64,000 bases of DNA from Salisapilia sapeloensis CBS 127946 (Eukaryota; Protista; Oomycota), in the NCBI GenBank assembly GCA_023334545.1, contig JAADVB010000058.1:1-64000 (forward strand). The letters run 5' to 3'. Positions within the stretch are counted from its first letter, which is position 1. Every line of letters begins with the position of its first letter. The notes beneath the pieces were generated by a model that had not been told where the DNA came from, searched no databases, and worked only from the letters and a program-made list of their open reading frames with translations. Position numbers and translations under genes: made by a program. This document shows, piece after piece, positions 1 through 64,000 of this stretch.

Positions 1-90
1 GAGGTAGAATCGTGATCTTTTCATGTCCTTGTATGCCGTCTTCATCACTTTCCGATTGACCTCTTCCTAGCCTCTTCCATCAAGAAAAGT

Positions 91-681
91 ATGGATCGCC
101 TCTATGTTTCGCTCCTGTTTTGGCAAATTCTACTTATCGATGTGTATGGTTACTCCATCAGTGGAGAGATGCCTACGCCCGACCCGGCGGAGGATTATAA
201 GATGCTAAACATAAAGCTGTATCGGATGCTGGAAGACCTAAACAAACTACGAGAGGAGGATGGTGAAAAGCCTTTATGCTGGAATCTTGAATTGCAAAAG
301 CTGGCAGACAGCCATGTCAACGACATCGCTGAGAATATCAAGGTCCCGCTTGTCAAAGGATCGGACGGCTCTACACCAAAAGAGCGCCTACGAAAGTCGA
401 ATTTCCATTTGGAGTATTTCAGAGAGTTCGACTTCAGGGTGAGGAACATCGAGTCGGAGCCCACACGCCGAGAAAACAAATTTCGCACCCGCGAGAAAGC
501 ATTTACGCATGCCCAAGAGAGCTACGGCAAAAAATTGCTTACAAGCCGAGTGAAATACATTGGCATGGCTTACGTTGATGGGAAGAATTTTCAATACTGG
601 TCGGTCATCTTTGCGGCAGGCAAAGGGAACGAGTGCAAAGGGGTAAAAAATTTGATCGGTGATTCGTTTTCTGTTGAATAA
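91..681 (+). CDS. Secreted CAP/SCP-domain protein (bacterial YkwD-like CAP type)
   Basis: Hydrophobic N-terminal signal peptide; CAP-like motifs LNKLREEDG..LCWNLELQKLADSH, GSDGSTPKERLRK and YIGMA..YWSVIFA. Confidence 0.75.
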   Translation: MDRLYVSLLFWQILLIDVYGYSISGEMPTPDPAEDYKMLNIKLYRMLEDLNKLREEDGEKPLCWNLELQKLADSHVNDIAENIKVPLVKGSDGSTPKERLRKSNFHLEYFREFDFRVRNIESEPTRRENKFRTREKAFTHAQESYGKKLLTSRVKYIGMAYVDGKNFQYWSVIFAAGKGNECKGVKNLIGDSFSVE

Positions 682-2173
682 GCATGAACATGTCTTTGAC
701 GCATTTTCGTATCGTTAAGATTGCCTCAGCGTTAACGCTGCATGTATAATAGAAAGATCCCAAGTCAGTCTGAGTAGTACACTCTATCCTTGTCAGTGGC
801 CAGAAGAGAACCCAATTAATAAGCATAATTGAATTCCTGTTCCTTAAGTCAATGAATTATTGAATACGGTCTAGCTATAGGTTCAGACCACATTGTCGTA
901 GACTGGATCACTTCTGTTCATTTTCTAATTATGAGCCCCTGCATCTTATATCGACTCTTTGTAAATGTCTAGACTCGTGGTCATCATTCGCAATGTATGG
1001 CTTCTAGACCTATCTATAGCCGACATAATCGTCTGGTATTGTCGCCGGAAACTACACTTTTCATCCGTCAACTTGCACACGCCTATACTCGCAACAAAGC
1101 CTTTCTAGTGTGCTTGGAATATGGCTGCCGCAAATGGTCCGAGAATGTATCGTTCAGGTGAGCTTCTGGATCCACCGGTCGACTACGCATCATCAGCGGC
1201 AACTGACCGATATTTATGACGCAGAGTTCACAGAATACTCTTTCCAATTCCTACCATGCAATAGAGCACGTTATGCCCTCCGTTCATGTCTGCCTACCCC
1301 TCCTTGTCAGTTCTCAGATGACTAGTGGGAACATTACGTTCCCCTTGATGTAGCCATTGAGATAAGCGACCACCACGAAGCGAATAAAAGAACGCTTACA
1401 CACTCCCTTGCTTCCATTAAACATGGTAGAAGACCACATTGAGTACTGCATGAGTCGTTTCAACGCGACAGTTGTCGACAAGCGAGTTGATTTGAGCGTC
1501 GAAAAGTATTTGCTTGATGGTGGTGAATAGAAGGAATCGGTAACTAAGAATCCATCACAAACTTGAATGCAAGGATCAAGGAGGTAACATGTGATCAGCG
1601 ATCTGGGCAAGTATGATGGAGGGAGTAACAAACGATGAAGGAAAGCTATGTGAATCGAAGCAATGGAAAGCTGCATGAGGAGATAGCAATGACTATTTGT
1701 TGTGTACAAGTAAACTTCTACGATCTTGGAGGTCCGTCGCAGGGGCACAGCCACCGCAGGACGTCGGCTTTAATGTGAAGGAAGTAAAAGGCAAAAGCGT
1801 GAACGTATTTAAACCTGATGAAGACGAGGGCTTCGAAGCATAACGCGGATTTCCCTCCACTTGCTAAAACAGATGACGCAAGATTTCTACGTTCCATGCA
1901 CAAAGTGGGTATATTCACGTTTCGTATCCCTATGCTGCATCGAACAAGGCTCTTTCTCGCCATCGGGTGCCCGCTGCTTGCTTGCTCGAGACCATCCAAG
2001 GTAAAAGCACAAAGATGCGATCAAGCAGGTCAGTTGTCCATTCGTGCACCATACTACCAAGAATAACTCATGCCTGCAACTATCTTCGGTCTATCCGCTA
2101 ACCGATTTCAAGAGGCACACTTATCAGTAAGTAGGGATGAACATGTTCTCATTTCTAAACGTGCACCAGCCTG

Positions 2174-2739
2174 ATGAAGTTGACCCTGCTATACATCATA
2201 CTACATGCTTTATTCGTGTTCTCGACCCTGGGAAGACGACGTTGGGTAGAGCCACTTGTTTATAAGATGATCGTCAGTTTAAGCGACATTCGTTAAGAAA
2301 ATGGTAAAAAACGTCTAACTACATGCGCTCCACTGAAGCTATTGCGAAAAGGCATTTGGATTACTGCGTGAGGCACAGAAAGTCAATCCATATTTAAAAA
2401 TTAAGGAAGCCAAGTCTTTATGGCTATTTGTCTGATACTCTGGATGTAGACCAGGAAGGGTCTTGGTCAGTGTCATTAAGAATGAAACTCGATTATGCTA
2501 AGCATGGGAATAATGCACGAGAGAAGACGAGACTGCGTATTGTCGAGAAATTTAAACATGATGTGAAGTTGCTGCGAGACTATGATAAGGCTGGAGTTGC
2601 GTTCGCAGAGGCTGATGGCTGGTTGTATTTTACCTATCTGCTCGTGCGTGGGTCTGGTATCGACTGTGACGATATAACGTCGGATCCGGACGGGCTACTT
2701 TGGCACCTGAACGCATACGAAAATCACGGGGCTGGATAG
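2174..2739 (+). pseudogene. CAP/SCP-like pseudogene
   Basis: Manual translation from ATG 2174 gives signal peptide MKLTLLYIILHALFVFSTLG, then YKMIVSLSDIR*ENGKKRL (cf. YRMLEDLNKLREEDGEKPL of 91..681). A frameshift follows, then AIAKRHLDYC..*, continuing into ORF 2428..2739 (KAGVAFAEADGWLYFTYLLVRGSGIDC). Confidence 0.6.
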
Positions 2740-3567
2740 TCATGCCAGGGAGGAAATAAACAAGTAGTGATAATCCTTGCTTGTCGGTAGTTAAGGCTGT
2801 TTAAAGAACGAAGACGCTTGTTGTCTTCAATGCCGAGACTAAAAGTAAGCACGTCGATGTTTAGTTGCCTTAGGATGATCCAGGTTACCGTTCTTCTCTT
2901 TTCACACTTTTTATAATATTGCTTTATACTTTTAATTTGTCGAGCGAATGTATACGAGAAGTGATTGAGGCAGCAAGAATGTACGCAGGGTATAGCTACA
3001 GCGCTTGATTGCAACACCCTGGTCATTCTTTGATCTGACAGTCGTGTATGGATGACGCTATATCTCTACCACATCTTCATACGCTGCCAATTAACACTGG
3101 TTAGTGCTGCCGTCGAATTTATCTAAGCAAAACGACCAGAAGATAGGTAAGGCATGTCATCACTGACTGCCTTCGACTTGAACTGGATAATCTTACTCCC
3201 TACGATGCACATTTAACATAAGAGTATGGTTTGAGGGTTCGACATTTGATGAACTTCGAGACTGCCATTTGGAAAGTATTCAAGACAGTGGTCTGATCGT
3301 TTGTGCTAGCGATCCGTTTTCAATTGATATGCCATTCTACTTGGACGAATCTCTTTAGAAGTCAAAATACCACTCGTTTAATTTTACTCACAGTTTACTA
3401 TATATGTAACTTGCAATTGCCCATCAACTCTAGCTCTACTCACTGATATTTATTTATTAAATGAATAATGTTTAGTGAAACAGGCCAATGTGGTAGCCTA
3501 AGGTGGATATTTATCGTGTGTCTTTACTAGTATTAATCTAAGCTATGTAGTCGATCTCCAGAGTACT

Positions 3568-4449
3568 CTACGCTTCATCCTGAAAAATGGGAACACATAG
3601 TCCAATGTACGGGCAAGGTGGTACAAAGCAAGCGAGCGGTTTCGGCTCGCAACGCTCACTAGGAGAGCAACTGCCGCCACATAAATCTCCACCATTGCAC
3701 GTCACAACCCACCCTTTGCCATCTTGAGCCTGAAGCATGCAATCCTCTTGCACATTGCAATGTTCTTCCCAATGCCTTCCACACGAGCAACTCTCTTCGT
3801 ATAACACCTCTAGACTCCCCTTTGCCAAACAATTTGCCACGTCGAACTTGCATTTATTGGAAAATGTCTGGCCGTTCGAAGCACATACAGGATTATGTAG
3901 AGTAATACACACTTGATCGCAGTCTGGCGCTTGTTCATGACTGCTATCATTTATCATAGTTGGTTTCTTACAGACCTCATCACTTTCAGCAAGACGAATA
4001 GACCCTTCTGTGCGGCAGTTTTCTCGCGCTAGTTCACAGTGAGAAGTATACTCCACACCGTTGGACCCGCAAACCAACTCAGTATGCTCATTTGTCTTCA
4101 AGTTAGATTTAGCCGGATGAGTGCATTTCCAATCACACTTTGTAGATAAAGAACTATCCGTTGTTTCATTTTGCGTAGTGTTTCCGACCATCCAACTGAT
4201 AGCTGCAAGCCCAGAGTCTTCACTTGAATTAGAGGATGCTACACAATGACCTTGGTGTTTAATCATGAGTCCGACATCTCTTTGACCTGCCTTGTTGAAG
4301 GTACAGAAGTTTGTAAACGTGACGTTGTTGGACGCACAAATTGGCATGAATAAAGCATCGTTGCACGATACTTCTGCATTGATGCCTTCTGCATGGAAAG
4401 CTACGAGTAGTAGCCAAACAAAAGCAAAAAGATCAAGTCTCACTTTCAT
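3568..4449 (-). CDS. Secreted multi-Kazal serine protease inhibitor with Cys-rich C-terminus
   Basis: Signal peptide from ATG 4449 (MKVRLDLFAFVWLLLVAFHAEG); three Kazal-type units (PICASNNVTFTNFC, LVCGSNGVEYTSHC, PVCASNGQTFSNKC). Confidence 0.85.
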   Translation of the reverse strand: MKVRLDLFAFVWLLLVAFHAEGINAEVSCNDALFMPICASNNVTFTNFCTFNKAGQRDVGLMIKHQGHCVASSNSSEDSGLAAISWMVGNTTQNETTDSSLSTKCDWKCTHPAKSNLKTNEHTELVCGSNGVEYTSHCELARENCRTEGSIRLAESDEVCKKPTMINDSSHEQAPDCDQVCITLHNPVCASNGQTFSNKCKFDVANCLAKGSLEVLYEESCSCGRHWEEHCNVQEDCMLQAQDGKGWVVTCNGGDLCGGSCSPSERCEPKPLACFVPPCPYIGLCVPIFQDEA

Positions 4450-5418
4450 TGCCTTGATGTGCTTCCCCCACGACTTGCGTTGCGCCATGAGAGAGTAAAA
4501 GCGAATATATTTGTGTTGTTTGAGCTGTCTATGCGATCCTGCAGGTCCGTTGGGACCTTTGTGCTGCTTCAAGCGATCCTAACGGCTCTTATGAGATGTG
4601 CTAGGCTTGGGTCCTAATTGAAGCATGCTCAGCTAAATTTGGAGTCTAATGTGCGGCTTGAGTTACTACGCAAAGTTTAAATGAAAAAGATTTTGTTCTG
4701 ACTAGGGGACCATTGAACTTGGTGGCCGATAAAAAGGAGTTTTAAAACCGATAGCTTGAAAGTCGTCCATAAGGTTTATGCATGCTGTTGATTATTAGAA
4801 AGAAGCCTTAATGACACCGTCATACGATCTCTGCGTTGGATACACTCATCTGGTGTAAATGGATCCGTGGGTCCCTTTGGTCTAGAAAATATGCTCTGTG
4901 CCATGTCAAATGCGTGGTTCGTTACCATTGTCTGCACTATATCATTGAGGCATAATTTTTAGCGTATATGCCCATATTTTCCATTTATTAGTCCGCCTAA
5001 TTTGGTCATGAACCTCAGCTTGGTCCTCGGTAGTCCGAATCTCTTAAATTTTGCAAGATTTATATTGAAGCAAACATAAAAGAGTAGAATAGTCATGCCG
5101 AAGAAGTTTTGGACTCACGTATTGATCGATACTTACCAACGTTTTCATTTGATGTGGGTTCACTTCCTCCTAGCATTGGATATTAGAGTTCGCTCCCCAG
5201 CTAAGAGTAAATGTAACACAATATGTCATAAACTAATTATAATGATAATAATAATATATGTCAACTTCAAACATCATTTTAAATACTTATCAGTTCATAC
5301 AGTTATAATCTAGCAACAAAAAAGGTTTATCTTCTGCTACGACCTCTTTTTTATTTTTAAACGTGCAATGCAGGACAGTAAACTCTGTTATGGACTCTCG
5401 CTTCAGCACTTGTTACCT

Positions 5419-6069
5419 CTAGTCGTATTTATCAGTGTCAACCATCTCGCCGTCACAATGGTTGTCTCTCCCGCCGACTAAGACAATAGAGTAGAATTCA
5501 CCCGAGTGTTCATGACCATTTAGCCTTTCATCGCCTTGTGACATACCCCGATACGTCGCCATCCCAATCCCGACATATCCAAAATTCTTTAGTAGATCTT
5601 CGTAGAAGTTGTGATTGTTGGTCAAAGTTGTGCAAGCATCATCGATACTTCCGGCGCGGAGATTGATTTCTTTTTGGCGGGTAAATCTTACACCACGTTT
5701 TCTTATGCGGTCTTCGGTTGTGGAACCGTCGGCTCCCACATGTCGTAGAAAGGTCATTGTGGTAAGATCTGGTGCGTGCTCCTGCGCAGCTGCCATAAGA
5801 TAGCTGTTCCAGCACAATAGATTTATCTGATGCTCTTGTCTAAAGACGTTTATGCAGTCAAAAATACTGCCTACGTGAAGAGGCAAATTATCCACGCTGT
5901 CCGAGTTGGGGTCGGGGAGATCATCGTCGCTGTCTTTATTCGAAAAATAGTTAATTGTTCGCATAATTGTAAGTCCGCCCATTACTATGGGTACTGGATT
6001 AAGAGGCCATGCGGGAGCAGGGATAAGAAGAGCAATAACCAGAAGAATGGTCTTGTATGAAGCGAACAT
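5419..6069 (-). CDS. Secreted CAP/SCP-domain protein
   Basis: Signal peptide; INVFRQEH..LCWNSYLMAAAQEHA, HVGADGSTTEDRIRKRG, YVGIG. Confidence 0.8.
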   Translation of the reverse strand: MFASYKTILLVIALLIPAPAWPLNPVPIVMGGLTIMRTINYFSNKDSDDDLPDPNSDSVDNLPLHVGSIFDCINVFRQEHQINLLCWNSYLMAAAQEHAPDLTTMTFLRHVGADGSTTEDRIRKRGVRFTRQKEINLRAGSIDDACTTLTNNHNFYEDLLKNFGYVGIGMATYRGMSQGDERLNGHEHSGEFYSIVLVGGRDNHCDGEMVDTDKYD

Positions 6070-6694
6070 GAAGAAACGAGGTGAAGCGTTGATCTGGTTG
6101 CGCAGTCAAAAATTGAGAATGAAAATGGTCGAAGAATTAACATGAATTTGAAGGTAGACAGATAAATCAATTACACCCTAGGATACTTCATATGAGGTAA
6201 GGTCCACCGATTGTGGTCTACATATTGTCTTTTAAACGGCATCATGCCTCCGTAGCTAAATTGTTCTTGTTGATTCGTTAGACAACCGCTTTCTCAACTT
6301 ACTGAATTGCAGTCCCATCCAAGTTTATCACTCGATTTTTCGTAAGGCACAACAAAATGTGTGTATATACAGCGTATCGACCACGTAATCATACAAAAAT
6401 ACACTACTTTGCATGAAATCGCTACCTATCACCATTTTTTATAATTAGTTACCAAGTAGCAATACAAGTAAGAAGAATTTGTACTTTATAGATTTGCTCT
6501 GTTCATTGATTGCCACGCGATCGCTTTGTCCTTAAGCATAGTATCCATTATAGTGCTTAGATTCTCGCGAAACCGGCATCCAATATGATACCGTCAAAAA
6601 CATTATAAAACGGCTAAGGAGTGCGTTTCAAAACTCATTCAATATGTCACTTTTTATCTATCTTCGATAGAGCAAAGTTGAAACGTCTCGCATA

Positions 6695-7375
6695 ATGAAG
6701 TCGTGCTTGTTATTCAATTCGTGGGTCTTCTGCGCCTTTGCAATTTATGGTGCAGTTGATGCAATGGAGCCACAACGTCGACTTGCACGACCACAGAATA
6801 CAGGAAATACAAAGAAACCCGGTACTTCTCGATGTCCTAAAGATTGTGGTAAAGTAGCAGAATTCAAGTTATGCGGGAGCGATGATGTGACCTACGATAA
6901 TGGTTGCGAACTGGCCAAGGCGAAATGTTCAGATGAGGAGAAAGAAGATTTGCTTTTAAAGTACCCCGGCAAATGCATTCCATCTACATTGGGTCCGCAG
7001 GAATTCAACCAAACCGATGATGTCGACGTTGGAGATGTTAGTGCAAGTGACGAGATCTATGACGTCGATGTTGACTGCTTTAACGAATATCTGATATCTT
7101 TGGAGAAGCCGTTCATGACCCATAGCGTAATCTGCAATATGGAAGCTTCGTGGATAGACAATGACGACGTGTATGAGGATCGCGAGATATCTGCCGACAG
7201 TCGATCTTCATCTCGCAATGGCTCAAGCATTGATTCCGACAAGGGAAGTACTGCGGATGTAGAGGTAGGAGATATCGACGAAGAGAGCAACAACTCGATT
7301 ACTATACCAAAGAACGACTCGTGCATGGAAAGTCATTCTGAAATGAGCTCAGACACTGTCGGATGTCACGATTGA
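6695..7375 (+). CDS. Secreted single-Kazal protein with acidic/Ser-rich tail
   Basis: Signal peptide; CPKDCGKVAEFKLCGSDDVTYDNGCELAKAKC..YPGKC. Confidence 0.85.
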   Translation: MKSCLLFNSWVFCAFAIYGAVDAMEPQRRLARPQNTGNTKKPGTSRCPKDCGKVAEFKLCGSDDVTYDNGCELAKAKCSDEEKEDLLLKYPGKCIPSTLGPQEFNQTDDVDVGDVSASDEIYDVDVDCFNEYLISLEKPFMTHSVICNMEASWIDNDDVYEDREISADSRSSSRNGSSIDSDKGSTADVEVGDIDEESNNSITIPKNDSCMESHSEMSSDTVGCHD

Positions 7376-7716
7376 GTGAACAAAGTAGCATTATATTTGC
7401 AGAGAATGTAGCAGCAGCATACAGGTCGGATCATTTAAGTTGAGCACGAAAATATGATTTCAACTTTGACTGTCATTGCTTTCTATAGCTATGTTTGGCA
7501 TATTTTTGACAAAGAGCGAACTATTTTATGTTTACTCATGTGTCTGACATACACTTTGCACATTCACTATAATGATTACGTCATAATATTATTGAAGTTG
7601 GTTTGAAGCTGTATATGGAAGAAATCTTTTCATACAGAGCTCTTCCATTTCACAAACGTATCTTTCTACAACACCAGTCGATACCGCTGTAGTTTATTAC
7701 ATACCAAGTCTCCATA

Positions 7717-10700
7717 ATGGTGCAGAGACGAAGTTTGACTCTCCTCACCATATATCTTGTTGGCCATGGCATAATTACGTATACAAAAGCGATGCTGCAA
7801 TGTCCTGGCAAAGATAGGGAATGCTCTGATCATGGGAGCTGTGTAACCAGCGAGCATGATGGACATGTATGCAACTGTGAATGGGGATACACTGGGAACG
7901 ACTGCGCAACACGTAATGATCTCCAATATCTTATTTTGACATGATGTCGTATTGACTACTCTCGTAGGCATGTGCCCCCATGGATATGATCCCGACTCGC
8001 CCAAAACGGAATCACCCAGACTTTTGTGGAAGATAAAGGCTGGTGATCGAGCAGCGACGGATATGTTTGGCACTTTGCAACTTTCATTTTATGGGCACAC
8101 GATTGCAGCACCGAATAATGTCATACAAATGAATGATATGGAGTGTACCAATCTTTTTCAGGAGCTGAACGCCCTCGATCGTGCGGTAAATGCAGTTTCA
8201 TTCTTTGAATTCTATCCTCAATATTGATACAAAAGTCTTCTTGTATTAGGAATGTGTCCGACGAACGAAAACATCCGATTCGTTGGCCGAGTTCGAGATC
8301 ACTCTCCAGTCTTTTCCCACAGATCCTGTCATGAACAACATCTACGCCCATGAAGGCAATCCGGCTGCATCTGACTTTAGCTGTGGTACCAGTCAGGCTG
8401 TAGCAAACTCTGAGTCTATCAATCTTCTCGATACATCCATTTATTGCACTTTTGAGACCGTATCAGATGATGATGCTGTCCGTCCGTTTACACCTTGCAG
8501 TAGTCATGGCCATTGTGACGGAAACACAGGGTATTGCATGTGTATGGATGAATACGATGGGAATAACTGTGAGAAGCTACCTAATAAGGAAAACGTTCAG
8601 CTCATATCGAGTAGAGATGTAAACTTTCACGGCAGCTTACTACAATTTGATGCTGTACAATCACCGTCAGACGAGTTCAAAATTATCAACGCTGACGCTG
8701 GTTACTCTGACGTCTTCACAATGTACGGTGACGGTCGGACGATCCTTCATTGCGGTAGCTTCACGGTCGAAGATGGAGGGTTTATTGTTGACCATAAAGG
8801 TGTAAAAGTATCTCCGGACAGACAACTCTTGATCGATCGATCTAACTTGGTCATCCAAGACGGCGCTATACTTTTAAAAGATGAAAGAAAAGGTCTTGAT
8901 GCTTTCATCCAAGCCGAAAGCAATGGTCGTGGGTTTTTGGAATTTACACAAACGTCTCGACTGGATGATGATCCAGTGCCGATCATGGATGTCGACTCAG
9001 CAGGACGGTTACACATTCATCAGGGAGGTCTCCAAGTAGCGAATGGCGGATTGGATCTCCAAAATGGCAATTTGTCAATCGGTATGGATGGAATGGAAAT
9101 GAATGGAGGTCATCTGAGCATCCTGAACGGAGGTATCCACCTTCGGTCTAGCATGCACGGTGAGGAACGATGGGCATGGTCGAAAGATGATCCTGTGTCG
9201 GCGTTACTCCACGTAATGACAGACCGTGAAGAAAAGAGTGTTTTACACTTTACGTCTCTTGGTCCAGAAGGAGAAGAGTTTCCTACTTTTAACATCAAGG
9301 GAACCGGTGAAACGACGATACACCGAGGTGGTCTAACGATACATTCGGGTGGACTAGAGATTGGCGCCGGTGGACAAAGGATACTGTCGGGCGGACTTTG
9401 GATAGAAGCAGGTGGACTGCATGTAGAAAATGGTAAATTCACGGTTGAAGACGGATTCGAGATCACGGATGGAGGTTTCCAAGTTCAGACACATAATATC
9501 AATGGTCCAGTACTCCAAGTAAAAGCAAACAATCATCAGTTTGCAGGAGCTTTAATTGAGTTGAGTACGAATATTCAATGGTCCAACGACGGTGACCAGT
9601 TCCATCGTTTGATAGAAGTGAAAGACTCGGAAGGGCTGTCCATCTTTACGATCGACGCACAAGGCTCGCTAAGTACTCGTGGTAATATTAAGACAGAAGG
9701 AAGAGCTGGTATCGACAGTGCTGGTCCTATGCACATCGGCTCTTCCTTCGCTTTACATATTAAACGTATCAAGGCTGATTCCCAAATCGTTCTTCCTCCT
9801 GACGCAACGTATGTCCAGGTCGTGAGTGACGGCGTCAAGCGTACGAACATCCTATCATTTGAAAAGAAATTCGCAGTCGGTCAACTGCTTATTATTCAGA
9901 ATCTGGACGATGATCTTCTGCAAGGGGATGATTTCCAGATACCAAGCGGAGCTACATCTCTCTTCCTCTTCGACGGAACTTCATGGCAAGCTCTAACAAC
10001 TTCATCTCGATCAACACCAGCATCAATACCAACGCAAGAGACCGAACAACCGTCTGAAAACGTCAATTTTGGTGATGTCAAAGTGAAAGCTACTTCCTTG
10101 CAAGCTGGCAGTCAACCGAAAGGCAAGGTAGCAATCTATGGTCGTGGAGGCGAGCTATCCCATCATAGCTCTGTCTCGTTCGACGACACAACCGAATTGC
10201 TATCCGTCGAAAACTTCCAAACGAAACAAATCATTGGTGTTATTGATGCTTCTCAAAGTGAATGGCGTGGACTAGACGTTGTTGGTGGTCATTTTCGAGC
10301 AGTGAACTTGACAGACGTGACAAATGTTCAAATCGAAGGCGAACTCATAGTCACGTCGGTCATTCCATCTTACTTTGGCGGAGACGTTCATGTCGATGGA
10401 CAAGTCATGGGGTCCGGAGCCTATGTCGACGCTTCCGATGCAAGACTGAAGAAAGACATCACACCCATTCTGGATGCAGCGACATTAGTAGAACAAATGC
10501 AAGGTGTCGAGTACTCCTTCATAGACTCCCGGAAGAACCAGGAACGAGAGATTGGTTTCCTTGCACAAGACATGGAGAGTGTATTGCCGCAAGTCGTAGC
10601 CACCGATGGCCAAGGGTACAAGTACATTGCCTACGCTCATATCGTACCAGTCCTTGTGGAAGCTTTTAAAGAGCACACTACCAAGGAACAAGAGCTACGG

Positions 10701-10808
10701 ACACAAGTGGATGTACTAAAGACGGAAGTGATGCACCTACGACAGGAGTTTGCTGCACTCCAGCACAAACTAGGTCGCATTCTACACTTTTCCACGACGA
10801 AAGAGTAA
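7717..10808 (+). CDS. Secreted EGF-like / Gly-rich beta-repeat protein with C-terminal peptidase S74 intramolecular chaperone and coiled coil (3 exons: 7717-7912, 7968-8185, 8250-10808; 990 aa)
   Basis: GT-AG introns 7913-7967 and 8186-8249 join three ORFs in frame; EGF-like CSDHGSC..CNCEWGYTGNDC and CSSHGHCDGNTGYCMCMDEYDGNNC; S74 motif ASDARLKKDI...EIGFLAQDMESVLPQVV...YAHIVPVLVEAFKE. Confidence 0.85.
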
Positions 10809-10857
10809 CCATCTTTTGGATTTAATTAAAAAAGCTAAAAGAACCATCTTCATCATC

Positions 10858-12921
10858 CTACATCACTTGACGCCTTCCATCCATTTGATTCTGTCGCTCC
10901 GATCGAATGTACATGACGACGCCAAGCGCAATGGCGACACCCAAAATCAGCAAATTGTCCGTCTGGAAGACACTCCACACTTGTTGCAAAGCGCTGTCCA
11001 TCGACGTGCCTTGAACGTCCACTGTCCACCACTGCCCAAAATAAGATGGATATGACGCCTCAACTGCAGGACTCGTTTCCTCCTTGAGATCTCCATTCCA
11101 CCAATCTTCCAGCCACGTCCACCATGCCTTGTAGGTCATGTGTGCATACAACTTCCATATCGCCAAGGTCGCAGGCACGTGGGCATCTGCGTGAGCTATC
11201 CTCGATCGGTCGTAAAATCTTTTCGCTAGGAAAAAGTCCTGATCCTGCCCGATCCCGTGTTCGTACATGATTCCAAGATTGAATAGCGCTTGGGCATTCG
11301 CCTTCTTCCCAGCCAAAGAGTAATGCGCACTTGCCTTGGTCAAGTCCACTTCACTCCCGCCGCGACCATAGTAGTAAAAGTCGCCTAGCTTGAGATTCGC
11401 ATCCACATTCCCTTGCATTGCAGCTAACTTATACAGGATGATGGCAGCAGACGACAGTGCATCCGTAGAACCGGTACTAAAGGACACGTAGTGGTCATTC
11501 AATAGGAAAGCAGCATTGTGCTGCGCCACTTCGTACCCTTGCTGTGCCATCACAGCATACTTGACAAAGGCTGCGTCATACTTTTTATTACTAAAGTCCT
11601 CGTACGCTTCCGAGAGGGTCTTCTCCCATTCTCCACGTTCTGCCACTGTCTTGAAGAGTTCCACCGCTTTCGAACATGACCTGCCGGTACCAATACCGTG
11701 CCAATGCATGTGTGCTAGCTTGTGCGACGAAAGCGTGTGTCCTTGATGAGCTGCTAGTTGGAAATAACCTAGAGCGACTTCGTACTCTGGCTCATACATA
11801 ATCTTATGTCCGGATTCAGCCAGCTCTTCGATTGCTGAGACCGCTCCTTGGAGATGTAGTACACCTAGATTATAAAACGCTTCCATATGGCCCTGCTTGG
11901 CGGATGCTTTAAACAGATCCAATGCTTTACTTTGACGCTTACCCTCGCTCCACTGTGTTTTCGATCGGCCTTCCAGCATCATCATACCCAGCTCGTTCTG
12001 GGCAGCTGCACTCCCTTCCTCTACAGCCTCTTCCAATAATTGTTCCGCAGTGGCATTGTCTTGATGGACGCCAAGACCTTGGTGGTATGCATGACCAAGG
12101 TGATAGGCGCTACCGGATGCACCGAGGTCATATGCCTTTTGGAAGAGAGCAGCAGCTCTGTCCATGTCCTGTTCGACGCCTCGGGCGCCGTAGTAGTACA
12201 ACGTTGCGAGGGTAATGGTCGCATCTGGGTCGCCTTTGGCAGCTGAGAACTCGTAGTACTCGACAATAGCATCGTCTGTCGGTAAATTCCGTTTGTGTTG
12301 TGCATCGGCGACATTTTGTAGCCGACGGGCGGGGGCGTCCCGAAGAGCAGGTGATCCCATGGACAGCTCTCTTAGTTCCACCGCTTTGTCCGAGGCTGGA
12401 GCGTAGTACCTGATGGCAGAGTCGCAGTTCTTGGGAGTATGTCGACCGTATAGATGACGGAAGCCAAGCGCCAACTGAGCTCCGACGTGATTATCTAAAG
12501 CAGCAAAGTAATAGTGCGTGGTGGCACGAGCTGGTTCATGCTGATAACCCCAGAGACCATATGCGTATGCGACTCCAATGTGAAAGTGGGCTTCAGATGA
12601 GCCTAATTGGGAAGCAGCTTCATACAATCGAAAGGCGAGTGCTGGATCGAGAGGGGTGTTGTGCTCGTCGTCACCGTATAGAAAGGCGTTTCCTAGCGTT
12701 GCAAGTGCTTCTGCTTGATCTGATGAACTGATATATCCATCTGCATTCTTTGCAACCTCTGTCATGGACGATAGAGCATTATAATTTCTAGCAATGCCGT
12801 CTAAATCCGGTGTCAGGGACGAAATGACTGACGTTTGGGCTACTGTGAGAGCACTATGATATACTAGGATGGTTGAAAGAGCTAGAGGTAATAGCAGAGG
12901 TCTCTTGCTAGCTAATGACAT
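10858..12921 (-). CDS. SEL1L: SEL1L/Hrd3-like Sel1-repeat ERAD protein
   Basis: Signal peptide, many Sel1 repeats (AQLALGFRHLYG, ANLKLGDFYYYG, ALFNLGIMYEHGIG), C-terminal TM helix. Confidence 0.85.
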   Translation of the reverse strand: MSLASKRPLLLPLALSTILVYHSALTVAQTSVISSLTPDLDGIARNYNALSSMTEVAKNADGYISSSDQAEALATLGNAFLYGDDEHNTPLDPALAFRLYEAASQLGSSEAHFHIGVAYAYGLWGYQHEPARATTHYYFAALDNHVGAQLALGFRHLYGRHTPKNCDSAIRYYAPASDKAVELRELSMGSPALRDAPARRLQNVADAQHKRNLPTDDAIVEYYEFSAAKGDPDATITLATLYYYGARGVEQDMDRAAALFQKAYDLGASGSAYHLGHAYHQGLGVHQDNATAEQLLEEAVEEGSAAAQNELGMMMLEGRSKTQWSEGKRQSKALDLFKASAKQGHMEAFYNLGVLHLQGAVSAIEELAESGHKIMYEPEYEVALGYFQLAAHQGHTLSSHKLAHMHWHGIGTGRSCSKAVELFKTVAERGEWEKTLSEAYEDFSNKKYDAAFVKYAVMAQQGYEVAQHNAAFLLNDHYVSFSTGSTDALSSAAIILYKLAAMQGNVDANLKLGDFYYYGRGGSEVDLTKASAHYSLAGKKANAQALFNLGIMYEHGIGQDQDFFLAKRFYDRSRIAHADAHVPATLAIWKLYAHMTYKAWWTWLEDWWNGDLKEETSPAVEASYPSYFGQWWTVDVQGTSMDSALQQVWSVFQTDNLLILGVAIALGVVMYIRSERQNQMDGRRQVM

Positions 12922-14444
12922 GCTTAGGTAGGTGAAGATAGGCGCTGACGTGGAGAAAGTCGTGGGCGTAAGATGAAAATGGCACAGGAATTGACACTTG
13001 GCCTCAATGTTCTGTTTGTGTCTTTGGAAGGATGTTTATAAAAATAAGTTTAGTTTTACTATAAACTACTAGTTAAAATCGAAACAATTTTCTAGACCAG
13101 ATGCTAATCTGTTCGTTTTATCCAAAAGCTAAAATTAAAACGCTAAAAATAGCTTCATAGATGAAGGTGTCTTGATAAAATTAGACCACAGATGAAACGA
13201 CTTAAAATGGATCACACCTTCGATGTCAGTATGGCGGGGCACATGACGCATCGCGACTTGCCTAGATGTAATTAATGTATGGTGCAGCGTAGCTTAAGTA
13301 TCGCAACTGCATGCTGGTAGAAGCTTTTCAATTATATTAATGTGGCCAGTGTTGGAAGGGGCGCTTTGGAAGTTATCAGTCTTCAGCACAGATCGTTCCG
13401 AGAGTGATGCCAATCTGTCCGTAGAGACTGATAGTAGAGAAATATGCCTTGTATGATAAGAGTCGGATGGCTGCCCATGTACCTAGTGGAATCGAATGAC
13501 TGGAAGGCAGTGGCGTGGAATGGATCCATGCGTCATGAGAAGCAGACAAGGCGAAGATATCTAGGAATAAGATCATGGACATGGACGCCAGTGCAAGAAA
13601 TAACTTTAGACTAAATGTAACAGCCTTATGCACTATCCCAGCGCGACCAAGGCTCGACGTCGCCGAACGATCCGCTGAAATAGATCCTGATCCCCCATGT
13701 CTCTTGTTCGTGTAAAAACCGAGAGTGGTCTCCTTATGATTTTGTGGAAACTTTGCTTATCTCTCCATCTTCTGATGTCGAACCTTTGACGGTCGACGTC
13801 ACTAGAGCCAGATCTTCAGATGAGCCTTGGGAGGAGGAATAGAGATGGAAGCGGTTTCACGCGAATTATTAGCCGCGCTCAAATTGAAAAACGGAAAGAA
13901 TTACGTACTATACTAGTCCCTATCAGTGTTCGACTTCCTGCGTCTGTGCAGGTCTAATTACGTCGAGAGGCCTACCGCTCAACGCCCTTCCCCCTCCGAT
14001 CGGTGTTCGTCGGTTGCTTCATAAGAGAATCTACGGAGGACTCTTCATTTCCTTCTATTAAAGGCGCCTCCATCACGCGCGTGAAGAGCCTGTCGTACAA
14101 ATCAATTCGTCTCGACCGAAGGAAACAGCTATTCGACTCCTCTTGCTCCACGATCTTCAATTCTCCGTCAAAGGTGGGCCATTCGATCATCTGCACCTCT
14201 CCAAGTCTACTTCGTGTTATGTACCCATCCGCTCATATCTCTTGCAACATAGTACTTGAAGAGCTTGTGTCCTTTAAGACCACCCGTGCCAAATCTCTAT
14301 CATCAGGAGCTGCCGATTAATATTCTAGCTTTCTTGCTCTCTTTCATTCGAACATTCGATACCTCGAGCATACGCCGTACAGAGCTATTGCTACGCATCC
14401 ATCACCACATAGGTAAGCTACAGCTCACTTCCTAAACGAGCGCG

Positions 14445-15539
14445 ATGCCATTTTTCTCACAACTTTGTTCCTGTTGCCAGGTTACCACGACACCGAAGAA
14501 TATGTTTGATATTAGCGACCCCTACGATCTACGTCATGATGTGCATATACGTTACAATTATGAAGAGGCTCGATTTGAAGGCGTCCCGAGCAACTTTGCA
14601 GAGTGCCTCTTCCCACCCCAAGGTTCTGCATCTACAACGTGCGACCAGCAGGATCAGGAGCAAGGCGATGAAGCTAAAAGTCAGCCATCAGATTCAAGTC
14701 GTAAACCGCTTCGGACGAAGTTCTCCTTTCGATCTCCATTGCATGCCAAGTCAGCTTCTTGTTCAGACATTGAAAACCGTTCCTTTTCTCGTTTCCATCG
14801 GTCGCACAAGCATTCGAAGCGCAGTCGCAATGCAAGTAGTGACGCGAACCACCGCCAAGCAGCTGACAGACTCGCATTCTTGGCGGCTGGTAACCCTGTG
14901 CTGCAGCCACATGAAGTCCTCAACCAGCACTTTGGCATCTCCTACAGACAAGTGCCTCGTATCTCCGTACATGGGTATCAGGAACGTATTCCAGCCGTCT
15001 TGGTCATGCTCGGCCATCACTTTGAAGTGAAGAAAGGATGCCTCTCTCCCCATATCTTTCGAGAGTCTCCATCGAAGGAAGTACGAGATCGAGCGATGAC
15101 TGAGATTGACCGAGGCGAGTTCCGAGGCGAGAATTATGACGTCTGCGTACTTGGCGAGCTCATTAAAGTCTGGTTCCGACAACTGCCGATGCCCATACTA
15201 CATCAGCTTCCAATCGATAGAATGGAGCTACTGGCGGATCAAGGCGGTGGATGGGACAGTGTCGCACCTTTGTTAGGTTCGCTGGAACGATCGATCATCG
15301 CATGGCTCGCAGACCTCCTCGTCCGAGTGGCTGACTTTGAGCATGTGAACCACATGGGCATGGATCAACTAGCGATCGTCATGGCACCCAACCTCGTCCG
15401 AGTGGAAACAGAGAATCCGATGGTCGCCGTGACGGCTTCGAAAGCCATTGTCGAAGTCTTTCGAGCGATCTTGCGATCGAGAAGGCACTTGCGCAGCATA
15501 CTAGGACAGGACTTTGAAGAAGAGAAAGGCGAATGTTAG
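14445..15539 (+). CDS. CRIB(PBD)-RhoGAP protein
   Basis: N-terminal CRIB-like ISDPYDLRHDVHIRYNYEEARFEGVP; RhoGAP motifs IFR (Arg finger), LIKVWFRQLPMP, NHMGMDQLAIVMAPNL. Confidence 0.85.
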   Translation: MPFFSQLCSCCQVTTTPKNMFDISDPYDLRHDVHIRYNYEEARFEGVPSNFAECLFPPQGSASTTCDQQDQEQGDEAKSQPSDSSRKPLRTKFSFRSPLHAKSASCSDIENRSFSRFHRSHKHSKRSRNASSDANHRQAADRLAFLAAGNPVLQPHEVLNQHFGISYRQVPRISVHGYQERIPAVLVMLGHHFEVKKGCLSPHIFRESPSKEVRDRAMTEIDRGEFRGENYDVCVLGELIKVWFRQLPMPILHQLPIDRMELLADQGGGWDSVAPLLGSLERSIIAWLADLLVRVADFEHVNHMGMDQLAIVMAPNLVRVETENPMVAVTASKAIVEVFRAILRSRRHLRSILGQDFEEEKGEC

Positions 15540-15592
15540 TCAAGTACCTCTTGTACATTTATCAACAACAATGGACTTTGCACACGTTTTCA

Positions 15593-17014
15593 TTAATAAA
15601 AGTATGGCAGTAACGTATCGATCCGGATTTGGTCTTGACAAAGACTCTCTTCCAACGCTGCCATGGAGTTATAAAAGTACACTCTGTCTTCTAGATACCT
15701 CGCTCTCGCGCGACTGCCCTTCAACTTGCGTTCTTCTAGTGTCATCAGTTGGATCTTTTCAATCGCGAGCTCTAATTCTTGTAACTCGACTTCAGCTAGC
15801 GGCATGAATAAGTCTCCTTTGGACTGCCACCACCATGGCTTTGGCTTGCCGACCAAGACACCGCTTTTGTTGTCGATAAGTTCATTCATCGGAGCAACGT
15901 TCGTCGTTAAGACCAATGCGCCTGTACTCCGAGCTTCGTTAATATAATGGCCAAAGCCTTCCGTTTCACTAGGACACAAGTGAATGCCGACAGTGTTTTG
16001 AAGACGACGAATCTCTTCATGACCTTCCTGACCACACTTATAATTCACATTAGGTAGTCGAATCGTCTTGCCATATTTGCTTTCGATCCAGTCGCACAAG
16101 CCATGTTGGGTGACACGCAAATACAACGTTGGCCATTCTGGATGGAGAGACCAGGCACGGACGATGACGCGAGTGTTTTTAAAAGGACTGTTGCCGGCGA
16201 GGTGGAGAAAGCTGTTCCAATCTCGGTGGATGGATGTGTCGAGGACGTCTGCAGATGTGTGTTTCGTGTAGAAAACAGAGTATTGCATACGATGTCGGCG
16301 TCTGTACTCGAGCACTTTCTTCAAGCCGATCCTGTTCTTGACGATGATGACACCAATGTCTGGATTCGCTAGTTCATGCCGATCGAAGAACTCGACGTTT
16401 TGCATCATCCAGATCGGTTTCTTTCGCGAAATCTGGACGTTATAATAGTACTTTGAATCAACCGGATGTCTTTCTAGGTATAGATCTATAACGGAGGGTG
16501 GCATCACTACGCTGCTTTCGTTCTGACTACTCTGTTTCTCTACTTCTTCTGGAATCATAATGGGTCGAGCAGATGGGAGTGACTCCAAATACAGCTCAAA
16601 GTCAACTCGCATCCCTCCCGAGTCAAAGGGAGCAATGAGGTTGATGCAATAACTGGCAGATTCGTCCTGTAGTGGTTCATGGCCTTGACCGAGATACGGC
16701 AGGAAGTAGCCGTGTTTTGAGCTTGTAGACTGCTTTTCACGCTTTGCAAACTCTTTTGGAGACAGATACAAAGACTTGTAGAAAAGCTGGAGTGGAGGAG
16801 CAAGTTCGTCGCTTGTGAGTTTGCTCTCCAGTGTCTCGGCTGTGGGAGGCGTCTGACAAAATGACGGATGGAGGCGTACATCAGGCAGAAAAGTGAAAAA
16901 TAAAATTTGTATCAAGGCCGGCACAAGTATTAAAAGCAATAGACTCGATCGAAGCAAAAAGGATCGACCATTGCCGCTGGTAGACGAGAACGACGACGGT
17001 CGACGTGCCATCAT
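15593..17014 (-). CDS. Type II membrane GT-B (GT4-like) glycosyltransferase
   Basis: N-terminal TM anchor; C-terminal HLCPSETEGFGHYINEARSTGALVLTTNVAPMNELI (EX7E motif). Confidence 0.75.
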   Translation of the reverse strand: MMARRPSSFSSTSGNGRSFLLRSSLLLLILVPALIQILFFTFLPDVRLHPSFCQTPPTAETLESKLTSDELAPPLQLFYKSLYLSPKEFAKREKQSTSSKHGYFLPYLGQGHEPLQDESASYCINLIAPFDSGGMRVDFELYLESLPSARPIMIPEEVEKQSSQNESSVVMPPSVIDLYLERHPVDSKYYYNVQISRKKPIWMMQNVEFFDRHELANPDIGVIIVKNRIGLKKVLEYRRRHRMQYSVFYTKHTSADVLDTSIHRDWNSFLHLAGNSPFKNTRVIVRAWSLHPEWPTLYLRVTQHGLCDWIESKYGKTIRLPNVNYKCGQEGHEEIRRLQNTVGIHLCPSETEGFGHYINEARSTGALVLTTNVAPMNELIDNKSGVLVGKPKPWWWQSKGDLFMPLAEVELQELELAIEKIQLMTLEERKLKGSRARARYLEDRVYFYNSMAALEESLCQDQIRIDTLLPYFY

Positions 17015-17219
17015 AACCGTTTTACGCACTTATGTCGTATCAAGCAATTTGTCTTGAATTAGTTTAGCTTATATCTTGCTTTATGTATTCGAAAGTTGCG
17101 TATAATGTAGAGCATAATTTCACTATAACTGCTATCAAATGCTCGTACATGTGTAGTAAATTTTATAAAGCTGTGGTTTGTAACTAACAACCCAGTCACA
17201 ACATCCAAAAGTCCGCTAA

Positions 17220-18857
17220 ATGACGGCGAGAGAGAGCTACTCGATGTGCTCCTTGCATCGCATTGCGTTACTCTCATTAAGTCTCTTGTCCGTCATCTTA
17301 TCTTCAGCGCATGCATCTTTCCAATGCCGGGTATTTGTGGACGCAACAACGTCTGGTAACCATTTTATGCTTCTCCAAACGAGTTCGAAAGATCCGTCGA
17401 CAGTCTCTACAACTCCCTTTACTACCATTCAGCCATCGCTTTCGTCCATTACATCTACTGAGCTATATGCCTTTTTAAAGCCTGGGTTTGTTCGAATAGC
17501 TGACCATATTACCTCGACTTTGAATGAAAACGTGCAAACTGCAGACATGTGGGAACCACGACACTGCCAAGCGCATGTATTCGTATCCGGTTTTCTTCTG
17601 TCTGAAGTCAAGGAGAGCCATCTGGATGTAATGTATGCTCAGTTCTATGACGATGCCATTGCAGATGCCCAATTTCCCTTTCAAATTGCTCGAGATAACC
17701 TACAGACCATTCCATCCGACCTTCTCAGCTACTTTCGCATCCTTGGTACCAACTTCCTAAGTGGCATTCTAGGATCCGAGCTGACTCCAGCCAATCAAAA
17801 GATGCAAGCCATTCTTTCCATCGACACACAGGATGCCCATATCAATGTGGACTTCCAAGAGCGATGGAAAAAATCGTTACGTAGCAAAAGCAAACACAAA
17901 CCTCTCGCTCGTTCTGACTTTATCTTTCGCACTTTTCATAACTTTGGTGTCGAAGGTATTCTAAACTCGATTTTAAAGCGAGCCGATCCGGATGCAGAGA
18001 ACAAACAGACGGATAACGCAGGAGCAGACACACACGTCGTTATCGATCATCCGTGTTTTCCAAAAGGATATAGAGAAATCGGGACGAATCATGGCATGGA
18101 AGTTCATGGTGCTGGCAATGCAGACGACTGCCGAGCGATTGTAAAGCAGTACATTGCAGAGAGCAATCAGGAATGTCCATCGGATTCATTTTGCGCTTTG
18201 AAAAGCGTCTCTCAGCCGGTCATCTCCGGTCCACTAGTCGTCTTTGGGGTTTCAAGACGTGTGCTACAATACGCAAATCAAGTCTTGCGTCAGCAAAAGC
18301 AAGAGGAACTATCGCTCCCGTCTCCCAATGTCGATGCCGTAAAGTCTGCCGCTAACACATTATGTCAGATGCACTTGGACGACATGCAGGACATTCCTTA
18401 TAAACGTTCAGTAGAGGACACCACAGCCTTTGCTTGCTTAGACCTATGTTACACGTTTGAAGTATTGCTCCAACTAGATGCTTTTACCGTCGAAGAGCAG
18501 GATACGAATGGCAAACAACTGATCGTACTGGACAAATGGGAGAATGAAACTTTGACAGAAAGAGTGGATGAAGTCGAGATACAGGCATGGCTTACTGGTG
18601 CATTCTTATATCTAAACGTGCAGCAAAATCATCAAGCATCAAAATTAGCGTCCGAGATGCTAGCGGCTCAGGTCGGCGAAGGTTTACCACTTGGGATCCA
18701 GTTGAGTGTCGTCGTTTTAGGATGTGCAGTCTTATTGCTGCTTATGACGATAAACACTGCGTCGAGGCAGAGTCGAGAAGGACACAGAGGTAGGAGATGG
18801 AGAGAGCAGACGGCAGCGACGTCAGCACTGCGCTTTATTGACGATGCAAGTGAATGA
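17220..18857 (+). CDS. GDA1/CD39 (NTPDase/apyrase)-like protein with degenerate catalytic motifs
   Basis: VFVDATTSG (ACR1-like), HPCFPKGY, GAGNADDCRAIV, ACLDLCY, AWLTGA (ACR5-like); signal peptide and C-terminal TM. Confidence 0.7.
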   Translation: MTARESYSMCSLHRIALLSLSLLSVILSSAHASFQCRVFVDATTSGNHFMLLQTSSKDPSTVSTTPFTTIQPSLSSITSTELYAFLKPGFVRIADHITSTLNENVQTADMWEPRHCQAHVFVSGFLLSEVKESHLDVMYAQFYDDAIADAQFPFQIARDNLQTIPSDLLSYFRILGTNFLSGILGSELTPANQKMQAILSIDTQDAHINVDFQERWKKSLRSKSKHKPLARSDFIFRTFHNFGVEGILNSILKRADPDAENKQTDNAGADTHVVIDHPCFPKGYREIGTNHGMEVHGAGNADDCRAIVKQYIAESNQECPSDSFCALKSVSQPVISGPLVVFGVSRRVLQYANQVLRQQKQEELSLPSPNVDAVKSAANTLCQMHLDDMQDIPYKRSVEDTTAFACLDLCYTFEVLLQLDAFTVEEQDTNGKQLIVLDKWENETLTERVDEVEIQAWLTGAFLYLNVQQNHQASKLASEMLAAQVGEGLPLGIQLSVVVLGCAVLLLLMTINTASRQSREGHRGRRWREQTAATSALRFIDDASE

Positions 18858-19535
18858 TAGCTTTTGATTGTCAAGGCTAGACTATGTTAGTGCAAATTAA
18901 TAGTAGTACCTCATATGGACTAGAGCTACGTGTCCATGTAGTTTGAAGTCAGAATCGATTTGCATGTAGTTGGTTGTATATTTCCATCTTTTGTGCCTGA
19001 TGGTGTTAACGGGCTGTCTTATCGTTCTCTTTTGGACGGAGTTGTTGTATAAACTCAGCAACGTAGAGAGCTATTAAATATAAGTCGATGCCTGTCAACA
19101 TTGAGTGGTGTAGGAAGGGATAGTCAAAGCTTTATATGATGTTTGCCCTACAAAGCGATACTTTGGCGTTCTGCTTCAATACTCAGCGTAAGCGGTTACC
19201 TATCTTTGTGCGTAAGTGGAAAGTTTAGAGAAGATACTGATATCGTTTAGGAAGAGCGTTGAAGCTCAACTTCAACATCCTAGATGGCAAATAGCTCAAC
19301 AACATTTTAAATTTACATATACTCGATCACGTGAGAGGACTATGATGCACCTGACTATAACTCCAAAATGTGGAATCACTATCGTGCCATCCAATCTGAC
19401 CATAAGCTCAAGCGATTCATTTATACAGTGGTACATCTGAGTCTAGAATTTGTTTGTGTCATGATAATGTCAAGATAATGTCAAGATTACTATCCGAGGT
19501 TACTATTTTCTAGCATTTCACCTTTGTCTTTCTCA

Positions 19536-20516
19536 ATGCTTATTTCTAAATTGACAAAGAGCTTACCACACCACTCCAACGATATCAGAATGAACCGAGT
19601 TGTCAACAGTGCTTTTACGAAAAACACCATCTTTGCGAAGGGTGCTACAACGGGTTTGAACGAATCTCAGGTGAACATATATGACCGCGTGTTTGCAAAG
19701 TTGTTAAGCTACTGGGCTGTCGATACAATCCAGATCACTGAATCTTGGGTACAAGGAAAGCTAAATGAAGAGCTCACTCAGCCATTTGTCTTTCTCGACT
19801 TGGGATGTGGAACTGGTCTCCTAGCGTTTCATTTCATTGAAAGGCATTTAATCGACCAGTCTCCGTCGAATTTCCGTCTTATAGCGACCGATTCTTCCGA
19901 AGCGATGCTACAAGGTATGAAGCAGCGGCTGGATAATGATCGATATGAGGGCATCGCATCGTCGATTAACTGCGTTGCCATGGATGGTCAGAAGTTAGAT
20001 CAAGTGGATGGGAATTCGATTGATATGATCGGATCCAATTTTGCCATGGCTTTCTTTCCGCAGCGTAAGCAAGCGCTAGAGCATGCTGATCGAGTTCTAA
20101 AGAAAGGTGGTATCCTCGTATCCACAATTTGGGATGAGTCGAGCGGAAACAACCAATTGAATAATGCTGTTAGCCAACTTGCGAATGACCGCCTATCAGA
20201 TGGAGACAAGATACCACTCGTCGAACTAGACTTTCGTTCATCTATCATTGAGATGAAGGAAGCAGGTTTCAAGGATGTCGCTGTGTTCTCGACAACCCAC
20301 TCCCATGTTTTGACGGATAAGGCAGAGATTATTGATGCAACGCTGGCACAACCGATGAGCAATCGCTGGAAGCAAGTGCTTAGCGAAGAAGAAATTCGTA
20401 CAGCAATGAGCGAGTTTCTCGATCGCGAATCTCACATAGAGAACTCCAAATCGACGCAATGGAGCCCATGTGTCATTCACTTGAAAGGTCATATCATTGT
20501 CGCTAGGAAAGCTTAG
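19536..20516 (+). CDS. Class I SAM-dependent methyltransferase
   Basis: Motif I FLDLGCGTG; DSSEAML; MDGQKL; SIDMIGSNFAMAFFP; VLKKGG. The start may instead be ATG 19590. Confidence 0.85.
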   Translation: MLISKLTKSLPHHSNDIRMNRVVNSAFTKNTIFAKGATTGLNESQVNIYDRVFAKLLSYWAVDTIQITESWVQGKLNEELTQPFVFLDLGCGTGLLAFHFIERHLIDQSPSNFRLIATDSSEAMLQGMKQRLDNDRYEGIASSINCVAMDGQKLDQVDGNSIDMIGSNFAMAFFPQRKQALEHADRVLKKGGILVSTIWDESSGNNQLNNAVSQLANDRLSDGDKIPLVELDFRSSIIEMKEAGFKDVAVFSTTHSHVLTDKAEIIDATLAQPMSNRWKQVLSEEEIRTAMSEFLDRESHIENSKSTQWSPCVIHLKGHIIVARKA

Positions 20517-22095
20517 TTAGACGGCAGGAAGTTGGTCGGACTACCTAAGCTTTTAAATGAAGCAATGATCGCATTTGCAGTTTTCCAATGAAGTTTGTTC
20601 AATGTGTAGATAGGATTAGAGATTCAGTGAGGTAGAATGTAGACAGTATTGAACATTGGAATTGCCACTACATACTTAAGTGATGCATCGCTCGTATAAA
20701 CCGATGAAACATACCGAAGGAAATCATAGTAGCACGACGTACTAGACACATCGACATTCGGACTGAACACAGCCCAATGTAGCTTCAATTGCTCAATTTT
20801 TACAGAAACTCCAAGGTAGCTGTAGATATTGCCGAGAGCAGTGTCATTTAACTGTCACAACAGATCAATGCAGGCAGTGTGAATAGTTCCTCGATTTCCA
20901 TACTTTTCAGGTAGCTCTAAGATATATCTTAGTTTGCCTCACTCTATGTGCACAATCATTTCAAGCCATTGGCACAAGCTAAGGTAGAGAGTATGTTTTA
21001 CCCGTAGTGAGATATAACGCCAAACAGTTCTTCGTGCAAATGCTGACTTCCAACACCAAGTCTATACTTCCACAAAATACTCTAAGTGACAATCTAATGT
21101 TAAGCCCAACAATGTAACTTAAATCAAACCAAGATTTCACGCATCTTGCATGGCCTCTGATGAACGAAATGAGTATAATTCAGCTTATCCTCAATAAGAT
21201 AGTTCCAAAATGTCGAAGAGATCATTTCAAATGCCTGGATGTACAAGTGTCTTGTGTCATGATGTAATACCCTCTCACCTATGGTCGCAACATAATCGCC
21301 TTTCGTTATGCTTGTGGCGAAAAGTATATTTTATCTTTTGCCTGCTTCAAGCAAGTCGACGCTAATGGGAATATAAAGAGAAAATCGAAGGAATTTGAGG
21401 TTGCCACAAGTTGCTACTTAAGTTGATATTAGTACAATAACCAAGTAAACAGGAGCCCTAGTGGCCGTAGCATGATACCCGTAAAAAACCGTCTTACTAG
21501 AAAGTAATAATTCTGCACTTATTCTTTCATAAATTCTTTGTTCGTCTTTCTTGTTTGGATATGAATTTGGGAGGGTCGTTGTTGTATGTCATAAGATTTT
21601 GTGTGTCAAAGAGTCAATATCTTTTAGCATTTTCTCCTTAGAGTCCGTGAGGGTCCTCCCGTTAAGCGGTATTGTATGCCATGTGATGGAAAAGGACCCA
21701 AATCTGGTTATGGTAACCTAGCATTTATGCAAGTACAAACTGCAGTATCACGACACCAGTTATCTTTATCAAAGACATACGATAGTATTTAATACGATCA
21801 ACTAATTTCAACATATCGAAGCGTTCGGCCGACAGAGAGGTTATATTTCGTCGACATCCTGAGTTTGACCGTCCTCAATTGAATGCCATAATTTTATAGT
21901 TTCGTTCCTACACTCACCAATCAAGTGCTGATGCTTCTTGCATTCCGACATAGAGGACATTCCCAACGGCATCGGATACCTGGTAAACTCTATAATAATA
22001 GCGTCAGCATGTACGTCGGTGAGGAGACCAAAGGATGCGAAGCGCGTCAGACCAGCATACCAGCTGGGATAGTTAAGAGATGTACTTAAGTGTTA

Positions 22096-22121
22096 TTCAT
22101 GACGAAGATCTTCGTCATGAA
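22096..22121. repeat. Perfect 26-bp palindrome TTCATGACGAAGA|TCTTCGTCATGAA
   Basis: Read directly; the second 13 nt are the exact reverse complement of the first 13. Confidence 0.9.
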
Positions 22122-22246
22122 CATATGGAGTGAAGAGTGGAAGGAGTGCGAAGTTCCAAGCAGCAGACATACACTTTGCTCCCAGTATTCCATCAAAGAC
22201 AGTAGTATTCATTTTTAAAACAAAATACAAGTTTCACGAAACGTTT

Positions 22247-23134
22247 TTACATTGCAGAGTGCGCCACAACTGGGTTTACGAGCTTTCCAATGCCTTCAAT
22301 CTCAATTTCCACGACATCACCCGGAGCCAGATACACTGGCGGGTCTCTCGTGAAGCCAACTCCCTCCGGCGTGCCCGTTAGAATCAATGTTCCCTTCGGC
22401 AGAGTGCAGTCTTGCGACAGCTCTGAAATTAATCGAGCGACAGAAAAGATCATGTCGGCCGTGCTCGACTGCTGCATCGTCTTTCCATTCAAGTATGTTG
22501 CAATTTTCAGGTCCTGCGGGTCTTTCAGTGCTTCCGGAGTGACCAGTTCGGGTCCAAGAGGACAAAACGTATCGAATCCCTTCGATCGGCTCCATTGCCC
22601 CCCACCTTTCTTACCCTGCCAGCGTCGAGCCGACACGTCATTCGCACACGAGTAACCGCCGACGTACGACAACGCATCCTCAATCGAGACATTTTTGCAT
22701 GCTTTGTTCAGAACCACCGCCAATTCGCATTCGTAATCAACTTCAGGAGGATCCATGGCAATACGAGGGATGACGATCGGATCATTTGGGTGCTGGATTG
22801 CGTGTGGACCTTTGGTGAATAGCACTGGATAGGCAGGTTCCGGCATATTCGTTTCCTTTGCATGCTTCCGGTAGTTGAGACCGATGCACAAAATTTGGGA
22901 AGGAACGATGGGGGCAAGTAGCTTTTTAATCGTAGCCTGGCGACCAGTGTACAGGCGGGTACCGAGCGGATCATTTTCTTCCACGAGATTCACAGTCGCA
23001 CTCGACGCTTCCACACGTTCTCCGCATTGCACGACGCCACGTTCATCCTGGAATCGCACGAGTCTCGTCGCTCGAGCCGGACGCGCTGAAGATGACATGT
23101 TCATGGAGCGGATACTTCGACCAAATAAAGTCAT
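22247..23134 (-). CDS. Fumarylacetoacetate hydrolase family protein (FAHD2-like)
   Basis: ILCIGLNYRKHAKE, VDYECELAVV, NDVSARRWQ, KGFDTFCPLGP, ILTGTPEGVG. Confidence 0.92.
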   Translation of the reverse strand: MTLFGRSIRSMNMSSSARPARATRLVRFQDERGVVQCGERVEASSATVNLVEENDPLGTRLYTGRQATIKKLLAPIVPSQILCIGLNYRKHAKETNMPEPAYPVLFTKGPHAIQHPNDPIVIPRIAMDPPEVDYECELAVVLNKACKNVSIEDALSYVGGYSCANDVSARRWQGKKGGGQWSRSKGFDTFCPLGPELVTPEALKDPQDLKIATYLNGKTMQQSSTADMIFSVARLISELSQDCTLPKGTLILTGTPEGVGFTRDPPVYLAPGDVVEIEIEGIGKLVNPVVAHSAM

Positions 23135-23364
23135 AGCCACACGTTCGCTCTCGTCCAGATGTTGAATTTGTCTCGTAATGATCGTTACCTTCGCCCTCTT
23201 TTATCTATTAAAAAGTGGGACAATAAGCAAAAACCCGATGCGTCACGAGTAGAGTCGATATAGCTTACGCATACAAAGACCAAGATGTGCAGGATAGCTC
23301 GAGTCGGCAACGTTAAAGACAGCAAAGTCGAAGTCAAAACCGAAAAGAAGAGAAGGGAGAGACC

Positions 23365-23913
23365 ATGGCGAACAAGCACGCGCAGCATCTCGCGGACTCG
23401 ATCCTGTCGCTCTACGACGTTGCCGTCGATAGTGACGAGACCATTGCACGCCACTACCTGCCGGAAGCTGTGTTCACAGACCCGGTGGTGGCTGTCCGAG
23501 GTGTTGAAAACATCCAAGCTCAGTTTCGAGCTCTTAGCAAGTTCGTGCGCAGTTCTAAAGCAACGCTGGTGCGAGGCAGCATGGCTGGGTCGTCTGTGCT
23601 CACAATCGACAGTAGCGTCGTGTTCCGCTTAAAGCCATTTCCAAGTCTACTCAAAATTCAACTGCGCATGTTTAGCGTCTTGGAGCTGCGAGGGGGTAAA
23701 ATTGCGTCGCACACGGACCACTTTGACTTTTACTCGGTCCTGAATAACATTCCGGTCGTGTCCTACTTGTACGCACAATTCCGACCAATGTTTGGTGCCG
23801 CGAGCTCTGCAGTGATTAAACGCCTCGTGCCATCTTCTACGTCGACAAAGTATTTGACGGAAGAAGCCGAGTCGAATGGCAATGGCGTGCAGCAAGCGAC
23901 AGCGACTAGCTAA
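23365..23913 (+). CDS. SnoaL/NTF2-like fold protein
   Basis: YLPEAVFTDPVVAVRGVENIQAQF...GKIASHTDHFD. Confidence 0.7.
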   Translation: MANKHAQHLADSILSLYDVAVDSDETIARHYLPEAVFTDPVVAVRGVENIQAQFRALSKFVRSSKATLVRGSMAGSSVLTIDSSVVFRLKPFPSLLKIQLRMFSVLELRGGKIASHTDHFDFYSVLNNIPVVSYLYAQFRPMFGAASSAVIKRLVPSSTSTKYLTEEAESNGNGVQQATATS

Positions 23914-24015
23914 GAAAAGAACAAGTGGTGGATTTTGTTATGACTGCAAGTAACAGCAAAATGAAAGAAAAAGAAAACAGTTTTTATTTTCAAAATGAAG
24001 TGTCTACCACGATCA

Positions 24016-25173
24016 TTACGGTAAGCCTAGTCCTGCGAACGGATCTCGTCCGTTCATCGGTCGACTAGGTTTGCTAGCAGCTTTTGACTGATGCATGGTA
24101 TTCGAGGATTCTTTCATGCCATTCGGATCCAATAGGCTACTAATTGTCTGTCCGGCATTCGCTTGTTGCATCTGCTGTTGATACGATGCGTACGAATGCA
24201 CTGGCTGGTGGGACATGTTACTTTGCATGCCATTGCCGTTCCAGCTCGAGTGGCTGTTCGTGTGGGACGGCTGAGATGGAGCCGGAGCTGGAGGTGTCTG
24301 GTGTACCGCATCAAAGGCACTAAAGTCAGGTCGGAACGATCCGTTCTGGCTGCTATTGCTACCGACCGACTGGGTAGGACTAACCTGCGGGGCAGAAGCA
24401 AATGGATCGAACGACATACTTGAGCTCATGTGTGAACGGCTAGTGGAAACAGAGGACTGCGATCCAGGAGAGCTGACCACTGATGTCGCAGCTGCAGAAC
24501 TCAATCCGAACGGATCAAAGGACGAGTGGTTTGCTGTCGAGGAAGAGGATGCGACGGATGGTGTCCGGTGGGTGCTTCCGGAAGCTGTGAAATCTCCCCA
24601 TATGTCGTCTCCATTGGAGGAAGAGGCTGTGACGGCCTGGGTAGACCACATCGACGCATTGGACGAGGAAGAGACGGAAAATGCATCGAAGGAAGTGGCA
24701 TTGGATACGTTGGAGGCTCCGTCGTCATTGAAATCCAGTAAGTTGATGCTTGGTGTGGGTGCTGGGGCCGCTGCTGACTCTGTTTCCTCCTGTTCTTCTG
24801 CATAGAATGCCTTTTGGTTGTACACGACGTTAACAAAGTGCTTATAGTACTCGAGTGGGTCATCCGGCGTTGGCTTGTGCAATTGCGATTCGTCCCACTT
24901 AGCCAACCAACGACGTCGGCAAGCAGCATTGCCACCACCATTCTCGTCTTTGAGCGCAAGCACTTCATTGAGCTCCCAATTGCTCATCGTAACGCTTTTC
25001 ACGCGAAACGAAAAGGACTGATGGGCACTTTTGCACATGCTACAGACAAATGCTTTCGTACGCTCGACGATATTCTGATGGCCAAACTTGCTCTCCGCGT
25101 CACAGTTGGCGCAAGCCTTATTGGATGGCAAGCGCCGTAGAGCATTCAGCTGCGTCTCTGCGGACGTCGCCAT
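24016..25173 (-). CDS. ArfGAP-domain protein with low-complexity Ser/Pro/Gln tail
   Basis: CANC-x17-CSMC zinc finger, RVKSVTMSNW, GGGN..W; DPF motifs in the tail. Confidence 0.85.
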   Translation of the reverse strand: MATSAETQLNALRRLPSNKACANCDAESKFGHQNIVERTKAFVCSMCKSAHQSFSFRVKSVTMSNWELNEVLALKDENGGGNAACRRRWLAKWDESQLHKPTPDDPLEYYKHFVNVVYNQKAFYAEEQEETESAAAPAPTPSINLLDFNDDGASNVSNATSFDAFSVSSSSNASMWSTQAVTASSSNGDDIWGDFTASGSTHRTPSVASSSSTANHSSFDPFGLSSAAATSVVSSPGSQSSVSTSRSHMSSSMSFDPFASAPQVSPTQSVGSNSSQNGSFRPDFSAFDAVHQTPPAPAPSQPSHTNSHSSWNGNGMQSNMSHQPVHSYASYQQQMQQANAGQTISSLLDPNGMKESSNTMHQSKAASKPSRPMNGRDPFAGLGLP

Positions 25174-25901
25174 GGAGGGAGTAGATAAGAGTCAGCGGAT
25201 AAAATCCGTTTGAGTTATTTTGGGTGTCTGTCTCGGTTTAGTGGAAGCAATAATGGTTGTAATTTTATGAATTTGTGGTACGACTGCGGTACATGGAAAC
25301 GTCGGACTGAAGGCTTCCGTATCCAGTGTCACTCCATCGAGTACCCTTCTCACGATGGTCATTGACAGTACGTGGAGGCGTGGAGCTGACGTACGTAACG
25401 ATATTGTGGTTATTAATGTAAAAGATAGTTCGTTGGATTTCTTTTGAAGCGTCTAAGTAGGGATAAATGGAATGGTTATCATGTTATGCCGAGCTGCAAC
25501 CGGATTATATAATTACCAAATACGGTGTGACAGCAGAAATGTACTACCAAAATGCAGTTAGGACAAAAAGGAGTCATGGTAGAATAATTAATGTGCTATT
25601 CATCGGATGCTATATGAACATGGCCTTGTATGACCCTTGATCGAATACCGCCGTGGTCAAGTAGAATCCGAAAGCGCTATCGTGGTAGTAACTTTGTTCA
25701 CACATAGAGATCATATTCTTATGCTGAAGTTGAGCTTTCAACATCCCTCGTGTGAGCTCCCGCAGCAGCAGCAACCAATAAAAAAATTAAGCTGACAGAA
25801 CGGGTGTCGCCCGAGGTAAGCGTCTGATTTCTTATATCGATTGTTGCTCTGTTCATCACAAGCCGATTGACTTCCTGCTGGTTGATTACATAATAAAAAA
25901 C

Positions 25902-26450
25902 ATGGTTTATCTCCTCTACTTTTCTATGCTACTTTGGTAACTCTTGCTTATCCATGTTCACGGTCAGAAGTCCACCACTCCAGCATTTCCCGAACATCGT
26001 CTCCGTAATAGTATCGCGTTGCAAAAGGTCGAGCTTACCATGCTATATTATATAACCGGCCTTTGAGGAATATGCTTAAGTAGCTGTTTATGTGGTAACT
26101 CTGAGCTACAAGCGCTAATCGCTATACATGCCGAAGATATAGCTATAAATACTAAGAAGACACAAACTAAAGGATCGGATGGAAGTATCGCTCGAGAGCG
26201 TATAATGAAGTCGGGTTGTAGTTACACTGTCTACCCGGAAATAGATATCCGAACATCTATCGTGGATAGAAATAAGTTGAAGGAAGATTGAGAGCAACGT
26301 AACCGGCAGATAGCTTTCCAAAGCACCAAATACAACTATGAAAAAGATCTTCTCGTCGACAAATGGAAATATGTCGACATAGCTATGGCATATGATGAAA
26401 TCAATCAATTCCGGACGATATTCTTAGCTCCAGGCAACGGGAATAAACTC
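25902..26450 (+). pseudogene. CAP/SCP pseudogene, paralog of 91..681
   Basis: A single frame from ATG 25902 reads MVYLLYFSMLLW*LLLIHVHG...ITGL*GICLSSCLCGNSELQALIAIHAEDIA..KGSDGSIARERIMKS...KED*EQRNRQIAF...KYVDIAMAYDEINQFRTIFLAPGNGNK. It is colinear with 91..681 and has three in-frame stops. The 3' end is approximate. Confidence 0.85.
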
Positions 26451-27631
26451 TACTTAAAAGCATTCATAACAGTATTGTGGTTGAGACAATTAAAACGAAA
26501 ACTTTGTCTGTGCATCCGTTTGTCTATGGTCTATACAGTTCGAAATTGTATCCTTATCCACTATAATTATTCTTTCACATTTTCTAGTGAGCTCCATCTT
26601 AACATGGATTTAGTTGCATCATTGAGTTCCTGGATGGAAGGAACTAAGTATTCAATTAGGTCCAGCAATTGATTCATACCACACTACTGTAGACTGTATA
26701 CCTTGTACTCGTTTTAATCGCCCAACCATGTTTTCGTGTAAATCATAGAGACTAATTACTTTTATTACCATGCATCATCATCGGTACCGGTACTGTGGTG
26801 TAGATTATACGAAAAAGTCCTTCGACTATCGATTAGCGAAGAAACCCACCATTCATTCCTCTTTTCTTTTCCTTTCCTTCTTTCGCACTCATTCGACCGA
26901 ATTGTGGATATCTTGAGCTGCCTGGTGATTGATCATTTGTCTCAGTGACGATTCGAAAGAGGAAGTCAAAGTGTGTCTTTATAGGATGGTATTTACAATA
27001 GCTGTCACGAAGGATTACGTCGATCATGAAAATAAATATCGTGAAATTAGAAGTTTCACAAAAGTAGAAGCTTTAAACACAAACGAAGTAGTAGAAGCTG
27101 GTGACGTCTATGGACATGCGTGTGGTTTCTGCAGCTACACCTAAAAGCGACTGCAAGAGTTTGAAAGTGAGGTTATTGTGAAGTTCGAAAAGAGATCTAC
27201 AAGAAGGGTGGAACGTGCGTGGAAGCCATGAGTCTGATAAGCTGTATGTCAAAACGTCGGTAGAAACTTGCACTCTAAAAGTTTGTTATGTGTTGCAGAC
27301 CCTTTCGAATGTGAAGGTGCTATGATCCGAGCGAATTTCTTTGATCCTTAAAGATCAAGCCGTAGCCAACGGGAACTCAGAATACTGTTAAAAGGTTTCT
27401 ATAGGATAGTAGGGAATGTCGCGCTCTATCATTGAGAGATTTTCAACCACTCGCGTCTTTGTGCTTTCCTGTAGTAAGTTCGCATACGAAATCTCTTTGA
27501 TGTAATTCTATGTGAATCATGACCGCATATGACCCAGAATCGAATATATGCCATTGCTGAATATAACCTAATATGGAATCGACTCTAGAGACCACTCCAA
27601 GTCATTTTCATATTTATTCTCAAGTCCCATA

Positions 27632-28239
27632 ATGATGCGCACGACTGCCTTTGATGTAGCGTTGATAATCGCGATTTCTCCACGCTCAGTTTCACCGCAC
27701 TCTATGCGCGGCATGGAGGCCAAGTGTGATCCTAACATGGTTTGTCCGGAGGAAGTTGAGCCAAAGTGCGCATATTACGGTCAGATCTACTACAACGATT
27801 GCTTCAATGAGCGTGACAATTGTGGTCAATTTGAGATCAATCCTGTTGTTGAGAAAGATGTCTGCGATTCTTTAACTTTTAAAGTTTCGACGCCGGAATG
27901 CAATAAAGATAACAAATGTGAGGATGTTCACAGACCTGTATGTGGATCAGACTTTAAAACGTACGATAACGCGTGCCTCTTCTGAAAACCAAACTGTGAA
28001 GCCAACATGAAGATGAAAGCTGATTCGCATGGGGTTGTAATTCAGAAGGCAGTGGAGATGATGGTGCAGGCTCATTTGCGAACAACTCTACTGCTGAAGG
28101 CGTTGATGTTGGTGATAATGATCCCTCGGATTTTTCAGATGTCGAATCAAACGACAACGGAAAAGCGATGGGCAAAGATGAAGGCGATGAGAATTGCTTG
28201 GGAAACAGTACTGACGATATGAGTTACTCTAGAGATTAG
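27632..28239 (+). pseudogene. Two-domain Kazal inhibitor pseudogene
   Basis: Kazal units CPEEVEPKC..YYNDC and CEDVHRPVCGSDFKTYDNACLF*; in-frame TGA at 27983-27985 inside domain 2 and a frameshift near 28030 before an acidic tail. Confidence 0.75.
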
Positions 28240-29104
28240 AACATACCCAATTGGTTTGATCCTACTCGTCTGGACGATTGGCACTTGAGAGGCAACGGAC
28301 CATATTTTAGTGATAGTCGATCGGACGAGAGTAAAGGGCATGTTCATGCCAGCGATCTAAGTAATTCGGGAAAAGATGGCCTTGATGTTGGTGAAAACGA
28401 TCGGGGCGACTAGATGGAAGTTAGTACGGTAGCCATCTTAATTTGGACGCATCATTAAAAACCAAGTTTTATTATAATCCAAATGAAAAAAGATGGATGA
28501 AGCATACTAGAACCGGTCAACAAATAGCTACTTGCACTACCTTGAACTCATGACATCTTTGATCTAGTAATCTAGCTTTCGCCATTCTGCGCCCTTTCAT
28601 GTATAGGAATTTCATTTTTAACCAGGCATCATTTACTTGATCTACAATACAATTTAATGAACAGGCCATCATAGCGATATGTCGATATTTTAAATGTCAA
28701 AATGCAAATTATTTATTTGTTAAGTGTTTCGAACACTTATATTTTAGCGGTAATATATACTTTTACTTTTTAATATGAAGAGAAAGAAGCTTAAATATAA
28801 GTCATCTCGAAGTCAAGACTCTTTCGATACGTGGCAATTATTCTGTTAGATTTATGGGAAATCTCTTCATATCAGCGCCTTCATCGTGGTCATCCGGTCA
28901 CTGACACGTATACAGCTCATCATTCGACAGATGGTCGTCGTCCTTCCACGACAGCCAAGATAACTGTGATGTGCATTTAATTCGCTTCGTAAGTCCAGGT
29001 GGCATTATCCTATCTTGGATAGAATGTAATTGGAGCCAAGTGTGACTGCGTGGTCAGTACAGAATTTCCTTCACTGAGCACAACAAGCACAAGTTTCAAG
29101 AAAT

Positions 29105-30781
29105 ATGCTCCACCCTACTGTCCTTGTCATCTCGACTTTGGCTCTGCTGTCCTCGACACCTACTGTCGCAAACAACATGAGACGAGCACAGGATTGTCCT
29201 GACACGCCATGCTCTGATAAAGACGACCCCGTGTGTGCATCTAATCATCAGACATTTCGAAATGAGTGTGAATTTAACAAGAGAGCCTGCATCGAGTCGA
29301 CTAAGATGACTATCATCTTCAATGGTTCTTGTGATAATGCTTTACAAAATGAAGATGAAGCTAGTCCTTCTCGCCGTCAACTTACTGGCTTTGGCTTTAG
29401 CTTAAATGATGCTGTCAATGATGTAGTGTCAACTATTGGCACTAGTGATGATAACGAGGAGGATGCCACTGGTATTAACGGTCTCATCAGTGACAGATTT
29501 CCGATTAGTAAGACAGTTGAGAACGATCTATTGTCGACTATCAGCAGTTTTGGTGATTCTAAGGAGGAGGATTCCACTGGTATCAATGGTCTCGTGAGTG
29601 ATGTATGGCCACAAGGTGGCGAGATTTCCAAAAGTGCATGGTCACTGTTGGACGGTAGCGGCACTAACCACCTGGATGACAGTGGAAATAATGATATGAG
29701 CAGTGACAGTCGAACAGCTCTTGACAGCGTTATCAAGGACATACTACCACTATATGACAGCAATGTCGATAGTGTGCTGGATGGCAGTAATAGCGACGGT
29801 TCGAGCAGCAGTCTACGGGCGAAACGCGATGATATTATGATAAGCCTAGTGTCGCAATACGACAGCAGTGGCAGTAGCTTGCAGGATGGGATTAGCAATG
29901 GTAACTCCGCCGATGATAAATGGGCGAAGGTTGCCGATATTGCCAAAACCTTATTGCAACCGTATGACAGTAGTGGTGATAGCTCGCTGGATAGCAGTGG
30001 TATTAATGACTCTGAAACTGACTTGCGGGCGAGATTAGGCGATACTATCAAAAGTTTAGTGGCAGCAAATGACAACAGTGGCAGTGACGATGTCTTCGTC
30101 AATGGAAAATCAACTGGTGTCAACATTGGCAAAGTGGTGTCATCAATGCTTAGCAGCAGTGGCAGTAACTGGCAGGAAGGTTTTGCTGACCTTCTTTGCG
30201 AGCTGCATGGAGGCTGCAGTGAAGATTCCAAGGATTTAAAGACGTCATGTGATAATCTTAAAGCTTGCAAGACAGAGCACAACCCAGTGTGTGGAAGCGA
30301 TTTGGTTACGTATTCAAACAAGTGTGAACTTGAAGTTGCCCGCTGCGAAAAGAAAGCAGACCTGAAGATACTTAAATCTGAAGCGTGTGATTCGACTTAT
30401 GCAAATGGCGCGTCCAGCTCAAGTGGAGGAAGCGCAATGAGGGATGGCGCCATCTTTGGCAGCGATCTATCGGGCAACTCGAACTACGATGGAGTTACTG
30501 TTGGGGATGATGACTCTGAAAGCAATTTCTCGGACATACCGATCCTCGGCGAGGTTACTGTTGGAGATGTTACGTCTGAAAGTGATTCGTCGGACATACA
30601 AAGTTACGGTGAAGTTTATGCTGGAGATGATACAAATGAAAGTGATGCGCATGAGCTTGAGTACGAAGTTACTACTGGAGATGAAAAGTCAGAAAGTGAT
30701 ACATCGGACGTATCAAGCCTCGGTATACCCGATGAAGTATATCTCGTGAACAACAGCGATAAGATCGGCACCTCTGACTAA
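29105..30781 (+). CDS. Secreted two-Kazal protein with long Ser/Asp/Gly repeat spacer and acidic tail
   Basis: Signal peptide; CSDKDDPVCASNHQTFRNEC and CKTEHNPVCGSDLVTYSNKC. Confidence 0.88.
   Translation: MLHPTVLVISTLALLSSTPTVANNMRRAQDCPDTPCSDKDDPVCASNHQTFRNECEFNKRACIESTKMTIIFNGSCDNALQNEDEASPSRRQLTGFGFSLNDAVNDVVSTIGTSDDNEEDATGINGLISDRFPISKTVENDLLSTISSFGDSKEEDSTGINGLVSDVWPQGGEISKSAWSLLDGSGTNHLDDSGNNDMSSDSRTALDSVIKDILPLYDSNVDSVLDGSNSDGSSSSLRAKRDDIMISLVSQYDSSGSSLQDGISNGNSADDKWAKVADIAKTLLQPYDSSGDSSLDSSGINDSETDLRARLGDTIKSLVAANDNSGSDDVFVNGKSTGVNIGKVVSSMLSSSGSNWQEGFADLLCELHGGCSEDSKDLKTSCDNLKACKTEHNPVCGSDLVTYSNKCELEVARCEKKADLKILKSEACDSTYANGASSSSGGSAMRDGAIFGSDLSGNSNYDGVTVGDDDSESNFSDIPILGEVTVGDVTSESDSSDIQSYGEVYAGDDTNESDAHELEYEVTTGDEKSESDTSDVSSLGIPDEVYLVNNSDKIGTSD
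30491..30724 (+). repeat. About 60-bp coding tandem repeat x4 (GEVTVGDxxSESDxSD-type)
   Basis: Units start at 30491, 30551, 30611 and 30665 with shared gttactg-ttggagatg..tctgaaagtgat cores. Confidence 0.8.
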
Positions 30782-31123
30782 AAACTACATAATCATGTTT
30801 TGCGAAACGAATTGAGGCTGAGCTTGTTAAAATGATGGGAAGAGATAATCAAAAGAGTGTGGTTTTGAAATCGATAGTTGTGGTAATGATATGGATATGC
30901 AGTCTACTAGTAACAGAAATAAAAGCATGTTCACAAACAAAAGCTAGTGTCAGTGTTGTCTGTATACCTGTACTCAATGCTTAAAGTAACAGCTCGAATG
31001 TACTAACTTATGTGTGATATTACTAGCCACTTTGTGGTGCTGCTAGCAGCCAAGATTTATATTGTTTATTTTTCGTTTTCGATGCCTAGCCTTCATCCGT
31101 TTCAGTACTTTGTCAGATCTGAG

Positions 31124-32530
31124 CTAATCTCGTTGTGTCGTTTCGGACAGCCTCATATCATCCATCCTAAATATCTCTTCCACTGGACTAATAGCGATCT
31201 GGTATCCGTGCTCGCCAGAGCTATAGGAAGGAGTGGACAAATTGGAAATGTAGCTTAAAGGCGACATGGAGATAGAGGAAGGAGGCCGAGGATGAAAATC
31301 ATATGACTCTCCTGGGCAACTACTCATGTTCGACCATAATGAAGTAGACGAATCCACATCCTCAGCTCGTTCGCGATCAATCAAAGTCGTGCCTCGGTCT
31401 GTGTTTTCATATCTACCAGCGAGTACTTCTTGACGAGCAATGAGGTAAGCACTTGTCGTCTTTACTCTGTGGTCGCAAGCAGAGCAGATAGCCACCTTCA
31501 TTCGTCTCAAACGTAGCTTGGGAAGGACGTCTACTTTTTCAAACGACTTGTTACAAGATCGACACATTTGTGATCGGCACATACGACAGTCGAGAGTCTT
31601 ATGCATTGGATTAAATCGCCTAGTACCATTCTGGCATCCATGTGCATGCTTCTGCATCTCCGAGTCCGTCGATTCGCTACGATGTAGTCGACGGATGTCA
31701 CTCCGGTAGAGTAGCCATGTAAGCTTCTTTTGATTCGCAATGTCAACAGCGGTGGTACTGGCTAAGTAAGAATCTGCCATTGCACCGACAGCGATACTGT
31801 CGAGGACTTTGCCGAAAAGCTCATAATATCCCTTCGTGTATACCTCCACAGCATTTGGACGAATTTGTTTAAATAGTGCGCACTGAGATAGTTGGCAACG
31901 GATAGCACCGACTGATTTAAGTGGTGGAACCGATGGATGATCGATTCCGTGTGTCAGGCTGTAACCAATCCTTTCACCATCTTCTCGCTCAAGAACCCCC
32001 GTCGCACGAATGGAAACACTATCCCGGTGCTTAATTATCCCGTTTAGCCCTTTTGGAAACCCTGACAAAGCCCACTCAATACGCAACGACCGAAATGGAT
32101 GATCAGGTGAAGGCATTTCAATAGTGTTAAGTGTTTGCCCATCCTGCGTTCTCACTTTTGCAAATGCTAACGCTTGCATGTGTGCAGCTTCATCCGGACT
32201 GGCTGTACCGTACATTACATCTTCCAGGGTACCATCGACTGTTCCGTTGCCAATTAGGCATACTGGTAATTGCGATTTGCTTTCACGCGCATTGTGGTGT
32301 TCCGTGTACTTGGGCTTTGTCCGACGTTCGCGATAGATCGTCATATTTCCTCGCTTCTTGATAGGTTTCCACTTGTCATCATCCAATATGCGAGGAACTC
32401 TTTGGTCAAAAGCATCGTACTCGACGAGTGCCTCGTAAATGAGCACCATGGTAATGTGCTTGAAGTCGGCCTTTGCTCGTTCATCAAGATCAAGGGGAGG
32501 ATATGTATTCGCGTCCCATTGTTCCTGCAT
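31124..32530 (-). CDS. Oomycete START-like + FYVE-type zinc finger protein
   Basis: KWKPIKKRGNMTIYRER, GTVDGTLEDVMYG, GERIGYSLTHGI; CRMCRSQMCRSC..ICSAC. Probable start MQEQW at 32530; the ORF is open to 32647. Confidence 0.75.
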   Translation of the reverse strand: MQEQWDANTYPPLDLDERAKADFKHITMVLIYEALVEYDAFDQRVPRILDDDKWKPIKKRGNMTIYRERRTKPKYTEHHNARESKSQLPVCLIGNGTVDGTLEDVMYGTASPDEAAHMQALAFAKVRTQDGQTLNTIEMPSPDHPFRSLRIEWALSGFPKGLNGIIKHRDSVSIRATGVLEREDGERIGYSLTHGIDHPSVPPLKSVGAIRCQLSQCALFKQIRPNAVEVYTKGYYELFGKVLDSIAVGAMADSYLASTTAVDIANQKKLTWLLYRSDIRRLHRSESTDSEMQKHAHGCQNGTRRFNPMHKTLDCRMCRSQMCRSCNKSFEKVDVLPKLRLRRMKVAICSACDHRVKTTSAYLIARQEVLAGRYENTDRGTTLIDRERAEDVDSSTSLWSNMSSCPGESYDFHPRPPSSISMSPLSYISNLSTPSYSSGEHGYQIAISPVEEIFRMDDMRLSETTQRD

Positions 32531-35108
32531 GCTTGATATGTGGGGAAAATGAAGGAATGTGCTGCTGTAAGAAACCAGAGTACAGAGAGAGAGACTCCAC
32601 AAACGAGATCTTTCCTCAGGGATAATAGACGCCAAACTGTCGTACATCGTTCGTACCTATTGGGCATCTCATGATTCCCTATCTCGACATCCATGTGGTA
32701 ATAATCACCAACTTTCAGCCACCATCGATCTAGTCTCCACATGAGCATAGGCTAGGAGTAGCTGACATAAGACGATGTAATACGTCGCAAGACTTAGTTA
32801 CGTGATACAATGCGGGATAGCGTTTAATTGCTAGTGAGAGCGAAGAAGATTTGAGCAGGAAACTTGACCGCACAGACTTTAAATGGACCTCATCATACAC
32901 TACGTATTAAATGGAAACCTGTTCTTATTGCAAAATCATAGTGTACTTAGATGTTTATAGCCTAGTAGCTATCACTTAGCCGTTCTACACTAGGACTATC
33001 TTGCGTTTGGCATGATATTATTCAATTAAAACACCTGCGTCATCAGCCATTTGCGATAGGATCGCCACCTACGACCCTTTTAACTAATGGCTGATCAGCA
33101 ATCAAGCAGACAGTGATCCACAAAGATGTGGTCACTTCTAAGCAGAAGATCATAGATGTCAATCAGTCCGATATCTTGTGATTATTTGAACTAAAGTTTA
33201 TTCATGGTACCAGTATGAGCTTTCAGACAGAGTGGAAACATTTACATGTATATCGTCAATAGTGAGGATACAGTTTTCCTGCACGTCATTCCCTCACCGG
33301 AAAGACGGACCTACGTACTTCTACGCACTAGAAGTCTGGATGTAGCGGATTAGATCGAGGTATCAGCAATAGTCCATTAGTCAATTCTGATCAAATAAAC
33401 GAAGTCTGATGATGATTGAAACTAGCAGAGTAGATATACAACGCATTGAATCGCTTCTATTTAAGATGATAGCCCTTTCAGATAATTGATTTCAACATTG
33501 TTATCATTGACCAATGCAATGGATAAAGAGCATTTAAATTCAAACGGCCTCTTTTGTCTGCAACAGAGGTATTCGTGTTTCCACTGACTGTCCCTGTCTC
33601 ATTTGGAATCAGCTATGTCAGTACTGAAAAGGAGTTCAGAACAAGTCGCTTGCGAACTAGATCAGCATTAGCTATCTACGCAGTATTAAAATTTGTATAA
33701 TCTGGAAGTGGTTGGTCATGCTGTGCTGCCTTTCGTGCGTCATAATGTTGAAGAGCTGTCTGATCTATATATCTTATGTTCAACTTAAAGTACTTGGAAC
33801 GGAGCGGTATGAATGAAGACTACAATTTAGTCTTCTTAACTCTTTTATCAGAAGAAAGCGAGAACAGCTAAGGGACAGAGAGAATTGGCATGATTCATCA
33901 TCACTCGATGCTGGCAAGACTTGAGAGATGACAAAAGTTTGATACCAGTTTAAAGAAATGATTTAATTGCTCACACGATGCATAATCTGATGGTTTTGAT
34001 GCTCAATACTGTAGTTGACTGGAAACTTAAAGAATTGATTAAAAAACCATGGTCACTTGAATACAATGCATTCTGATCAGCATTTAAGTATGTTGTCAAG
34101 CGAGTAGAAAGTATATGCCAATGCTTTTTGCCATAGAGTTTCAAGGTTGTTACCGAAACCCAAGACAGTGGCTAACCTCCTAGAGAGAGCTAAAGCTATA
34201 TGATGATATAGGTTCTGTTCCAGCTCGTTTTTTAATTAAGTACTAAGAAATGAAAACAGTAGCACTAGCGATGCAATCGAAGGCAATTCAATAGGAAATG
34301 AAGACCTCCGGATAGCGACAAAGCTACTACTGGTAAGTCATCGAAAGATCTATGAGAATAGAACAAAAAGGTATATTGAAACGACCTAATATATCTAGGA
34401 GAACAGATTGAAGGCATATAGCAACATGAAAGCCTTTGGACTCCCATGATTCAGCATTGCATTTAATACTGAGCCATGTTATTCACAATACTCGCCTCCA
34501 GATATTTCTTTACGTTTGTCTAGCAATCTTGACGACCATTTGCGTTTGCTCAAGTAAACTTCATATCACCAAAGTCCAGTATCCATGTCTTATTCAGTAG
34601 CAAAAGCTTCCATGAAGAGTGTGCTGCATTTAAAAGCACGAAAAAAACTCGATGAATAGACTGAAAGATATGAACTGGGTGACTCTTGTTTCCATCGTAC
34701 GGATTAAAAGTCTTCGTTTGAGCTGGTACGAAGAAGAGCGCATTTATTTGTCTTTTCACAACATCCTGATTCCACCCACAAAGCCTTCCCCTGTTCAATT
34801 CAAGCTCGTATGAAGCTGATGTCGACGGTACCTTAACGCAAATCATGACATTGTCTACATCCTATAGACAAATTCGGACAGAGTACTGTAAGCTGGCGTA
34901 CAGGATCAGGATACGTGTGGTTGCCATCTTCATGATATACTTTCCCGTTCAGGAAGGTGGTAGCTACATGCTACCTCCTTATTACGCGCTTGTCTGCAGA
35001 TACATCACCGTTGGATCGTCGACCTATTGAATACGCACGAATGGAAGGTGACAAAGCACTAGACAAGTAACTAAACAAGCGAATCATTCAATAGCTTGTG
35101 ATTGCATT

Positions 35109-36136
35109 TTAAAAGACAAGGTGCTTTGGAATTTCTGGCGCAACCTGCACCCCAAGACGTTCCCGAAGTTCATCCAACGGCGTCTCCAACTCTTCTTCAT
35201 AGTAGACGTTCATCAAGTTGTGCACTTGAGCTCCAGCATGCTTTGCCCACGGTATATAAACCTGCCTCAGCATCTTTCTTTGCTCTATCATCATCCTACA
35301 TCAGCACTTCCATACACAAGAAACTTTCTGCATGAATAAACTACCGGAATTGAGGCGAAGAGGGCCAACAAAGCCACTAAGAGCGGTGACTGGCAATCGA
35401 GTCTGAGTCATCTCTACATATTTGAGAATAATTTCTCCAAACACCGTCGGTGGGAGGGCAAACAATGTATGCCAAAAGTCGTGGAGCTCCCGATAGCGCT
35501 GGATCACGTAGGCCAATTCCGGATCATCCACGTACTTGACGATCGAACGGCCATCTGCATCGAATCTATAATCCATGCAGATATAAGATACAGTGTATAG
35601 ACATGAAAGATGAAGCGACATACCCATGAGCATCCATGAATTCAGTGTATGCGTATCCAAATGTGTTTTTAGGAAGAGAACGGAGGTAGTCGACATCAAT
35701 GGTGTTGGAGCGAATACTTGGTTTCTCCGCTAGGATACGTGCTCCAACCGGATCGGAACACATTTGTGCATGCAAGTGTCGCAGAGCATCACGTCCTAAT
35801 GATCGAGATGAGAATTCATGCTTACCAGAATATCATATCGTCAGAATAGGCACCAGTGACTTCGCCTAATGCAGCAAGCATATCCCCGCGCTCTGGATTA
35901 GACAGCACTGTGAATGCAGACATGAACGACAGTGCTACTTTCTGGATCGGTGTCGTTGGATGGTGGCTTGGATAAAGCACTCGACGTTCCGGTTCACCGG
36001 CCACAGACGACAAAGTACGTCGATTCAAGCTATGCGATTGCACATGCAAGTTCAATAGGCAACTATCTACCTTTGGGCAAAATCGCATCGCCTGCTTCGC
36101 AATAGCGGGGCGTCCAAGTGCCTGCATGAAGCTCAT
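35109..36136 (-). CDS. COQ4: Ubiquinone biosynthesis protein COQ4 (multi-exon)
   Basis: Pieces in several ORFs: NPERGDMLAALGEVTG, LPKNTFGYAY, ELAYVIQRYRELHDFWH, VYYEEELETPLDELRERLGV. Exon boundaries are approximate. Confidence 0.88.
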
Positions 36137-36492
36137 CGGTCTCAAATACGATAATGACGTCTTCTTTGTCGCTTTGCACATCTTAAATCGGATCGTGTTG
36201 TATCCGATGTCATTTCTCATAATTATATGTCCACTTGTTAGTATACTTTATCCAAGTCACCTAGGATCCGCCGACGACATGTCACGCAACCTTCGGGAAA
36301 CTTCATCGTCCCTCCTTTGCTTCTGGGAGTATCCACCAAGTCACGCGCGAGTGTGGTCCATTGCTACTTCCAGAGTCTCCTTGACGAAGTCTATCTTTCT
36401 CCAAGGCATTTGCAACAGCTACTACGACTTCCCTTTATCAACATTCTCGCTTTATTTCTTTTGGCATCGTCCTAAAGCTTTTATTGGGATAA

Positions 36493-39131
36493 ATGAGCAA
36501 GCGTGCCTTTGTGCAGCTCGCCAAGCTCAATGGAGAAGGCCAACTTCTCATGGGCTCACCAGTCATGGCGTTCATCGAGCCGGATGCTCCTTGGCTTCAT
36601 ACTGTCAATGAATTCGTCATGGTATGACCAATCTATCTTTTACTTTATCCTTCACGTGCCTAATTGTGCAATAGAGTTGCAATGATGACGAAGTAGAGGT
36701 AGCACAGCGTCCAAAGGGGCTATTAGAAGGCTGTCGTATTGTCGATGCCAGTACATTAGCTCAAGTCACGTCGTCTTCATCCTGCAACGATGGTGGACAC
36801 TACTTTTTATGCCCCAACACGAACGCTCTCAACGTTCTTTTGCATAAGAACGGGATGCCAGTGCCAGAGGAGGCACCTAAAGACAGCAGCAATTCATCCG
36901 AAGCAGATCGTGCGAGAGAATCGGTGCATTTAACGTCTAGATTAGAATCATTAGATGAATTGCGTTACTATTTCGATGAGCATGGGACATTGAAACATGG
37001 GAAGACGAATCAAGCCGTTCGGGAGTTAATGAAAGATCCAAGCAAAGCGTTCGAAATCGACGAAATCCTTCGAGCAGCCATTTTCCACATCCAAATGGAC
37101 ATGTTGGCGGAAATGGCATTTCAACAGGCACCACTGCCGATTGATCCACGTCCGGATGAACCAAAGGAAGCGAGGTCAAGTGTCTTCCTAAGCACTGACT
37201 GGCGTACTGCTGAGCATCTACTCGTCGTCATCAACAGCGGCCGAGGTGTCCAGCCTGGCATCTGGAGTCGAGATCTCTTACTCCAGGAAGGTCTAGAGCT
37301 CGGGTCGATGCTTCCGACATTTCGAGCTGCACAACGAGACTCATTCGCTGTCGCTGTTCTCAATCCATTCACGAATAAAGTAACTGTCGACGGAACGACG
37401 TATCCAATTCGTGGCAATTCATCTCCAGACGATCACATCCTGTATGTCTGGGATGAAATCATCATGCGAGCACATGCTCCACAAGTCTTTGTCTTAGCTC
37501 ACTCTGCAGGTGCGAAACTCGTGACGACGTTACTACAGAATCGAGAAGCAAGTGCTGCATCTCGTCTTCGAGCTATTGTGTTTGTCGAAGCAGCGTATTC
37601 CATCGATCCGTCCAGTACATCACCTCTCGTCGGCCAATTCTTGCGTCAAAAGGCGATTAATTTCAAAGCAGATCCATATGTACCTGTTGGTCAGCGTCTC
37701 CCAGAGGTCGAGAAGCAACTGTCTTGTAGCTGTCTCTGCGTTGGTGACTTGAGTAACGCAAGTGTCGAAGCACTCCATCCGACTTGGTCTTCTAGTGGCA
37801 AGACACGTAGTTCGAATGTTGCAGGAACGATTCGACTCTCCATGGACACAACCTTCTCTTTCTTTCGTGAAGCTCGGGACCGAGGGATGTCTGCTGGAGA
37901 GTACATTGCCGAAGTAGATAAAAAAGCACATTCATGGGGACACAAGCTTCGTTTACGTATCGATTCATTAAAGAAACCAGGTAAAAAGACTCGACGAACG
38001 AGTTCGACGCCAGGAGAGAAACGTCCGCTAAAGACAGCACGTAGTCTACCAGAGTCCACGGCGATGCGTACGTCTATCTTAAGTCGTTCATCATCTGCAG
38101 ACGCCAAAGACGAATCGTCTATCAGCGTAAGTGACTTTGATCTGATCAAAGTGATAGGCCGAGGGATGATCGGGAAAGTATTTCTCGTTCGTAAAGTCGG
38201 TACGCATGAGGTTTTTGCGATGAAAGTCCTACGGAAGAAAAATGTACGTCGAAGTGGCTTGCAAGAACACATTCGGACGGAACGATTGATACTAGAGGAG
38301 ATTGATCATCCTTTCATTGCTCGTCTTCGCTTCTCGTTTCAAACCAAAGATAAATTGTACTTAGTAACAGACTACTGCAGTGGTGGAGAGCTCTTCTATC
38401 ACATGGATGGACAAGGATTTGCGTATGAACGAGCGAGGTTCTACGCAGCTGAGCTCGTCCTAGCGTTAGAACACTTGCATTCGTTAAAGGTTGCGTATCG
38501 AGACCTCAAGCCGGAGAATATTCTCGTCGAGCCTTCGGGACATGTACGCATAACAGACTTTGGCTATTCCAAGCTGGATGTCGTGGCCGATGGTGGAGCA
38601 CAGTCCATCGTCGGGAGTAAACAGTACATGGCTCCAGAGATCTTTCGAGAGTCATATGGCTTTGCAGTCGACTGGTGGAGTCTCGGGATACTCATTCTTG
38701 AGATGCTGACTGGATGCATCCCGTATGAAGACGAAAACCCTCGTACGTTCTACATGAGCATCTCGAATTATAGTAACATCGATCGCATCCTACCTACACA
38801 AATACCACGTGCGGCAGCAGACATCGTATTTCAGTTGTTGGCACTCGATCCGAGTAAACGGTTGGGATCCAGAGGTGCGTTGGAAGTACGTGAGCATGCC
38901 TTCTTTGAAGGTATCGACTGGGATCGCCTGAGGAAGAAAGAGCTTGATCCGCCGTGGAAACCGGATGTACGAGACGAGTTGGATGTACGCAACTTTGAGG
39001 AACAGTTCACGGACGAGCCTGCTGTTGATAGCGTCCCGACGCAACGTGGGTCCGTCATGAGTGGCGGACATACGTTTGATGACTTTACGTTTAACCCGAC
39101 CATCTCGGAAGGATCAACTGGTAGGATATAA
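36493..39131 (+). CDS. Arb2/FAM172A-like domain fused to AGC Ser/Thr kinase (exons 36493-36621, 36675-39131)
   Basis: A 53-nt GT-AG intron joins the exons in frame; GIWSR..GLELGSMLP, HILYVWD, LAHSAG (Arb2/FAM172A-like); GRGMIG, YRDLKPEN, DFG, APE, hydrophobic motif FDDFTF. Confidence 0.85.
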
Positions 39132-39809
39132 ATGCACATGGATGGAGGATAAATAAATCTCAGTGAGCTTTTCTAGTTGTGTAAGAAATGAAACCTTGGA
39201 ATGGACTGTGTTAATACGTGAAAAAAACACTGTACGCCTAGATAACCAAGGATGTCAACGTCTGTGATTGTTGGGATGGCCATATTACTACTGATGCCGT
39301 TGATGCAAGCGATATCGGTCGCTTTTGTAATCCATTGAGGTCCACGATGGTGTTTTACCATAACTGCGATGAAGCAAAAGGTAAAAATAGATTTCGCATA
39401 GTGGCCACATACAAATACTATATATCAGCACTCGATACAACCGTGCACGTTCAAGCACATTCTTACACAATCTAATGCCAAGCGCATGACATGGCAGGTG
39501 TCTCTTATCCAATAACAGCAATGGACCACGGAAGCAGAAGATTCATTGCTCCGTAGACTTCCAGAAAACATCCAGATGATAAATTTTTGACGACTGTAGA
39601 GTTGTAAAGATACTTGATGCATTCCTTTCCTCCGTGCAGGACGCAGTCTGGCGTTTCTTTCTTCTCCGTCCACCAATGTATGAATCAGCTCGGTAGTAAT
39701 CAGGCAAAGAAGTCGTATTGCACAAGAAGAAATCAAGTAGCTGAATTTTACTTTTAAGTATTGCTTATATTCCGATTCCCAGGTTTCCATCCTTCTTACC
39801 ACGCCTCCT

Positions 39810-40442
39810 TCATTTACATTTGCCTTTATATTTAATACTCATTTCTTTGCGCAGTATGCACTTGAAGAGATTGAACGTGCACTTGTTCGCGTATGTGTTC
39901 CCATCACTTGCACAGACTGGCTCCACTGCCATTCGACAACCCTCCATATTGCATTCGTCCGTCGCGATAGCATCACTAGAGCTCGACTCCTTTGAAGCGC
40001 TACTTGATGAAGTTTTAGTCGCATCTTCTTCGGCACTTGTGCTTTGATTCGAACTACTTGGTGAAGTATTGCATTCATCCATGTCCACAGTCGTCAGCTC
40101 AATTCCCTCTCGACACGCAGCCATCTTCATATCGCATTCATCCCGATACAGTTTCTTATTGGAAGCGCAGACTTGCACTCTAATCTTAGTGCATACAACA
40201 GTATCACACGAAGTAGCGTCATTTCCATCTCCTTCACACGCACCCTTATGCTGAATCTTCATGTTGTTTCCACTAGCGCAGTTTGCATTTTCAAACTCAC
40301 ACTCGTTCGTGAACGTCTCATTCGTCGAGGAACAGACAGGATGTATGTCATCCGTACAAAATCTCTCCGTACAATCGATATCTTCAGCAGCAACCGATTG
40401 AATAGCCACCATAGCTATCATGAGCATTAATTCGCGTAGCAT
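39810..40442 (-). CDS. Secreted three-domain Kazal inhibitor
   Basis: Signal peptide; CTDDIHPVC, CTKIRVQVC and CRMAVEPVC Kazal units. Confidence 0.92.
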   Translation of the reverse strand: MLRELMLMIAMVAIQSVAAEDIDCTERFCTDDIHPVCSSTNETFTNECEFENANCASGNNMKIQHKGACEGDGNDATSCDTVVCTKIRVQVCASNKKLYRDECDMKMAACREGIELTTVDMDECNTSPSSSNQSTSAEEDATKTSSSSASKESSSSDAIATDECNMEGCRMAVEPVCASDGNTYANKCTFNLFKCILRKEMSIKYKGKCK

Positions 40443-40608
40443 AGCTCTTGTGAAGTCTTCAAGTAAAAGTCGAAATGCCGAATGAATAAAGGTGCAATTG
40501 TCCTTCTACTCAGATTTTAAACACTTGATTCATTGCAACGTGTCAGAAGACAGCTGAGTTTATTCGTTTTGCGTATCCTATACCAATCTACATATATCCT
40601 ATGTACAA

Positions 40609-41857
40609 CTACGTCTCTTGCTTTCGTCTGTCTCGAAACGGATTTGCCTCTTCTTTTCCATCGTCATCCGAGTCAATCTTCTCCGTGTCTTTCCTGTCGC
40701 CATTCGATGAAGATGCGTCACTTTCTTGGATTGACGGCTTGGACGTTGGTTTCTTCGCTGATCGAAACGTTGTATACCGAGGTATCGCTTCCATGTCGAG
40801 ACATTCAAACCCAGATAAATTCAATTCCTTGTCATCCGTGGTAGTCAATTCAGAAGATATAATTTTTGACGACGGCGGCTGTTGCTGATACGTGTCTGCG
40901 AATGGGTTTAACGACTCATCGTCTTCGTCCGTCTCGCCATTCGGATGCTGATGACGTGGGCACTGTGACGGAACGTTTCCATTCAATTTCTCCTCGACCA
41001 CCTTTTGGACAATCGCGGCCGTTCGAGCTGCATCTGCATTCTCCTGGGCGAGTGCAGAGGAAGATGGGACGGGTACGGATTGAGGGTACTTTTGAAAGTA
41101 GCTGGCTTGGTGTTCATCACGCAAGACGATCGTAGATGAGATGGTCGATAAGAACGCATGGAGCTCATCCATCGAGCCTTGCGCGCCAATCTTGCCCGTG
41201 ACAGCGTATTCGTTTAAGAGACTAGAGACAAGATAAATAAAGAGATGGGATAGCTACTAGATGGATAAGTACGTGTTGGCGAGTAGAACGAGCTCATTCA
41301 TCTGGTTTAATCGTTTCTCCATTTTCGCATTCCAGTCTTCCATGCCAATGACCCATCGACCTAGCATTTATGAGGAGATATGCTAGTGATAATATGTATA
41401 GGATAGGATACCTGCATCAACGACGTAGGCGAGGTTCGATCTATCATGGCGATTAGTCATCAAGTCTTTAAAAAATGGGCTTGGAGCATACTCCAGTTCT
41501 CTCCGAATTTCATCTCGATACTCATAGCATCTTGCAAACAGTCTTGCGGCAGTAGAGACCACACCTATGTATATTAATTATGAATACAGTAACCGTTTGT
41601 ACCATCAATCGCTCTATACAGACCTGGAGGAAGGTTGTGCCGCATGCGATAAAAGAACTTTTCATAATAAATGACCTATTCATATTCAGTTAGGAGTATG
41701 TCAATGCAGCGTATATGAGTGAGTCTTGCGAAAGGAAAAATACCTTTTTCATAAAAGTCGCGAGATTGGACTCGAGGCCGATGATGCCTCCGGCAACCGT
41801 CGTGACGGATTTGGAGATGCTCGTGATCGTCTGCGTATGTCCAAACCAAGTGGCCAT
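40609..41857 (-). CDS. Multi-exon hypothetical protein
   Basis: Coding-like segments separated by GT-AG gaps: MATWFGHTQTITSISK.., IYYEKFFYRMRHNLPP, LFARCYEYRDEIRRELEY, LGRWVIGMEDWNAKME, then ORF 40609..41172. No family recognised. Confidence 0.5.
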
Positions 41858-42151
41858 GCTTGTCGTTTCTTTAAATTCACTCGAACTGCTCTCCTATAGT
41901 CTTATCACGCGTCTGAACACGAGTACTAGCTGGAATCAGGTCGTATTCTCCCAAACTCGATATTTCGTTCGCTTGATAGACGCTATTTTTCAGAACACTC
42001 GTACTTTGTATACTACTGAACACTGGATCCAGATAAAAAGCACCCATTGGAGAAAAGAGAATGCACGATAGTTTGGGATATATTCCTGTTTCTAGCCACA
42101 CTACAATTCAACTTTGCCCTTTTAAACATAAATACTCGCGTCATTACATTT

Positions 42152-43915
42152 TTACTCTTCCACCTCGTCCGAAGTTGCAAATCGGACCATCTCCTTCAGG
42201 TTTTCCTCTACTTGGTACACGAAGACAAGGAGGTAAATGATAGCTAGAAAGACAGAAGCCATACGACTGTAGCCTCCATAAGCACGCATCTGCTGCGCAT
42301 CTAATTTCTGTCGTGGCAGCAATAGTATGGAGAACAGTCCTAGTGCATGGACTCCATATTGTACCAATAGCATACCGGTAAGCTTGGCCTCTGAATCGGA
42401 GGACGCATTGTAGGACCAGATTTTCGGCATTAGCTGGCTGTCCAAGGTCGACATGGTGCTGCCAATGAGACTAGTAAAAGACAGGAATAGTGCGACGACT
42501 GAGCCTTCGGTACCAGAATCCGCGACTTCGGTCGCTGGAATCAACGAAAAGATCGATCGCATCCCGTATGCAAAGTCCTTAAGCAAGTCGATGACACTGT
42601 AGAACCACTGGTCCTGTAGGACATGCACGGTCACGAGGCCGCCGACGACTTCACAGACGAGTAGCCATACAAGGAAAACAACCGTGACCATCCGCCAGCT
42701 GCTATTCGTCCACCAGAGTTTCCATGCGATCATCGTCGCAATAACACAAAAGTTACCAGACGCACTAAAGATGTTGCTGACGGTTGGTTCGACGTCAGCC
42801 AGCGCAGACACTGCTCTTGACGCGTCACCGAATGAAAAGGAGGAAGCGAACTTTAGAATCGTAAGAGACATGAGGATTTGCCACACGGCACGCTGTTCAC
42901 ACATGCGTAAAAAGGCTTTCACACGTTCCATTGGGCCTGTGGGCATACTCGTGGTCATTCCAGCTGCCAACATCTGCTCCACTGCGTCTACTTCCAATTG
43001 TTTCACAGACTTTTCTTCTGCATAGAGCAAGACCAAGGGAATGGGAAGGAGACTGGCGATGGCTAAGGCTGCAAATGCCCAAAAGTGGTGAATCCGAAGC
43101 ATAAAGTTACCTGCAGTCTCGTCATACTCGAGTAGACCAACAGCTATCCATCGACTAATGGCTTCGCTTGCTGTGCGAAAGATGAGGTAGTTGATCTGGA
43201 CTAATCCACGGGTCGTCAACGGCTCTCTTTGCGACAGCTCGATCACGCGAGCATCGGTTGCGACTTTGCTAATGAGCGTACCAGTCGTCGTCCCCATGAT
43301 GAGTAGCATGTAATAGACCAGGTAATCCGTCGTCCGATCCGTGTAGTCCACTGCCCCAGCTAATGCTGCCAGTCCAAAGGACATGACGAACGCCACGACA
43401 GATCCGACAATCATATAAGACTTTCGGCGATACCCTTTAATGGGAAAGATGTCCGAGATGAGACCGATGAACAAGGACAAGGCAGTAGGCAGACGAATCA
43501 GCGCTTCCATCATTGAGGATGACTTGGATGTTTCGATACCGAGGAAGTTCATTAGAGTAGGACGGAGACAGTAGCGTAGCATAGCATAGACGAACGAAGA
43601 CGATCCGGCGGCGAGTAGGAGGCCCGTGAAAGGTTTCGAAAACAAGGTTACTGGCCCACCGGGTCGAAGAGCTCCGAATTGTTGGTAGTTGAAGAACTCG
43701 TTTCCAGCAACGAAGCGGTTGTTTGCATGCTCCGAATTGGGACTGTACATGGTCATGTTCTCGTCAGAGGTACCATGACCGTTGATAGTGACCATAGGCA
43801 TGCCGTTGTTTTCGTACACGCCCGGGGATTCTCCCATTCGTCGCTTGGACTGAAGCTCTATTTCGGACGAGCTGCGCCCGGTCGACGCGTTCTGATAGTC
43901 TGGCTTGTTGTACAT
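42152..43915 (-). CDS. Folate-biopterin transporter (BT1/FBT, MFS)
   Basis: FIGLISDIFPIKGYRRKSYM, DARVIELSQREPLTTRG, EVADSGTEG, LLPRQK; multiple TM helices. Confidence 0.85.
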   Translation of the reverse strand: MYNKPDYQNASTGRSSSEIELQSKRRMGESPGVYENNGMPMVTINGHGTSDENMTMYSPNSEHANNRFVAGNEFFNYQQFGALRPGGPVTLFSKPFTGLLLAAGSSSFVYAMLRYCLRPTLMNFLGIETSKSSSMMEALIRLPTALSLFIGLISDIFPIKGYRRKSYMIVGSVVAFVMSFGLAALAGAVDYTDRTTDYLVYYMLLIMGTTTGTLISKVATDARVIELSQREPLTTRGLVQINYLIFRTASEAISRWIAVGLLEYDETAGNFMLRIHHFWAFAALAIASLLPIPLVLLYAEEKSVKQLEVDAVEQMLAAGMTTSMPTGPMERVKAFLRMCEQRAVWQILMSLTILKFASSFSFGDASRAVSALADVEPTVSNIFSASGNFCVIATMIAWKLWWTNSSWRMVTVVFLVWLLVCEVVGGLVTVHVLQDQWFYSVIDLLKDFAYGMRSIFSLIPATEVADSGTEGSVVALFLSFTSLIGSTMSTLDSQLMPKIWSYNASSDSEAKLTGMLLVQYGVHALGLFSILLLPRQKLDAQQMRAYGGYSRMASVFLAIIYLLVFVYQVEENLKEMVRFATSDEVEE

Positions 43916-46246
43916 GCGTGCGCTGAACGATACGATAAGCAAGCAAGAATTTTAAGACAGTCAAAGGGTCTGATGATCTAGCGCTCTGTGTTGAATGACT
44001 TCTCGTCAGCTTCCAGCACCCAGTTTAGCTGTCTGACGTTCGTCGGAAGAAGTCTGGTAATTTGGTCTGAACCAGTCGAGTCGAAAGATAGAAATGAATA
44101 AATTTCTGCCTTTACAGCTACTACGCAAGAAGTAAATAGAGAGATCGAACTTCTGTCGAAGTTTGTAAGCATGGAGGTCGCGTACTTGGCCTTTCTTTAT
44201 TCGAAGGACCGGATAGACGACAAAATAGCATACGTCAGCTTCTATGTGTCCACGTGGAGACAGCAAGCTGTTGTTGCTGATCGCAATGAAAATGGAAATA
44301 TGGGCCACAATATCATGATGCGATCCGAGGTCTTTGTCACGACTTGATAGAACAGAGGAGACGCGCCGGTTGGGTAATGAAGGACGTGTCAACTACGAAG
44401 CTACGCCTGTACAGATACCTCGAAGGGCAAAAATAACAGTTACCAATGAATGCAGTGGATACTCTAGAGCAGTTATAATGGGATCAGACCACCTACTAAA
44501 AAAGGTGAGCTGATGGCATAGCTGGAATCGACATCTTATATGCCGAACATCATATGTACCGAAGATCGCTGAGCCATGCAGTTATGCATGCAGATCTAAT
44601 CATTGTCATCTATGGGAAATAGAAGCGACAGAGTACTCAAGTGATTGGGAACGACGTGTGCAAAAGACGAACAAGGAGTTTACAAGTTGTTGATAACATC
44701 ACGCGATCTAAGGTGTTGCTTAAGTAAGTCCGTGCATTCGTCGCATACCATGGATCAGACGAAGACTAAAATCGTGGAGTCGTTACTATCCTTGGGAAGC
44801 AGGCAAAGTATCTTTGGTACATAATACGAAAAAGCGGCGTGAGTGCGACTTCAAATTGGCAGTTACCATCCACGACTGCACAATGTCTAGCGATTGTGCC
44901 CTTATCATTTTAATGGCCGGCGGGAAACGAACTTCCTTGCTTCCTGTCACCTGTTAAGGTTAGCTTCATTCGATTGTCTGATCAGCACGTTGAGATGCGC
45001 TTCCTTGCCAGTCCACGTCAAACCTCGTCGATTTGAGTGGTACTACGCAGTAATTGACACTACGGGTGAAAAAGTTTAAACTCGTAAGAATAACAATTCA
45101 CGAGTCTCTTGTGACCGTTTTACTCGTATGCTTTTCACCGGTTAGCTCTCAGCAGAGCTTTCCTCGAAGCGGTAAACAGAAAAATATTGCTGGGTGCATT
45201 TATGTGCAAGGGTAATGCATCCACTAGCTCGTCATAATTAGGCTGTATTGACCGAAGACGTTCCGTTGTCTCGTCTTCTCTTCAACTTTTTTTAAAAGAG
45301 CATGAATGTCGGATCAGAATCGTTTACTTTCCTAATAGATACAGAGAAGTCATATCTGAAGTAATGGCGCCACAATTTGGATCCTCGTGTTCTAGCTTAC
45401 AACCTCTCTTGAAGAGCTGGGGAAGCTTCTCCGATGTAAGACGCGAGGGGCAAGCTTTTATACTTGTATGGATGAATACAAGGGAAATTTGCTGATCGAG
45501 TCAGTTTTTATGAAGCCAAGGTCTTTCATCTCTATAATATCTTCGCCGTCCTAGTGAAGATAAACAGTTATTGTTTTCGGTTCCTGCATTGCGTAGTAGA
45601 CTGCCAGGGATAGTTCGAAATATGCTGTAGAAATGTAACATCACTTCAAAGCGATAAAACGTTAGCGAAAGTTGCACAATTGGAGTATCGTGAGCGATGA
45701 GTTTACTTGCACAGGGACAGTATGATGTACAACGACTTAATGAGACTTAGAGTGTAGATTCGAGTGAATTGGCACGCTTAATGAGAGTTCTTCTTCATAG
45801 GATGTATCTATTGTACAAGATCGAAAAGCTCGTGAATCATATGCGAATGTCGTGAAAGCGATAGGCTGGGTTATCGTCAACTCAAACCTTAATTCAGAGA
45901 GCGAGAGAGAGGTGGATTACATTTAAATTTTAATAGATTTGGGGTGACTTGGGCCTCGCCTAGAAGTGATACCAGCATTGCGATCCGACTTGGCAAGTAT
46001 ATTATACTTGACTACCAAACCTTTCGAGTTATAAGGGCGCTTCACTATTAGCAAAAGTCGTATACCTGTGTCCTACACGTGCCATTGATATCGCTTATTT
46101 ATAGATCTGACTAAACATTTATTACTCATACAGAGTTCACTTTATCCCAAGCTGCACTTCAATGAGCGGAAGTTGAACTATTCAAAACAACTTCACAAAA
46201 TATTTTGTATATTTTATATATTATACAGATGCTTTGTAATCACAAT

Positions 46247-46318
46247 GGCTTCGTGGTCTAGTGGTATGATTCTCGCTTCGGGTGCGAGAGGTCCCGGGTT
46301 CGATTCCCGGTGAAGCCC
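46247..46318 (+). tRNA. tRNA-Pro (anticodon CGG)
   Basis: GGCTTCGTGGTCTAGTGGTATGATTCTCGCTTCGGGTGCGAGAGGTCCCGGGTTCGATTCCCGGTGAAGCCC; cloverleaf with A and B boxes, followed by a TTTTT terminator. Confidence 0.95.
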
Positions 46319-47095
46319 ATCTTTTTATTTCCTTATTCGCAGGTAAATTTTTGTCTTGTACTTGTTTATCGTTGATGCATCTTACTTGTTGAAGCCTCGA
46401 TCGTGACAGCATGAGGCTCGATTGAGAAGTTTGATCAGGATTTGATTCGAAGGATCGAGGCGAACGGATAATGAAGATATAGAAATCTCTGCAACAAGTT
46501 TGTTACAGGTCAAGATAGCGTCTCGATTCATTAATAATAAATATAACAACTGACGGCTAAATGCGTTGTTTGCAATCCACTTAGACTTGTTTCACTGCGC
46601 TTGCGCATTTATCGATTCAGGCAAGCTGCGTGCTAATCTTGAAACTAATTTTAGTCTGGATCGCATCACTACACTTGCATTAACTGTTACTATCAAGTAT
46701 ATGGTCCTAACATATCTGCTAGCGTTGAAGATACCAAACTAAATGCAATTAATCATATCGTTCAATAGAGAATTGTGGTTTGCCACGATGGAAGAGCATC
46801 CAAATCGGTTTAAAGTATACCTAAAGGCTTATCCAAGCTACCAGTGTAAGGTATCTACTTGCATGTTAGAACTGTCGGTTGGCTACTCTGTAACATTTCG
46901 CTTCGGTTCACCACATGCAAAAGCTATACTTACAACCGCGGCTACCACAACGAAGTGCTATACGCTTTCTATTGTGGATTATACTATTCATCTTGTGCCA
47001 TTTTCCGTAGGTTCATTCGCTGTCGTTAACTATGTTAGGCCTCAATAAATATGGGGAACAAATTAAGTCACTCGGCACAAATAAGATAAAAAGAT

Positions 47096-47167
47096 GGGCT
47101 TCACCGGGAATCGAACCCGGGACCTCTCGCACCCGAAGCGAGAATCATACCACTAGACCACGAAGCC
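47096..47167 (-). tRNA. tRNA-Pro (anticodon CGG), identical second copy
   Basis: Exact reverse complement of 46247..46318. Confidence 0.95.
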
Positions 47168-47243
47168 ATTGTGATTACAAAGCCTCTGTATAATATATAA
47201 ACAGCTTTTTAAAAAGGTTGTTAATCATTTCACACAAAACAAA

Positions 47244-48842
47244 ATGCAAGCGGATACTGCCAGCTCATCACAGCCTCGGGCATCTTATCATGGCGTGAGC
47301 GGTTCGATTGCTGTTATTTTCCTTATTTCCATTGCTGTAAAGCTCGTTCTCCTACCATCATACCGCAGTACTGACTTTGAAGTCCACCGGAACTGGCTCA
47401 GTATCACGTATCAACTGCCTCCGTCGCAATGGTATCACGAATCCACGAGCCAGTGGACGCTCGACTACCCTCCTCTTTTTGCCTACATGGAGTACTTCTT
47501 CTCTCACATTGCAGCCTTGGTAGATCCCTATCTCGTAGAAATATCTGCTACGCCCATCTCGACGACTCGAGTCGTGCTGTTCCAAAGACTGTCTGTCATT
47601 CTCTCCGATTGTCTGCTCTTCTACGCAGTCTTGCAATTTAGCACATCCCAGCCAGGTAAAAGCAGAAGAGCGTATGTCAAGGCTAAGAAGAACATCACTA
47701 CAATGCTCGTGGTCCTCGACGCTGGTTTACTCATGGTCGATCACATCCACTTTCAGTACAACGGAGTCCTACTAGGTCTCCTCCTTCTCTCCACTGCTCG
47801 TATCCAACAAGGCAAGGACGTCCAAGCAGCCTTCTTCTACTCCGTGCTCTTGATGATGAAGCACATTTATCTCTACGCTGCTCCACTCTACTTTGTCTAT
47901 CTCTTCCGCCACCATTGCTACGTCACATACACAACGGAGGCGATGATCACTGCACTCAAGAAGGGTAACGCTTCCTTCTCCATTGTCCGGTTCATTCGTC
48001 TAGGTGTCCTCGTTCTATCTGTCTTCTGTCTTTCTTTCGTACCCGTTCTCATGCATCATCCTTCTCCTTTTGACGGTCTAAAGCAGATCGCATCTCGCCT
48101 CTTTCCAGTGCAAAGAGGTCTATGTCATGCCTATTGGGCACCAAACATATGGGCTCTATATGCCTTTGCAGACAAGCTACTAGTACTGGCTGGAGTACCT
48201 GCGAAACCTGGCGTTGCATTTATGAGCGGAGGGCTTGTTCAAGAAGCATCCTTTGCCGTCTTACCTGACGTTCCTCCTCTCTTTTGCCTGCTCCTTACCC
48301 TCATCTTGATGCTCCCAGTGCTCATTCTTCTATGGCAAAAGCCTGAGCCAAAGTCTTTTACGACAGCATTAGCATACTGCATGCTTTCCTCGTTCATGGC
48401 AGGCTATCATGTCCATGAGAAGGCGATTCTACAGGTCATTTTGCCTCTAGCTGTCACTGCTGCCGATAGCGTCGTTGACATGCGGATCTACCGCTTAGCT
48501 TCCGCCACAGCCTATTTCTCCCTCTTCCCACTCCTCTTCACACCTGCCGAACACATGACCAAAGTACTCTTAACGTCCATGCACATCCTCCTGTCCTACA
48601 CCACCCTCGTGCCATTCCTATCACGACAGCAAAAGGCAGAGACCGTGCGTCTCTACGACATCGAAACGCTGTACTTGACAGGCCTCGCTCTCACCGCCAT
48701 CGCCGCCAGTGTCTTTCCCTACACTCCGTACGGAACGAAGCTTCCGTTCCTCCCTCTCATCCTCTACTCGGTCGCAAGTGCCATTGGCAACGTCTACATC
48801 CTATGTCTTCTCCTACGACACTGCTTTCGAAAGACTAAATGA
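47244..48842 (+). CDS. ALG8: Dolichyl-P-Glc:Glc1Man9GlcNAc2-PP-Dol alpha-1,3-glucosyltransferase
   Basis: YRSTDFEVHRNWL, WTLDYPP, DHIHFQYNG, RLFPVQRGLCHAYWAPN, HVHEKAIL. Confidence 0.93.
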   Translation: MQADTASSSQPRASYHGVSGSIAVIFLISIAVKLVLLPSYRSTDFEVHRNWLSITYQLPPSQWYHESTSQWTLDYPPLFAYMEYFFSHIAALVDPYLVEISATPISTTRVVLFQRLSVILSDCLLFYAVLQFSTSQPGKSRRAYVKAKKNITTMLVVLDAGLLMVDHIHFQYNGVLLGLLLLSTARIQQGKDVQAAFFYSVLLMMKHIYLYAAPLYFVYLFRHHCYVTYTTEAMITALKKGNASFSIVRFIRLGVLVLSVFCLSFVPVLMHHPSPFDGLKQIASRLFPVQRGLCHAYWAPNIWALYAFADKLLVLAGVPAKPGVAFMSGGLVQEASFAVLPDVPPLFCLLLTLILMLPVLILLWQKPEPKSFTTALAYCMLSSFMAGYHVHEKAILQVILPLAVTAADSVVDMRIYRLASATAYFSLFPLLFTPAEHMTKVLLTSMHILLSYTTLVPFLSRQQKAETVRLYDIETLYLTGLALTAIAASVFPYTPYGTKLPFLPLILYSVASAIGNVYILCLLLRHCFRKTK

Positions 48843-48865
48843 ACGAGGAAGCGTCTTGTATTGTC

Positions 48866-50497
48866 TTAACTTTGTTTCCCTAGCTCTTGCTTCTTCTTGA
48901 TACTCTTGAGTGTATGGAAGACACCTGAGTCCAAGAGTCCAATGACTGTAAAGACACCTCCAATGACAGCACACAAGTGCGTGACAAAGTGGTACCAAGG
49001 CATGTACTCCGGTGTGACCTTGACAACTAGTGGCGAAATGTCAAAGCTGAAGACAGCAGCAGGCATATGCTCTGTCGATTCGTACTGGTTACTCGTTGCA
49101 GAGAACTCATAGACACGTTTCACAGGTTCAAAGCGACTCGTACGGCGTTCTTCATGATCAAACGGAACGACGTTCAGGTAGTGCTCGATCGTAACGTTAT
49201 CCTCTTTCGAAAGGAAAGACTTACCGTCGAGCGGATATCGATCAGTCGTCATCAACTGACGCTTGCCGTCGATTAGATGCTCCGATCGTTTGATCTGACC
49301 AAAGGAAAAGTGGTTGACAATGTGTGTCGCGTCGATGACAGTCAAGTCCAACGAATGGTCTGGCGCACGTGCCGTGAGCGACACTTTACCAGGCACACGG
49401 TTCACACTAATGCTACCAGAGATCTCACACCCTTCCACCTTTCCTGGTGCCATCAACTGTGCTGCGACTTCCTTCTCTTTACTCTTTGCAGCCTTGATAT
49501 CTATCGACTTTAATGTCTCGGCATTCACATGCACTGGTAGACCTAGTGTATCTCCATTCGTATGCACTTCCTCTGCATGATCTGCGTCTGGTTCTAGTCG
49601 TCGGTAGAATAAATCTAGGAACTGGAGCAAGTGCTCGGCCGAACGTGGTCCGTTATACACAAAGTGTGTCGATTGACTGCCGAACATGTAGATCTATCCT
49701 CTCGTTAGTACATGTACATATTCGTCTTGGAAGAGGAACGTACGAGCATGGAGGGGAAGGCTCTGATACCAGCTCGACGACATAGAGGCGCTGCGTTTCG
49801 GTCGGTGCAGTCGACAGACGCCATCATCACGCGTTCACTAAACTCTGGATGGTCCTGCAATTGTGCAGCTGCTCGTTCCCATTCCGGATTTAAGCGTTGG
49901 CAGAATGGACACCAAGGAGCGTAATAGTTGATCAATACGAGTTCATACTTGCTCATAAACTCCTTAAAGTTTTTTTCTGTTAAGGGTTGAGAGTAGTGTA
50001 CACCTGCATGCGCATCTCGTTTCGCGCCTCCCCATAACGGAATGCCTTCATCCTGTTCCTCTACAACGATTTCATCCACACGTTGGAGGTTGGACAAGTC
50101 ATTCGCGTCAGAAGATAGACGGAAGCGGCGTAGATGGCGGGTGAGATTGAGCTGCTGGAGACCCATGTAGTTCGAGACATCGAGACTCGCCTGGGTGCAT
50201 GGGATGGCTGGAAGACTCACATTCAAGTTGATACGCAGTCGGTCTTCATTGTGAGAGTCCAATGTGACAGAAGTCTCTGTTCCGAGGTACGAATACGCGC
50301 TGTAGTGAGATGCAATGAGGATCGCCATGAAGATGAACGAGATGAGCGAGAAGAAGGAGCCTGTGAGGCTATGTTCCTGTAACTCTTCCGGCAATTTCCT
50401 AGGATGGATAAGTAGGTATTTCCAGTGGGTTTATAGATAGCGATAAATCGAAGACGTACCGGAAGAAGTCGAGCGACGAGATGCCCGATCGTGCCAT
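48866..50497 (-). CDS. PDI-C / ERGIC (Erv41/46-type) protein with inserted thioredoxin domain (3 exons)
   Basis: MARSGISSLDFFR|KLPEEL..; YAPWCPFC; GCEISGSISVNRVPG, LCAVIGGVFTV. Confidence 0.88.
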
Positions 50498-50896
50498 GAT
50501 AACGACTTCTTGCGTGGCAAAATGCGAAAGCAGCTATCGTGTCCTTTGGTCCGATTTACTGTACCTGTTTCTTCGGCTAAATAGATATTATGACATGAGA
50601 CGAAGAAAAGAGTAATAGTTGTTTCGTGAGAGTGGGTCAGTAGGTGCGATGGAAAGATACAATGAAAAGCTTGATGCAAATTGATGTAAGAGAAATGGAT
50701 ACTGGAGGTGGACGGCGTATGACATTCGAAAGATGGATCTAGAGCGATGGGAATGGACATTTTCTTTGCATAATTACGTATGGTATCAGAACAAAAGAAA
50801 AGCGAGGACAAAAAATCGAAGCCCTCTTCGTGTCGTACGTGAAGATCGAGTGCCTGGCGACGATTCATTTGTGAATTTTCCGCTTGCTTTCAAGAG

Positions 50897-51124
50897 ATGT
50901 TCCGCGTTACGATTTTTCTGATGCTGCTTGGACTCTGTGGCGTGCTTGCGGAAGAAGATAATGACTGCCTAAAGATGTGTACGAGAGAGTACGCGCCAGT
51001 CTGCGCTTCGAACGGTGAGACCTATTCGAACGAGTGCATGTTTGAGATGGCAAACTGCGAGCAGAATGACAAGCTTTGGATTCTGTACAAGGAACCGTGC
51101 AAGAAGGACAGCGTGTCTAAATAA
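50897..51124 (+). CDS. Small secreted single-Kazal inhibitor (P1 Arg)
   Basis: Signal peptide plus CLKMCTREYAPVCASNGETYSNECMFEMANC..YKEPC. Confidence 0.9.
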   Translation: MFRVTIFLMLLGLCGVLAEEDNDCLKMCTREYAPVCASNGETYSNECMFEMANCEQNDKLWILYKEPCKKDSVSK

Positions 51125-52248
51125 ACTAGCTGGAAGAATCTTTAAGGAATAACAAATACTTTACTTTGCGATTGCTTGCTTTATTGCGTTTTCTAGGATG
51201 CACTTTGTGCTTGTGATTCGAGTAGGTATTGATTAAGTGGTCTTCAGCCATGTCATGATAGAAGTATATTTAGATTGGAAGGTAGGAAATTTGGCGATCA
51301 GGCTAAAGTGATAAGTATTATTTACCTTTCATTATCGCGCAACGACATTCAGCTTGCTTGGTGTGCTATGGGAACCTTCGATTGATGTCAAATTCGAAGC
51401 AATTCAGCAGAATAGCTTCAATAGTAGCTTCTCGTAGACTTCAACTTGCACAGCCCCAATTCTACCTCTCTGGTGGTACCTTGGTCTCGTTCGCAGCGGC
51501 TTCGAGTGAATGTGTTTGTCTTTGCCCAGTAGATACTTCCAGTATCCTCAACAAGTAGGAGCTACAAGTAGCAAAATTATTTTGAGCGGATGAAATTAAG
51601 CACGCGCTAGACTCCCCATCCAACATGTTAGCTTATCCCATTAAAATGCTCATGTGCGCTTAAAAATCATAGCTCGGACCCGATTGTAAGGAATTAGAAG
51701 CGAAAGCGGCTTATGATCGTTGTCATAGAGTCACAGCTACGTGAAGTTCTGGCACTATGCGAAGGTCTCAACGGTAATGCTTTTTGAAATTTACGGTGAG
51801 CACTCTGTCATGGTCAAGATAAGATTAGCGAGCGCTTCGACTTCAGTTGAATCCTAACGATCGCTTAGTAGACACAGATAGAAGAAAAGCATGATATCCG
51901 TAAATGCTTGTAGCTAAACATTATTTTATATAACTCGTCAATAAATACTGTGAAGACTGTATGTCCAGTGTATCTACATATTCAAAGCTGTAGTCTTATA
52001 TCGAGTGCACGCTGAATGAAGCAGGCCAAAGAGTTTGATGCTATATAAGGAACAAATTTGCATAAGAAATTGCTGATTGTACTTACCGTGCATCAGCTTT
52101 GATTAAGCTCGCCAATTTTAGTACATTACCAGCTAAAAAGATACCAACCAAGTTTCCAGATGCCGTTGATTAAACAGGTCGAAGTGGTAATATCAGCGTT
52201 TGCCATGAAATGTACGTATTCATGTTATATGCAGCAATATTATAGGCT

Positions 52249-53930
52249 CTATCGATTCCGAATCTTGTTAATATCTAACGCTTTCATCTCGGAGAGGTAC
52301 AAAGGATTGACACCAGCCTGGACAAGTTCTTCCACTTCTCCGACGCGCAATCTTTCCAACTTCTCCAACTCGGTCTCGTACTCTTTCTTCAGAGCTCGAC
52401 CTTCTTCTTGCTTCGTCGCAAACTCCTTTTTCTTGTCCTTCTCCTTCACTTCAATCTGGCGCTGCAATACCTGTCGATGTTCCATGCTCGCTTTCTTCTT
52501 TGCCTCTTCAGCTACCCTTACAAGCTCTTTGTCTTCTTCCACCCGGCTCATGATCGATTTATACTCCCGTTCTTGCATCATCGCTTCGTTGACACGAGCT
52601 CGTTGGCGATGCATTGCCTGTGCATCTCGCTCCCTCTTCAGTTCCTCCATCTCTGCCTTTTGCTTACGAGCCAATGCTAAGTCAGCTTCTCTTGCTTGTC
52701 GCTCACGACCTTCTGCAGCTCGTTTAGCTCGTAGTTCATCAAGCTCCGCTTTTTCATTTGCCATCTTCTCCTGCATTGATCGAAGTTTAGCACAACGTAG
52801 CTCTGCCTCGTGACGTCTTTGCTTCTCTTCCTCTTCTTGACGCTTCATTTCCTCCGCTTTCTTCTGTTGGTAAGCGGCAATTCGATCTTCCTCTTCCTTA
52901 ATCTGCTGTAGGACTTCCAACTTCTTCAGTTTCGTTTCTTCATTAAACTTATGAATCTCTTCCATCGTCTCTTTATTCCGGATTGCTTTCAATCGCTCCA
53001 TTTCAGCTTCCTCCTCTTGCTGCTTTTTCATTTTCGCCACCATCTCTTGAGCTTCTTCATCACGTGCCTTTGCTTCGGCTTCCCGTCGACGACGACGCTC
53101 TTGTATCTGATCCTCGAGTACCTGACGATCAGCAAGTCGCTTTTGCTTCTTTTGGTCATCTATTGCCTCCTGCCTCTTTAAACCTTCGAGACGATCAATC
53201 TCCATAAGCATATTCATCTTGTCATCGTACACCCGGTGATCTTCTTCCAACTCTTTCTTTACTTTCAATTGCTCATCACGAATCGTAAAAGCTTGAGCTC
53301 TTGCTCCAAGTGTCCGCATAAGCTTGACACTATCGTGGTCTTGGTCATGTAGAATCTTCGCACGGCGTAGCACAGCCTCTTTTTCAGCTTCGAATATCTG
53401 CTCCATCTCGGTCTTTGGTGCTCGCTTTGCAGCTTCTGCACTCAGCTTCATCATGTATTCCTTTCGAGCTTTCGATGATAAACGCTGACGCTCAAGTTCT
53501 TCATCTCGAGCTGCCGCCATTGCTTCCAATTCTGAAGCTGTCATGATCTTGGTCTCACCCTTCATCCGGTGAACCTCCTCTTCATCAATCGAAATTACCG
53601 CAGCTGGAGCCTTCACCTTGCCTTTCGATACTGGAGTTGACCTGTTTGGTTTAGTCTTGGGCTTCCCCTCATCTTGATTCGACGATCGATTGCTAATGAT
53701 ATTCCTAACAAAGTACACATGAGGATATGGAAACTTGGAAGAGCACATGAGACATACCTTCCAGCTTGCACCGTTCGGTCATTCTTACGAGCTTTCAACT
53801 GTCTTTCGCGATTCGACTCACCAAACAGATTCTCCTCCACTTGAGGCGTATACGCTATTCGACGATAACGACGTGATGCTGAGGAGGAAATGTTTCCATT
53901 GGTACGGAGGGAAGATTGCGAAGATGACAT
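52249..53930 (-). CDS. CFAP45: Cilia- and flagella-associated protein 45-like (CCDC19) coiled-coil protein (2 exons)
   Basis: VEENLFG in exon 1; long charged coiled coil with ELDELRAKRAAE and ending AGVNPLYLSEM. Confidence 0.75.
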
Positions 53931-54212
53931 GTAGACTGTATGGAAGCACAGAGCAAGTATGATGCTTCTTTCCGAGTGAGCTATTGACTTCAAAATGATT
54001 ATAGAACGTGTATTTATAGACTTGCACGTCCTCCCAAATCATTCGAGGTGCATATTAATAGTCTAAGCTAGGTGAAAGATACAAGTATACTACACGAACA
54101 CACTTCATTGCTAATAATTCCATTTATACCGAAATACCAAATCCTAATTCACGATAAATTCATTCGCGATAGCTACCCTACTTGATACCAATGCGAAGGC
54201 TACTGTCAAAGC

Positions 54213-55949
54213 TCATGACCTGGAGACACCCAGTTCGCAGGCAGAAGAACGACGCCTTATCATGGCTTGCATGCCATGATAGCGTCTCACGAACCCACCG
54301 ACACCAGGACGCAGTCTTGGCGCTTCTGCATCCACCTCTGGCTCAATAGAAGCAGTGACTATGGTCGCACCTACAGTCGTGTTAGCACTTTTTGACATAA
54401 AGACATGTGAGGTACGCACTGGGAAACTCCTGATGGATGCGGTGGAGAGCGACGGCACTAATGAAGGGACAGATAAAGTAGATGGCATTCTCAGCCACTC
54501 CATCCGATTGTAAGATCTATCTCATCGTTCATCAGCTCTAAATATCTTTACGATGGTAAATGACAAGTACCTCGATCGCGTGACTGATGACAGCTCCTTT
54601 CACACACTCGCCAGCCATAAGCACTACATCAGTGGCATGCAGATTCGATGGCAAATTCACTTCGCTCGCGACTGTCGGCTCTTGGTTTCCAGTCTGCGCG
54701 AAGAAGATCTCGCCTGTAGGAAATTGATAAGCACCTCTCTTCTGGAATATATAGCTAGTACTCGTACCTGATAGAGCTTCCGGCATGAGTTGCTTAAAGA
54801 TACGCTGGAGGATGAGACCGCCGTTGTTGACAGAGACTCCGATACACTCCCGCTGTCGACAAATACCTTCCCATTGCTCTCCCGAAGAAGTCGTCACATG
54901 GTGTGGGACTGTTGGTGCTAGTGCCAACGTCTCCTCCAGCAACAAACTACAGACAAGATTAATCCTGTGAAGGATATCGGCAAGAAGTGGCGAGTGCCTA
55001 CCGAATGAGTCGATCGGCAGTCTGCTGGAAAGCTCTCCATGGAGTCGACCTGTCTCTCAGTCGAGTCAGCAGCTGCATCACCGCTGGCGATTGCATCTCT
55101 TCGATCAAAGGCGTCATCGGTTCTCTAGCTCGAAGGAGACTCGTATCCGCTTCTCCATCCACTTGATCATACGGCTTGTGCTCATCTCCATTATGTCCGG
55201 AATCTACCATACTCACATCATCCGCTTCTTGATCTCTATCAATCAATCATATTAATGTCCTTTCTTCCATCGCATAAGCTTAGCCTCTACCTTTGAGGAG
55301 ATGGACGGCGAGAGTAAGGACTTATCGGCTCTCGAGCTCCTCGACGACGATAGGCACCATACGGAGCTGCCGTGACTTGGCGATTGCTTGAGGAGTGGTG
55401 GGAAGTGTCGCTTCCATCAGCCAAAGCGAGCGTCGCATCTGGACGTCCGTCTTGGCCACTTGAGCTCTCGCCTCGGAGCTTTGCATACTCGGCTGCCAAG
55501 ATGTGATTGTACGGCAGCATGCTCTGACTGACGCGATGGCGAATGATACTACGGTTCTTGAAGGTGTTGCTGATGGCAGCTCGAGTGACAGCGTACTCCT
55601 TTGCCAAGTCGGACTGTCGAGCTCCATTTTCCAAGCGGCGGATGATCTCGAGTCGCTCTTCTTCCATCAGATACCGTAATTCTCCTTGCAGACGCCTCTC
55701 CACCGCCCTGCGTACTGGGATGCCACGCATTCCTACCGACTGAGATGTCACCTCCATCGGCTTTTCAGTCGCGTCAGGAAGCAAGTAGCTCGATAGTGTC
55801 GGTAGTGGTCTACTCGAAGTCGAGGTCGTCTCATCAAAGCGAGAGGGGGGTGCAGAGGAACTCCAGGCGAGCGGAGCGATGCCATCCGAAGTGGAAGGTT
55901 GGTAGGTGGTGCCTCGAGGGAGACTGGAGGATGTATTTTGCTCCCTCAT
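54213..55949 (-). CDS. HTH (psq/CENP-B N-terminal-like) domain fused to degenerate uracil phosphoribosyltransferase fold (multi-exon)
   Basis: ERLEIIRRLENGARQSDLAKEYAVTRAAISNTFKNR; a 55-nt intron (55290-55236) links it in frame to LLTRLRDRSTP..TADRLIRLLLEE..LPSNL..ATIVTASI..RPGVGGFVRRYHG. Confidence 0.75.
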
Positions 55950-57060
55950 GAGTGCGTCGATATTACGTGTGCAGTATGGAAGTGTCGGATGGGCTCTATG
56001 GACGCAGTAGAAACAAGTTAGAACTCGCGTGCTACATATCTCGTTGTGGTGCTTGGTGCATATAGAACGAACATCGCATGAACGGAAGAGACTTCATACT
56101 TATACACAGCAGTCGTATCAAAAAGTAGACTGCTCATTACAATTTCGTCAGATGCTTGTCAAATGGGAATCCAGCCCAAGCGTCTTGATAAATTCGAGTT
56201 GCGCGACGTCGGACTCGTATTCGAAAGTAACAAGCTCTTGATATCGTATAAATCTGGTTTCCCGACCGTTGCTTATCTTAAGACTGGCGACCGTGGGCTG
56301 CCGATCGATCGCCAGTGACGGATTTTAAATCGTTACGACGACAGATGGGGGAGGGTGTTGCATTCATGCAAGATCTTGTATGGGCACATGGCGAATGGGT
56401 ACACTCGTCGGACTGTCGACTGGACTGACGCGAGGCTCCCAACGACCCGTTTTACTCAGGTAAAATTGTGCTTCGATTCTTCCATACTTGCCACCTACAG
56501 GATATAAGCACGCCCATGCTGGTCAGTGGATCTAATATTTAGACCACATCGATAGGTATTGAGAGGCATTCCCTCCGAGGTATCTATACACTCATGCTGT
56601 CTTGATGCCTCAGCGTCAAGATTACCCATCGCCACTACCGCAAGAAATCAACGCGTCTCGTTGTGCAGCATAATGCATCTTTCGAATAGACACGACACTG
56701 ACGATCATGGATAAAGTTGAACATACCACGCTTGCGACGCTACGTCCATCTACCTATAAAAAAGGATTTTCAGTTTGCCGTTGGATCCAATACCTCGACT
56801 ACATCTCTACGACCTAGATCTCATTCCATCCACTATGCTACGTCAACTCTATAACCAGTACCGACTAAATCCGTCCTTAGGTAATAGCACCTCTACACAC
56901 ATCCTACGCCACGTCGACAATCACGTCCATCAAGTGGTCTGTATATGTGATACACAACGTCTAGACAGTTACTCGTCACTTACTATGAATGTACAATGCA
57001 CCAAACGAAACAAGTAAACTGTCGAGCTTGATTCGAGAACAAACGGCAGTATACACAATA

Positions 57061-59487
57061 CTAGTCTTTCAAATCATCTTCAAACGTATCCTCCACTTGC
57101 ACATCCACATCCTCCGGATCCGCTGTGGCGGCACCTTCAATCACAAGCACACTCCCGTGCTTGGTATACTTTGGTGACTGCTCCATACTCTTCACTCGCG
57201 TCAACGCCTTGAGTTGAGGACTTAACGGTGGTTTTTCTTCCTCTTCCTCTTCCTCCTCCTCCTCTTCCGCTGTATTGGTAAACTTTAGTGCGCCCATGAG
57301 ACTCAACGCCTTGATCTTCTTTCGAGCTCGCTTCCACTTGGCATGTGCCGTCAGCTTGGCATTCAAGCGGAATCCTTCCATGAACTCATTAATGTCAATC
57401 TTATTATCTCGACCAAAGTCCATCATCTTCATCAGCGTCGCAGGAGACGGAAGCTCTTGCTGCGCTTCGCTCGGAAGCTTTTCGTTCAGCATCTTGACAG
57501 CCATCTCCAAGTCTTCTAACGTCACCGTTCCATCGCCATCATGATCTAGCATACGGAACAAGGCTTCCAATCGACTGCGATGGCGGTAGAGACTATTAAA
57601 CGCACGTCGACGTTGCATGTGCTCTTCTTCCGACAACGCTGGATCACGTTGTCCCTGGGCGTTGTATCGGTTCAAAAACTCTGCGTAGGAGACTTTGCCC
57701 TCGTCATCCAAGACGGTCAAGAGCGGCTGCAACGCTCGCCAGTCTAACGAAAGGTCCAAGGATGCTTCGAGTATGTCACACCACTGCTGCAACGTGACTT
57801 TACCAGTGAGTTCTGTATCACACTTGACAAACTCTTCTTCCAAGTCATCTCTTGTCTCAAGAATGAGTGAGAAGAGTCCGTCAAGATTCGACACAGCCAT
57901 GTCACGAGCTTCGACACTTGCCATATACTGGAAGAAAGCAGGTTTACTAGACTTGTCGGACGGAATACGCATGAAACAACCGAGGTTGTTCGCTTTGCCG
58001 CAATAGTTGGAAGCTGAGAAGAGAGTGACGAGCATACCCTTGTCTCCGTATGGCCAGTGGAAACCTTTTGGGACACACTCGTGCGAACGAACGATTAGTG
58101 CGAGCTTGTTTTTATGCATAAACTTATGCACGAGGTCTGGACCGTACGTGATCCCTGCACCACGTGCGTTCTCTGTCCAGCCTCGAGCACGCTGTGGGTC
58201 GCTCCATAGCAAATCCCGCATGAGGTTCATTCGACGCCACGCTTCTTTATGGTCTCTCTTGCTTATCTTGGAGCGGTAGCGGGATAGGTCGTACTCTGTC
58301 CGGTCCATTTGATTAAGTTCGTGTAGATCGATGCAGTCGCGACCGATGCCTCCATGCAGCACAAGAACTCGTTGGTCCAAGAGCGTCGCGAGCGGCAGCC
58401 ATTGGAATGACTGGCAGAAGAGCTCGTACACTTCGATATCGTACTTGGTCTCGCACTCTTTCATAAAGCCAAAGACTTGTGTAATGGAGAAATCTTCGTG
58501 ATTGCCACGATTGATGAGCACGTGATCGGGATACAAGAGCTTAAAGAGGTAGACGATGACCATGAGTTCAACGCCACGGTCTCCTCGGTCGACAATATCG
58601 CCATTAAAGAGGTACGGGTTGCTCTCGGACGGAAGTCCGTTTTCCCGGAAGATGAGAAGGAGGTCGTCTAGCTGGCCATGGAGGTCTCCGATGACTGTGA
58701 TGTGATTTGCCTCGATCTTGTACTCGACCAGCGTCGAGATCTTGGACAGGATCGGCGTGATTTCCCTCAAGACACGGACGACGACGTGACGTGGGATCTT
58801 GCGACCTTGACGACAGGACTCGATTAAGTCCTCTGCATTCTGAAGTGTAATCTGCGCGTCTAGATCGGACGTTTGGTGGTACATATCCGAGATATCAATC
58901 TGTCCAACGAGACTTTGGGACGTCGGATCATTCGCGTCTGAATCCGAGTCTGAACCGGAATTATCACTTGCTGAAGCCTGCGCTTTCTTCTTCTCATGCA
59001 CTTCAGGCATATGGGCCGAAAGCGTATCGAGAAAGACGGATAATTCCAACTAGTACATGTCAATGTCTTGTACTCGGAATACAATCACAAAGATATCATA
59101 CCACTTCAGATTCTTCCCTGTTTTCTAGATCGTTAAACAACTTCCAATTTGAGATCACATCTTCCCCAGATTGTTTCTTCGTGGGTGCTACAAGTGGAGC
59201 CAATCAATATGATTCGCTTTGGCAGGTACGACAAGGATGTATAGGAAAGCGACGTACTTGATGGTTCTTGAGATGAAGGTGATGGAGGGATAGATGAAGA
59301 GTGTGAATGCTCTAGTTCAGATTCTTCACCTTGACTTTCAGCCGTTGACTTTTCACGCCTAAAGACGCAGAAAGTGAATAAAATAAGCAGGACGAAGGAT
59401 ACGACTATAAAAACAAAGGAACAACTTTTGCAACGATCTCTTCTGCTTTGACTCTCGCTGTTGTTCGTGGGAAGACTTGTTCCCCAT
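57061..59487 (-). CDS. PPEF: PPEF/RdgC-type PPP phosphatase with EF-hands (multi-exon 5' end)
   Basis: GDLHGQ, GDIVDRG, NRGNHE, SASNY; C-terminal EF-hands DHDGDGTVTLED and DFGRDNKIDINEF; upstream exons give MGNKSS and WKLFNDLENREES. The first splice donor is uncertain. Confidence 0.88.
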
Positions 59488-60235
59488 GGCCGCTTAAGCG
59501 CTATGACCCGAGGTGAAGCAAATACTGATGTGGCGAATAACAGGATGGCATTCTAGATTTCGATTTATTACCTTCTATTTATCGTCACATTTATATGTTT
59601 TATAATATTGGTTTTGAAGGACAGATTAGATATGTACCACATACCTTTGTGTGGGAATGGATACACTTTTACTACAGAATGCCCCCGAATGGAGTCAGAT
59701 GCAGGTGAGATGTAGTAACCTGGAGAGTATCGTCTGTAGATGCTTTCTTCAAGCGGCAAGTGGCTTAAAAGGGCCGATATTCAACTAGATATTGTGTCTG
59801 TGCGTTGTTCTTGATATCGGTATGGTTGTCATGAGTTAGAGTGTTCATGATGGAAGGATCGCTGCGAGTCCCACGGTGAAATACCGTCGAGTCCCATTGA
59901 CTACAGTCGATGGAATGAAGCATCCAGGGCGATTAGGTAGGCGTGGTATTCCACCTGGACTATCATTTGCTTGAAGCTTATAATCTTTCAAAATTTCCCC
60001 AGGCTGCCATAACACAATGGTATCCCTTCTGGAAGGACACTATCAGCCGTGGAAACCCCCACTCTCTTCCTACTAGCCCCCTCTCTTAATTCCTCTTCAC
60101 TACTCTATATCCCTTCTTTCCTTAGCGATACAAATGTAGGATCGTAGATTAAAGTAACCAAGAAACACAGGAATTAAACTAAAGAAAAACCATTTTCATT
60201 CAAATGAAACCCAACGTCCGCATGCTTCCTCGAGC

Positions 60236-63200
60236 TTAATCTCCCATGCTCTGGAAGGCCTGTTCAATCTCTTCATTCAAGTTGGCAAAGAACTGACGTA
60301 GCTCTTGTTCCGGTTGCTTCGGTAGTTGGAACTTGGTCTGAATAATCTTCTGCAGCACGGGATTCATCTCGTTCCGAATCTGTGCCCACGTGATCTTAGC
60401 ATCCGCTGGTGAATCCGCAATCGCCTTTTGACTCAAGTCATAGAAAAGCACAATCGACCGGAGCATACCGACACTTTTGACAAGTGGACAAGTGTAGTCA
60501 TAATCCGAGAAAGCATTCTGTTGCAAAAAGTCTTCTCGCAAGACTTTTGCAACTTCCATAATGACTTTCTGATCTTCACTAAGACTTTCCTTTCCGACCA
60601 ATTGGACAATCTCGGTCAGATTATCTTCCTTCTGAAGAATATCTTGACACTTTGTACGTAGCGAAGAGTATTCGCTATCGATCTCATTAAAGAAAGGTTC
60701 CAAGACACCCATGTACTTGGTGTAGCTCATGAGCCAATTCACACTTGGGAAGTGCTTGCGCTGTGCTAGTTTCTTGTCTAGTCCCCAGAAGACTTGGACA
60801 ATGCCAAGCGTCGCAGCAGTCACAGGATCTGAGAAGTCTCCACCAGGAGGACTCACGGCGCCCACGACCGTCACACTACCTTCACGATTCGGACTGCCGA
60901 GACAAGACACACGGCCAGCACGCTCGTAGAAAGCTGCGAGACGTGCGCTGAGGTACGCAGGGTACCCAGAGTCGGCTGGCATCTCTCCCAATCGACCAGA
61001 CATCTCACGCAAAGCTTCTGCCCATCGAGAAGTCGAGTCAGCCATCATCGACACGTTCATACCTTGATCACGGAAGTACTCGGCGAGCGTGATGCCAGTG
61101 TAGATACTCGCTTCACGTGCCGCCACAGGCATGTTACTCGTATTCGCGACAAGCGCCGTACGTTTCATGATCGGCACTTCTTTACCATCAACAGACATGG
61201 TGAGTTCCGGGAAGTCATTCAGGACTTCGGCCATCTCGTTCCCGCGTTCACCACAGTTGTGGACAAGTGCCATGTTCGCGAGGAGGAACTGATGGTCACT
61301 GTCGTTAGAGAGCGTGAGGCCGAAGAAGTCGTCCGCAGGCTTCTGGACGAGAGAGAAGCGGTACGACTGAGGGAGACGGTCGCAAGGAACAGGAGACATG
61401 TAGTGCGACTTGGAGTGCGAGAGGACGGAACGAAGAAGGTTGGCATCGTTCGAGGTTTTCGCACCGAGAGATAGTCCGTCGGAGGTCACCTGGCAGACGA
61501 GACCGAGAGAACGAGAGAGCTGGAGAAGGCTCTGGACGAAGGAATCCTTACGAGGACGGATAAGAGCACTGACACTCGACTCGTCCACCACTCCAGCAAC
61601 GTCAATGAAGGCAGCCAGGATGTTCTCACGAACGCACATGTCGTCCAAAGACAAGGAAGACGGGATGCTATCCTTCATCTTCATCGCCTGCATCACCTCC
61701 TCTAGATGCACTGGCATGATGTCAGTGGCAAGAGAGTGACCGAGGTCGTACGCGACATCCTCTAGCTTTTCCTGTACGGACAAGCCCTTGAGGACAGAAG
61801 ACAGACGAGAGCTCTCATAGAGCACAGGAGACAGGAGTTGCTTCGTCTCCCGACGCACGTGGGCGTGAACAAGTGATAGATCACGTGCTTCCAACGTCCA
61901 TTCCAAGTGCTCAGGCAAGGACGCGACAAACGTCGACGCTTCAGATGTAGTAGCAAAGGTCTTGGTCGTCGGATGGACTAGACCGATGACACGGCCATCC
62001 GACGTGATCGTCTGCATCTGCTGCAAGTACGACACGTGCGTAGTTTCTTGCTCCGCGACTTGGCGAGTACGTAGGACGAGGATGTGCGTGGCATTACACG
62101 TATACAGGACACTATCTCCTTGCAAGTCATGGATCAAAACGTCATACATGGTCTCCACGCCTCTCGGTAGAGCCGTTACGAGTCGTCCATGACCGTCTTT
62201 GCCCATGACCGACTCTCCTTCCACCACATCCTCCACGTTTCTTTCATCTCCGTTACTCATGAGCACCTTGGTGCCTCTCGCAAAGCACCCTACGTACACG
62301 ATCGCATCCGAGTTACTATGCTTACTCAGCGCTTGGGAAATGACCGTCTTGCCACATCCAAAAGCGCCTGGTACAGCACAGGTACCTCCCAGGACGGAAG
62401 GGAAGAGCGCGTCGATGACACGTTGACCAGTCTGCAGTGCGACGTTGCCCGCTAGCTTCTCCGTGACCGGACGAGGCTTTCGCACGGGCCACAAGTGCGA
62501 CAGACCGAGCTTGTGGGTGGCGCCAGTGGTGTCGTCTCGGACTTCGAGGACCGTGTCCTGCAGGTTGAAGGTCTCATGTCCGTCCGTTCCGTCGCCATAG
62601 ACCTTGACGACCGTGCCGTAGATGTTCGGTGGACACATGATCTTGTGCGAGTGGATGATGTCGTTCTCGTGAACAAAGCCAAACACATCTCCGCCCGAGA
62701 TCGGGTCGCCCTCCTTGAAGTTCTGAGGTCGGAAGCGCCATTGTTTGTCGGCTGCGAGGGCCGGGACGTCGACGCCACGAGGGACGTAGACGTCCTTGGA
62801 CAGCTCCGCGATGGATTCCAACGGACGCTGGATGCCGTCGAAAATGTTGTCGACGATACCAGGACCTAGTTCCACCGAAAGAGGAGACTTTCGACGTTCG
62901 ACAGGATCTCCGACGGTTAGTCCAGCTGCACGAGGAGAAGATTTGCATCGTTTAGAAGTGTTGATCGGTTAGTAGGAAGATATGGAAAGTAAATCATTAG
63001 AAAGGAACGTACAGGTGTCTTCGTAGACTTGGATAGACGCGTTGGTACCTTCCAGCCGAATGATTTCACCCACGAGCTTGTCGTGTCCGACACGCACCAG
63101 CTCGTACATGGCCGCTCCATGCATATTCTCCGCAATTACCACTACACATATATGTAAATATATATATCTCTACATCTATCTCCTATCATTCATAAAACGC

Positions 63201-63274
63201 GTACGAGGTCCGGAGACTTTAAAGACGTATCCATAATCCGCCTCCTTCTCATTCTCTCCGAGTACATGCGCCAT
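60236..63274 (-). CDS. VMA1: V-type H+-ATPase catalytic subunit A precursor containing an intein (exons 63274-63205, 63141-63013, 62925-60236)
   Basis: [23 protein letters not shown]; P-loop GAFGCGKT; [47 protein letters not shown]. Confidence 0.97.
61256..62287 (-). mobile_element. VMA1 (VDE/PI-SceI-like) intein, 344 aa, degenerate LAGLIDADG homing endonuclease
   Basis: In-frame insert between VYVG and CGERGNEM; starts [10 protein letters not shown], contains block B TCNATH, ends [26 protein letters not shown] followed by Cys+1. Confidence 0.96.
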
Positions 63275-63497
63275 CTTCCGCTCGATCTTTTGTTCCTCCG
63301 TGTGACTTGAAGAAAGTATTAAAAGGTATATAATTGGATAAAATACATGATAATAATACCCAATGAAATAAGTGTATTTTATTGGTTCTCGACACAAACA
63401 CATTTGAGCATCTCAAGACCGACAAGGAACGGACTTGGGCGACTTGTACTTGTCTTTAACAGTAGATACGTACATTCGCATTGGATCAGGATCAAAT

Positions 63498-64000
63498 ATG
63501 GAGACGCCTGGAGATGTGTCCAAAACGACAGGCTCTGCTGCAACGTCTGTGACAAGTAAGAAGGCTGTGAATCTTATCATTGATTCCGGCGCGATTATTA
63601 AAGGCGCTGATCTCGCTTCTCTAGCAGAGGTATATACTTGTATGTGTTGCAGGATCTAGTTCTCCTTACTGACTACCGTGTGTGTGTCTTCTAGACGTTC
63701 TGGACTGTACCGGATGTGATTAGTGAGATTCGAGATGAACGCTCGAGACGCATGTTCCGTCGACTACCGTTCGAAGTGAAGACGAGAGAGCCATCGGCTG
63801 CTGCCATGAACGCCGTCGTAGATTTCTCCAAGAAAACCGGCGACTACGCTTTCCTCTCTCTTCCTGACTTACGTGTCTTGGCACTCACATACATGATCGA
63901 GACGGAAGCCAATGGCACTTCCCACTTGCGAACAGAACCATCCAGAGCGAACGATACGAGTAAAGTGGCGTGCAAGTTCTACAACGGTCCCAAGGGCTGT
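63498..64000 (+). CDS. NOB1: NOB1 PIN-domain 20S pre-rRNA endonuclease (5' partial; intron 63630-63694)
   Basis: LIIDSGAII|..TVPDVISEIRD..REPS..FSKKTGDYAFLSLPDLRVLAL. Confidence 0.88.

Follow-up and report, generated by a model that had tools for sequence, protein, structure and literature searches.

The gene for the catalytic subunit A of the V-ATPase in the window (the whole stretch of DNA analysed here, 64,000 nucleotides) is interrupted in frame by a genuine class-1 intein of the VMA1-a family, allelic to PI-SceI. It represents a new host lineage, an oomycete, for a known family, and not a new kind of element. To judge from the residues that it retains, the intein is almost certainly splicing-competent; to judge from its alignment and predicted model, its homing endonuclease is inactive. 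Horizontal exchange with the intein pool of fungi is the best-supported origin and probably the true one, with the direction of the exchange unproven.

The Interrupted V-ATPase Gene

The gene occupies 60236-63274 on the reverse strand and has three exons, as defined by open reading frames and RNA contigs. Exon 1, with the ATG start (63205-63274), and exon 2 (63013-63141) are placed by the RNA contigs and the spliced coding sequence; they flank intron 1 (63142-63204, 63 nt), whose neighboring pieces are contiguous in the RNA contig of run X6. Intron 2 (62926-63012, 87 nt, GT..AG) is defined by the joint in RNA contigs X1 and X6. An AT-rich simple repeat (TATATA/ATCTAT) fills positions 63143-63182 of intron 1. 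Exon 3 (60236-62925; open reading frame and RNA contigs) holds most of the gene: an 879-aa open reading frame at 60236..62875 (-) is V-ATPase subunit A, split in frame by 344 codons. The N-extein part of this exon (62288-62925; open reading frame and Pfam) has the Walker A motif GAFGCGKT and ends in AIVYVG; the C-extein (60236-61255) runs from Cys+1 (CGERGNEM) to the stop codon and is 86-89% identical to oomycete V-ATPase A.

Between them lies the intein (61256-62287, Cys1 to Asn344), delimited by Pfam, the match to PI-SceI, the alignment and the structural model; with the arrow marking the boundary, its junctions read AIVYVG↓C at the start and MALVHN↓CGERGNEM at the end. An earlier sequence-only reading had described a 1032-nt in-frame insertion at this very place, with Cys1, TCNATH, the terminal His-Asn and Cys+1 intact, and this description stands in full. 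Three parts can be told apart on the reverse strand: (i) the N-terminal Hint half with a PI-SceI-type DNA-recognition region (aa 1-165; 61793-62287), which aligns to PI-SceI 1-190; (ii) a degenerate LAGLIDADG endonuclease remnant (aa 166-305; 61373-61792), recognized by alignment and by the secondary structure of the model; and (iii) the C-terminal Hint half (aa 306-344; 61256-61372), in which block F and block G, ALVHN, are marked by invariant columns. The spliced coding sequence specifies a 961-aa precursor and, once the intein is removed, a 617-aa mature subunit. Third-position G+C is 0.64 in the intein, 0.68 in the N-extein and 0.54 in the C-extein (the whole window has a G+C content of ~45%); because the intein falls between its exteins, composition gives no sign of a recent arrival. 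A tblastn search of the window with the intein returned no second copy.

Adjoining the intein gene, a single-exon 662-aa open reading frame (57061-59049, reverse strand) encodes a Ser/Thr phosphatase with C-terminal EF-hands (PPEF type), a Ser/Asp-rich N-terminus and an acidic Glu run; its look-alikes are found in animals, haptophytes and oomycetes. A divergent gene starts at 63509-64000 on the forward strand, has a short intron at ~63631-63695 and continues past the end of the window; by eye, it seems to encode a ribosome-maturation nuclease of the Nob1 type with a PIN domain.

Intein Family and Fold

What identifies the insert as a PI-SceI relative? Hom_end_hint (PF05203) matches it over the complete profile (1-228/228, E=4.9e-62), the Pfam Hom_end nuclease profile matches in part (E=2e-8), and the best solved relative in a phmmer search of the PDB is PI-SceI (E=3.2e-45), in two stretches of residues 1-163 and 206-344. 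Taken with the insertion site, the Pfam and PI-SceI values put the insert far past chance similarity. Its residues were compared in an alignment of 20 VMA1-a inteins. Cys1, the TCNATH motif with His68, His343-Asn344 and Cys+1 are all present, block B reading N65-A-T-H68; invariant across the 20 are C1, H68 (block B), W130, H332, F334, L336, N338, V342, H343 and N344. All 20 members also share the junction, which falls between Gly and Cys in (V/I)Y(V/I)G↓CGERGNEM, in agreement with the earlier proposal that this is the insertion site of the Saccharomyces VMA1 intein (PI-SceI/VDE). That proposal had also named motif similarity to PI-SceI beyond generic intein motifs; these motifs are present and align as claimed. 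An AlphaFold2 model built from the 20-intein alignment (pLDDT 94.1, pTM 0.88) superposes on eleven PI-SceI crystal chains with TMq 0.81-0.87 and E ~1e-32 (Foldseek).

The comparison with PI-SceI (VDE, the S. cerevisiae VMA1-a intein; PDB 1VDE, 1LWS, 1DFA) shows both how much is shared and how far the two have drifted apart. The insertion site and the class-1 splicing residues are common to both, as are, in the predicted model, the Hint fold with its inserted DNA-recognition region and the second LAGLIDADG half-domain. However, PI-SceI has 454 aa and the window intein 344 aa, the first nuclease half-domain being deleted in the latter; overall identity is only 30-33%; and the hosts are a yeast and an oomycete.

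Expression, Assembly Integrity and Splicing

Sequencing runs from two organisms (A and B) were compared with positions 60100-63400 of the window, four runs being used. From organism A, RNA run X1 yields a 2767-nt contig (word depth 654) that follows 60251-62925 and then 63013-63104 with zero differences; because it skips 62926-63012, the 87-nt intron has been removed and the intein sequence kept in the RNA. Run X3, another sample from that RNA study, gives a 2424-nt contig of like content. Both contigs cross both intein junctions at 100% identity, and RNA word depth over the gene is 574-654. DNA run X5, from a study other than that of X1 and X3, provides a 29.9-kb contig that spans the whole of this region and may itself be the source of the window. 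From organism B, RNA run X6 gives a 2905-nt contig that covers the entire gene, has both introns spliced out and retains the intein; over the 2707 nt of its exon-3 piece, intein included, it differs from the window by 102 substitutions and 0 indels (~3.6% divergence). The organism B samples come from six separate single-sample studies and may, as a guess, be environmental metatranscriptomes and not a cultured relative. None of the RNA and DNA contigs examined skips the intein. The insert is not a spliceosomal intron, since RNA contigs keep it while the introns are spliced out.

These contigs also bear on the least welcome explanation, an artefact in which a fungal intein was fused to an oomycete gene through fungal contamination or chimeric assembly. 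No support for it was found beyond the prior that the VMA1-a family is fungal, and we give it almost no chance: single RNA contigs from two samples of another study and a DNA contig cross both junctions with zero differences, the gene is arranged alike in the ~3.6%-diverged relative, both flanking exteins are oomycete, and in protein searches the intein matches no fungal sequence above ~40%. As far as contigs can show, the junction-spanning RNA and DNA contigs rule out chimeric assembly, and the sequence-only reading, which had argued against simple yeast contamination, is borne out by independent RNA and DNA contigs and by the oomycete position of the exteins. Might the gene instead be a pseudogene, or the insert remain in the mature protein? 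Splicing is deduced here from sequence and not from protein, which speaks for such a reading; yet it is highly improbable, because the splicing residues are all intact and invariant in the alignment, synonymous changes dominate in the exteins (counts below), 2.7 kb contain zero indels, RNA word depth is high, and the insert splits the conserved subunit core.

Selection was gauged from 40 listed differences, out of the 102 between A and B, all lying between 60299 and 61604. Among these 40, synonymous changes outnumber nonsynonymous ones by 25 to 1 in the exteins and by 10 to 4 in the intein; the four nonsynonymous changes of the intein all fall at residues 236-300, in the nuclease remnant, and none in the C-terminal Hint blocks. 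The pattern, small as the numbers are, agrees with a splicing domain kept by purifying selection and a nuclease on which selection is relaxed. Splicing competence is argued from several features together: intact residues, a maintained reading frame, purifying selection, an essential host gene, and a site in the conserved core of the subunit. Because the insert divides this core at VYVG↓CGERGNEM, the unspliced precursor would be expected to be inactive.

Decay of the Homing Endonuclease

While the splicing blocks are complete, the nuclease is a remnant. From LAGLIDADG block C to just before block E, ~170 alignment columns have no counterpart in the window intein; in the model, the first half-domain consists of two helices only and its beta-saddle is gone. 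The second half-domain is retained, with LAAFIDVAG as its motif. Residues D218, D326 and K301 of PI-SceI, which we take to be catalytic, correspond to T188, A231 and D206, respectively. An active homing endonuclease would be expected to combine two LAGLIDADG half-domains, both supplying a catalytic acidic residue, and the intein does not; the nuclease is considered dead because its first half-domain is deleted and all three PI-SceI residues are replaced. Within the homing cycle as described (PMC1654191), a splicing element that has lost its nuclease would stand at a late stage.

Fungal degenerate or mini VMA1-a inteins offer the closest parallel to this state. P0001 (365 aa, chytrid-like host) and P0011 (389 aa, ascomycete-like host) occupy the same late position in the homing cycle, with splicing blocks intact and the nuclease shortened as in the window intein; their hosts are fungi, unlike that of the window. 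Their grouping with the window intein is weak and is lost without the nuclease columns.

Host Lineage and Distribution of VMA1-a Inteins

The exteins mark the host as an oomycete. Identity of the C-extein is 86-89% with V-ATPase A of Globisporangium polare, Pythium insidiosum and Thraustotheca clavata and 75-80% with ochrophyte homologs. An extein tree of 66 taxa puts the gene of the window in the oomycete clade (SH-aLRT 97) within stramenopiles (100), with the fungi in a clade of their own (100); the gene had earlier been ascribed to an oomycete-like organism, and the tree bears this out. On the strength of this position and of the short GT-AG introns (63 and 87 nt) seen in RNA, the host gene is an oomycete nuclear gene and not a fungal one.

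How common are such inteins near this host? The 12 other sequences of the oomycete clade in the extein tree do not have one, and in two of the sequences (P0023, P0028), inspected directly, the insertion site is uninterrupted. All other oomycete VMA1 sequences recovered, and the ochrophyte ones apart from Chrysoreinhardia, likewise are without an intein. A search of a 5.8-billion-protein collection with the intein found no other oomycete copies, the closest relatives being ~34-40% identical. An exhaustive phmmer search of 1.84 billion representatives gave only 3 matches below 1e-30, all of them VMA1 fragments or proteins with an intein; P0160, one of the three, was placed in the tree and has a fungal extein.

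Elsewhere, the family proved broader than expected. The sequence-only reading knew it only from budding yeasts, a restriction that does not hold: VMA1 inteins are listed from four fungal subphyla, Pezizomycotina, Saccharomycotina, Taphrinomycotina and Pucciniomycotina (Green et al. 2018, PMC5784728), to which the present searches add Kickxellales, chytrid-like fungi and a pelagophyte. The Kickxellales, absent from the list of the 2018 survey, carry them widely (Coemansia, Martensiomyces and Dipsacomyces; P0311-P0358), and two fungi with chytrid-like exteins (P0001, P0410) have them as well. The pelagophyte is Chrysoreinhardia sp. (Pelagophyceae, MMETSP1164), whose P0067 holds a 428-aa VMA1 intein at residues 280-707, at the same site and ending IVHN↓C; the tree places its extein firmly with pelagophytes, and the literature searched makes no mention of the intein. 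This is the only other stramenopile VMA1 intein found. It shares the insertion site with the window intein but is only 25-32% identical to it, sits on a very long branch and ends SHHKFQLANQLIVHN.

Two reported cases lie further off. The two VMA inteins of Anaeramoeba ignava (PMC10710043) belong to a promiscuous, virus-linked cluster and use two VMA sites; they are set apart here by their description. The RNA-polymerase intein of Phytophthora ramorum (PMC1635734) is associated with an oomycete but lies in a viral relic, its gene being a degenerate viral one and not one of the host, and it does not resemble PI-SceI. No other oomycete-associated inteins were found in the literature searched (intein together with oomycete genera).

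Origin of the Intein

If the host gene is oomycete, where did the intein come from? Phylogenies built separately for the two answer with unequal clarity: the exteins are firmly oomycete, and the intein tree is a polytomy that does not single out a donor. In that tree, the window intein lies within the radiation of fungal VMA1-a inteins, on an unresolved backbone, and pairs with the chytrid-like P0001 (lgn1) at weak support (90/61). As a specific fungal donor or sister, P0001 was rejected: the pairing vanishes, leaving a polytomy, once the nuclease columns are dropped. Two topologies are not rejected by approximately unbiased (AU) tests: one in which all fungal inteins form a clade without the oomycete intein (p=0.213), and one that unites the oomycete and pelagophyte inteins (p=0.145). 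Given these tests and the polytomy, nesting inside fungi, the donor and the direction of transfer are not established.

Pairwise identities are more telling. Over the Hint and DNA-recognition columns, in which values near 40% may approach saturation for Hint, the window intein is 39-46% identical to every fungal VMA1-a lineage, fungal lineages are 34-52% identical among themselves, and the window and Chrysoreinhardia inteins are 32% identical. With no lineage favored, the affinity to budding-yeast VDE that had been proposed in particular falls away. The exteins show the reverse pattern, with 56-63% identity to fungi and 73% to Chrysoreinhardia. Within fungi, two Coemansia species have exteins that are 91% identical and inteins that are 42% identical, one of the two Coemansia intein lineages groups with Pezizomycotina inteins, and the Saccharomycotina intein P0160 pairs with a chytrid-like intein (support 99-100). 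This conflict between intein and host trees points to horizontal movement of VMA1-a inteins among fungi, and fungus-to-oomycete gene transfer is well documented (PMC4447370). Of the cross-kingdom transfer suggested earlier, what survives is its core, an intein family common to more than one kingdom, and that transfer is the most parsimonious account, given the patchy occurrence of the intein and the opposite trends of intein and extein similarity; nesting in fungi and direction do not follow from the present tree.

An old element could also have been inherited. A VMA1-a intein present in an early stramenopile or an earlier eukaryote would survive here and in Chrysoreinhardia after many losses; the identical site in the pelagophyte, the AU test that leaves the clade of the two standing, and a nuclease long dead, which implies an old element, all favor it. 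Nonetheless, identity is lowest between the two stramenopile inteins (32%, against 39-46% between window and fungal inteins) while it is highest between their exteins (73% against 56-63%), and very many independent precise losses would be needed, given that the other oomycete and ochrophyte VMA1 sequences recovered are without an intein; we regard vertical inheritance as unlikely. Nor need the source have been foreign: another PI-SceI-like intein or a free HO-like nuclease of the same genome might have been retargeted to VMA1, reaching the fungal site independently. That non-allelic PI-SceI-like inteins, one in Prp8 and one in an RBR ligase, nest among VMA1 inteins in the tree lends this some plausibility, but insertion at one and the same peptide bond in the window, fungi and the pelagophyte is predicted by allelic homing and not by convergence, and the likeness to fungal VMA1-a inteins extends through the DNA-recognition region. 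Such an intragenomic origin seems quite improbable.

The explanation that we consider likely as a whole is of an expressed class-1 VMA1-a intein, self-excising and with a dead nuclease, that entered horizontally from a pool shared with fungi. The intein would have passed from the VMA1-a pool circulating among fungi into the oomycete lineage, homing, with its nuclease then active, into a near-universal target site that is nearly invariant across eukaryotes. This entry would be old enough for the nuclease to have decayed and for base composition to match that of the host gene. Today, a PI-SceI-type intein appears fixed in a putatively single, expressed V-ATPase A gene of the lineage. It is transcribed inside the mRNA, from which two spliceosomal introns are removed, a step that RNA supports; after translation, it would excise itself through an N-S acyl shift at Cys1, attack of Cys+1 on the thioester, and cyclization of Asn344 aided by His343, with ligation of the exteins into the 617-aa subunit. 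With its nuclease inactive, the element would be unable to home, and would stay only because its removal would need a precise deletion.

Implications

The finding extends VMA1-a, the founding intein family, to another eukaryotic supergroup; the literature searched reports the family almost only from fungi. Fungi and oomycetes have habitats in common, and an expressed VMA1-a intein apparently under purifying selection in an oomycete host gene makes a concrete case for intein movement between them. It would also illustrate how the homing cycle ends in nature, with splicing retained and the nuclease lost. If the essential V-ATPase subunit is matured by splicing, as predicted, this step would be a lineage-specific vulnerability; a similar vulnerability has been argued for fungal Prp8 inteins.

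Could fungi have a counterpart in this oomycete lineage as a hub of PI-SceI-type inteins, the VMA1 copy being one member of a resident family? This is doubtful; if true, it would imply repeated fungus-oomycete intein exchange and possibly domestication of a nuclease parallel to the yeast HO/WHO elements.

Two of the sequences collected are proteins other than V-ATPase A. P0162, a 2943-aa Ala-rich Prp8 fragment from an apparently high-GC organism, apparently contains four inteins, one of them PI-SceI-like with a WELEAR DNA-recognition motif. P0167 (972 aa, from an AT-rich organism) is an RBR/Ariadne-type E3 ligase split by a full-length PI-SceI-like intein; since this intein nests among VMA1-a inteins, the PI-SceI-type family appears to change host genes.
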